DNA from: Octopus vulgaris
Taxonomy: Eukaryota
DNA: 64,000 nt
NCBI GenBank assembly: GCA_951406725.2
Contig: OX597821.1
Span: forward strand, 72,788,001 to 72,852,000
Reading direction: 5' to 3'
The position numbers and the translations under genes are program-made. Below, piece by piece: positions 1-64,000 of this stretch. Every line of letters starts with the position of its first letter. Positions within the stretch are counted from its first letter, which is position 1. The notes beneath the pieces were generated by a model. The model saw nothing but the letters and a program-made list of their open reading frames with translations. It had not been told where the DNA came from and did not search any database.

Positions 1-21
1 CTCAGGAAAATGGAAGAAGGA

Positions 22-58
22 GGGTATGACGTTTCGAGCGGAGCTCTTCGTCGGAAAC
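22..58 (-). ncRNA. degenerate type I hammerhead-like motif (Penelope-type)
   Basis: Minus strand: gttt CCGACGA a gagc-tcc-gctc GAAAC GTC atac. U4C core change and a weak stem I. Same family as 22621-22653. Confidence 0.45.
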
Positions 59-109
59 ATAAGAGAAGGAAGAAAGAAGAAAGAAAGATCCCGATGTGGG
101 CGAAACACA

Positions 110-690
<581 letters not shown>

Positions 691-979
691 CTTGTTGGCT
701 ACGTTTGCCTACGTATGCGCGTTTGCGAGCGCATATTTGTGTGTGCGTGTGTTTGGATAAATACTGATTCTGATAAAAAAAACCACCGTTTTTTTGTTTA
801 TTTTGTATGGTTTCATGTCCAGTAAACTGGCGATTAAACAAAGATCGACTGTGTAAACAGCAGACTTAAATATTTACAGGGATCAATATGATCGATCACC
901 TAAACCCCTTGAAAGGGATGTCCCTCCATGGCCCCAGTCCAATTAATGGAACAATGTACGAAGGAAGAATATACGCATC

Positions 980-980
980 C

Positions 981-1014
<34 letters not shown>

Positions 1015-1214
1015 ATGTATGTATGTATGTATGTATGTATGCATATATGTATGTATATATGTATGCATGCATACATGTATATATGTATATATGTATGCAT
1101 GCATACATGTATATATGTATGTATATATGTATGTGTGTATGTATGTATATATGCATGCATATATGTATACATGTATGTATGTATGTATGTATGTGTGTAT
1201 GTATATATGCATGC

Positions 1215-1245
<31 letters not shown>

Positions 1246-1470
1246 CATGCATATATGTATGTATGTATGTATGGATATGTGTGTATATGTGTATGTATAT
1301 ATGTATGTGTATATACCTCTGCATTTATATATATGTGTGTGTGTGTATATACGTATGTTTATATACTGTACTATAAATATATCGTCTGTGTGTGTACAGG
1401 TATGTGTGTGTACACGTGTCTGTAATGTACTTACACACACACACACGCATGCACGCACACACACGTACAT
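980..1470. repeat. (TCTG)n/(TATG)n microsatellite field
   Basis: Direct inspection. Confidence 0.95.
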
Positions 1471-2039
1471 ATTATTCATCCACAGATATACCAGTTACTT
1501 CCATTAAAAAAAAATTTTTAAGGTAAAGAACAACGATTTCTGTATGAATAAGCTGTAATGTTGAAAAATGTGGTTCCTGAATAAAGCAGAACTGAAGATA
1601 AAGGAATGGCAACAACATCAAAGATCTCAACCAGCCCGTAACATATGTGTACATGCATGTATGCTCACGTTGAATGGAATTAAATGATTCAAAGAAATCT
1701 GGTTTGTGAGTCAATCCGTAACCTCACTCCATTCCACGTTTTCCGCCATTCTTCTCACTCACCCGAGTAATTCATTCTCCTCTCTATTAGGTGTTATGTC
1801 AGCCGATGAGTCATGCCATCGACAGAATGTGATTTTTTTTTTTTTCTCTTTCTATGACAGCTATGCAACAGGTTTATTGATTTATAGCAAACGGACAAAC
1901 CCTACCTGATGCATTGCTCAACATTGGGACGAAACATTTACTGGGGCAATGGAAATCTGAGAGAGAAAAAAACTAGAAAATGGAACAGCGAGGGCTGCTT
2001 TGAATCGCACCGTTCACCAGAAAGTCCTTAATAAAATAA

Positions 2040-2220
2040 TCTTCATTTCCTTACGGCTACGAAACTCACTTTGCAATCATCTGGTTCTGGGTTCGGTCCC
2101 GCAACGTTGCACATTGGGCAAGTGTCTTGTACCACGACTCCGGGTCGACCAATGCCATGTGAATGAATATGGTAAACGGAAAACTATGTGAAATTCTGTC
2201 GTATATATATATGTATATAC

Positions 2221-2278
<58 letters not shown>

Positions 2279-2960
2279 TCTACTCTCTCCAGCGCCGCCG
2301 CGAGTGGTACATCATTTGCACGATGTGGAGAATATACCGCCAACTTTGCCCAAACGACCTGAACATTAGTTTCAAGGTTCATCCAAGGCTGGGATCACGG
2401 GCCATACGTCCCCTGCCCAATTCAGGATCACAGCATATGGGTACACTGCAACATAATTTCTTTTCCTCAACAGGCCCTGCCCTGTTTAACATTGTCCCGA
2501 AATAGATCAAAGAGGAAAAGGATCCCATCAACTTTAAACGGAGTCTGGATAGATTTCTTGAAGGAATACCGGATAAGCCACCCATACCTGGATACAACTC
2601 ACTCAACAAGAACTCACTACTTGAATGGACCATAAACAAAACTTGACTTAAACAGGATTTAAATAATCCTATCAGGTGGTGCTATTAAGTTAGACATGAC
2701 CTGGACCAATTTTTGGTCGAAACATATCTAAGTTTATATATATATATGTACAGGCGTGTGTCTTTGTGTTTGCATCCCCGCCTGCTTGGCTACCAGTGTC
2801 TGTTTGTTTACGTCCCCGTAAATTATCAGTTCATCAAAAGAGACTGATAGAGTGAATACCAGACTTAAAAAGAAATATGTACTGGTGTTGATTTATTCGA
2901 CTAAAACCCCCGAAGGCACTGCCCCAGCATGGCCGCGTCCAGTGACCGAAATAAGCAAAA
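2040..2960 (+). mobile_element. diverged SINE family B copy split by a CR1 insertion in its central microsatellite
   Basis: 5' half (ttgggcaagtgtctt...ggtaaacggaaaac) at ~2040-2200. 3' half (tgtttacgtccccgtaa...ccagcatggccgc) at ~2750-2960. Confidence 0.65.
2276..2732 (+). mobile_element. 5'-truncated CR1-type LINE, ORF2 C-terminus plus 3' UTR
   Basis: Translation YSLQRRREWYIICTMWRI...GPALFNIVPK*IK...FKRSLDRFLEGIPDKP matches the CR1-group RT C-terminal pattern, with an in-frame stop. Confidence 0.8.
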
Positions 2961-3212
2961 TGATCCTTTGTTACTCAATTATAGGAGAATGTACGTAAGG
3001 TTTCAGTGAAACATTTTTGTGACACAGTGTAGGGCACTGCCCAAGGATTTATGACAGACGAACTGTGAACAGGAACTTCGCTGCGGGCTAGCTAAGGAGC
3101 TGATCTGTGGCGAAGTTGGCCTCCAGTTAAGCGGGGCTTCTACGAAGTAGGAGTTGATTGGCGGCTGTCGCCCTCATGTGTTCAACTAAATAAATCGTTC
3201 ACTAACATAACA

Positions 3213-3433
3213 GGCGGTGAGCTGGCAGAAACGTTAGCGCGACGGTCGAAATGCTTAGCGATATTTCGTCTGCCGTTACGTTCAGAGTTCGAATTACGCC
3301 GAGGTCGACTTTACCTTTCATCCTTTCGGGGTCGATAAATTAAGCACCGGTCACGCACTGGGATCGACTTAATCCCTTTGTCTGTCCTTGTTTGTACCCT
3401 CTATGTTTAGCCCCTTGTGGGCAATAAAGAAAT
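3213..3433 (+). mobile_element. tRNA-derived SINE family A
   Basis: A box (agctggcagaa), B box (gagttcgaatt), central gaggtcgacttt...cctttcatcctttcggggtcgataaa block. TSD aaatc(g/t)ttcactaaca on both sides. Confidence 0.9.
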
Positions 3434-4238
3434 ATAAATCTTTCACTAACACATTTTGGGTCTCCGTTAATTTTTTTTTTTTTTGTGTATAGCTTAACTG
3501 AAGCTATAACAGGTTCGATTCCAGTTCCAAGTGATAGCTAGTTCACTTATTCTGGTAAAACCTTTGAGAAAATCATAGAAGGAAAGCTACCATTCCTCCC
3601 AAACTCTGGGGTCAATACAGTTGATGATTTAATAAGAGGACTGGCGGTGGTGGAATTTTGGGGGGGATTAGCAGGTGAAACTTTTTGCAAGAAGAACACT
3701 TAAGTTGGAGATTAGCATGCTTAATGAAGTGAGCCAATTCTTTTAATTAATGAAGATTACACCCGTAATCAAGAGGGGAAAATCATTAGCATTAATGATT
3801 AATTTTAGTTAAGAGAAACAAGGGAACTTATTCGATATTAATTAAAAGTTGAATGGCGGTATATTTGCAGCGGGAAGGAATGTCTCTTGTAAGACTGGTA
3901 AGAACATTAGATGGGTTTCTGTCTTATTACACCTTGTCTGTGAAGTGTTGTCTTTGCAGTATTCATCGGATCTTAGGTAACTGAGAGATAAACAATTTTT
4001 GAGAAGATAAACGTTGACAGAGCTGGCAACTAAAACTAATCACTGCGGGAAGGGATTACTTAGGGACACCTTCTGGTTGAAAAACATATAGTTAAGTGAG
4101 CAATAACTGTTTTGTTTTTTTAATAACTAAAAATACACCCGTAGAAAAGGAGCGAAAATCTTTAACTTCAGTAATTAATTCTGGTCAAGGAAAGTGATTT
4201 TATTGCTAAAGAGTACTGAATTAGCGGGAACCCGAAAC

Positions 4239-4448
4239 TTTTCTTTTATTCTTTTACTTGTTTCAGTTATTTGACTGCGGCCATGCTGGAGCACCGCCTT
4301 TAGTCGAACAAATTGACCCCAGGGCTCATTCTTTGTAAGCCTAGTACTTATTCTATCAGTCTCTTTTGCCGAATCGCTAAGTTACGGGGACATAAATACA
4401 TACATAAACACACACACACACACACACACACATACATCATACATACAT

Positions 4449-4491
<43 letters not shown>

Positions 4492-4498
4492 AATACAC

Positions 4499-4558
<60 letters not shown>

Positions 4559-4720
4559 GACAGGCTTCTTTCAGTTTTCGTCTACCAAATTCACTTACAA
4601 GCCTTTGGTCGGTCCCGAAGCTATAGTAGAAGACATTTGCCCAAGGTGCCACGCAGAGGGACTGACCCGGTACCATGCGGTTGGTAAGCAAGCTACTTAC
4701 CACGCAGCCACGCCTGCGTC
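4239..4720 (-). mobile_element. tRNA-derived SINE family B with internal microsatellite
   Basis: Collinear with the copy at 47076-47463. (CA)/(CATA)/(TA) array in the middle. Confidence 0.85.
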
Positions 4721-4789
4721 TCTGAATACTATAGAAGAAATGGTACACAATAGGTTCTGAAACAATAAAGTAAATCCCTTGTACATTGG

Positions 4790-5030
4790 TGTCTCGCGTC
4801 TTGGCACTCGTAGAGCTGGTTACCCGGTTTCCATTGCGTTTAACTGACTGAGATCACCCCCTGCCCCTGTCTTGAATGGGATGCCAGTCCATCACTGCTG
4901 AATTACAGTTACAGCTGAGTAGACTGGGGCAACGAGAAACGAAGTGTTTTACTCAAGACATAATCCGGGAATCGAAACCACGACCACTATCTTGCGAGCA
5001 ACACCCAAACCACCAGGACACACGCCTTCA
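4790..5030 (-). mobile_element. diverged tRNA-derived SINE (family C-related)
   Basis: Minus-strand head gtgaaggcgtgtgtcctggtggtttgg...gtggtttcgattccc resembles the heads at 32146 and 43965. Confidence 0.55.
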
Positions 5031-5644
5031 CGAAACAATATGTTCACTCGAACAGTCTAACTAGGCAAACTTCAACGTGTTTTATGAAATGAATATTGGT
5101 TATGAAAGAAGATAATGTTTGTTTGTGAATTTCACAGGCTTTGGTTGGATTCTCAGCAAGGTTTGATATGTGGGTTCGGTTTGTAGTTAAACCGTTCAGT
5201 TTCACTTCTCCCACCATCAATAACAACCAGCCCTCTTGATGGTTGAATGAATATTGTAAACCGGTAGGGCTCTCGACCACCGATTAGATTAGTCGGGGTA
5301 CCTAACGGTCTTCTTCATCAGAACACTCGTCTGCCACAGGTCTCGGATAATTATTAGCTTAATCATTTCTTCATGTTGTCCGTCTGTTCCCCTTCCCCCT
5401 TGTCTACCTCTCTTTCTCTCTCCTTTCATGGTTCCTTGAGTCGTTGCGAGGTCAATGGATTACATGACCCCTATGCTACCTCGGATTATATTCTATTTTT
5501 GGTTGTTGTGAGACTGTAAAAAGATACGTATTCATAGGAGAGACAATGTCGCACTGGATGGTTTCGCGATCCAGCTCACTTGTGATACGGCCCAAGTACC
5601 TGATAACCTAAAATGTTGTGACGTCCCATTTCCTGTACCTATAT

Positions 5645-5745
5645 CTTATTTCTTTATTGTCCACAAGGGGCTAAACACAGAGAAGGACAAACAAGGACAG
5701 ACAAAGGCATTAAGTCGATTGTATCGACTCCAGTGCGTAACTGGT
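5645..5745 (-). mobile_element. SINE family A 3' fragment
   Basis: tttctttattgtccacaaggggctaaac...gacaaacaaggacagac tail. Confidence 0.8.
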
Positions 5746-7119
5746 TATGAATTACAGATTTAACAGATGGATGGGTTGTACACTGCAGACATGACCATCT
5801 GTCGTAAAAACAGCGGACAGGCAAAGACCATTTACTGCATTTTCTGCTGTGAAGCAAAGATAATATGTTAACAGACGAATGGAACGACAGGAAAAAAAAA
5901 TGTCTTTTACATTATGCAAATAATATCCATCTGGAATCGATGTTTTGCGATAAAGATGTTGATTTCATCATCACAGTAAATGTATTAATTGTGAGTCAGT
6001 CTTAAACATTTTCTCACTCAACCGATTGAGTCACTACCGGAAACTAGTTCTCTCTCTCTCTCTTTCTCCTTCACTCATCCGGATGCATTAAGCGCTAATC
6101 GTTAATGAATCTTTAATGAATATGGCCTGATGTTTATCTCCGGTTTTTCCTAACCAGTAGGACGCTGGTTTACAGCAGGTCAGGAGAATTTCCCACGGGA
6201 GATATTAAACTCAGCACTGTAAACAGAACGACGGCAAACCAACAGTGCTACGGCATCCTGGGGTGGTAACTTGCCACCACAATCCGCTGTCAGATAGATT
6301 GGGCCATTCTGGGGTTAACTCATTTGAAACACAACGTTAACGATGAGACATGATTCCTTGGCCTCGAAGTCTTCGAGTGAAGTCGGACCTTAGGCAAGTG
6401 TTTATTTAGTTTTGTAGGTATGCGCGTGGAATGAAAGCGGGGTGTGGTATGAGTCTTACAGAGGTAAGGAAACTGCAAAATTTGAACGCCTGGGTGTAGT
6501 TATTACTAAGGTGTTTCTGCTGATAAGCTGAACGTTAGAACAGAGATATTCTTAGGCATTATTACTAGAGGAATAACTTTCACATTTCAGTAAGTTATAT
6601 TATATTTGTTTATAAATAAATAAAATACAGAAAATGAGGCGAAGACAGAAATAACTCAATAATGAATAAATGTTAAATTCTACCTGCCTGAGATTCGAAA
6701 CTAAATCCACCTGCTTGTTGCTTGTCAAGCATGCGGGAAATCCTTTGTTTGCTTTTCCACACTAAATGATTAATGGGAAACACTTGACTTAGGGGGATAG
6801 TTTTGGTAATAAAGAATACATACAATGGTTCTATTTGACCACGCCGGGCAAATTCTAAGCATTGTAGGGCAGAATTCGTGACAGACGGAAACTTCACTGC
6901 GGGCAAGCTAGGAAGATGACCAGCAGCAAAAAAGGGACCCACAGGAGGGGAAGCAAAAACAAAAGAATGTCAACAGTGTGAAACGAATCCGAATGAACTA
7001 AACAGAAATAACTGGCGGCTTAAGCCCTGATGTACGTAAAGTAATAAACCTTTGATAAAATGTAATCTCGTCTCCACGAGTTTGTTTGCGTATAGCTTAA
7101 CAAAGCTATAGACATTTTG

Positions 7120-7235
7120 TACGTCCTTACGTTCTGAGTTCGTATTCCGCCGAGGTCGACTTCGCCCTTTCATCTTTTCAGGGTCGATAAAATAAGTACC
7201 AGTTAGACACTCGTGTCGATGTGGTCGACTTAGCC
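7120..7235 (+). mobile_element. SINE family A internal fragment
   Basis: ttacgttctgagttcgtattccgccgaggtcgactt...gtcgataaaataagtaccagt. Confidence 0.8.
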
Positions 7236-7274
7236 GCTCCCTTGAAACCAATTAACTAATTAATTACTTGATTA

Positions 7275-7877
7275 TTCTGTCAATTTTCATATTAACACCC
7301 GCACGATTTTCACTAAGACAAAAAACAAAACAAAAATACTCGGATTTTTTGCGTGGAATCAAGTACCCTGGCTTCCTAATATGCTGCAAATCCCTTACTT
7401 TGGTTCCCATGTAATTCAGACTCTGGAAATTTATTTCTGTAAAATGTTTTATTTTTTTTCTTAAACACACAAGATATAGTCTATAAATTTAGGATGTTTT
7501 TGAAAGATACTATATTTTATCATCAGAATATATATACTTTCTCACACAATTAAGATATACTTATTTTAAATCGTTTATATTTATTTTCATGTTTCTTCCC
7601 TCGCCCACACACACAAAAATTAGTTTAGGCGCGATTTTTCTTTCGGGCCCCTAAAAGGGTTTTGTAGTATATTAGGTCAAGGAATTCATTCAACGAAAAA
7701 AAAGAGAAAAAATTTCCAATGATTCCGGAATGGGGAGTACCCCACCCCCTTCTTCCGAACCAAAATAAGGGATTTGCAGCATATTAGGAGGTCAAGGTAC
7801 TTGATTCCACGCAAAAAATCCGATTTTTTTTTCTTAATGAAAATCATGCGGGTGTTAATATAAAAATTTGCCGAATT
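7275..7877. mobile_element. MITE-like element with ~125-bp inverted arms
   Basis: 7280-7406 (tattaacacccgcacgatttt...gcaaatcccttactttggttc) is the reverse complement of 7757-7870. Confidence 0.75.
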
Positions 7878-9081
7878 TTGTTGTTTTGAAGAAAGAAATT
7901 TTTATTTTTGTCGTACCTTTTCGTTATTTATCCAACCCGCATCCTCTGAGTCTGGTTGGCTTTGATAAAGTTTTGTTCCTTTGGGGGCGAATTTTAAGTC
8001 TTTTTATTATCGAAGTTAAATATTAAATAGAAAACAATAAGGCTTCAAAAATCCTGAGGGCTGTTGGCTTTTCCAAAGGCCAATACATTATCAGTTTCCC
8101 AATTACTCGCTATTAACAGAGAATGTATGAATAACAACAGCAAGGGAAACGGCACAAATGAAAAGACAAGTAAAAAAAAAAATGCAAAAGAAACTTTACC
8201 ATAAGTTTGATTTCAGAACTGATAAGATTATAAATAGATACTGTCGCTGGAACAATTATGATAATCCACCGGCCTTCTATCGGAAATATTTAAAACACTT
8301 TTCAAGCAAAATACATTATTGTTGCTGCTGCTATTGTTGTTGTTAAGTAACAAGACGGGTAAGGGTGATTAGGTGATGATCTAGGGTTTAGGGGCGAGAG
8401 ACCCCAGACCTTGGGAAAAAAAAACTTTGGTCGTCTTTGTTGTAGTCGAGGGCTCTTCGTTGACGCCCGATACCACTGGGAGGTGGCCCTCGAAGTCGCT
8501 GGAAATGGAGATCTCCAGGTCCAAATTCTTGAACGGCTGCTGTTGTGTGGTGGTGGTGGTGGTGGTGGTGGTGGTGGTTTAGTCTCAGGGTACCATTGAC
8601 CACAACGATCTTGTCTTTTTTTAAGGTACCTTGAGCCTCGGTCCATCTTTTTAAAGACAGTAGGCATGATCTAAGATACATTTGGTTGCAATTTCTAGCA
8701 AGCTGAGCACCCACTTAGAGACTTCCTCCCTGATTCGAATCACACTCATTTACACGTGTTGTTGATGACACCAATGTTGACTTAGCGGTACAACTGCACT
8801 GATACAAATAATATTATTGAAATGGTGTTGTTGCCAAATTCATGCTGTTGGTGCCATTTCTGTAAATGTTACTTTTGCCCACGATCGGAACTTCTGACAG
8901 CATCATTCAGAATTCCTTGATGCTGTCTGTGTTCCTGACTATCATAACACACACGCACACACACACACACGTGCGCGTATGTGTGTTTGTATGTGTATGT
9001 ATATTTATATAAATGTATTCGCGTGTAAATGCATATGTCATATGTACGCATGTGTATTATGTGTTTGTGTGTATTTATGTG

Positions 9082-9119
<38 letters not shown>

Positions 9120-9282
9120 CGAAAACAACCATAAAACTCAAGATACACAACGAACTCACAATGTATCGGAGAACTTATTTTTTAATTTTTGTACATTTTT
9201 ATCATTATTCTTTTACAAAAAACAATGCAATTTTCTTTTTTTCCCCTTTCTAATTTTTTAAAAAACTTTTTAAAACATAAAT

Positions 9283-9321
9283 ATTCTTGACAAGTCATAC
9301 AATGACGAAAACCGGTTGAAT
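9283..9321 (+). ncRNA. type I hammerhead-like motif, U3-A8 variant
   Basis: attc TTGACAA gtca-tacaa-tgac GAAA accggtt gaat. Stem I attc/gaat, palindromic stem III with one extra A. Lies in a ~290-bp AT-rich insert between (TA)n arrays. Confidence 0.6.
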
Positions 9322-9411
9322 AAATATATATTTATATATTTTATCAATTTCTCATTTTATTAAAATTTTCTTTCATTTGAGCATTCTGCATTTAAAAAAA
9401 ATTTTTCCTTA

Positions 9412-9468
<57 letters not shown>

Positions 9469-9784
9469 TGTATTTGTCGGTGTGTAAGTCGTCTAATGCG
9501 GCCGTATCGCGGGGGACGAGTACCGTCGGCTGTGGAGCCGGTTGATCATAAATTCGGTTGGCACAAGAATCATGGCTAATAATAAGTTACTGAAAGCAAG
9601 GCAAAATATTACAATCTGTTTGCCCAAACTTACAAAATAAAAATCGCTTACTGTACGCCGGTGGTTATTTGGAAAGGTCACATCATCTCCTTATACCGCC
9701 TTCACCTGCATACATAACCCACACCTGATATGCGTCTTATATTATTTAAGACTGGTTTTACCTTTAAGAAATATTTTAAAATTA

Positions 9785-10579
9785 GGATCTTTTCCTTTTG
9801 AACGGCAGTTTGTAACATAATTTCTAGGTAACTAAAAAGTTTTAAACTTCGTATACTGGTAGAATGTGTTTATAAAACATAATTTTCTCTTGGCCTTATT
9901 GACAAAATTCTATAGGTTGTAACATATTTCGTCTAAAATTTCTTGCATTTCGGCAATATTAACCAATCAATTACCTCCTTTGACGTAAACAACATTCCGT
10001 GCTGTATGAATGTCCCTCGTTTAAGAAATAGATTGGGTTTATTTACATTTGTGAAGAAAAAATATACCCTTCCCCCACCCCTAACCCTAACTCTCCCTAA
10101 ATCTAAAATAGATTGAAATGCAATAGATCGATACAAGGGTTATAATTATGGGTGACAATTTCATACGACACCGCTATAAAAAACTTGTCGGTGTCGTATG
10201 AAATTGTCACCCATAATTATAACCCTAGTATCGATCTATTGCATTTCAATCTATTTTAGATTTAGGGTTAGGGTTAGAGTTAGGGGTGGGGGAAGGGTAT
10301 ATTTTTTCTTCACAAATGTAAATAAACCCAATCTGTTTCTTAAACGAGGGACATTCATACAGCACGGAATGTTATTTACCTAAATGGACGCCAGTGATTG
10401 ATTAAAATTGCCGAAATGCAAGAAATTAAAGACGAAATATGTTACAACCTATAGAATTTTCTCAATAATGCCAAGAGAAAATGATGTTTTATAAACACAT
10501 TCTACCAGTATACGAAGTTTAAAATTTTTTAGGTACCTAGAAATTATGTTACAAACTGCCGTTCAAAAGGAAAAGATCC
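9785..10579. mobile_element. palindromic Merlin-like MITE containing CCCTAA/TTAGGG motifs
   Basis: ~390-bp arms starting GGATCTTTTCC, centre near 10180, exact 8-bp TSD taaaatta. GG termini plus an 8-bp TSD fit Merlin. Confidence 0.8.
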
Positions 10580-10619
10580 TAAAATTATCTAAATGAAAAT
10601 TCTCCTACAAAGATGAAAG

Positions 10620-10884
10620 GATATTCTTTCGATTTGACTCGAAAAGTCAAAACATTGCAATCGGCCGTTTCTGTGAAAAGAACGTTGTCTTGTCAGCTGT
10701 CAGTTGATGAAATGGGAGGAGGAGGAGAAGAGAGCTAATGGGTTGTACGTGTGTGTGTGTGTGCCTGTTCCTCTGTGTGTGAGTGTGTGTGCTTGTTCCT
10801 CTGTGTGTGAGTGTGTGTGCTTGTTCCTCTGTGTGTGAGTGTGTGTGCTTGTTCCTCTGTGTGTACATGCTTAGGCGCACGCAC

Positions 10885-10915
<31 letters not shown>

Positions 10916-11310
10916 TACATACAAGCAAGAACAAGCACGTACGCACGTACAACCTTTCTTCTCCCATTTCATCGAATGACAGTTGACAAGACAACGTGCT
11001 TTTCATGGAAACAATCAATTTGTTTCTTTATTACCCACAAGGGACTAAACATAGAGGGGCCTAACAAGGACAGACAAACGGATTAAGTCGATTACACCGA
11101 CCCAAGTGCGTTAACTGGTACTTGATTTATCGACCCCGAAAGGATGAAAGGCAAAGTCGACCTCGGCGGAATTTGAACTCAGAACGTAACGGCAGATGAA
11201 ATACAGCTACGCATTTCGCCTGGCGTGCTAACGGTTTTGCCAGCTCCCCGCCTTCATGGAAACAACCAATTGCAATGTTTTACTTTTTCGAGTCAAATCA
11301 AAAGAATACC
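10620..11310. mobile_element. second Merlin-like MITE with a ~27-bp internal tandem repeat
   Basis: TIRs g(a/g)tattcttt(c/t)gatttgactcgaaaag..., exact 8-bp TSD gatgaaag. Right arm interrupted by a SINE. gtgtgtgcttgttcctctgtgtgtgagt repeated about 4 times inside. Confidence 0.75.
11021..11252 (-). mobile_element. SINE family A, full length
   Basis: Full consensus; TSD ttcatggaaacaa(t/c)caatt. Confidence 0.9.
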
Positions 11311-12836
11311 GATGAAAGGAATATTGGCCATCTTTCCTCGTTTTAACTCAGTTAACAAGACAAACTGTGGTCACAGAAACTACCGAATCCGTTGTTTACT
11401 TTTATTTGAGTTAAAAACAAAAGATGGCCGGAATATTTAACCTTTACCCATCCACCAGCTATTTGCAATGAGTGGATGACAACAAAACCATAGCAATGGT
11501 GAGTCACGTGGTGGCCAATTGCAGTAACACTAAATATCGCTGCCAGATGCTTTATATCCCGTTTGGCAAGTCTCTTGATCTCTTGACCAAAATATAAACA
11601 ATTCATACAGTTGATCTGAAATAAAATAAAGCAGAAAAATGGTATTACCCCGTAGCATAGTTTATTATTTATGATAAATCTATGGTTTCATGTTATTTTC
11701 CAGCGAACTGTTATAACATTGTATTTGTGTTGACAGAATCTTATATTGTCCCTGACAAAACCACTTTAAAATGTCTTTCAAAAAATATATAATGGATCAT
11801 ATTAGATTTGTTATTTTTCCCCGCCACAAAATATACTTGTAAAATAGAGGTGCGTCTTATATGCCTACAAATATGCTACACACATGCACATGCGCATAAA
11901 CAGTAAAAGGAACTGCTCTGAGAACTTTGTCATGGGCAAAAGCAGGAAAGTGTTAATATTTTTATGAATCTGTTACCAGTTGTAATCGTTTAAAAACGAT
12001 TTTGTCAAACTGAAATAAATGGAAAAATAAATTCAAATAAATAATTTTTTTTCTGTTTTCTGTTAGAGCTCTGCATTCAGGAAGTAATAAAGTTTTTGTT
12101 CCACCATCTTGCTAGATTATTCATTAACATTTTTCTTATTTAGCAGGATAATTAAAACAATATTAGTAAGTTTTTCCTCTCCACGTAATTATTTCTGATT
12201 AACTTTTCCATTCCCTCTGCATTGCATATTTTAACACTAATTAATTATTTTTAGGCTGATGGCGTGTTTGCGTGAATTATTTTCTAGTATATTTATTTAG
12301 TCATTTTCTCGTCATTACTTCGAGAAAAACAGTTACGGCTGGGCTTCGCTGAGGATGTTTAATAAGAGTGAAACAGGTTCGGGGTTGTTTCTCGTACTTG
12401 CTGGAATAATTAAAACTAACGGAATCCTTGATAATTCCTTGTTTTTATTTCCATCTTGATGTATAAATTTATCGATCTTCATAGTATTGTTTCATGTTGT
12501 TATAATATTTTGATTACATCTTCGATTTCATGGCAAGTAGTAACAAACTCTAAGGAAAACAAAACAGCAAAAAGGCTCCAGAGAAGAATCCCTCTTTCTC
12601 GCATGTGTTTCTGTTCTTAACTCCTTACACTCTTAGGGACCAGGCCGCATCCAGATTATGACACCTATATATCCCTCTGCTGTCATATTCTCTACTATTA
12701 TTTGCATTACAACCCTCCTGGATGGTTAAGGTACCTTTGATTCAAGGTACCTTTGATGTCGTAACCAGTTCACTCTAAGACACCAGTCCCCCTTTGACTA
12801 GATCCAGTTTGAACTCCCCTTCGCTACTTCTGTCCT

Positions 12837-13190
12837 TGCTTTAAAATCTTTGGTTCTCTCTCTCCCCAAAACTGACAGTCTTTTCATTAGATCATAGGCA
12901 GATTTGCCCACAAACCTATTTGCACTCACTTCAGTGATGAAGACTTTGGTTTGGAAGCCAGATTCTTTCAATCTGATGGCTAAACTGTCATATTTTTCAG
13001 TCTTATAGATATGGGCTTCTTACATTCTGCTTTCATATGGTACAATGAGTTCAACCAGCATTACTTGTTTTGATGAAAGTGAGGTGAATAAAATGTCTGG
13101 TTTCATACCACTCTTACTGATGATGTCTGGGTGATTCTCAGAAGGTCAGCTGTGCATTCTCAGTCAGTGGACCAGCAACAAAATTTGCTC
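12837..13190 (-). pseudogene. RLE domain of a Hero/R2-group non-LTR retrotransposon (not in the ORF track)
   Basis: Manual translation KPDILFTSLSSKQVMLVELIVPYESRM*EAHIYKTEKYDSL...EVSANRFVGKS matches the RPD..ELTVPWE..K..KY..EVG.RGF pattern. Confidence 0.8.
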
Positions 13191-13298
13191 GTGGGGAGGA
13201 GGTGCAAACTCAGGTTGAAATTTTTAAATGAAAAATGTGGATTTTTTCAATGTTAACATTAATACAAATGCAGGTATAATAATAATAATCTTTATTAT

Positions 13299-13720
13299 TA
13301 TGAAGGTTGGATGAAATGTTCACAGGCTGAGCAAGACACTCTCATGGAATGCGACTAAATGAAGTTCATTTTTTAACGTAGTTCCTCTTACTGTCCACAC
13401 ACTTCCATCAGTAGTTGCAGTGCTTGGATCGCACTGGTGAAGAAGCTATTCTATTGGTCAAAATGGTCATCAACAGCAGATAAGACGTCATCATCACAGA
13501 GATACTGGTGTCTAGCCAAGTGTTTTCCTATGTTGGGGAACAGATGATAACCAGAAGGAACCAAATCACTAACATAGGGAGGGGTGATCAACCAGTTCAA
13601 AGCCAGTCATGCACAACAGCCATTGATACCAAGGACTTGTGCGCGGAAGCATTCTCCTAATGAAACAAGACCCCATTCATAAGTTTTTCTGAGTGTTTGG
13701 TCTTGATAGCCTTTCATAAC
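13299..13720 (-). pseudogene. mariner transposase C-terminal relic with TIR
   Basis: DLVPSGYHLFPNIGKHL...DDDVLSAVDD resembles SPDLAPSDYHLF. TIR-like tatgaaggttggatgaaatgttc. Confidence 0.75.
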
Positions 13721-14559
13721 TGCCTTAGCAAGTTGGTATTGAAATTTTCCATTGATGGTGTGATCATTTTGAAGATAATCAATAAACACAATATTTTTTG
13801 CATTAATGTATAGTATATGTAATAATGTGAAGTATATTTTGCATATTAAAATGTTTAATTTTGGAAATATATCAAGCGGAACAAACATAATCAGTAAAAA
13901 TATAAATTGCAAGTATTTCAAAATGTGAGATACTACATGAAGAAAACTAACAAAAACGGAAGAGAATAGTGGTGCTTGTGTTCCAAAAGTACAATGTGAA
14001 GACTCAGGAGAAGGATAGAAAGATAGGTTCGAAGGGAAGAAAGACAGAAGGAAAGAAAATAATGAAAAGTGAAAAGGTAAACTATGGGTCTGAAGTGAGT
14101 GCTAGGCAGGAGATGAAACAAAATATATGTCTTACCTATGCACTGGTCAAGTAGAAAAAAGATGAGTGATGAAAAATTGGATGGTCTTTTGGTATCAAAA
14201 AGTGAAGAGAGACAGAGTGGAGCAGAGAAGGTTGGGAAGAGCAAGTATGAAGAAAGAGGGAGTGCTGAGAAAAAAAGGAAATAAAGATAAATAGTAGATA
14301 TTTGACAGAGGAAGAGATGGAAGGTAGATAGAAATAGATGGGGAAGGTTTTGAGTACAAGTGGGGAGAGGAGAAGGATAGAGAACTAGATAGAAAAGAGA
14401 GAAAGTCATGCACCACATATTGAACAGTGTGTGGGGTGCCATTGAGTGGGAACAGAATTGGGGTGTGTGACATTACATTAACTAACACCATAAAATATTG
14501 CCCAGAAAGTCAACACACACACACACACGTGTGTGTGTGTGTATAATGATATAATGATG

Positions 14560-14810
14560 AAGGAAATTGTATACAGTGTTCAGGTGCACTACAACTAAAA
14601 TGTAAGAAAAGGGCCATCAGGTGTACTGTTGGTGGATTTCAGGATACATGGAAGTTTTGAAGTGTCTCGACAACTAACAACTGATGCGGGCAGTTTATTC
14701 CATGCTTCAGCAATTCTGAGAGCGAAAAAATGTTTTCGAAAGTCATGGGTGCTGTGTTGTTTCTCGATTTTATAAGCATGTCTGCGAGTGTTTGTCATAA
14801 AAAATCTGAA
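14560..14810 (-). mobile_element. CR1 LINE 3' fragment
   Basis: NTRRHAYKIEK...RKHFFALRIAEAWNKLPASVV matches the TRGH..K...RK.FFS.RV...WN.LP motif. Confidence 0.8.
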
Positions 14811-15193
14811 TTTCGATAAGACAGAGTTCCTGGATTAAAATTTGATAAAAGTTTATAAAGGAAAGTGAATGGTATTCACTATTTCAAAATAAGTTGAATA
14901 ATTTCTTTCACCATAATTACTTTTATTTTATTCAATGGCTTAATAAAATTAAAGTTATGGTAAGGATGTCTGCTTAAACGAACTGTTTAAAGGTTCCACA
15001 ACAAAATAACCTTGGAAAACATTGAGTTAACTCATCAGGGTTACAATTAATTAACATTAGAAATAAATAATGCGATGACGGGAATGGGTAATGGTCTGAT
15101 AGGGAGACATGGAGACCCCTGCAAATATGGCTTTGTAGATATTGTCAGAGAAGCATGGTAATAATGCACATGTCTGTAAAGGTAAATGGCAAT

Positions 15194-15324
15194 GGTGAGG
15201 CATGGCCGTGTGGTAGGAAGTTTGCCTCTCAACCATATAGTTCCAGGTTCATTCCCACTGTATAGCATAGAAGGGGCCCAGCTGACAAAAGCCTTGTGAG
15301 TAGGAGAAAACTGAAAGAAGCCTC

Positions 15325-15379
<55 letters not shown>

Positions 15380-15555
15380 ACTGCTTGACAACCAGTGTTG
15401 GTTTGTTTACGTCCCCACCACTTAGCAATTCGGGAAAAAGACCAATAGAATAAGTTCCAGGCTATAAAGAAAAACTACTGCAGTCGATTTATTCAATTAA
15501 AACCTTTGATGCGTGCCCCAGGATGGCCGCAGTCTACTGAATGAAACAAGTAAAC
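15194..15555 (+). mobile_element. SINE family B
   Basis: Similar to the 47076 copy; central (TG)(GA)n. Confidence 0.75.
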
Positions 15556-15934
15556 GATATTAGAAGGCAGATAATACCTTTACTTCCTACTTGTTTCAGT
15601 CATTGGACGGCGGCCTAGAAGGGTTAACAAAATTAATGCGGCGATCACAGACGATAATTTTAATTAAGATTAAATCTATAGACAGGACAATGATTAACAA
15701 AATTAAACAAAGGCAACGAGTTAAGAGCAAACGGAATGTTTTTTTATGAGTTGATAATCAAAAGTGGCGATAGTTTAGGCGATGTCTTGATTACAGTGTA
15801 GTGCTAATAACACCGTTTTCGGTGCTATTAGAGTCTGTCAGTAAAAGAGCTTTACGTCTCATTCATTGCTGCGAATAAAGGAAGAGCACGGCCTTAAAAT
15901 CCATTCAGCAATTACAAAACATTTACACTAAATT

Positions 15935-16215
15935 CATGGCACTCCGTCATTTACGACGACAAGGGTTCCATTTAATCCGAACAACGGGACAGCTTACTCA
16001 TGAAATTAACGTGCAAATGGCTGAGCACTCTACAGATACATGTAGCCCTTAACGTAGTTTTCAAGGAGATTCAGCATGACACAGTGTGACAAGGCTGGCC
16101 CATTGTGATACAGATACAACAGAAACAGAAAGAAAGGGTGAGTAAGTTGTAGTGAAAGAGTACAGCAGGGTTCTCCACGTCCCCCCTACCGGAGCCTAGT
16201 GGTACTTTAAGTGTT
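15935..16215 (-). mobile_element. SINE family C body
   Basis: gaaattaacgtgcaa.tggctgagc...gagattcagc.tgacaca shared with 31858-32146. Confidence 0.7.
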
Positions 16216-16239
16216 TCGCATTTATTTCCAAAAATTTAA

Positions 16240-16442
16240 AGGTCAATAGACGTCATTGATTGGTTGAAATTGCCGAAATGCAAGAAATTAAAGAACAAAT
16301 AGCTTACAAACTACAGAATTTTCTCAAGAAAGCCAAGAGAAAAATATGTTTTATAAACACATTCTACCAGTATACGAAGTTTAAAAGTGTTTAGTTACAA
16401 AGAAATTATTTTAAAAATCTGCCGGTCAAAGCGAAAAGATCC
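16240..16442. mobile_element. single arm of the GGATCTTTT Merlin-like MITE
   Basis: gattggttgaaattgccgaaatgcaag...gaaaagatcc, homologous to 10390-10579. Confidence 0.75.
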
Positions 16443-16934
16443 AAGTTGACTTATCTCCTTAACATTTTATTTACCTTTTTAACCTAGCCAAACTGAACAA
16501 TTACCGCTGTTATTTCTTGCAAGTCAAGTAACCAAGACTTTTCGTCTGAGGCAGCCATGCTGGGCATCTCTGATGTAAAAAAGAAAAAAAAAAAAAACGA
16601 CCAACAGTTTAAACAGGCAAAACGTTACAAGAGATGTATATTACTTTAATAGCAGGAGTTACCTTTCAGACAAGCCTAAGTGTTAATTTACTGTATGAGC
16701 CCCTTTCCGTGACCCAGAAGAATGATAGATAGGAATATAACAACTTCTGCCTTGAAAAATACGACAAATGGGGATGTTTAACTGACAAGACGATGTGAAT
16801 AACATCTTCCCAAAGGCGTAAGGTAAATCTCTTTCACCCGGAAAGGTATGCGCGTGTGTGATGTGTATGTGTGTGTTTATGAGTATGTGTGTGTGTCAGT
16901 GTGCACACGTACACACACAAATATGTGTGAATGC

Positions 16935-16972
<38 letters not shown>

Positions 16973-16985
16973 TCGCATGGTACTA

Positions 16986-17196
16986 CTAGTCGTGACTAGT
17001 CGATCCTATAACGACTAGTTATAGTAAATAAAGTAAATAAAACACAAAATAAATAAATTTTTTTCACAAAGTAAATAATTTTGACAAATTTTTGTTAAAC
17101 AAAGTAAATAAAACACAAAAACACAAAGTAAATAATTTTGTTAAACAAAGTAAATAAAACAAAAACACAAAATAAGGATCGACTAGTCACGACTAG
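16986..17196. mobile_element. small MITE with 22-bp perfect TIRs and internal aaagtaaataa repeats
   Basis: ctagtcgtgactagtcgatcct ... aggatcgactagtcacgactag. Confidence 0.7.
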
Positions 17197-17455
17197 CTAG
17201 CGCGGATGCGTGCGTACGCGAGTGCGCGCAGCGGGATCACTCTTCTTAAGTAGCCCCCACTTGCATATATGAGCGTACATACGTATATTTCTGTAAATTG
17301 GGTATTATTCACATGTACTGCATTCACGCATGCGCACATCCACCCACCCACCCATCCATATGTGGCTGTGTGGTAAGAGGTTTGCTTCCCGATCACATGG
17401 TTCCGAGTTCAATCCCACTGCTTGGCACCTTGGGCAAATGTCTTCTATAACCTCA

Positions 17456-17683
17456 GGGCGAGCTGGCAGAATCGTTAAAACGCCGGGCGAAATGCGTAGC
17501 CGTATTTCGTTTGCCATTACGTTCTGAGTTCAAATTCCGCCGAGGTCGACTTTGTCTTTCATCCTTTCGGGGTCTATAAATTAAGTACTAGTTACGCACT
17601 GAGGTCAATCTAATCGACTTAATCCGTTTGTCTGTCCTTGTTTGTCGCCTCTGTGTTTAGCCCCTTGTGGGCAGTAATGAAAT
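17456..17683 (+). mobile_element. SINE family A nested in SINE B
   Basis: TSD tataacctcagg. Confidence 0.85.
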
Positions 17684-17911
17684 ATATAACCTCAGGCAAC
17701 CAGAGCCTTGTGAGTGGATATGGTAGACGGAAACTGAAAGAAACCCGTCGTATATATATGTGTGTGTGTGTGTCCTTGTGTTTGACCCCCAACATTGACA
17801 ACTGGTATTGGTTTGTTTACGTTCCTGCAACTTAACGGTTCGGTCGTCAAGGGAGACCGTAAGCATAAGTACTAGGCTTAAAAATAAGTATTGAGGGCAA
17901 TTTGACTAACC

Positions 17912-18026
17912 CAGTGGTTCCCAACCTTGTCACCACCAAGGACCCCTTTTATTTGAATGAGATTTTTCCATGGACCCCGAGTACTACTTTTGCGGACCAC
18001 CAGGGGTCACAACCTGTGGACCACTG
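17912..18026. mobile_element. hAT-like MITE nested in SINE B
   Basis: cagtggttc...gaccactg termini; 8-bp TSD gactaa(c/a)c. Confidence 0.75.
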
Positions 18027-18081
18027 GACTAAACCCTCCAAGACGGGTGCCCCAACATGGCAGCAGTCCAATGAAACAAGT

Positions 18082-18150
<69 letters not shown>

Positions 18151-18166
18151 ATTTTATTTTAGTTTT

Positions 18167-18541
18167 TTGTTTCAGTCATTTGAGTGTGGCCATGCTGAAG
18201 CACCACCTTTAGTTGAACAAATTAACACCAGTACTTATTTTTTGTAAGCCTAGTACTTATTCTATCGGTGTCTTTTGCTGAACCGCTAAGTTACGAGGAC
18301 GTAAACAAGCAGCATGGGTTGTCAAGCAACGGTGGGGGAAAAAATACAGACACATAAACACATACATACATATATATATGACAGGCTTCTTTCAGTTTCC
18401 GTCTACCAAATCTACTCACAAGGCTTTGTTTGGCCCGAGGCTATAGTACAAGACACTTGCCCAAGATGCCACGCAGTGGGATTGAACCCGGAACCATGTG
18501 GTTGGTAAGCAAGCTACTTAGCACAGATCCACTCCTGCGCC
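18167..18541 (-). mobile_element. SINE family B
   Basis: Full-length match to the family consensus. Confidence 0.85.
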
Positions 18542-18552
18542 TATGCTTGTTT

Positions 18553-18599
<47 letters not shown>

Positions 18600-19160
18600 G
18601 CAGGCATACCCGGCGTTGCACCGTATTAAGTAGCATAATTGGTGAGTCGCGAAATCCTCCAATCGTGATATTTCACGGTTCCTTGGTGGTAATTTCTCCC
18701 TTGCAAATATATGTGGTAGCCATCTGTTCTATATGAAAAAAAAAACAACAATGGATCCATCAAAGGATCATAGGATCAATGTAACTCTGAGATTCTCAAT
18801 CCAACATGTTTCAACTGAAGAACAATATATCTATTTCCTGTAGGCTCATTTAACATTAAAATTGTAACTTCAGCCCCTGTTTTTGCATTAAAACGCCGCA
18901 CATGTTCTCCCTTGTCACGCTTATTTTCCCGAAGTTGATGGTAGATTTGACCTTGGATTCTTACAGATGGATTCCAACATTGGACAGATGCATGTTTGTG
19001 ACTGGTTATTTTGGTTATATATACATATGGTGTGTGTGTATTATTTGTGACGTCACAAAGGTGACGTCTGGACCCTTGAGTCGCCTATGCAGATTCGCAG
19101 TTAATAAATGAATAAATATCTACGCTACCTTACGCATTGAGATATTTCTTGTTTGTATAA

Positions 19161-19391
19161 GGCGGCGAGCTGGCAGAAACGTTAGCACGCCGGGCGAAAT
19201 GCTTAGCAGTATTTCGTCTGCCGCTACGTTCTGAGTTCAAATTCCGCCGAGGTCGACTTTGCCTTTCTTCCTTTCGGGGTCGATTAAAAAAGTACTAGTT
19301 ACGCACTGGGGTCGATGTAATCGACTTAATCCGTTTGTCTGTCCTTGTTTGTCTCCTTTATGTTTAGCCCCTTGTGGGTAGTAAAGAAATA
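19161..19391 (+). mobile_element. SINE family A, full length
   Basis: A/B boxes and tail ...gccccttgtgggtagtaaagaaata; TSD-like tgtttgtat. Confidence 0.9.
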
Positions 19392-19589
19392 GATGTTTCT
19401 TCTGTTTGTATTATCAAAATACACACACACACACACTCTATATGTGTGTGTGTGTGTATGCACATGCGCACACATATACGTACATATAAACATAAATATA
19501 CATACATATATATTTACATACATACATATGTACATACATGTATGCATATATCCTCGTTTTACGCCCGCTTTTCCACGCTGGTACGCGCG

Positions 19590-19623
<34 letters not shown>

Positions 19624-20138
19624 ATATTTGAAACTTTCAGTGCAGACGGTTACACAAATTTCTCCGGAACACCGAGCATGCACTCGAATTCAAAAACATA
19701 ACGCTAATGTTTTCAAAATAAACGCACCCACATGTACTGGCGCGCGCACACACACACACATACACACACACACAGACAGTGATGGAGGACTTAGGTTGAA
19801 AATTAAGATAGCAAAGTTACTGTTAAAAGAACACATACAAAAAAAAATACGCTGCCTCCTCTTGATGTCATTAAAAGAAGTAAACAGATGCAAAAAATAA
19901 ATTAGACTGAAGTGGTCTACCATTTTGGCAGCAGCTTATTAACATTCCTGAAAACTTTAAAATGAAATTTCCATGTCTACACCTCTCTCTCTCTCTCCCT
20001 CTCTCTCCCATATCTCTGCCTTCTCTCTCTCTCTAGCTCTCCCTCCTTCTCTCGTCTCAACTCATGCAACCATTGATTAAGGATAACATTCGCAAGTTTC
20101 GAATTGTACTGGATATACATTTATGTATGCATTTGCGC

Positions 20139-20194
<56 letters not shown>

Positions 20195-20687
20195 AGCAAA
20201 CGATGTAAATATACATGGAGAGAAAGAATACTGCACGTAGAGTGGCATTGGAATTAAGAGCCAACACTTCACAAATATTTACTCTGATTTTGTCGTTACG
20301 AAAAATAAAACATAATTTTGTATTTAATGAACACAAAGCTGCTTTTCCGTTCGGGAAAAATCTTTCTGCAGACGAACAGTGTTAAAAAACACAATTTACT
20401 TCATAGACAGGCGGAACGAACTCGTTGCAGATGTGAACATGAGAGAAGCAGATGCCGTATTTCTCCGTCATTGCGGCGCTTCAATGCTGTGCACTCGCGA
20501 CATTTCTAAAACGCAATCGAAATCTTTAGTCCGAAGTATCTACAGATAGTGTGTACAAACTATTTGCTGATGTACAAATGGCATCGCACAAAATAAAAAT
20601 TCAAATTTTGCAATTATAGTAGCTCTGTAATGTAAAAAAAAGAAGCTATCAGTACCACATATTTAACGTATATATACGAATGTATGA

Positions 20688-20731
<44 letters not shown>

Positions 20732-20764
20732 TGAATGGAATCGCGATATTAGAACGCAGCCAAA

Positions 20765-20985
20765 GGCGGCCAGCTGGCGGATTCCTTAGCGCACTGAACT
20801 AAATGCTTAGCGGCATTTCGTCCGTTTTTACGCAATGGGTTCAAATTCCACCGAAGTCGACTTTGTCTTTCATCTTTTTGGGGTCGATAAAATAAGTACC
20901 AGTTGAGTATTGAGGGTCGATGTAATCAGCTTATCCCCTCCTCCCGGAATCATTGGCTTTGTGCTAAAATTTTAAACCAGTATTT
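20765..20985 (+). mobile_element. SINE family A variant with an alternative tail
   Basis: Same head and central block, different 3' end. Confidence 0.75.
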
Positions 20986-21198
20986 GAATACAGCCATTAC
21001 CATGCTGACCATGGTCACCACGGCGATGATTTTCATCAATGCGACAATAATCACTACGGTCACCATAGCAATTTTGAGTTTATTAAGGAGGTTTCTGGAA
21101 TGCAATAAAACTTCCACTTAATTATTTTATTTATTGAAACATCTGCGGAGATAATTCGGTAGCTAATGGTAGATGGTATTTAATTGAATTTATATAAG

Positions 21199-21292
<94 letters not shown>

Positions 21293-21751
21293 TGTATGTA
21301 TATTGGTCAAGACTCAATAAATACTATGTACAATTAATTAATTAATTAATCTCGTAACAAATAATAATTAGTAGTGCAATATATGTTATGCAATTTTCCT
21401 ACACAAGGAAGGTGTTTGATCTGCTAGAAATACCAGTTAAGCTTCTCCAAATTACACACTGACTTTAATCATCACTGTCTTAAATCATTGACCTGTGATG
21501 AAAAGCATTCCAACCGTGGCTCTCCAATCTTTTCCTATCCCTAGGATTACATTTTCCAGTGTTTTCCTTGGCTAGGAAGACCTGGCAGATTTTGTTATAG
21601 TTCGTTGCAAATAGAATCTGTAAGCAAGACAGTAAAAATATACGAGACTTTTTTAAAGTTTAGCAAGTAATTCCGATCGTTGTTGTTATCCAAATTCCAG
21701 CGATGGAAAACATTCTCCCTTATAATTCAATTAATAAAAAAGACGACTCAT

Positions 21752-21820
<69 letters not shown>

Positions 21821-22620
21821 TACATACATACACACGCATACATGCATACACATTATATACAAACATGCATGCTTACATCATACACACATATGCATACATA
21901 CATACACACATACATACATGCATACAAAAATACATACATACATACATATATACATACACACATACATACATTACATACAAACAAGCTATGTCTAAAGATT
22001 TGCACTGAAACTTAGAAATGCTCTGATTTTTTAAAGAAAGAACAAAAGAAATTGATGCACATTCTCTAAATCCTATCAGCGGCACAATAAAGATTTGTAA
22101 GATATTCCAAAGATTCTCCATCAGCGATTCTTTAAATGAATACATGCATACACTTGATTGTGTACATCTACAAAGACACATATGTATGTAGTAATGACAC
22201 ACACACACACACGCACGCACACACTCTCTCTCTCTTTATCTATCTCCCCCTCTCTCTCTCACACATATACTCTTTCTCTCTCTATCTCTATCTCACACAC
22301 ACAAACACACATATAAGCACTAAAGATGTGGTGTTCACACAGAACATAATTTCTGGTGCATACACCTACATATATACACACACAAATTTAAACACTTATT
22401 TACAAATCCTAAGAACTGTCTTCATTCGAAAAGTCTTGTTTTGTTAGCTTCAACTTAATTAAGAACTTAAATAAAACTCAAATGAAAATCTTATATACAA
22501 ATACGTATATATATATAGTAAATTTTAAAAAAAACAAGAAAGAACAAACACAAAAGACAACAACTTGAGGACGTGGTACACATAAAATATTAGCAGACGC
22601 TCAGGGAAGGAAAGAAAGGC

Positions 22621-22653
22621 GGTTTTACATTTCGAGCAAAGTTCTTCAGAAAC
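22621..22653 (-). ncRNA. degenerate hammerhead-like motif
   Basis: gttt CTGAAGA actttgctc GAAA tgTA aaac. Stem I gttt/aaac is intact; stem II is partly deleted. Confidence 0.5.
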
Positions 22654-22733
22654 AGAAGACAAGAAAGTCGAATAGGAAAGGAAGATGGAGGAAAAAAAAA
22701 TCGCTAGCAATTCACATGTGGTTACATTTATAC

Positions 22734-22790
<57 letters not shown>

Positions 22791-22878
22791 TACACACACA
22801 TACGTACATACATACATGCATACTTACATTTATACGCAAACAGTTTGATTCAAACTTCTTGGTACTCTGAATTTCATC

Positions 22879-22920
<42 letters not shown>

Positions 22921-24238
22921 TAGCTGGTTTACCCAGTAATTACAGGGGGTAAAGATGTTCCATTGAAACGCCTTATTCCTCTGACATAAGAAAGCAATTT
23001 CGTTATAACTGCCATAAAAGGTGTCTTTTCCGTCACGGAAAAGTACAAAAAACTGTCAGCTGGAGGAGGGAGAGATTGTTGGAGGTTGGTGAGAGAGGTT
23101 GTTGGAGGTTGGCGAGAGGCAAAGACATCATTCTACTTAGCGAAGGCATCTGGGAAATGTATAACTGCTGCCATTCACAGAAAAACTATTGTTTTACCGT
23201 GTGAAAAGTGCTGTTAAGTGAAATTTGGCAATCGAGGATCGAATTCACACTATGCCTGTATGAAGCCACTACAAATACGTTGTGAAATAAAAAATTTATC
23301 TACTGTCATGGTAAAAGTGTAACTGTAAAAATGCAGAATTATCGGAACAATGGGCATTCAAAAAAGTATGTATGTATAGAAATGTATGAATGAAGTCTTT
23401 AATGTTTCCATCCAAGACTTCATTTAACTCCAGTTTATTAGACTTATTTTATGTCAGAATATGACAGCAAGAAAGAGGCGTCAGGGACTCCACTAACAAT
23501 ATATATATAGGACATTGAACATATACACACATGCAAAAATACCCTGTTAATATTGAAAGTCCAATGAAGGAGTCTTGGATCTAGGTAAGAAACCGTCTTT
23601 TTTTCTCTATTGGCAAGAGACCGTGAAATAAAACTGAATAATGACATACATACGTACGTACGTATGTACCTTATATTTCCGCATATAAGACGACCTTTAA
23701 ATCCTAAAATTTACCCTAAAAATTTGGAGTCGTCTTATACCACCATTCTACAAATCAAAATTTTAAGTGATTTCAGAAGTAAGCTAACCTTGACCTCGAT
23801 GCGATAACCACAGACATACGTGAACAGATTAACAAAATAAAAATAAAAATTACAATATAGGTAATAAAAACATTTTTACTTTGTATATTATTGGCATATC
23901 TCCGTAATAAAATAGCCTATTCGAGAGATAATTCTATATGATTCAATTCAACTTTTATCTATGCGAGTTCGGCTGAGAAAATGTAAACATCGAGTTATGG
24001 TTGCGCTCACAGTAATCTTTATCTTCCGTTAATCTTTCGAAAATTTTAATGATGTATAACTGTAGTAATAACATTTGGAATAACATATTTATATTTTTCA
24101 TAAAATATCTATTATCATTTGGTGGTAAATAACACAAGATGGATTACACACAACCTTTTTTTTAAATAAAATTATTTTACAGTAGTTGCATTTAAAAGAA
24201 ATTATAAATTGAAAAAAATTTCTTATCAAGATATATAA

Positions 24239-24629
24239 TCTCTTTATATATAAAGCTGAAGTTGTCTGTGTATGGCAGGTTTGGTAGCCTTCAACTAACA
24301 CTATCTCCTCCAAGACGCTGCGGCGCAAGTTGACCAACATTGAGAGTGTGATAGAAGGCTTGCTCTTCCTTCCGTAGAAGAAAATATTCAAATCGGACCA
24401 TGTTAACACCCAAAATTATTTACATCATAAAGGTGCTTTTTTTCTATGAAAATCCCTATTTTTTACGATTTTTTGAGTGCTGTGTCGCCATTTTTCGGTG
24501 TATTTCAACCAGAAAAATGTTCACTTAAAGAGAATAACAAGCTACATAACGCAACATTTTTACTTTTCAAAAATTCCAATTCTAAGTGGGGTCGAAACAA
24601 ACCCGAGCAACGCCGGGCGATACTGCTAG
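24239..24629 (+). mobile_element. non-autonomous Helitron
   Basis: 5' TC, 3' hairpin cccgagcaacgccggg followed by CTAG, inserted between A and T. Three copies in the window. Confidence 0.85.
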
Positions 24630-24630
24630 T

Positions 24631-25411
24631 ATTAATAAAACGTAAAACCTTTTCAATCCATAATTTCGCACCACTCTCGTCCATCCACCCTTTCTCGTGA
24701 AAATGAACAAAAACGCCAGGAGGAAAATCTATTGTTTTACGTTTAAAAATAACCATAGATTTTAATTTTGTACCGTCAGCCATGCAGGATAATACCACCA
24801 TAAACCTCGTTTTCTCATATCCTGTGCTTTTACAATGCACTGTTTTTACTCCTTTCAAATCTACCGTTTTGTTACCCAATATGTCAAAGTTTAATAGAGT
24901 TTCATCCATATTTCCAATATGAGACAATGGAAACTGGTGCCTTTTTCTCAGCTGGATGATGAACTGGTGAAAACTGGTTACTTTGTGATCGAGATCTCTC
25001 GGGAGATTTTGGGCGATTTTTATTTTCTCCCTTATTACCAGATATTTTCTGTTAATAAAACGATTGCACCAACCTACTGTTGCTTTAAAATCTTTACTTT
25101 CTCCTTTATAGCCCATTTGAGAACATAAGATCTTATTTTATTTCGTTTTACAATGTAGCCATCTTGTCTCTGCTGGACTACCCATCCTACTACATCATTT
25201 TCCAACTTCAGCCAATGAGTGCTTCCTCTTCCCATTACACATTTCTGTTTGGGAATTTGTCTTAACTTTCCTTCATTCTTTCTTCACGTTCGTACTTCTC
25301 AATAGCATCGAATGTTCCAGAAGTAGCACGATTGTTCGAACTCTTGACAACTTCTATAACTTTCAATTTGAAACTAGCCTCATATTTTCTTCTTTTTGTT
25401 GGTAGTTGCAT
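24631..25411 (-). pseudogene. pogo transposase: Brinker-type DBD, CENP-B HTH and partial DDE_1; frameshifted and truncated
   Basis: MQLPTKRRKYEASFKLKVIE...; FKATVGWCNRF; IGNMDETLLNFD; GYEKTRFMVVLSCMADGTKL; KGWMDE. Confidence 0.85.
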
Positions 25412-26718
25412 ATTGGCATGGGTATAGAATACGTATATATTTCACTTGACTTGATAGTTTGTGATTTTATATGAAGGTAAATGGTTATTGATACTCTAGG
25501 CTGACTGTAGCTGTTTAGAACGTTTCAGTCATACGAACTACCATTATCGTATTCTTGTTAGCGGCTGTTGTGATAGCGATAAAGTTTTGATAAAGAAGAA
25601 GAATCAGAACTCAGAAGAGATCAGCTGATAAACGTAAACAAAACAATGGTTACCCTTTTAGGCAGAGTGTATAGGCAAAACATGATATAGAATCGTTTTT
25701 GTTTTTATTAGTAAATGTCAGGGTGTATATAGGATACATTGGTATATATTTTGTGAATAGGAGAAGAGGAAAAAGCGGGGAAATCAGTATTTGTGAGAGA
25801 TCGGCTGTTGAAACGTAAACAAAACAATGGTTCCCTCTTAGGCGACGTGTGTACGAAAAAACATGACATAGAAACGGATTTGTTATTTCGTTTATTTTAA
25901 TTTCTAAGGATATAGTAAGTAAAAAAGAAAAACAAAAACAGAAAAATATTTGCAATAACATCATCTTTACATGACTAATATTTCTAAAGATAACTGTTGT
26001 TGCAAAAGCCAGCCTGTACACAGATGGTCTTGTAATTTAGCAGTCGTCTTATACTACAGATATGAGATAAATTCATGAATTTTTTTTACAAATTTTGACC
26101 TCGTCTTACCTAAAGGTCGTCTTAAACACGGAAATATGCGGTACATACGTACAAAACTTCCATACATTCCAAAGATTTGTGCATCGACAGCTCGACCAAC
26201 ACGAACTTAACCACTATTTACAAACACCAGGAACTCTCTTAACCCAGAAAGTCTTGTCACTTTATTAGCGACCGGCTTGAACTCTCTTAAGAACTGACAA
26301 TAAAAAATTTTTAAAAGCATACATACATACACGCATACATACATATATGCATTCATTCATACAAGCGTACATACACACACACACACATATACATGCATAC
26401 ATATCTATATATATATGTTGTATATACATATAAATATGTATTCGCAGATAAATATGGACAGTATGATAATGAAACGACAAATGAACGTATGATTGATACA
26501 TGCTTCTTGAAGTTCTATTCTAAATTGGTAAATTCTTTCAAATAATTAAAATCTAATTAGTTTCAGATTGCCTAAGATGAATTAAGAGTAGAAATGGGTC
26601 AGTCTATGTAGAGTACTTCATAACACACTCACGCACACACACTCAAACATATTCTCAAACACACATACACACACACATCTCACACACACACATATGCTCA
26701 AATACACACACACACATG

Positions 26719-26756
<38 letters not shown>

Positions 26757-27098
26757 TTTGATGTAAAAAAAAATACTGTTACATAAGGTAACCACTTGGC
26801 TGAGTTACGATTAGTTTCGAGAGAGCGGTTAACAATTCCTATAACTTGACAACCAGCTGAGAGACAGCGCTGGTGAGTGTCAGCCATGCTATATATATCA
26901 AGAAAGTGGTGGTGGGCCTGTCATTACAAAAAAAAAAAAAAAACGAATTACATAAACATGTCTATATTATAAGGAGCAGGTGCAGGTTGTGTGTTTGTGT
27001 GTGTTACTGAGTCGTCTAATATGCGTGTCAATGAAAAAAGCCATTCGCCTCCGCTGAGTTTTGTAGCAGCTGATGATGCTGTAATATTATAACCTCTT

Positions 27099-27487
27099 CT
27101 AGCAGTATCGCTCGGCATTGCTCGGGTTTGTTTCGAGCCTTTAGAATTGGAATTTTTGAAAAGTAAAAATTTTGCGTTATGTAGCTTGTTATTCTCTTTA
27201 AGTGAACATTTTTCTGGTTGAAATACACCGAAAAATGGCGACACAGCAGTAAAAAAACCGTAAAAAATAGGGATTTTCATAGGAAAAAAGCACCTTTTTG
27301 ATGTAAATAATTTTTGCTGTTAACATGGTCCGATTTGAATATTTTCTTCTACGGAAGGAAGAGCAAGTCTTCTATCATACTCTCAATTTTGGTCAACTTG
27401 CGCCGCAGGGTCTCGGAGAAGATAGTGTTAGTTGAAGGCTACCAAACCTGCCATACACAGACAACTTCAGCTTTATATAGAGAGAGA
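27099..27487 (-). mobile_element. non-autonomous Helitron (same family)
   Basis: Reverse complement of the 24239-24629 copy. Confidence 0.85.
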
Positions 27488-28030
27488 TTACCAGAGAGTT
27501 CACTAGTACTGAGAAGTCGGCCGCCATTGTTCCAGCTTAAGACTCATAACTTTCACTGATTCACATGTGTACGAACATGAATTGCTTTACTTCTTTGATC
27601 AGAAATATTTATCAATGGTTGATCAATCGTATTGCTTTTTTTCTTTCATTGTTCACAAAACCTGGTATCTATTTACTACTGGTGACGATGGTAGTGGTGG
27701 TGGGGCGTCATGTAACACAACGTTGTGCTTATTTATGCGATTTTCCAGATAAAAAAGATAAAAACGTGAAAGTAAATATATTGAAATAAAGTAAAATAAG
27801 AACATTCGTTGAATGGAATGAAACTTATTTTCAAATATTGCATAGATGAACGGAAGTAATGCTATAATAATGAAAGGATTTAAATCTCTCACCCCCCATC
27901 TCCGAAACAATTAGTCGTCACTGTCGTCGCCGTTGTCGATGTCGCCGCTGCTGCCACCACCGTCATCGTTAGACGGAATATAAGGTAGATTTTTCTGTCG
28001 GATGCCCTTCCTGTCGCCAACCCTTTCGTG

Positions 28031-28872
28031 GGATCTTTTCCCTTTCAACGGCAGATCGAGAAATGAATTTTTTGTAACTAAACACTTTCAAACTTCGGAC
28101 ACTGGTAGAATGTGTCATATAAAACATCTTTTACTCTTAGTGTTGTTGAGAAAAGTTTCTATTTTCAAAGTTATTTCGTGTTAAAGTTGTCCTATTTCGG
28201 TAATTTCAACCGAAACAATGTATTCAGCTGAATAAAATTACTACTGTTGTTTGTCAACAACAACTTCCGACGGTGTATATTTTGTTTGTCATTGTTATTT
28301 GACATATTTCATCTCAGTTACGTTTGTATGAATAAACGAGTGTAGCTGAAGCATGTTTACTTTATGACACCACCATAATCGTTCGTTGCGTTTCTACTGC
28401 TTTTAGTTTTTTTCCTGTTTTTCAGCTACTGTTTTCGGAAAGACTTTTTTGCCCCCTCCAATTTCTTCATTTTCACCCCTCCCCTCCAATTTCTTCATTT
28501 TTCACTTTTCTCCGTAACTCTAACCCTAAAACCCCAACCCTAACCCTAACCCTAAAACCCTAAAGCTAAAACCAGTACAAACGCACGAACGATGTCATAA
28601 ATAACAGTGACAAACGAAATATACTCCGCCGATAGTTGTTGTTGACAAACAACGGCAGTAGTTTTATTCAGTTGAATACACGTCATTGATTGGTTGAAAT
28701 TACCGAAATACGACAACTTTAACACGAAATAACTTTGAAAATAGAAACTTTTCTCAACAACACTAAGAGTAAAAGATGTTTTATTTGACACATTCTACTA
28801 GCGTCCGAAGTTTGAAAGTGTTTAGTTACAAAAAATTCATTTCTCGACCTGCCGTTGAAAGGGAAAAGATCC
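28031..28872. mobile_element. GGATCTTTT-family MITE with central (CCCTAA)-like repeats
   Basis: ~280-bp inverted arms; aaccctaa repeats at ~28515-28570; no TSD recognisable. Confidence 0.75.
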
Positions 28873-29366
28873 ACACCGCTTATATGACGGTGATACTCAC
28901 TTTTACAACCATATTCTTTACAACAGACACATTACACATATGTTGTGTTTGCTCATTTAAACAAACACAGCATGTGCTTTCTTTGCTGAGTTTTATCTTT
29001 GATTCTTCAATTTATTAAAAGATATTCGCCCAAGGTGCAACGCAGTTGGACTGGACTCCAGGCTATACGACTGGGGAGCAATCATCTTAACCATTTACCC
29101 ATTCCTGCGTATATTCAATGAAAAACATCGCATGACCTTCAAACTGTACTTAAATGAATTCCTCCCAGAAACTTCCACATCCAGAATGTAGTCATTCCAA
29201 ACTTGAGCTCCAATTCTATATTTTACTCTTTCTTTGTCCCTGCTTTTCAGATTTATTAGATTTCTGACTGTCTTTTTCTCATTTCGTTTCTCCATTCCAT
29301 TCTCTCAGCTTATTTGTCCATTTTCTTATTTTACCCCTTTCTTGTTCCTTTCTCTCTTTCTCTAAA

Positions 29367-29411
<45 letters not shown>

Positions 29412-29547
29412 TTATACACTCACCCTCTTTCTATATACTTTTTCTTTTTTGCCCTTTATTACTATCACTTTATCATCAACTTTATCCAGGTTGATAAGTG
29501 CTAATGCGCAAAACTATCGGCCCTTGAGTCTCTGTTTCTCCTAAATA

Positions 29548-29589
<42 letters not shown>

Positions 29590-29971
29590 CCCCCTTTATC
29601 TATTTCTATCTCTCTCTCATATCATACTTTATCTCTTCGGTTATCCATTTCTCTCCATCTCTTTATCTTTTCATCATCCTCAGCATCTCTCGGTTATCTC
29701 CCCCCTCTCTCTCCATCATCCACACTCTATCATCACCGTGTCTCTTTCTCTCTCTCTTTCTCCCCTCTCCATCTCCCCTTATCTAAAAAGCCAGACGACC
29801 GACATAAGGCAATAAATAACTCCACCGTTATATTTTGATTCAAGGTTAGCTTTAACGGTAGACGCCTCGTTTACTTTTTAAACAATTTGTCCAGACAACT
29901 TGTAGCATGTTTTAACATTACTCTGGCTTCACTCATTTTTTTCCCCATTTCTATAGCTTCATCAACAGTTT

Positions 29972-30136
29972 CATCTCACCACCACCACCACCATCTCCAT
30001 TACTATCGTTAGTATCACGTCACCACTTCCAGTGAAACCACCAATGATAACCACCACTACCATTAGCAACAACAGTGGCACCACCATCACCACCGCCACA
30101 TCTAACAGTACCACCACCACCATTGCCACCGCCGCC

Positions 30137-30170
<34 letters not shown>

Positions 30171-30218
30171 GTAACACCACCATCGCCACCACCACCACCA
30201 CCACCACCACCATTACCA
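29972..30218. repeat. (ACC)n/(GCC)n low-complexity tract
   Basis: Direct inspection. Confidence 0.85.
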
Positions 30219-30752
30219 CAATTGTTTTGTTTTTTTTCCTACTTTTCTGTATCCATTGTTTTTTTGACAATGTTCTGTGATGAAGTTAGTGTCAGATACA
30301 TTATATCTGACAGATGGACAAGTCAGATAAAATAGTATAAAATAACCGAGTTGATAGGGGGAAAGATAAACAGATAAATAGAGAAGGGGAAAGAGAGAGA
30401 GAGAGAGAGGAGAGAAAAGAGAGAGAGAGAGGAGAGAAAAGAGAGAGAGGAGAGAAGAGAGAGAAAAGAGAAGAGAGAGAAAAGAGAGAGAAAAGAGAGA
30501 GAGAGAAATAGGAGGTCGAATGTGACGGTGCAGGGTTTTGGTGGGGAGGTAAATAACCAGATCAGAATAATTAAGGGAGGAAGGCGTAGAGAGAGAGAAA
30601 AAGGAAGTGAAGCGTATGGAATTAGAATGATACATATACATACAGGTTTGAAATGCACACAGACTAATACACACACATACACACACGTACATACACACTT
30701 ATACATAGACACATATACCTACACACACACTCTCTCTTCCATTCTCTTTCTC

Positions 30753-30790
<38 letters not shown>

Positions 30791-31267
30791 GGGGGTCAAT
30801 TATGTGTGTCTGGTTGAGTGGGGGGTGTTTATGCATGTAAGGTGGCAGAAGGGAAAGGGATTACATAGATACATGGGAAAGAAATGAATACCGACATACA
30901 CGAAGAAGCCTTTATTTTCTGTATTTATTTTATCCATTTATATTTTGTAGAACGAATAACGATTTCATTGTTTTAAACGTGCAGCGATGGCCACGTGACA
31001 AGACGTCCCATTGCAGCGTCCAATGGGGAAAAGATGTTTTCTCGCTTCAACCGGCAGGCATCGAATTCTCTCGGCAGTTGGACGGATTTTTGAAAAATAT
31101 GAATGTGTATAAAATGTTTAAACGAACGGAAACCGTTAAATGTACATTTTTGAAAACGATATTCTTCTGTCTATCCACTCACTTGTTTATCTATTCACTA
31201 TGTGGCAAAGTGACGACGATTAAGGATTGCTTTTAAAACGAGCTTTAAAAAGTGAAAACGTCTCTCT

Positions 31268-31387
<120 letters not shown>

Positions 31388-31857
31388 CCACAGTAAATTT
31401 ATTGCAGCCTATTCTTCTGGATCGAACAAAACTTTTGCAATACTTTATCAGAAAATATTTCACACTGCTTCTTTAATATCCTCTAAAAAAAACAAAAAAC
31501 AAAAAAAAAAAAACAACGTGAGCTGACATCAGTGACAAAATTAAAAAAAAACAAGCTGTTTGTTCTATTGATTTCTTCATTTTAAATCTAGCCATCTATC
31601 TCATTGTCCTATAGTTATTGCAAAATTTTATTTTCGATGTAGCTTGTTCAGATTGTACTTGAGCATTTTTTAAAAGCCAAAGTCAATCACGTCCCCTTTC
31701 TCCATCTCGAAGCCTATGGAACTTCCCAAACACATTTTCTTCAAGTACAGGCTCTGTCTCAAACAGTTCTCCTTTGAAAAGACAACACGAAGCCATTCTG
31801 TTCTCCAAGACGAGCTCAACGTTTCAGAAGAACGGTCTTCGAATGGATTGCAAAATA

Positions 31858-32146
31858 TACTAGCACTTCGTCGATTACAGCGACGACGGTTCCAAATGAT
31901 TTGATCAACGGAACAGCCTGCTCGTGAAATTAACGTGCAAGTGGCTGAGCGCTCCACAGATACGCGTACCCTTAACGTAGTTCTCAGGGAGATTCAGCGT
32001 GACACAGAGTGTGACAAGGTACAACTCATTTTTCTCAGCTGAGTGGACTTGAAATAAAGAGTCTTGCTCAAAGATACAACGAAATTGAACTCACGACCTT
32101 ACGGTCGTGAGCCAAATACCCTAACCACTAAGCCACGTACCTTCAC
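31858..32146 (-). mobile_element. tRNA-derived SINE family C
   Basis: Head tggcttagtggttagg...gtgagttcaatt (A/B boxes); body shared with 15935. Confidence 0.75.
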
Positions 32147-34199
32147 ATTTTCGAAATAAACGCACAACGATTCCGTCGAAACTCTTTTAATGTCACATCA
32201 ATTGGAAGAACTCAATTCAAAATTGGCATCAGATACCTTATATACTCGTTAAAAATCTGAAAATTTCCGTTGGTCTTTGAGTAGTATTAGAAGAATGGTT
32301 TCCAGGAAGAGTGGTACTAGGAAGAATGGTTACTAAGGGGCAAGAAATGGGCTGTACTAGAACCAAACTCTTGAAACATTGAGCCAAGAGGTTAGAAGAA
32401 GGTATTGAAGCATTGTCTCTAACAATTAGAAAAAATATCTTCATTGGAAGACAATCCTCGTTGTGGTAGCCACATAAATTAGGGGCAAACACATCAAGGA
32501 ATCTTGTAGTTAGCTTTCGATTAACCATTCAGCAAAATAAGCACGTGCTTATGGCATCAAGGGAAGGGGAGCGTCACAAACATGGTAAATGGTGTACGGC
32601 ACAAAAGAAATCACTTCAAACTTACTGAAATAATATCATTCCAAGTGTAGTTTATATGATCGGAAATATAACTTCGAAGTGTTCATGGTGTCATAAGAGA
32701 AGATCCGATTAAAGACTTTGTAATTAAGAAAAAGTTGGAGAAAGCTTTTCAAATATAAATAAAAGGAAAGTATACAAAAATAAACGTTATTTTCTATCTT
32801 TCTGTTAGGTTTGTTTCATTTAGAAAAATAAAAATTTATTTTATGATTTATTACTGCTTATATTTTGAATTATATGTATATGGGACAACAAAAGTGCTGT
32901 AAGTGCTTTGGGCCTCATTGGGTCTTAATCAGGCCCTGCTTGTAGTAAATAAACAACTCAGGCCTCAGAAAACAAAAAATTGTTGATGTTCTTGGTAACT
33001 CTGAGCTTCTCTGAATGATACATTTGTAGCCGTTCACCTTCGGATCGCCTGAAAAGCATGGTTAGCCTATCCTTTAGAGAATTTGGCCTCTTCTTGTGAA
33101 ATCTAGATCTTTATGAGCATTTTTTGCCCTAAAAAGGCCAACGTCTTCGCAATATGGATGTGAAGTGGATTCGATCCACCATAGCCAAATTTAAATTAAC
33201 AGTTCAACAGAACTTTTCTTGCGGTGGAGCAATGGTTTTTTCTGTGACAGCAATTTTACATTTTTCAGAAGCCTTAGCTATGCCGAAATAATGTCTTCAC
33301 CACTTGATCCTGCTAACCTTTTCTGCTTCACCAAAAGCTAGAATTAAGATAACAAGTACCACCAGCTAAATCCATTGTTCGCAACGATATATCTATCCTT
33401 CTGGATAGTTCAACTCAATCAGTTAGTCACTTGGTGATAACTCAGTTAGTCGGCTCGTGACAATCAGTTAGTTAATGAATGACAACTCGAGTCAGAATTA
33501 GGCAGCGGAACGCTAGAATCATGATCACAAGCAAGGCAGCTACTAAAGACAATGGTCAAAGGGAGAAATGAAATTTACTGTCAGCAGCTATGAAACACTT
33601 CCCACACTCTCTCACTCTTACTAACTCACTTTATTGTCTCTTACAACATCACTCTATTTCTATCTGTAATTACTACTACACCATGACGAGAACACAAACA
33701 CAAACTATACAAGGAAAATCTACATCTATCTTTACTTCGCATGCTTTTGGATTTTATCACCTGCCCGTCGAGGCAAGGTATATACAAATGTAATGGTAAA
33801 AATAAATATTTTCTTCACGACTTCAATCACTGTTCTTTCATCTTTACATAATGGCAATCAACGAAGAACCAGTCATTTACAAACTGATTATGACTCCGGC
33901 ATTTCATATTATTGTTATAAAAAATAAATTTCAACTGTTATAAAATTAATCTCTGTCCTTACAACTTCAACCGTTACAGATCTGTTGAGAACAGGAAAAA
34001 AACCCTCTTTCACACGGTACTTTCTCAAGAGTGACTTTGTCTGAGCTAATAGCCTCACATTCCCCATAACATTATGAATACCCTGGAGTGTTTCCCTGAA
34101 AGATTCGAACCAGCTCTTGCTTGGTTTAAATTCTACTGGTTTTGTCTCGTTATCAGTGCTGGCATTAGAATCATCTCTATCTTGCTACTGATATAAAGA

Positions 34200-34445
34200 C
34201 TCGGCTATTTCTCAAATAAATGCTTCCATTAAAGAATCACCGGTCAATAGTTTTTCTTTGATCTCCACCAAACAGATTTCTCTACCCCATCGATATGTGA
34301 GGCACAAATATTATTTAATCCGCATTTCTTTTGAAAATGGTAAAATCTATAGCCACGTACAAAGATCACTTAAATTGATACCATTTCCTCTTGCAAACGA
34401 GTTCTTTGTTTATTTCTACGGTTAAGTTCTTCAGTGAAGGATTTG
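34200..34445 (-). pseudogene. possible highly degenerate Merlin/IS1595-type transposase fragment
   Basis: TVEINKELVCKRKW resembles VEIDES.F.KRKY; HIDGVE.SVW resembles HTQ.IE.LW. Confidence 0.35.
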
Positions 34446-37100
34446 TTTTTGACATGGAGGAATGTTTTTAGAGGGAAAAAAATGAAAATAGAATCACAAA
34501 TGATTCTATTCGTTCTAAAATTAATAGAAAAGCGTCTGTTACCATGGTTTCAGCAACTCGTTTGTCACCAGAGAGTCAACTGTATGTATGTACGTACGTA
34601 TGTGTGTGTATATATACAATGCATGTATGTATGTGTTTGTATGTATGTGTGAGTGTATGCGTGTATGAGTGTGCGTGTATGTAAGTGTGTATGTATGCAT
34701 GTGTGTGTGTATGTACGTCTATGTGTATGTATGTATGTACGTGTGGATGTCTATGTATGCGTGTGTGTGTGTATACTTGCATTTATGTTAGAAATGTGTT
34801 TGTTTATATGTGTGTGTGTTTACGCACATACACACACACATACAATATACACATGTATATATACATACATACACGGGCGCGCACACACACACACACACAT
34901 ATACACACATATTGGGCCCTCAGCTCTTCACTGGAGTTGTAAAAGCGCCGTCGTGACATACGTTGGATGTGTCTTTGGCACTTTTAGATCTGGCGGTGGC
35001 CATCGCTCTCTAATTTTGACAACAGCTGATCTTTTCCAGCAGAAAGAAAGAGAAAGCGAAGTATCAACTCTTATAAAAGACTGGATGGTCACTTTTGGAA
35101 TGCACATTGACTTCTAAGCAAAAGAGTGCAAGTTCTTAGCAGAACTGGAAAGCCACATCTGCGTTGTTCACGTCAAATATTTTCGATCGTTGTTACAGAT
35201 TTGGAAATTTTAAAATATATTGATGTCTTATACCATGTTGAATCCGAATTTGGAATTCATTTATTTTCAGAAATATTTAGAAAAATGTTACAGAGAAAGC
35301 AGGAAATGGAAGCCGCGCATTTTCTGCTTGACTCACAAATTGACATACAGAAATAACACAGGCACACAATGATATCGCTCGTCACAACTTGTGGAAGTAG
35401 GTGCAGTGGTGAAAGTGTCAGTTACGCGCCCTTGTCACAATGAAAATAGGCAGACTACAGTTTTGTTTGTTTTTAAGGAAATAGACCCCAATGTAAGGGC
35501 GTGTGTATAGAAGTGGCTTTCGATTGGTTGAAATTATCACAAATTTGCAAACTTTAAAAGCTATTAACTTTTTATTAATCTATGCCAGAAATGAATTTCA
35601 TTTTCATAATTAGCAAATCGAACTAAATCAGTTGTAAACAAATTTGAAAACAATTGGAACAAAATGAAAAAAAATACGAAATCTGTGACAGCAACCGAAA
35701 AGAGTGGCATTGCACGAAATCGCGTTGCAACCATCTTGTATATTGTACAGGTTCGATGTCGTTTCTTTCTAACATATATGAGGAAGCAAAGCAAAGCAAA
35801 TAATGTAAAATATTAATTCTTAATGTCTACGTCTCTCTTGTTGAGTTTTTGTTGGATTTGATTTTCTTTTGTTTTGTAACCTTGGCTTTTTTTTTCATTT
35901 CAGTAAAATAAAAATTAAGAAAAGCGATGAATAACTATGCAAATCAATATAATTAATCATTCAACTTCTGTTCTTTCCTGATCGTCACATAAGACGCAAC
36001 AATCTATAATGTCTGCTGTCTGCTTCAAAGAGATAAAACTCCATTAAGATACGATAATACTTTTGAAATGTAAAAACAAACAAGGAAAAAGAAAATAAAC
36101 GACGGAATTGTATTTTACAGATACAATTAAATACGATTCCAAAGCAGGATATGTTTGATCTATATTAATCCACTTAAAATTCTCATAAACGGTTCTACTT
36201 TCTTCCATGAACAGAAAATGTTTCCTTTTTGGTTTACCAGACAATTCAGTGAAGTAAATATATAAAAACAAACAACAAAACAATGATGAATAAAAGACAT
36301 TTAATTATTCAACTTCGTTTATTTAATCCACTTAAAATTCTTCTTCGTAAATCTTCTACGATATATTCTGCTCAAAATGTTTCTGATTTTCCATTAAGAA
36401 ATTGCCTTTTCATTGAGTTTTTTTTTTTTTCAACACTGTATTAAATGAAAAATATAATTTGGGATAAATCAATACATAACTATAGAGAGATTCAAGTGTC
36501 CAAATTAAAACAAATCGGCGAACAACTACGAAGTTTGCCGAATTTAAAACTGGTCACTTTTTGTTATAGTGTGTTTTAGTTTCCTTATTTATTTTATTTT
36601 AAATAATTTAACTTTTATTTTCAATTATTCGTGTTTATTCACTAGAAGATAAGGAAACAAAATAACTAATAATTACTCTCCCTTGACTGTATATGGTGGA
36701 TTAACCCGCCAAAAATAACGTTTACCTACTATATTAGATTAGGAGCGGAATCAACTGGAAACTGCTGGACCATATCTGCTTGGCGGCGAGGAGAAGAATT
36801 GAAAAAATGCACACGAACCGGGTGCTTTTATGAGCTCAAAAAAAAAAAAAACGAGATATTTCATTGCTGCCATCATGAAGGGAATTTCATTTTGACAAAG
36901 TGGTCGTACCCGTTATCGGACTAAATAGCAATGCACAAATAAACACACGCCGCGGATACGCTTCAACCGTGGCTGATATCGATCCATTGTAAGCAGCTCT
37001 TCTTTCCCTCCTGGCAAATGTTATATCAACTTTTACTACGTCTCATTGCAGTTCTTTTTCCTATCACAGAGACAACCAGAACCATATATATCGCCAGTCA

Positions 37101-37160
37101 CTCTCTCTGAAGAGTCGACAGTATTGCCAAGTGCAATAGTCGGCGCGAAACCGATGGTAA
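37101..37160 (+). ncRNA. hammerhead-like motif lacking a 3' stem I strand
   Basis: CTGAAGA gtcgac..tattgc-caagt-gcaata gtcggc gc GAAAC cgatg GTA. Confidence 0.4.
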
Positions 37161-37590
37161 CATTCTGACAAGTTATGTGCCATATTCAGATATATTAATC
37201 GAATGTATGTATGTATGTATGTATGTATGTATGTATGTATGTATGTATGTATGTATGTATGTATGTATGTATGTATTTATGAAATTTAAAGTTATCACAA
37301 GGCCTGAGGATGCGGAGAAAGCATCGACTTGTTTAGAAATTGGAGCTAAATTCCTGATTCAACCGCCGGAAGGCATCAAATAACAGAAAAACAACAGTAG
37401 GTGAGGAAACAGATAAAGAATTAAGACAGTAATAAAGCGTATCTGTAAAGAATATGCCATTCAGACACTTATATACCATGGTTTCGGATTCTGGCCCGAG
37501 GGAGTGAAGGTTCTAAGTTAGTCAGGTTATAAATCTGCCTGTTATGGCTTGTTTTGTGCCAAGCCGGTCCACGTGGTGCAATATATATAT

Positions 37591-37634
<44 letters not shown>

Positions 37635-37724
37635 ATATATAAACAATTGCAGCGTGGAAGGTGTTTATAAGCCATTTAAGAAACACACAAAAGTCGTTCG
37701 ATTCACTTCAACATTTAAGTTTAA

Positions 37725-37775
37725 TTTGTCAAAATATTTTCGTCGCTATAAGACCGCGACCTGTTCACTGACAAA
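37725..37775 (-). ncRNA. type I hammerhead, G3-C8 variant
   Basis: tttgtca GTGAACA ggtcgc..gcgac GAA aatatt T tgacaaa. Confidence 0.7.
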
Positions 37776-37810
37776 AACCCGTGCTGCATCTCCGTGATGC
37801 AGCACGGATT

Positions 37811-37860
37811 TTTGTCAGTGAACAGGTCGCGGATTTTAGCGACGAAAATATTTTGACAAA
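37811..37860 (+). ncRNA. type I hammerhead, G3-C8 variant
   Basis: 7-bp stem I, 5-bp stem II, palindromic stem III aatatt. Confidence 0.7.
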
Positions 37861-37995
37861 TTAAACTTAAATGTTGAAGTGAATCGAACGGCTTTTGTGT
37901 GTTTCTTAAATGGGTTATAAACACCTTCCACGCTGCAATTGTTTTCGTTTCAGCACACGATCTCAGATCAAATTACTTGCTATGCGAGTACATCT

Positions 37996-38062
<67 letters not shown>

Positions 38063-38228
38063 CATATATATATTGCACCACGTGGACCGACTTGTCGCAA
38101 AACAAGCAGATTTATAACGTGACTGACTTAGAACTTTTACCAGTGAACAAGAAGGTTGAGGCCCTCGGGCCGAACCCGAAACCATATATATATATATATA
38201 CGTATATATATATATACATATATATATG

Positions 38229-38309
<81 letters not shown>

Positions 38310-38374
38310 ATATATTATATTATATTATATTATATATTATATTATATTATATTATATTATATAATATATATATA

Positions 38375-39011
38375 CTAGCAGTATCGCCCGGCGTTGCTCG
38401 GGTTTGTAAGGGAAATAACTATATAAGCATTTTTAGAGAGTTATAGCCAAAAAATAGCAAAAAATGCATTAAAAATGGAAAAAATATGATGGTAAATTTT
38501 TTTTTAAATCGTTGACTCATCGTAGACATTTTTAGAGAGTTACTTCCCTTATATAATAGCGAAAAAATGCATTAAAATGGAAAAAAAACGATGGTAAATT
38601 TTTTTTTCAATCGTAGACTCATGTAGACGCTTTCTTAGCCATTTCTGTTTTGGTGTCTTCAAGCCATGAAGTCGTTGTTCTAAAAGAACACTGGTCTCCT
38701 TGACAACACATTACGACGTTGATTTCCTTACACTCCCTTCCCCACAGGTGCAGGTGTGAGCGTGGACGCCAACTCCGCCGCCATCGACACACGAAAAATT
38801 ATGCATTAAAATGGAATAAAAAATTATGTTAAATTATTTTTAAAATCGTAGACTCATCGTAGACGCGCGCTAATATTCAGACGGGCTCGATATGAATCAC
38901 GACTATAAGCTACCCGAATTTGGTTAAACTGTACCGCAAAATGTGGGAGTAGTTAGGAATCTAAATCGAAGGGGACAGACACTCACACAACTACAGTTTT
39001 ATATATATAGA
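38375..39011 (-). mobile_element. second non-autonomous Helitron family sharing the same 3' end
   Basis: ctagcagtatcgcccggcgttgctcgggtttgt terminus identical to the first family; TC start; unrelated body with internal repeats. Confidence 0.8.
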
Positions 39012-39019
39012 TATACATA

Positions 39020-39400
39020 GCGCAGTAGTGGTGAGATATGATAGCAAAGAAAAGCATACATTCACTCTCTGCATGCAATTAGACTCGGAAAGTTCGTGAG
39101 GAACCCATTGACCCAATTTGCTGACTTTTCCGATAGCACACAGGTGTCAATGAATGGTTGAATGACCAAATCCAAGCTTCTCTGCTAGTTCCTCAACAGT
39201 TACGATGATATTTTGTTCCACCAGGGTTTTCAGGATGTCCTTGTCGAGTTCTACAGATCTTTCAAGATGAGGCTCGTCTTCTAGGCTGTAGTTTATGGCT
39301 CGGGATTTCTGGAACCACCATTGACACTGCCTTACGCTTATTGTCCAATCCCCATATACTGCATTAATATTTCTTGTACTTTGCACACATTTATATTCTG
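39020..39400 (-). pseudogene. mariner transposase N-terminal relic
   Basis: RNINAVYG...QWWFQK...SLEDEP...TVEELAEKL...IH*HL..IGKVSKLGQWVPHEL. Confidence 0.9.
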
Positions 39401-39446
39401 TTATTGTTTTATATGTTTCAGCCTTGAGGTTGTTGCCATGCTGGAT

Positions 39447-39496
<50 letters not shown>

Positions 39497-39658
39497 TATC
39501 TGTCTGTCTGTCTGTATGTATATATGTATATGTATGTGTGTGAACAATATTTTCAACAGATGTGTTGCAAATGTATCTGATTGTTCTCAAGCTTCAATAC
39601 TGTGTGTGTGTGTATGTGTGTGTGTGTGTATGTATGTATGTATATGTATGTATGTATG

Positions 39659-39689
<31 letters not shown>

Positions 39690-39734
39690 GTGTGTGTATG
39701 TATGTGTGTGTGTGTGTATGTGTGTGTGTATGTA

Positions 39735-39767
<33 letters not shown>

Positions 39768-40231
39768 ATGTATGTATGAGTGTATGTATGTATGTATGTA
39801 TGTATGAGTGTATGTTTACTTTATTACTAATTACTCTCTTCCCAGAACATTTTCACTCACTCTTAGCTCTTAGCTTCCCATACATTTTACTCATGTATCT
39901 ATCAGCGTCATAGACAGAATACTTTCACTTTAGTCTTCCTCAAATCACTCTGTCGCTATTTACTTTCATTTTATTCGTTGCCCACTGTGTGTGTGTGTTT
40001 GCGTGTGGTGTAAACCAGACTAAGAAAAGCATTTGACACACACACCAGAATGTGAGTTTTCTGTAAATTTTGCTTAATTGGAGTTTAAATTTTAAAAACT
40101 GGACCTGGCATGACGCGATGCATTGTACTCTCAAAAATGCTAGGTAAATTGTAATTGAAGAAATCCTATATTGTAGATTTCTATAACTCCCAAAGGGAGG
40201 CAGATAAAATCTGCCTTTTATAATAAGAGAT

Positions 40232-40474
40232 GAACATCTTCTCCAGCTGGCTATTGACACACTTTCTATGTCCTATCGAAGATAGGTGCGCTGACGACGG
40301 GTAAATATTCAGAAACCCGGGTCTGTGCGTATCACGTCAGGTCGACGATGGGAAGGATGGCTTTCCTTTGCAAATACTGATAGGGCACAGAAAGTGTGTC
40401 AATAGCCAGCTACAAGATACAGTAGCATCCACCCTTAGTGGTTAGCCACGTTTAAGTGTCAGATATACTTCACA
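40232..40474 (+). mobile_element. diverged, partly deleted copy of the inverted-arm hammerhead element
   Basis: Homologous to 46620-46970 in the opposite orientation; ends in ...tcaCA. Confidence 0.8.
40286..40328 (+). ncRNA. type I hammerhead
   Basis: gtgcg CTGACGA c gggta-aa-tattc a GAAAC ccgg GTC tgtgc. Confidence 0.65.
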
Positions 40475-40498
40475 CACACACGCACACACACACGCACG

Positions 40499-40552
<54 letters not shown>

Positions 40553-41289
40553 ACAAAATGAGACAAGAACGCAAAACATCCGGACAACTAGGTGATACAA
40601 AAAGGGACAACAAAACATCCAGATAGACGATACACAGAAAACAAAGACGGGTCATTCGAAGTTTTCTATCTTCAGTCAAGAACCAGATATCCTCGCAATT
40701 TCGACTGGTTATTCTTGCGATTGCTCCAATCTGGCCAGCCCCAAGGAAAAACTAAGCTAAGAGCATTAGATTCCTTGGAAGAAAGCATCGAATGTATACG
40801 AAAATAAGGAGGGAAAAAACAATGTTATACAAATATAAATACAATAAAAATAATAACAGGACATTACAACTGGTGTCTTTCGACTGAAGACGAATTGAAT
40901 TAAGCCGGCGCGTGTGGAAATGAAGCCTTACGGCTGAGATACAAAAATTTCACAAACACGGAAGAATATCGATATTGCACGGACCACTGTCAGACCAAGA
41001 AAGAAAGAGCGAGCAGTCTGGCCGATCGTTCACGTGGGAAGAGAAGAGAGAGAGAAGTAGAGGAACAGAAGAATTAAGGAGGGGCGAGAAAAAATGACAG
41101 GGACACAGTGAAGTGAAAAGTGGAGGGAAGGTGAGTAAGAAGATAAGGTAAAGAAATGTGAGAGGGGGGCGGCGAAAAAACGAAGAGTGGAATGAACGAA
41201 TAAGCGTGAAAGGACTGATAGAAATAGAATCGTACAAGATTTTGTAAAATGTGTACTTACACATAAGAGAACAAAGTGTACGTACGCCG

Positions 41290-41330
<41 letters not shown>

Positions 41331-41331
41331 G

Positions 41332-41454
<123 letters not shown>

Positions 41455-41755
41455 CTTTAGTTAAATATATTCAATGAGAATATTATATACTGAATTTATA
41501 TTGAGTGCTCTATTGTATCAAAGTATTAATACTATTAAAGTATTTATATATTTTTATTAATAATATATTATTATTAATATTAAGAAATCAATATCAAAAC
41601 TCCTCAGAAAGATATACACGCGTGAAAAATGATTGTTGTATTAAAAATATATAAATAAATAAATATAAATATGTATAAAAATATATGTAGATATGTATAA
41701 GTATAAATATATAATGTATATGACAGTTTAAAAGTTTTGAATTAATTATTTAAAG

Positions 41756-41847
41756 CATCTTACGATCGTTTCACAGAAGAGTTGTCCCTATGATGAAATC
41801 CTATATTGATAAGCATTTATAGACAACGCTTCTGCTCTTCAGAGATA
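41756..41847 (-). ncRNA. type I hammerhead with extended stem II
   Basis: tatct CTGAAGA gcagaag cgttgtc...gacaac tcttctgt GAAAC gatc GTA agatg. Confidence 0.8.
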
Positions 41848-41907
41848 TAAAATTTGAATTCTGTATAACATATCGAATGGTAGTTTTTAAAAAAAAATTT
41901 GAAGTAA

Positions 41908-42898
41908 AACTTCAACACAGCCAAAGCATTCTATAGGGGATTAGTGGAGGGGAAGTACGACGAGGATCTCGGAGCGAACCTGGGCGTTGACGAGGAATAC
42001 CTGACCCGCCTGTTCAAGACGACTTTCGGGCCTGGACCTATGGACAACTTCCAGAGATCCCTGGCCTGGCAGTGCTACCGAGAAGCGCTACCCGTTCGAA
42101 ATAAGCTCTACAGACACGGCTCGAGAAACATGGGGCCGACCTGCCCGAGATGCGGTCAGAGCGACGAAACCGTTCTGCACGCACTCGTGCAGTGTCCAAC
42201 CATTTCCGACCTGTGGATTTATGTCGAACGACTGCTGTCACGTGTGGGACGAATCGGTTTATCAACTGAGTCTATCGTCAATATCGTCACGCCTCCTTCC
42301 TTCAAACGGGACGGAGGAGCTATTTTTATCATCCTTGTGGCTATGGCGAAAGAATGTATCTGGTGGACGCGTCTGAAAGGATTAGAGACAAACACTTCCT
42401 TCTCTGGTCAATCTTTTATCAACTTCTTCAAGTATCACTTGAAAAGGAAAGTGAGAGTAGAGAGGCAAATTTTGTCTAGCGAATTTAAAAAAAAAAAAGA
42501 TGGGTGAATGTAGCAAGGATGGCACGTATGAATGACGAAGCCAACTTGAGCATAATCCTATTCACTCGGAAAAATTTAAAGCAGAGAGTTACTTACTTGC
42601 AAATAGATATGTTAACATGTGACATTATTGACCGAGGTTACCGTGGTCTTTTCCATAGGCTTTTCTTTCCACGGATAAACCTTATCTGCTTCCCCCTTTA
42701 CACTTTACATCATGACATTTCTGTGATACACGATCCCTATTGATCGTTTTTTTTTCTCTTTTTACGATCCCTTTTGATCGAAAACCTATCCCCCTTTTTC
42801 TTTTCCTTTTTTCTTTTCATTCTTCCCCCCCCCCAAAGAAAAGCCCTACTTTGTAATTTGTCCCCTCTGTATTCAGCCCTGTGTGGTTAATAAAGAAA
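41908..42898 (+). mobile_element. 5'-truncated Tx1/L1-clade LINE (zf-RVT region and 3' UTR)
   Basis: ORF 41944-42507 contains LAWQCYREALPV...CPRCGQSDETVLHALVQC...W. The 3' UTR ends in aataaagaaa followed by (CATC)n. Confidence 0.85.
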
Positions 42899-42957
42899 CA
42901 CATCCATCCATCCATCCATCCATCCATCCATCCATCCATCCATCCATCCATCCATCC

Positions 42958-43025
<68 letters not shown>

Positions 43026-43155
43026 CTTTATACACATAACTATTTGCTTATTGAATTCAAAATTTTGAAAACGTAGTTTCTTGCATATTCAGAATCTCCG
43101 CATAGGAACCCGCTGAAAAATAAATCGGAAATGTGTATGTGCGCGCGCGTGCGTG

Positions 43156-43227
<72 letters not shown>

Positions 43228-43964
43228 AGAAATCTGACCATCGAATGTACTGTAAACTTCGATGTTGCAAGTTCATAAATCCTTGAACTGGGTCTCGCCT
43301 CAACAAAACATCAACGACGTCGTCACCACATTTCCCAGATGAGGATTGGATTCTACAATAGGTTAGAAGCCAAAGGATAAAAGCAGATCAAAATTTATAA
43401 AAGATATTCGTAGTATATACATTCATAATTTTAAACCAAAACTTGGATAATCCAAAGTGAGCAAAATCCCAGATGAACCAATGGATATTCCAGTAAAACC
43501 CGTTTCCTGGCTGCCGCGTCTGACTCCATTTTGTTCGCGTATCTTAAATCACTTTTCCCTCTGGAGATTCAGTCAACAAGTACGAGTATGACTAACAGAA
43601 TGATGTCTGCAATCATTGTTACGGTATGTTGTAAAGTCATTGAAGCCAAAACGATTATTATAGCCTGATATTTTCTTTGTTACTCTTAATCATTTAATTA
43701 CTATAATTACTAATGCTTGTATTCAGTTCTTATTGCTTTCGATAGCAGGCGATATTCACCCGAAGAACTTCCACTTGGATGGTTCCTGTCGATTCACTTC
43801 AACAATTCTTCAGCCGTCCTCAATCTGCGGTCCAAGATCTTCGCCCAATGTGCTACGTAGCAGTATGGAATCTGGCACCCTAAGGATCGTGTCTCGGACT
43901 GCTTCCTCCAAACTTTTCTTTATAGCTACCCAGAAAAATCACAATGGATGCCTTCTTGAGTAAA

Positions 43965-44185
43965 AGCGCCTGGCCGAGTGGTTAAGAATGTTGCGTTCAC
44001 AAGTACAAGATCGTGGTTTCGATTCCCGGACAAGCCGGCGCGTTATGTCCTTGAACAAGACTCTTCATTTCAGGCCACTCCAGTCTACGCAGCTGTAAAG
44101 GAGTATTCCTGCGACGGAAACCAAGTAATCGGCCATATGACTCCTAGAACTCGAGATAGTAATATGCAGAGGACTTCCTTTTAGT
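43965..44185 (+). mobile_element. tRNA-derived SINE
   Basis: A box tggccgagtggttaag, B box ggtttcgattcc, then gtccttgaacaagac. Confidence 0.7.
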
Positions 44186-44778
44186 TTTCTTATATATTTT
44201 TGAAGATTATGACACCTCGTGACATGAATACCAGTTCTAAATTATGAAGAACTATTTTTTAAAACAAAAGAAAAAAAAAAACCCAACGTGCACAAGCAAT
44301 TGCTTGTATTTACATGAAGTCGGTGTTTGTCAAAATTTATTAGAAAATTGAAGTCAAATATAAATTAAAATTCCAAACTAATTACGTAAAAATGATGTAA
44401 GGGAGACAACCGGAGTTTTTCCCCCTACAACTTGGTTGGTACGAACTCTGTCCTTTACAATATTCAGTGTGTGTTTGTGTGTGTGTATGTGGTGTGTGTG
44501 TGTGTGTGCGTGTGTGTGTACGTGCAAACACACACACGCGCGCACACACACATGCACGCGCACCCCAACTACACGTTTGCATATGCTCTTAGTCATACAC
44601 ATACTCATACCCTTACACACGTGTATAGTGTAGGAAACTGCGGGCGAGAAGTTCCCCAATGCCGAGGGGCGAGAATTGTTTATGGTCATATATATTCAAA
44701 TATGTGTGTATGCAAGTATGTATGTGTGTGTGAGTGTATATTATATATATTCATACATGTGTATATGCACATATGTAT

Positions 44779-45280
44779 ATGTGGAGAAGGATTGTGCTTG
44801 AGGGGACAGCTACTTTTGAGAAATCTCGAGTTGCGCATGAGAAAGTGAGGAGGGCTGTCAGGAAGGGCATCGCTGTTACACTTCCAAATGGGAAGGGTCT
44901 TCCTATAATGCTGACATGCAATGTCTATGCAAGACCCTGCCTCAGTAAAGCTGGACTCAAGAGTCATCTTCGTAGTCATAAAGCGAGACAGATGAGTGAC
45001 AACCTGGCCACTGGTGGTGGTGTAACACACCATACTAATCATATCTGTCGGGCATGTGGAAGAGAGTGTAATTCGGCAGGAGGACTTAAACGACATGCAA
45101 AGGTACATGAAGCCCAGTTACAACCACAGCCGGCTATTACTGGTAAAGGTTTTAGTTGCCAATTCTGTACAAGACATTGTAGATCTTTAGCTGGGCTAAA
45201 AAGTCATATTCGATCACAGTACCAATAACAGTTAAGCTTTCTGCAATGGCCATACTTGATAACGAGGTGGCAGCCATTAT
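44779..45280 (+). mobile_element. RTE-clade LINE 3' end encoding three C2H2-like fingers
   Basis: WRRIVLEG...FE..R....RR..RK followed by three C..C.R.C.S.AGLK.H repeats, stop at 45228, short 3' UTR. Confidence 0.75.
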
Positions 45281-45326
45281 GTATGTATATATATAAATAT
45301 ATATATTCAAATATGTGTGTATGCAC

Positions 45327-45362
<36 letters not shown>

Positions 45363-45564
45363 CAGTTTCTTTGGATTATATGCGGGTATTCTATTTCAGA
45401 TAATACAAAAAAAAAAAAAAAAGAAACCTAATGAGTATATCTGAAGGTAAACTCATGGTATCTATTTGCACATAACGAAATAATACTTTAAAGGACATAA
45501 CCAGTATACCAGGAGGGTATAAAATACACTTTCTTAATTAAAATTAAAATTATCAATTATGATG

Positions 45565-45594
45565 AAACTACTTGTGTTTCAGTATTGGAAGATT

Positions 45595-45651
<57 letters not shown>

Positions 45652-45673
45652 ACACACACAAATATATACATAC

Positions 45674-45711
<38 letters not shown>

Positions 45712-45754
45712 GCAATTATCAGATTTACAATTATTCCAACACATCTTCAGGTTC
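45565..45754 (-). ncRNA. hammerhead with a microsatellite in stem II
   Basis: gaac CTGAAGA t gtgttggaa...[TA/TATG]n...ttccaatac t GAAAC acaa GTA gttt. Confidence 0.65.
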
Positions 45755-46036
45755 TTTTTCAAAGTATTGTTAATTGAATTTTATTAAAAAATAATTGTTA
45801 AATTAAGCAATAAATTTTACATTAAAAATAAAAATTATTCTGATGTATAATTTTATATTTTATATTTTGTATTTGACAGGTTGATATATTTACTAATTCA
45901 TTTTTATAATGTGTAATTTATAAGTTTTAATTCTTAATATTAGTATAATTTTAATTTTTAATTTTTAATTTATTGCTTAATTTAACGCCTATTTTTTAAA
46001 AGGGATGTAAAATCAAATTAAAAATATTTTGAAAAA

Positions 46037-46077
46037 GAACCTGAAGATGTGTTTGAATAATTGTAAATCAGATGGAT

Positions 46078-46130
<53 letters not shown>

Positions 46131-46213
46131 ATACATTTGTGTATCATCATCATCATCATCATCATCGTATGTATATATATTGTAATCTTCCAATACTGAA
46201 ACATGTGTAGTTC
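46037..46213 (+). ncRNA. hammerhead with a microsatellite in stem II
   Basis: gaac CTGAAGA t gtgtttgaa...[TA/TG/CAT]n...ttccaatac t GAAAC atgt GTA gttc. Confidence 0.65.
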
Positions 46214-46619
46214 CATCATAATTAATAAATTTAAGTGTTAACTTAAGTAGGAGATAATTAAGGAAGCATATTTTATACCCAGCTGGTATACTGGTTATAT
46301 TCTTTAAAGCATTATTTTGTGATGTGCAAATGCATACCACGAGTTTACCTTCAGATATACTCATTAGGTTTCTTTTTTTTGTATTATCTGAAATAGAATA
46401 CCCACATATCTATTAATCCCCCAAAAAACTGAATTATTATTGACTTTTATTAGATACTTTTATAAGATATGATAAATAAGACCCAAAGTTACGACATGCA
46501 GATGCATGTAATGCTGAAGGGTTGTACCTGATTGATTTGGAAATTCGTTTTCCCAAATTATCTAAATACATATATATATATGTGTGTGTATATATATATA
46601 TCTATATATATATATATAT

Positions 46620-46970
46620 TGTGACGCATATTTGCCATTTGAATATGGCTAACCCCTAAGGGTGGATGCTACTGTAGTTTGTAGTCCCAGGAAGATATCT
46701 CCTCCAGCTGGCTATAGACACACTATCTGTGCCCTCTCAGTATTTGTGAAGGGAAGTCATCCTCTCCGTCTTCAACTCATGATACACACGGACTCGAGTT
46801 TCAAGGTGTTTACCTATCATCAGCATGTGACAATCATGGTTGTCGACGAGAAGTCAGCTCCCTATAGTGTGTCTATAGCCAGCTGGAGGAGATATCTTCC
46901 TGGGGCTACAAACTACAGTAGCATCCACCCTTAGGGGTTAGCCATATTCAAATGGCAAATATGCGTCACG
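46620..46970 (-). mobile_element. ~350-bp element with 106-bp inverted arms enclosing a hammerhead
   Basis: 46621-46726 versus 46864-46969 differ at one position; adjacent to (TA)n. Confidence 0.9.
46785..46829 (-). ncRNA. canonical type I hammerhead ribozyme
   Basis: cacatg CTGATGA t aggt-aaac-acct t GAAAC tcga GTC cgtgtg: 6-bp stem I, GUC cleavage triplet, palindromic stem III. Confidence 0.85.
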
Positions 46971-47075
46971 ATGTGTTACCGCTACCGTTTATAACTCGCT
47001 CTGAGATTTATCATTATATATATATATATATAAATTGTCAAAGAGGACAATAAACGTTGAGACAAGACAAACATA

Positions 47076-47463
47076 GGCGCAGGAGTGGCTGTGTGGTAAG
47101 TAGTTTGCTAACCAACCACATGGTTCCGGGTTCAGTCCCACTGCGTGGCATCTTGGGCAAGTGTCTTCTGCTATAGCCCCGGGCCGACCAATGCCTTGTG
47201 AGTGGATTTGGTAGACAGAAACTGAAAGAAGCCTGTCATATATATGTATATATATATGTGTATGTGTTTGTCCCCCTAGCATTGCTTGACAACCGATGCT
47301 GGTGTGTTTAAGTCCCTGTAACTTAGCGGTTCGGCAAAAGAGACCGATAGAATAAGTACTGGGCTTACAAAGAATAAGTCCCAGGGTCGATTTGCTCGAC
47401 TAAAGGCGGTGCTCCAGCATGGCCACAGTCAAATGACTGAAACAAGTAAAAGAGTAAAAAGAG
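47076..47463 (+). mobile_element. SINE family B, full length
   Basis: A box tggctgtgtggtaag, B box gggttcagtccc, central TA/TG tract, tail gaaacaagtaaaagagtaaa. Confidence 0.9.
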
Positions 47464-47505
47464 TATCTCAAGTCACATACGTTGTGATTGTTGGAAAAAT
47501 TCAAA

Positions 47506-47562
47506 GTATTACAGCTGTTTCTGAGATATCCCAAAGTATGGGATATTTCCGCCATCAGAGTC
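47506..47562 (-). ncRNA. degenerate hammerhead-like motif
   Basis: CTGATGG c..atatccca-tactt-tgggatat..a GAAAC agct GTA. A9G change and a poor stem I. Confidence 0.45.
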
Positions 47563-48240
47563 AAATGGGGAAAATTTGAAGGGTATAGATTAATGAAACG
47601 ATGACATGAAGGACAGGAGAAAAAGAATAAAGAAATGAAGAAAAAAGAAGCATAAAACTTCACAGTTCAACTGTCTGATAGTGTAGATGTTAGTCCATAA
47701 GTCCTTAGGTCCAATCCTTTGTAAATCCATGTATGGCTTTTGCCTTAATAGTGTAAAATAGTGTAAATATCCAGAGACAAACATGATCTAAACCCCATCA
47801 TTTGTGTGTGTATGTGTATATACATATGTATGTACGTACATACGTATGTATGTATGTATGTATGTATGTATGTACGTACGTATGTATGTATGTATGTATG
47901 TATGTATGTATGCATGCAGTGGTGGACTAGGTTTTAAAATATTGTTTGCCAAGAAACTAAGGAAGCCCACTCGCAACTACAATGCTATCATTTAATTTAA
48001 TTTTTTTGCTAAAAGTATTCTTTTCAACTGTCCACAAACACAGACAGGCTGAAATAATTAATGCATTCTTCCAGGAGTGAATAAAAAACTCTCAAACTTG
48101 AGGGGATGGGTTCCTTAGATACCAACATGGGTCCCCATATATGGATTCTAATGGCGCAGGGGCCCACTTGCCATCGAGTAAGTTGGCAACCTGGCCAGTC
48201 CGTCACTGTATGTATGTATGTATGTATGTATGTATGTATG

Positions 48241-48304
<64 letters not shown>

Positions 48305-48604
48305 TATGAAAAAATGATGTCTATGAAAAACAAGAATGAAAATGCTACTTTCTTAAAACTGAGTACATTTTAATTTTCCTTTTATATGAATACATTTACA
48401 TATTTCAGTTTTTGAAAAACCTTATCAAAAATATGTACTAAAATGGAATATGTAGAGAGAAAAGAGGTATTAATAAAATTAAAATTAAAATTAAATTTAA
48501 GATTAACATTCATAGTTTTCTTTTTCCATCAAGAGCACATGGTAATATTCGTTAGTTCTGGTAGCATGACAAGTTGAACTCACTGTGACCGCAAATTGCT
48601 GCTG

Positions 48605-48649
<45 letters not shown>

Positions 48650-48819
48650 TATATATATATATAGAGTGGTAAAATCTACAGACGGAGAAGAACATACTAC
48701 CACCATGTTTTTAATGATGAAATTAACCTCTCTGTCTATATAGCTACTCTCTTTGTAATGTTGGCAAATGAAATAAGTATAAGAATGTGCATTGTCCGTT
48801 TAATTAAAAAATTCTATAT

Positions 48820-48905
48820 GTGGCTGAAGATTGCTCGACATTTTAAAACTGATGTAATACCTACAGTGTTTAATAAAATGATGTAGCATGAAACGATTGT
48901 ACTAC
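48820..48905 (+). ncRNA. type I hammerhead with extended stem II
   Basis: gtgg CTGAAGA t tgct...agca t GAAAC gatt GTA ctac. Confidence 0.7.
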
Positions 48906-49313
48906 TCTACCTTGGATATCCTTGTTGCTTATTTTGATTATAATCACCCCATTTGATTTATATGGATCATACCATACGAAATTCTGGTGCCTTTAACTTA
49001 AGTACCATATTCCTCGGAATCTAAATTTATATATATATATATATATATACCAATTAAGGACTGAACACGAAAAGTGGACAGTCAACATGCTAGATATAGA
49101 CGTCAAATCGCCATTCACCACAAAAGATTATGTTCTCAGATCAAACTCAACACAAAACCATAGCAATAAACAAGTGAAAAATATACGAAATAAAATAATT
49201 ACCCATGTACTAATTAGTTTCAGCTGTTATTTTCCGCATACAGCTGTTATTTTTTTTTTTTTTAATATGCTAGACCACTGGTCTTAATTGATAAATATCA
49301 ATTTCTACCCTTA

Positions 49314-49382
<69 letters not shown>

Positions 49383-49510
49383 ATTATATATATACGTTAT
49401 ATAATTAGGGTTCAGTAAAATAATTTACTTTACTACACACGAACTTTTAGAAATTCTCTCTCCCTAAATATAATTTATATATATATATATATATATACTA
49501 TATATAGATA

Positions 49511-49640
<130 letters not shown>

Positions 49641-49794
49641 ATAAATACGATACAATAAAATTAATTATAATCGCCGGTGTACCAGTACACGCCATATATT
49701 ATACATATATCATTACATTCAAGGCGAAGAGTGCACTAGATACACAATAGCTGGATAAATTTAGTGAGATGAAAATTAAAAACTTTTACAAAAG

Positions 49795-49841
<47 letters not shown>

Positions 49842-50548
49842 TATTGCTGCCTGTACTGATTTATCTATAAGCCATGCGATGACAGACATGCACTCTGTAA
49901 TTTAGTGAATGTGTGGAGATGTGTCGAGGTGTATTCATGTGTGTGTGCATGTGTGTGTGAGTTTCTGTGTGGATGTGTGGGTTTAGGGTTAGATGTGGAT
50001 GTGTATGTTTTGCTTATGCGGTGTGGTGGAGGTCGGGCGGCTCTCAATTGACCAACCGTGAGGAAGATAATGATAATTTTAAATTCAAATCCAATAGTGT
50101 ATTTATGTCATAAGGAAAATTACTAACTGGAACCCGGACATATATATATACCGCTCTGGATCTTAATGTAAGCGTTATTAATTATATTATGAATAATAAT
50201 AATAGTAACATTAATGGCATTGACAACGATAATGATGCTAACTTTAATGACACTTTAGAAATTATTATGAAGTAATATAATGTACAATTGACTATGTATA
50301 TTTGCATCTAGGTACTAATTTGTGTATGTTTATTATCACAATATTAAGTCGAAAAACTGAGACATTGAATGTGGAACACATATATATGTTTACTAATTTA
50401 TATTATTTATTTATATAATTATGTATATGTATATTTTTATATGTATAGGAGTGTGAGTATATGCACTCATATGTATATATATATGTTGTATTATGGGTAT
50501 GCACCCACACCCATGTGGGTATATATGTAGACTGATTTATATTACATA

Positions 50549-50675
50549 ATCTCCGAAGAGGCCTTATGATATTTTTGTAAATGTCTCATTTATATCTATA
50601 TATTGACCAATCATAAAGGGCTAATATTGGTAAAATGAGACATACTTATCTACATGGCCGAAACAGCTGTAAGAT
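50549..50675 (+). ncRNA. type I hammerhead, U4C variant, long stem II
   Basis: atct CCGAAGA ggcc...(atgtctcattt/aaatgagacat inner stem)...ggcc GAAAC agct GTA agat. Confidence 0.7.
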
Positions 50676-51050
50676 GTAATCTATACTTATATTTATATTT
50701 ACTTATATTTATATTCTCTTTTATATATATTCTACTTATTATACAACATTACTCGTTTATGTACACTTTTGTATGTACATTTCTTGATGTACACTGATTT
50801 GTTCTGCTTTTTATATTTAACCCTACAGTCTTTTATGTGGTGGTTTAATAAAGTATGTGATTGAGTATTATCTGGTAATTGATATTTGATTTAGATGTAT
50901 TTCTCCATTTTCTTATCTTGTATTAGTAATTTGTGGTAAATCATTTTACATTTGCCCAACATTTATGTATTAATTTTGTTGGGTACTTCACTAGCAGTAT
51001 ATTGGATATATGTTATCCCATGGAGGGTTGCATTTACAACCCCTATCTCA

Positions 51051-51110
<60 letters not shown>

Positions 51111-51119
51111 GTATATATG

Positions 51120-51153
<34 letters not shown>

Positions 51154-51364
51154 TATACGCACATACATATACAAACACAGAACAGCATCTGCATAAAGAT
51201 ATAGAATTCATCAATTCATGATCACTTCCCAATATAATTCGATGGAACGCCTCTTAAAATTAGTCGAATCATTTGAGACAAACAGACAGACAGTCAGACG
51301 AACAGACAGACAGACAGACACACACATGCTTAATTTTCTCGTTACTGTCAATAAAACTGCTCGT

Positions 51365-51498
51365 TTTTGTTTCTCTAATTTCTTGTTATCTGGTGATAAA
51401 CGGAGTCATTTTAATCTGGTGTCGACGCAATAAAACCGAATAACAATTGGGAATAACAATTACAGAAGATGCTATCATCATTACACGGTCAAATGATT
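51365..51498 (+). repeat. dispersed ~125-bp repeat (second copy 62647-62767)
   Basis: ctaatttcttgtt...gcaataaaaccgaataac...cattacacggtcaaatgat is present twice. Confidence 0.8.
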
Positions 51499-51947
51499 CC
51501 CCCCCACATACACACATACACATACATTGACACACACACAAACACACACCACGAACTCATGTATACCTACACACATCTATTCATCTAAACACTATACATA
51601 TAAACACACACACACGCGTAAACACATACACACACATGCATGTAATATATAGGTTAGACATACATACATACATACTTTATACATACGTACGTATATACGC
51701 ATGTACACTTATAAAGGCATACACACATATAGAGAAATATATTATACATACATCCATGCTACCGACCGACAGAGATAGATGGACAGGCAGTTAGTCATAC
51801 ACACACTCACCCTAATATGGAGGGAAAAGGCCAAACTACGGTTGACCAGAATTAGTTTTTAATAAACAACCGTATTTTACTGTTTTAACATCATCATCGT
51901 CGTCGTCGTCATCATCATGATCATCATTTAGAGTTGTTGAAAATATT

Positions 51948-52342
51948 ATTTTCTATATTAGGTACAAGGCCTGAAATTTTTGAGGAGAGAGCCAGTCGAT
52001 TAGATCGACCCCAGTATGCAACTGGTACTTAATTTATCGACCCCGAAAGGATGAGAGGCAAAGTCGACCTCGGCGGAATTTGAACTCAGAACGTAAAGAC
52101 AGACGAAATACCTATTTCTTTACTACCAACAAGGGGCTAAACACAGAGGGGACAAACAAGGACAGAAAACGGATTAAGTCGATTATATTGACCCCAGTGC
52201 GTAACTGGTACTTATTTAATCGACCCCGAAAGGATGAAAAGCAAAGTCGACCTCGGCGGAATTTGAACTCAGAACGTAAAGACAGACGAAATACCGCTAA
52301 GCATCTCGCCCGGCGTGCTAACGTTTCTGCCAGCTCGCCGCC
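51948..52342 (-). mobile_element. dimeric SINE family A
   Basis: Two tandem bodies with different tails; outer TSD agttgttgaaaatatt. Confidence 0.85.
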
Positions 52343-54847
52343 TCAGTTGTTGAAAATATTGATGGGTTTTGCCTCTAAATAGTTTTATAAAACACCTCAG
52401 TCTCTTTCTTCCTCTCTTTTCCCTCCCTACTTCTCTCTCTTTCCTACAATATTCCAATCCCATGACCATTTTACCGGAGCTGTGGCAGTCCAATGAGGAA
52501 TAATAGTGGCTCAGTGTGGAGCAGCTCCCTGATGTCTGAGCTATGCAACCCGCCGTGGACCGTTTCTCCAGAGATTCTTCAATGGCTCAACGTTTCGGCT
52601 GCTTATATTCGCGATCCTACTCATTCATGTCTATCGGTGAGAAAAGGCACCAAAACCGAAAATAACAAGTTTGGCTTTCTTCTTTTTTTTTTTACCAACT
52701 TCATCTCTTCTGAGGAACGAATGCTGGAGTTGGTACATAAAAGTGCCGGCACCTAGAATTCTGGCATCCAATTTGGCTTCTTCCATCATACGGTCGTTCA
52801 TCACTCGTTGAAACGACTCCCGAGATATTTAAACTTCTTTGCTTGTGTCTCAGTGACCTTCCACTTTTACATGCAGAATGCACTGGGAAGATTTTTTTGA
52901 GAGGACCAAAGCCTCATTCTTCGCAACACTAATTCTCATCCATGCTTTGTATTCGGCTGCGATTAATGAATTGCAATTAAAAATTAATTTATCCCCACGT
53001 GAGCTAAAAATTTCAAGGGAAATAATTTAACTGCAAAATGCAATAGTTATTTCCCTTACATCAATAATTTTTTTTCTTTTTTCTATTTCCCACTTGAGAG
53101 AGAGAGAGAGAGAGGAAGAGAGAGGGAGAGAGGGAGAGAGAGAGGGGGAGAGAGAGAGAGTGAAAAAAGAAACGGAACCGATTTTACTAAATTCATAAAT
53201 TTAAAAATTTTATTTTTACTTTAAGTTGTTTCGTTCATTGGGCAATGGCCACGCTGGGGCACCACCATAACGTATTTATCGACTCCATTATTTATTATTA
53301 GTAAAATTCTGGTACATATCTCTTTGGTCGCTTAGTCGAAGCGCTAAGTTACTAGGAACATAAATAAACCAATATCGGTTGCCAAACGGTGAAGTGATAA
53401 GCAATATATGTGTGTGTGTGTGTGTGTGTAATATCTATATGTGTTTCCGTGCAAATAAAAAGAAAATGCACTAAGCACTCAATGTTTATCGGTTTTGGAA
53501 TTGTTCGAACCTGTTCGTTGATAAATCAGGCTATTTCCTCGAACCTAAAGTTTCTATGTTGTTGATTAATGTAATCTGTGGAATTAGTGAAGATGGCGAA
53601 TTTGGAGGAAAGAAAGAAAGAAAGGGGAAAAGAAAAGGCAAAAAAAACCCCAGATTAAAATTGACCGACGAGTACAGTTGACTCACTGCACAAATCCTTT
53701 AAGTTTTGTGGAAAAATACTTCGATCTCCCAACTCACAGACTAACAGACTGACAGACACAAAGCAAACTAAAACGAATAAAAGTTGAAGTACAGGCCAAA
53801 TAGGATAAAATAAATGTGTTTGTTTTTGTTATAATAAAATCAATTTTACAGGAAACTGAAGGATTACATTCGGTAGAGTACAAATTTATTACTCTTTGAC
53901 AAGAACAGTATTGACAGTGAGTTCGAAGTTTTGGCCATCTAAGCCATCACCTGGATATTTTCCTGCTTTTTGAATTGGTGATTATATTTGTCGCACCAAG
54001 ATTGAAAATCAAAGAATAATGTTATGTCGAGGCTGGTGAAAGTGAATAGAAAAACCGGACAATGACGGAAAGAGCCGGAATGGGGAGAAACCAGTTAGAC
54101 TTTCTGTATCTGTAAAATATTCTGCTAAATGCGCTCAAAAGCTTGAAATTAACATTAAAAACAGAAATATTAAAGACAAGATGTTATAGTAATATTTATA
54201 GCAATAAATGTCTCTAAAAGGGACTCTTAAAGGATGTCTATAATTAAAATGAAATTAAGAACGATAGCATTTAGATAGTGTAATAATATATCTTTGCAGT
54301 AAAGAACTCACAGGAAAAATTGAATTGATGCAAAGAAGAATTACGAAGCAACAACTACACGGTATGAAAATCATGAGTCGAGAAAGGCTGGCGAAACCAA
54401 AAAGAAGAAAAACTCAAAATTCCTAAACTGAAAACTAAACCGATCGAAGTTGATAAAATGGAAATACATAAAATGGTAAATGGACACCACGAGGGGTCTT
54501 ATGTCATTGTTTTAAGCTCTGGAGGGAGACGAGAAATAAACGTAAGACATGGTGACACGATGAAAAGATGATAGCAAAGAACATCAAATAAATACAAGCG
54601 GAAGGAGTCGTTTAATTTAAGAACAGTAAAAAATACGGATGATTTGACTGACAGAGTTATAGAGTTTAAAAATTGGTTGGATAAAGTAGAAATAGAATAT
54701 GGAAGTAGAAATAAAATATGATTATTGCAAAGTGGAAACGAGTTGGTGAAGCAGACACGGAAAGAGATAGGGCCTGGTAAATAGAGAGCCATTGACGAAC
54801 AAGATCATGTTTTCATAAAGGAACGTGGAGCGGAAAATAAGTATAAA

Positions 54848-55221
54848 TCTCTATATATAAAGCTGAAGTTGTCTGTGTATAGCAGGTTTGGTAGCCTTCA
54901 ACTAACACTATCTCCTCCAAGACCTTGCGGCGCAAGTTGACCAAAATTGAGAGTATGATAGAAGAAGGCTTGCTCTTCCTTCCGTAGAAGAAAAAATTCA
55001 AATCGGACCATGTTAACACCAAAAATTATTTACATAAAAAAGGTGCTTTTTTTCTATGAATATCTCCATTTTTTACGATTTTTTGACTGCTGTGTCGCCA
55101 TTTTTCGGTGTATTTCAACCAGAAAAAGGTTCACTACATAATGCAAAATTTTTACTTTTCAAAAATTCCAATTCTAAGTGAGGTCGAAACAAACCCGAGC
55201 AACGCCGGGCGATACTGCTAG
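54848..55221 (+). mobile_element. non-autonomous Helitron (third copy)
   Basis: TC...hairpin...CTAG, near-identical to the 24239 copy. Confidence 0.85.
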
Positions 55222-55358
55222 TAATGAATATAGTGAGAAATAAATATCTCGGAAATATATCGAAAATATTAGTGTCAAAAACATGTAGTAAACGGGTTGG
55301 ACAAAAAGCAGAATATGATAATATATATGGTAAAATGAATTGGCATTCGAAAATAACT

Positions 55359-55443
<85 letters not shown>

Positions 55444-56656
55444 GAGTCTTAATGAAAATAAATACTATACAGCTTTTGCTGTAATAGTTTTTAAACGAAG
55501 ATTTTACGCATAACCACTTATTCTAACTTTACATCATGAGCCGAGTGAAGGTGGAATTTAAAATCTAAAGTCATTAAATTCAGTCTGGCACGGAATATTA
55601 TGATTTCGGTAAAGTGTTACAGAAGCGAAAGACGTGAATGTCGATGATTCCCTTGTGCAATTCCGGAAATATTACAAGACGATGAAAGTTTTCTGAAGAA
55701 AACGAACCAAGCGGTTAATTGTAGCCACAAGACTTTCAAGATGTCAAAGACAAGAATTGGAGATAATGAGGAAAAAACAAACCGTTTTTAACTTGATTGA
55801 CAGAATTCAAATAATACTCCAACTTGTATCGCTTAGCTTTAACCCCTTCGAAAATATGCAATTTATTTGTGGACAAATTTAATACACAAGATGGTTGTTA
55901 ATTGTCAGCTCCCTGAAATACTTGCGAAGAAGAATATAGAAGCATTTATAGATCTATCTGCTATATTTGTTATGTATCGATAGTTACAGTGAAGGCGCAT
56001 GGCTCAGCGCCGAGCTTACGACCGTGAGGTTGTCAGTTCGATTCCGGACGCGAAATCTTTCTTACACGAGAGTTCCGGACCCCAATCAGAGCTCACCTTG
56101 ACCTTGTTGTCAAGTTAACAAACACATTCTAGCAAGTAAACTCAAGACGAAAAACGATGTTGTAAGTCGACCGATCGCCATGTTACGCCTGATTTTAGAA
56201 AGAGACAAGTAATTAGATAGATTTGCATCTATACCTATTATCGGATTTTGTTAGGGCCCCTTATGGTAAAGATGTGGATGGGGAACATGTGGGTAGAGGG
56301 TGATGTGCTAGCAATCCTCTCTTCTTACTGTTTTACAAAGTAAACTACAACGCAAATAATTACGTGGAAGCAGCCATGGTTGAAACAAGAACAAGAACAA
56401 CAAGCATTCTTAAAAGAGAAAAGAAGTATGGTCATTCCTTACCCAAGTGACCTTATCTTATCGCCCATCACTTGTTATGCGCTCCTAAATTAGTTTGATA
56501 GTTGAGCTCTGATTAAAGAAGACGACCTCAGCATACAAGTACAGACACCACAAAACATCACAAGATACTCAACCTAAAAACAAAGCTATATGAAAGGGCC
56601 ACTCAAGAAAATATAGAAAATTTTTAAGGCCCATATAGGCTTTTAAAGACTACATT

Positions 56657-57619
56657 ATGAGAGGAAACAGATTTGTCATGATCGAAGTGAGATTCGACAG
56701 TGAAGAAAGAGCCAAGGACCTCTCCACAAAGTCCTTTCAATTTGAAAATTTACTGATGATCCCTACATACCTTGGTCGTAGGGTCACAAAAATAACAATA
56801 AAAAGTGTGCTCCCTGAAATAGAAATAAAATGGCTTGTGTCTGCCATTTGCTATGACATCGAGGACGAAATCCATATCTTGGAAATCGTTGTCCTAGATC
56901 AGCAAAACTGGATTGGCCAAGGAGTCGAAACCCTTGCTCAAATCGATCCAATGAATTTCGAAAGAATTCTACATCGAATCCAACTGACAGAGGATTCGAG
57001 TTTGCAAATGGCCGTCGAAGGCAGAAAGCCACGTAGCTGCGTTTGTGGTAGGAAAGCACACTTGAAAATTAATTGCCCACTAGCACTAAAACAACAACAG
57101 CAACAGCAGCAACAACTACAACAACAAGATCACGAAAAACAACAACAATCACAAGAAAACCAAAAGCCGAGCAAAAACCCAGCACTGCTACCCGCATCGC
57201 CATATGCACAACTAATTAAGCAGCTCTACAAGCAAATGAAAGAACATCAGCAAACCAACAAACCAACAAACCAACAAACCAACAAACCAACAAACCAACA
57301 AACCAACAAACCAAACAACACCACCTCCACCAGCGCCACCAAGAACAGAAGCAACACCATAATCACCACCACCAACAGCAACAACAACTTCAAAGGAGGA
57401 AGAGAAAAACAAAAAGACTCATACCCCACTCCCAAAACCCAAATACCACATCCCAACTGTCACCAAACAGCACCAACACCACCAACAACAAAGTCAACAC
57501 ACTCAGAAATAGATCCCAATACCCTTCCCCTCCCACCCTCTGATTCCTCAGATGAAGACGACACAGAGGATTGGCAAGTGGCCACAGGAGGGAGGAGAAA
57601 AAGTGGGGAAAAAGAATAG
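56657..57619 (+). CDS. Tx1/L1-clade LINE ORF1 remnant (degenerate CCHC knuckle, low-complexity tail)
   Basis: 320-aa ORF with VEGRKPRSCVCGRKAHLKINCP, upstream of an APE start. Confidence 0.65.
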   Translation: MRGNRFVMIEVRFDSEERAKDLSTKSFQFENLLMIPTYLGRRVTKITIKSVLPEIEIKWLVSAICYDIEDEIHILEIVVLDQQNWIGQGVETLAQIDPMNFERILHRIQLTEDSSLQMAVEGRKPRSCVCGRKAHLKINCPLALKQQQQQQQQLQQQDHEKQQQSQENQKPSKNPALLPASPYAQLIKQLYKQMKEHQQTNKPTNQQTNKPTNQQTNKPNNTTSTSATKNRSNTIITTTNSNNNFKGGREKQKDSYPTPKTQIPHPNCHQTAPTPPTTKSTHSEIDPNTLPLPPSDSSDEDDTEDWQVATGGRRKSGEKE

Positions 57620-58068
57620 GGAAGCAGACAAACAAAGCAGGGAGGTTTACCTCTCTGGAAACCAAAACACCCTCAGAAAACAAAAGCATCAACATAAACA
57701 CACTAACACCAAACACCCCAACAATGTTGACAGCCATAAACACCAGCAATCCAGACCTAATGGAATACATTGGGTCAAACACCGACATAACCGAAAACGA
57801 TACCAAAACAAAGAATCACCCACGCACGACACCACCACAACACATTAAAATCATACACATAACACACAACACATACAGCACACTGAAATCTCCCTACTCG
57901 GATGCAGTAGGAAGATTTCAAAAAAATACCTCTCTAAAAAACTGTGCAAAAACCTTCTGGGAGAAGACCGTGAGGTGAAGGACAAAGAACTTTCGGACAG
58001 TAAGTGACTCTCTCTCTCTTTCTCCTTCGTCTTCCTTTCGTGTGTAAAACACAACTTTCGATAGGAAC

Positions 58069-58542
58069 ATGCTCAAAACAGACAGAATAAATGTACGTGG
58101 CTTGGGGTCGCCTTGGAAACAAGGCTACTTGTTAAACAACATCAAGTCACAAAATCTGCATATCATAGCCATCAGTGATACCAGACTCCACAGCCCTTCG
58201 GCCCCTCCAGCACATGTTCGGCAGACATTTCGACATTTATTTTTCTCCGTGTCTGCCGAGAATGGACGGAGGTGGCACCGCGGTGCTTCTCCGGAAGAGT
58301 CCGTGGTCTTTTCTGTATGCTTTCTTTCAACGGATGAACCTAATCTTGTTTGTTACTTTGAAAAGAAATTTTTCTTTCTGTGATACACGATCCCTTTTGA
58401 TCGCTTTTTTTCTCGATCCCTTTTGATCGGAATTTTACATTTGTTTCCTTTTTTTCTGTTGCCTTTTCCATCTTCGAAAAGAAAAGCTCTACATTTGTAT
58501 TTGTCCCCTCTGTGTCCAGCCCTGTGTGGCCAAGAAAGAAAG
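58069..58542 (+). pseudogene. Tx1 ORF2 APE N-terminus fused directly to the 3' UTR
   Basis: INVRGL...IIAISDTRL and GGTAVLLRK, then sequence homologous to the 42700-42898 3' UTR (tgatacacgatccc...ttgtcccctctgt..cagccctgtgtgg). Confidence 0.8.
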
Positions 58543-58729
58543 TTATCTATCTATCTGCCTGTCTGTCTCTCTGCCTATCTATATGTATGCATATACATAA
58601 ATGCACAACTTACTGCTAATAAAAACGAGGTTGCGTTGCGTTCAGTTATTTAATAAGTAAAAAAAATGTATTGTAAATGTACAAGCGAAAAGTAAAAAAA
58701 ACCATTTAATGAATGCGCGTGCGCTCACA

Positions 58730-59168
58730 TACACATGTATGTAAGTATGTAGTATGTATGTATGTATGTATGTATGCATGTATGCATGTATGTATGTATG
58801 TATGTATGCATGCATGTATGTATGTATGTATGTATGTATGTATGTATGTATGTATGCATGTATGTATGTATGTAGGTATGTATGTATGTATGTATGTAGG
58901 TATGTATGTATGTATGCATGTATGCATGTATGTATGTATGTATGTATGTATGTATGTATGTATGTATGCATGTATGTATGTATGTATGTATGTATGTATG
59001 TATGCATGTACGTATGTATGCATGTATGTATGTATGCATGTATGTATGTATGTATGTATGCATGTATGTATGTATGTATGTATGTATGTATGTATGCATG
59101 CATGCATGCATGCATGTATGTATGTATGTATGTATGTATGTATGTATGTATGTATGTATGTATGTATG
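58730..59168. repeat. (TATG)n/(CATG) microsatellite
   Basis: Direct inspection. Confidence 0.95.
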
Positions 59169-61063
59169 ATGAAGGTGAATAGATAATCAGAGTTCAGTAC
59201 GTGCCGCAAATATTTCAGTATGGCAACACATTTGTTCTTAGAAGATAAAAATTAATTGCAGTTGATTTTTATTTTCCGATGGTTTCAAAATGCTTAACGA
59301 AACGGGTGGCAATTTTTGAATAAATGAATAATAATGATATGAATACATTGCGAGCGGATAAATTGCCGTGCTATTAAAACAGTTGTCGCATCCGTTGAAC
59401 CCGTCATTATCTATTCATCTTCATTTATTTATGTCTCTTTCCAGCATCAAATGTGCAGCTAATATTGTTACAAGGACTGGAGCTGCAGAATACCTGACAT
59501 CGTTAAACAAGTTGCGATTACGTTAATTAATTACGTGACTCGATGATGAAATAGAAATATTTATCATTTTGCTGCAGTGTGCAGCGCTAGCCAAATACAT
59601 GCAGGAGTGTACGGAGCTAATAAGCACGATCATTAAGATCCCAAACCTATCGTGTGTATGTGCGTGTGTGTGCGTGTGCGTTCGTGTGTTTAGGCATCTT
59701 ACATAAGTTTTACATGCTCTGTCCATCTTTGTTGATATTTTGGAGTCTTGTGGATATTGTTCTTACTAGTATATTGTTATTTGTGACATAAATGCAAATT
59801 TACACACACACACATACATGGAACGTGTAACGAGGCATATAACGCGCGTACAAGAAGACTCTACGCCTCATAGCTGTTTGCATTCAAGAAATCAGTGGAC
59901 TACAACGTGTCGTCTGTTTCGCTACTCATACCAAGAGTTATGCTACTTGATTGGAGGTAAGATGAAATCAGGAGTATAACTGTTAAAACCTGATAACTAT
60001 TACGAGAAATTTCCACATCAGGAGTGATATTAACGACCTCTGTCTTAAAGTAAAACAAGGAGACCGTGACATACCATTGGTTCAAACAGGCTTTGTATGT
60101 TATATCATATTTCTTCGACATCTATTAACGATCAGGCATCGAAGTACGTCCATAGATCAAGTCTGTACACATGAAAAAAAAAAAGCAAGAACTTACATAG
60201 CAATAGTAACGTAAATTTATGTTGCCCTTGGGTATATTTATTCATATGAATTAACCCATAACAATATATTAAATCTTCTCCGAAATAACATCTATCAAAA
60301 TGAATAGCTTAGACCCTGGATCATATTTTAACGATTCTCCTCCCCCATTTTTATTTTACTCAATATTTAGGTTTTAAACACTTCTTTACTAAAAATTTCG
60401 CTCCATAATTTTCTGTTGTGATCTGCAATTTTCAGAACAAAAATAATGTAGTTTATCCTTTCCCGAGAATATATTCCATCTCATTGACTTCTTTGAACGG
60501 TTGGTAACTTAACTCCTTTAAAAAATATATTTTATTGAATGTAATTTTATTCAATGATCGTAAGTCAGAAATTCTTCGATAAACTTAATAGACGATGTTT
60601 CGTAGTACTTTCGGTCTTGAATTGTAAATTGGTTTGCACTTAATTACTCCACACAATGAAATACGAATTTATTTTGAGGGGATGCAAATACTGCGCTTGT
60701 TCCCTTCCTATGGACTTTGAATCAATAACATCTGATAAGAAAACAGCTCCAAAGACTATAAAATAGACACAAGGTAATAAATTAAGGAAAGAAGTCTCGT
60801 ATGTAGAATTTATATAAGCTCTTTCAGAAGCTCTGACTGTATATATTCCAAGAAATAATCTAAGAAATGCGACTAAAGATTTGAAAAGAATAGTTCAGGA
60901 ATCAACTAATTGTTCCGTGAATTTGGCAAATTAATCGATCAACTAACGGATCGATTAAGAATACAAAGCACAAAGTGCAATGGATTCAATTTCCTGACCA
61001 TTTGAAACATGTGTAAGCGAAATAAATATCATTGAAAATGTTTGTTCATTCTTTGTTCATTCA

Positions 61064-61143
<80 letters not shown>

Positions 61144-62142
61144 AATTTATAAGATCCAAGGAACTAAGTGTTGGAAGTTTGTATACATTATAGGAATATA
61201 TGATACAATGATATCAAACCAATGTAAAACATGCTATCTTAAACATGGCGTGTACGCACTATTTGTGTATATATCTATAATACATTCAAAGTCAGTTTGA
61301 ATCTTGCTTGCAAAGTTACGCAGTCAAACTAGCACAAAACGGGAAAATACTATGGATTAAGTCACCCCTGAAATGTAAATACGAACGGAATGAAACAAAT
61401 TTCGCGTAAATCGGGTAAGTAGTTGTGGAGATATTACGGGTTTTCGGGGTATAAATACCACAACGGTGCATAGTGGGAAAATTCTCCGAAATTACATTAA
61501 TCGTGAGAGGGAAGTAACTCTTACCTTTCGATTAGACATACTGACATGACAACGAAAAAATACGTTTTGTTTTTTTACAGTAATTGTTTCTACTTTCGCT
61601 TTTGCTAAACTCAATATTTGAATCATTTAGAAATATTTTTAAGTGAATGTGATTTCAAAAATGCAAGTTGTTTATACAATAAGCATTTATATTTTAGCTT
61701 TCTATAAACAGACAATATTTTACTGTTTTTTAAAATTATTTTCAAGTGAATGCACTTCCAAAATTATTTTTTGGTATATTAAAAAATATTTTAAAGTGAA
61801 AATGACTTTAAAAATACGGTAAATATTTCGTAAAAGACCCGTTCGTAACCTCGGTGTAAAATAATTTTTATCTATAGGTCTTTTTTTCGAGTGCATTCAA
61901 CGTATCTCACCTCCAAAGATTTGGCTGCTATTTTTAGCACGCCCTGCTACCAAGTTACAGCTATTTGCTACAAAGGACCCGAAACACCTGTTACGTGGTA
62001 GCAAGGCGTGCAAGAAATAGCAGATGAATCTTTCCTTTTCTGGGGAGAAGAACCGTTTACGCGTGATTTTGACATATTCGTTGAAAGCCTGTGATGAAAT
62101 TTTGACGAATTTCCAACATTTTCTCAGTATTTTCCCTTTATA

Positions 62143-62210
<68 letters not shown>

Positions 62211-62211
62211 T

Positions 62212-62272
<61 letters not shown>

Positions 62273-62382
62273 CATACATATACATACATACTTATATATT
62301 TGGCTGCCTTCTCAAGCATGTAAGACGTCCTCTCAAGTGTCGCCTCTCTTTGTATAAATATTATACACTTTTACATATGAAA

Positions 62383-62474
<92 letters not shown>

Positions 62475-62483
62475 CTATATATG

Positions 62484-62545
<62 letters not shown>

Positions 62546-62982
62546 CACGCAGCTGCATATATATTCCTATATAGGTAGACAGAGGCAGACGAAGAGAAGC
62601 GATGGGGTTAATTAGCAGTAATCCACAAGAATGGTCTTAGTCTTCCTAATTTCTTGTTTCTGGTGATAAAAGGAGTCAGTTAATCTGGTGTCGAAGCAAT
62701 AAAACCGAATAACCATTGGGAAGAACAATTACAGAAGATGTGATCATCATTACACGGTCAAATGATCACACACACACACACATATAGATTGGCACACACA
62801 TACATGCATACACATACATTGACCCGCATACACACACAGACTTTAATCCATTTGTCATTCACCCCTCTGTCTTCCCGTCCCCCTTTCACACATTTACTTA
62901 ATTATATACTCCAGTAGCCTAAATACTTTTATGCCAATAAAAACATTAACGCACGCACACACTCACATACACAGAGGAAGGG

Positions 62983-63017
<35 letters not shown>

Positions 63018-63454
63018 TGACAGAACTTGTATGAAAAGCTATGGAAGGTGTTGTCCAATTAACGCAGCAAGAACAGAGGCTATGTTTAAGCAAATTTGAT
63101 GCTATATTACTTCGTGAACAGAATTATGGAATTGGTTCCGTTTATTTCACTAACTTTACCCATCAACTCGAATGATATCCTCCAGAATATTAAGTCATTC
63201 TTCGCAGGAACACTATTTCAGATTTATAATCAGCCATTGTGACAAAAAAATACCATTCTTCCCCATCAAAACAACGAAATAACGAAAGTTTGGTAAAAAA
63301 AATATAGAAAGAAAATAATTACAGGAATGGTTATAGACAGGTAATTGCGGTTAATAGGAAGAAGATAACATAATACGCGCGCACGTGTGTATGTGTCTAT
63401 TCATAAATAATATTTATACATGTATATATACGTATATATGTGTGTTTGTATATA

Positions 63455-63511
<57 letters not shown>

Positions 63512-64000
63512 GTTTATAGATGTCTGTATGTATGCTTCAATGTGTGTACGTGTTAATATATAATAAATACATACACACACATATATATTCACCTAGTCAT
63601 ACACAAATACATACATATTTACACATACAAACACATGCACACACACACACGTACGTAATCGTATTATCTATGTACATATGTGTGTGTATATATGTGTTTG
63701 TGTGTGTGTATGTGTGTATATATATATATACACATACATATGCACACACATTTATATATACATATATATATATATACACGTATGTATATATTCATACGTA
63801 CACACACACACACATATACATACACACACACATTTACATGGCCATATGGCTTAGTAGCAATATTTTGTTTGGAGAGATTATACAAAAGACAATTGTTTAA
63901 AACCCCCCACCCCCAGTATATTTAATTCAGTTTCGCTTAGAAACGAATTGTGGCTTTAGGTGACTTAGGAATCTGCTGGGAGTGGATGAATGTCTTGTAG

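What the first reader, a model, noticed from the sequence alone, without database searches (positions are those of the whole stretch)
46620..46970. ~350-nt fold-back element: 106-bp inverted arms enclosing a canonical hammerhead ribozyme
Seen: the arms differ at one position (G-U compatible). The 137-nt centre holds CUGAUGA/GAAA/GUC with a 6-bp stem I and palindromic stem III ACUCGAGU. Ends are TG...C(G/A), beside (TA)n, and there is no ORF. Established: minimal type I hammerheads with palindromic stem III occur in Penelope-like pLTRs and retrozymes and act as dimers, whereas MITEs are not normally expected to carry ribozymes. Inference: a non-autonomous element that looks like a MITE in DNA but would give a rod-like self-cleaving RNA. 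It could be a Penelope parasite, a retrozyme-like RNA, or a DNA transposon that captured a ribozyme.
Basis: partly seen in the sequence, partly recalled or inferred. Interest (0 to 1): 0.8.

Follow-up and report, generated by a model that had tools for sequence, protein, structure and literature searches.

The report
Truncated Penelope retrotransposon end with ribozyme
The fold-back and its hammerhead motif are real and belong to a very abundant repeat whose copies fold back at many different points, so this is likely the ordinary cut-short end of a Penelope-like retrotransposon, laid down head-to-head with a short tail, and not a new kind of mobile element.

Summary
The 106-bp arms (one mismatch) and the type I hammerhead motif (minus strand, 46829-46785) are real. 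The MITE-like reading fails. A second, ~70% identical copy lies in the window (40236-40473) with its own hammerhead and a different fold-back point. Head-to-head 5'-truncated copies, an optional tail on one end, a hammerhead in the pseudo-LTR and (TA)n targets are the published signature of endonuclease-bearing Penelope-like elements (PMC8557442, PMC3846280, PMC11167929, PMC4209133). The RT/GIY-YIG ORF that defines membership was not found, so a non-autonomous Penelope parasite remains possible. Cleavage is untested. The scan noted the same pattern before in other genomes (e1-7789271, e1-7788964). Lead: a branch-point/acceptor-like motif just before the arm suggests the ribozyme hairpin may lie in a 5'-UTR intron.

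The parts
46566..46619 (.). (TA)n-rich microsatellite at the end without a tail; likely target
   Evidence: TRF period 2, 27 copies; family contigs leave the element at the mirrored place 46969 into (AT)n in 29, 30 and 19 contigs of runs X2, X3, X6 (table 7)
46621..46863 (-). Sense copy, 243 nt, 5'-truncated end of the unit (likely pseudo-LTR)
   Evidence: Aligns to copy 2 over ~200 nt at 70%; contigs of X3, X6, X13 continue past 46863 with other family sequence (table 7)
46785..46829 (-). Type I hammerhead motif; predicted cut between 46791 and 46790; palindromic stem III
   Evidence: Rfam RF00163 19.1 bits, E 0.021; 12 of 20000 shuffles; 6 listed family variants in it, none in the 12 core or 6 stem III positions
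46752..46862 (-). Imperfect extension of stem I (30 pairs with stem I in the constrained fold); predicted
   Evidence: centre alone z -1.7, 11 of 200 shuffles as good; the first 10 loose letters beyond 46863 would pair with 46749-46740 in register (read, table 7)
46727..46741 (-). Branch-point-like CURAY motif and CAG acceptor-like site, 10 nt apart, directly before the arm start; inferred, untested
   Evidence: Sequence; the letter after the branch-like A is U or C in 77, 85, 92, 90% of depth in the four runs
46863..46864 (.). Head-to-head junction of the two truncated copies; copy-specific
   Evidence: 15 other joints listed, all different; none of the 32 listed pieces (of 9530) bridges this one
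46864..46969 (+). Inverted, more deeply 5'-truncated copy (106 nt) = right arm
   Evidence: 105 of 106 identical to the left arm; family contigs continue before 46866 with the sense-copy sequence (30, 31, 8 contigs, table 7)
46970..47014 (+). 45-nt extension present at one end only; likely the Penelope 'tail'
   Evidence: No second copy in the window; covered by family contigs up to 47002 (pieces 8, 15, 16, 22, 23, 24; summed depth 1.4-3.9e5 in X2 and X3)
46952..47014 (+). ATG-initiated frame of 21 codons open through the tail; possibly the first codons of the parent ORF (weak)
   Evidence: no protein match
47015..47032 (.). (TA)n at the tail end; likely the other half of the target
   Evidence: Sequence
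40236..40473 (+). Second, older copy of the family: inverted piece 40236-40277, junction hairpin 40272-40286, sense copy to 40473 ending in (CA)n, hammerhead core from 40291, predicted cut after 40323

Best explanation
This is one insertion made of two copies of the same repeat end, cut short at different points and joined head-to-head, with a 45-nt extension on one side, and it is likely the truncated 3' end (pseudo-LTR) of an endonuclease-bearing Penelope-like retrotransposon written into a (TA)n tract. Shown: the anatomy, the high-copy family, the variable junctions, the two kinds of 3' end and the conserved ribozyme core. Inferred from published Penelope biology: the element's GIY-YIG endonuclease nicks (TA)n on both strands; its reverse transcriptase starts at two nearby internal sites of the element RNA (46969-equivalent and the tail end), both cDNAs stop early (after 243 and 151 nt), and their ends are joined (or one cDNA snaps back and is copied), giving near-identical arms. 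The fold-back is thus a by-product of one insertion, not the mobile unit. The hammerhead is the normal pLTR ribozyme, predicted to cut poorly alone and better as a dimer or with protein; this copy has no ORF and is predicted to be dead on arrival.
For: Copy 2 has the same layout with another junction and a 6-bp hairpin at it. 4159, 3677, 1524, 104 contigs laid in four runs; 15 listed joints (13 left-part-to-right-arm, 2 opposite-strand) all differ, one contig per run, depth 12-126 against summed family depth 1e5-2e6; the 10 hidden joints are less supported. Loose ends show the unit continuing on both sides of this junction and ending at 46969 or 46972 in (AT)n, while other contigs run into the tail. 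Summed depth falls from the 3' end inward: about 34000, 10000, 1800 and 550 times the median joint depth at 46910, 46782, 46814, 46846 in X2 (a rough ratio, not a copy number). Both arms share this copy's minority letters at mirrored sites (46696/46894, 46693/46897), as expected of one template. Literature: inverted 5'-truncated copy plus 30-40-bp tail (bioRxiv 2021.04.23.441226 passages; PMC3846280 passages and Discussion); tail = distance between two RT start sites, AT-rich cuts on both strands, protein-assisted ribozyme (PMC11167929 parts 1-2); hammerheads in pLTRs, mostly single and truncated (PMC4209133 parts 1-2); (TA)n bias hiding TSDs (PMC8557442 section 15).
Against: No RT or GIY-YIG sequence was linked: none in 148 of 208 filtered window frames, no protein match to the 21-codon frame, and 0 hits for 12 short motifs (8 from this family) in the supplement of PMC8557442. 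Loose ends show at most 30 letters of the upstream continuation. The tail is 45 nt, a little over the published 30-40. The fall in depth partly reflects subfamily divergence from this one copy (pieces stop at 46802 where copy 2 diverges). Some joints have sides under 30 letters and may be false. This copy's own junction was not seen bridged in the listed pieces. The core-conservation test is weak (p 0.14 core only, 0.036 with stem III; 12 variant rows hidden).
Confidence: 0.72

Rival explanations
1. Non-autonomous Penelope parasite: a short ORF-less unit (a solo pLTR of a few hundred nt) is transcribed and mobilised in trans by a Penelope enzyme; the variable fold-backs and tail arise the same way at insertion.
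For: Very high abundance with steep loss of depth 5' of the ribozyme; no ORF found; pLTR sequence suffices for mobilisation in trans in Adineta (PMC3846280 passage); retrozymes are proposed as pLTR derivatives (bioRxiv 10.64898/2026.07.22.740005 parts 1 and 3).
Against: No pile-up of a fixed 5' start is seen within the laid stretch; the unit continues past 46863. Heavy 5' truncation is the rule for autonomous PLEs (PMC8969392 passage). An ATG frame open through the tail fits a parent ORF (weak).
Confidence: 0.2
2. MITE or fold-back DNA transposon with ~106-bp terminal inverted repeats that captured a hammerhead and inserts at TA.
For: Long near-perfect inverted arms, TG...CA-like ends next to TA, no ORF, high abundance.
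Against: Arm length and centre differ from copy to copy; the arm is continuous with the centre in the family; one end bears an optional tail; no shared junction at high depth.
Confidence: 0.03
3. Non-LTR retrozyme: tandem 150-450-bp units cut by hammerheads into monomers that circularise and re-insert.
For: Canonical-like type I hammerhead with palindromic stem III; a U.U at the base of stem II also occurs in axolotl HHR_Amex2 (PMC7229834 passage).
Against: No tandem at either window copy; none of the 15 listed joints is of a go-back (tandem or circular) kind; one ribozyme per insertion.
Confidence: 0.03
4. This locus's fold-back is an assembly or library chimera of a common repeat.
For: No listed piece bridges 46863/46864 (32 of 9530 shown).
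Against: The arms differ at one base, the centre and tail are unique to one side, the flanks differ, and other copies show the same kind of join.
Confidence: 0.02

Closest known systems
Complex insertions of canonical EN+ Penelope-like elements (Penelope/Poseidon, Neptune, Nematis, Hydra): pLTR + inverted 5'-truncated copy + tail (PMC3846280, PMC8557442, PMC11167929)
   Same: Head-to-head truncated copies, optional extension at one end, hammerhead in the terminal repeat, AT-rich or microsatellite target with no discernible TSD, hairpin at the junction in copy 2.
   Different: ORF not reached, so clade unknown; tail 45 nt rather than 30-40; cut site lies 170 nt from the 3' end and no ORF runs through the ribozyme, whereas the Anolis PAc ORF starts in stem II; ribozyme sits at the tip of a longer predicted hairpin.
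Metazoan type I hammerheads of PLE pLTRs (PMC4209133; Rfam RF00163)
   Same: Complete core, 6-bp stem I, 4-bp stem II, palindromic stem III suited to a dimer.
   Different: U.U (family often A.C or other) in place of G10.1-C11.1; score below Rfam's gathering threshold; not the helix-III-less minimal form.
Non-LTR retrozymes of metazoans (PMC7229834; bioRxiv 10.64898/2026.07.22.740005)
   Same: Non-coding, a few hundred nt, type I hammerhead, probable pLTR kinship.
   Different: Not tandem here; dispersed, inverted, variably truncated; no circular RNA evidence.
MITEs (PMC8969392 passage)
   Same: Short, non-coding, inverted arms, abundant.
   Different: No fixed TIR length or centre; unequal ends.
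Naiad_Obim/Ovul/Omin and Hydra-1_Obim, (TA)n-targeting octopus PLEs (PMC8557442 supplement)
   Same: (TA)n preference; Hydra-1_Obim bears a hammerhead.
   Different: Its listed hammerhead row differs from this one and 8 short motifs of this family were not found in that file (a motif across a line break could be missed); Naiads lack canonical hammerheads.

Membership tests
EN+ Penelope-like elements | ORF with telomerase-like RT and GIY-YIG endonuclease linked to this terminal sequence | tested here: inconclusive
   None in 148 window frames; short frame unmatched; no genome held, upstream continuation seen for only 30 letters
EN+ Penelope-like elements | Variable 5' truncation with a shared 3' end | tested here: met
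   Shared end at 46969/46621, continuation past 46863, depth falling inward
EN+ Penelope-like elements | Inverted 5'-truncated copy adjacent at the 5' end, junction differing among copies | tested here: met
   Two window copies and 15 listed joints, all different
EN+ Penelope-like elements | Optional 30-40-bp tail at one end | tested here: met
   45-nt extension, present in some family contigs and absent in others; slightly longer than published
EN+ Penelope-like elements | Type I hammerhead in the pLTR | tested here: met
   (motif only; activity untested)
EN+ Penelope-like elements | Partial tandem forming a direct pLTR around an ORF | not testable with these tools
   Needs the genome assembly
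EN+ Penelope-like elements | AT-rich or microsatellite target | tested here: met
   (AT)n loose ends in 29, 30, 19 (+12) contigs; both window copies abut dinucleotide tracts
Hammerhead ribozyme type I | Conserved core and three stems | tested here: met
   19.1 bits, under the gathering score 34
Hammerhead ribozyme type I | Site-specific self-cleavage | not testable with these tools
   Only contigs were available; they cannot show RNA ends
MITE | Uniform length with fixed TIRs and centre across copies | tested here: not met
MITE | TSD and TIR shared with a transposase element | tested here: inconclusive
   (TA)n hides any TSD; no partner searched genome-wide
Non-LTR retrozyme | Head-to-tail tandem units each with a hammerhead | tested here: not met
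   No tandem at the two window copies; no go-back joint among 15 listed, 10 hidden
Non-LTR retrozyme | Monomeric linear and circular RNA | not testable with these tools
   No raw RNA reads listed

The most novel reading that the evidence does not exclude
The ribozyme of this family sits at the tip of a ~40-bp hairpin inside a retained 5'-UTR intron, whose stem overlaps the branch site: splicing would remove the ribozyme to make translatable mRNA, while unspliced RNA keeps a dimer-dependent hammerhead and serves as the transposition template. The family may moreover be an ORF-less, very high-copy parasite of a Penelope enzyme. Either would give a direct handle on the open question of what Penelope hammerheads do.
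Probability: 0.12. Interest if true: 0.5.

Novelty: new member of a known kind. Interest (0 to 1): 0.17.

Why it matters
As it stands it is ordinary: it shows how truncated Penelope ends mimic MITEs and can be misfiled by structure-based annotation. The practical value is a very abundant family in which junctions, tail ends and ribozyme variation can be counted to test models of Penelope insertion. If the intron reading held, it would tie splicing to ribozyme removal, and the function of hammerheads in EN+ Penelope elements is stated to be unclear (PMC8557442 section 15).

Tried and rejected
No whole genome is held, so copies were studied through two window copies and contigs of four public runs. 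Exact-pattern scans found nothing: viral contigs, metagenome contigs, prokaryote genomes. Protein searches with the short frame were blank (Atlas hits 0.78 and 0.75, no family); the queries were 31-43 aa, so this is weak. Pfam scan of 148 of 208 filtered frames showed no Penelope domain. No RNA holder on record was listed; run X13 is only guessed to be RNA and may hold DNA, so expression is not claimed. Table 6 (piled ends) was empty, which contigs cannot inform. Rfam over 2.5 kb gave only microsatellite-driven miRNA-type hits. The 3' end plus tail has no notable fold (z -0.6 and 0.46). The 3-bp palindrome at this copy's junction is chance level (269 of 520 positions score 3 or more). I first thought family letters at 46764/46765 repair the long stem; this holds only in a bulge-free register read by hand, not in the computed one, and the majority letter at 46778 breaks its pair unless the partner also changes, which is not listed, so covariation of the long stem is inconclusive. 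A third loose motif at 12349 was dropped as chance (4 of 20 window shuffles give one hit). Three joints near 46798-46802 do not fall on the cut site and coincide with subfamily divergence. Paper searches for a description of this family found none, but Dfam, Repbase and the repeat library of PMC13282606 could not be searched and its one supplement was listed only, so 'undescribed' is not claimed. Look-ups of earlier scan notes by sequence and by place were empty.

Full report
Observation. The window is AT-rich, microsatellite-laden animal-type DNA. It looks like an octopus genome; that label is recalled from the SINE at 47076-47240 and comes from no call. The inverted arms are 46621-46726 and 46864-46969, 106 bp with one mismatch, around 137 nt; the minus strand folds into a rod at -248.5 kcal/mol, z -26. 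The hammerhead lies on the minus strand at 46829-46785 with a predicted cut at 46791/46790. Rfam's Hammerhead_1 model matches it end to end at 19.1 bits, E 0.021, below its gathering score of 34. A loose descriptor is met by 12 of 20000 shuffles of the centre. The ribozyme fold costs 3.7 kcal/mol against the free minimum of the centre (-36.4 vs -40.1), and the palindromic stem III region pairs with a second molecule at -12.1 kcal/mol, which fits a dimer-type ribozyme; activity is untested. The arm mismatch is C.A on the ribozyme strand, and the right arm is followed by 45 nt of non-repetitive sequence before (TA)n.

A second copy. BLAST of the element against the window found a 70% identical relative at 40236-40473. 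It has its own hammerhead (core from 40291, CUGACGA, a different palindromic stem III), ends at the same 3' point in (CA)n, and also has an inverted piece at its 5' side; but its sense part starts about 10 nt before the core instead of 40, its inverted part starts about 13 nt further upstream, and its junction is a 6-bp hairpin with a 3-nt loop. So arm length and centre are not fixed.

The family at large. Twenty of 24 listed runs hold the stretch or part of it, under four organism labels. I laid four of them on 46590-47060 at 80% likeness: 4159, 3677, 1524 and 104 contigs matched. Table 7 (24 rows shown, 536 hidden) gives four facts. Contigs leave the sequence behind 46969 (29, 30, 19 contigs) or 46972 (12) into (AT)n. 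Other contigs run on through 46970-47002 (pieces 8, 15, 16, 22, 23, 24), so the extension belongs to the family and is optional. Before 46866 contigs continue with the sequence that precedes the left arm in the centre (30, 31, 8 contigs), so the arm is only the last 106 nt of a longer unit. Behind 46863 contigs of three runs continue with further family sequence, so the sense copy here is 5'-truncated. Table 5 lists 15 joints (10 less supported ones hidden): all differ, each is one contig per run, three recur in a second run, and depths are 12-126 against summed family depths of 1e5-2e6. Some have sides under 30 letters and may be false. None of the 32 listed pieces (9498 hidden) bridges this copy's own junction. 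Summed depth in run X2 is roughly 34000, 10000, 1800 and 550 times the median joint depth at 46910, 46782, 46814 and 46846; the tool warns this is no copy number, and divergence between subfamilies contributes, but the order of magnitude and the inward fall are clear.

Conservation of the ribozyme. Of 40 variant rows shown (35 places; 12 rows hidden), six places fall in the 45-nt motif: position 7, both letters at the base of stem II, two loop II letters and one stem I letter; none is in the 12 core or 6 stem III positions (p 0.14 and 0.036). The stem I variant turns this copy's U.G into C-G in 95-97% of depth in all four runs. This is modest support for selection on the fold. Stem I extends into an imperfect 30-pair hairpin (z -1.7), and the first ten loose letters beyond 46863 would add ten pairs in register (read); covariation of that extension was inconclusive.

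What it is. The anatomy matches published Penelope insertions point by point. Craig et al. describe an inverted 5'-truncated copy adjacent at the 5' end and a 30-40-bp tail at one end (bioRxiv 2021.04.23.441226, passages), hammerheads in canonical and Hydra PLEs, and (TA)n bias hiding TSDs (PMC8557442, passages and section 15). Arkhipova et al. describe inverted pLTRs, the optional tail, the first 12-22 codons lying in pLTR plus tail, head-to-head arrangement and palindromes at the junction read as self-priming (PMC3846280, passages and Discussion). Frangieh et al. show that the tail is the stretch between two internal RT start sites, that the enzyme cuts AT-rich DNA on both strands, and that the ribozyme needs protein and is dispensable for insertion in vitro (PMC11167929, parts 1-2 of 4). 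Cervera and de la Pena report that most such ribozymes are single motifs of truncated PLEs with low activity (PMC4209133, parts 1-2 of 4). Penelope families are abundant and recently active in Octopus vulgaris (PMC13282606, passages), and 235 Hammerhead_1 hits were counted in giant squid (PMC6962438, passage).

How it likely works. Inferred steps: the parent's endonuclease nicks a (TA)n tract; reverse transcription starts at the two 3' sites of the element RNA; the cDNAs stop after 243 nt (sense copy) and 151 nt (arm plus tail) and are joined, or one snaps back and is copied. That both arms carry this copy's minority letters at mirrored sites and differ once in 106 fits one template and a young age. 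A read-through transcript would form a long duplex, but that is a by-product. One ribozyme cannot release a unit-length RNA, so this copy is predicted to be inert.

What is missing. The defining RT plus GIY-YIG ORF was not linked. Pfam found none in 148 of 208 filtered frames of the window. The one frame open through the tail starts at ATG 46952 but matched nothing. Pattern scans of three collections were empty. The element therefore works like a Penelope end; membership and clade are not shown, and an ORF-less parasite (0.2) cannot be told from a truncated autonomous element (0.72) here. MITE and tandem retrozyme each fail a defining test (definitions from passages of PMC8969392, and PMC7229834, and parts 1 and 3 of bioRxiv 10.64898/2026.07.22.740005).

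A lead. Just before the arm start the ribozyme strand has a CURAY-like motif (Y in 77-92% of family depth; this copy has G) and, 10 nt on, a CAG after which this copy's arm begins exactly; three further joints start at 46864-46868 region, partly an edge effect of the laid stretch. Penelope of Drosophila virilis and Chlamys-3 have an intron in the 5' UTR at the pLTR (PMC8557442). The motif names are from my own knowledge, the spacing is short, no polypyrimidine tract or donor was identified, and no spliced read was seen, so this stays a hypothesis.

Earlier notes of the scan. After I had stated my reading, a word search returned two notes on other genomes that reached the same verdict for fold-back hammerhead elements; they are unchecked AI notes and are not counted as evidence.

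Verdict. Real, but most likely an ordinary truncated Penelope-like insertion of a very abundant family: new member of a known kind, interest 0.17.

Noticed in passing
window 45410-45597 and about 46175-46385: Another inverted pair, about 89% identical over 131 nt by the tools and extending toward (TA)n tracts at the inner ends; the right member holds what looks like the 3' half of a hammerhead (GAAAC, palindrome, GUA) near 46199. Unrelated in sequence to the finding; four short motifs were absent from the PMC8557442 supplement.
   Followed up: partly
window 39816-40235: The inverted piece of copy 2 stops against other sequence that begins (minus strand) with TC, an AT-rich run and two small palindromes, like a Helitron-type 5' end (label recalled); no long relative in the window.
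   Followed up: partly
window 47076-47240: tRNA-like SINE with 8 other hits in the window, the best 92% and 88% identical at 18377-18541 and 4559-4718; recalled as an octopus SINE, not tested.
   Followed up: no
window 41908-42507 (+): Fragment of a non-LTR retrotransposon ORF2 end, Pfam zf-RVT E 5.8e-08.
   Followed up: no
window 44734-45228 (+): Frame with two C2H2 zinc fingers, E about 3e-06, possibly the tail of a LINE ORF.
   Followed up: no
window 24505-25137 (-): Decayed pogo/Tigger-type transposase fragment, weak DDE_1 and HTH_Tnp_Tc5 hits below cut-off.
   Followed up: no
window 56639-58650 (+): 326-aa frame with a CCHC-like motif followed by frames resembling an endonuclease start; looks like a decayed Tx1-type element by eye, no Pfam hit.
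   Followed up: no
window 28515-28573: Short degenerate (TAACCC)n telomere-like tract inside the window.
   Followed up: no
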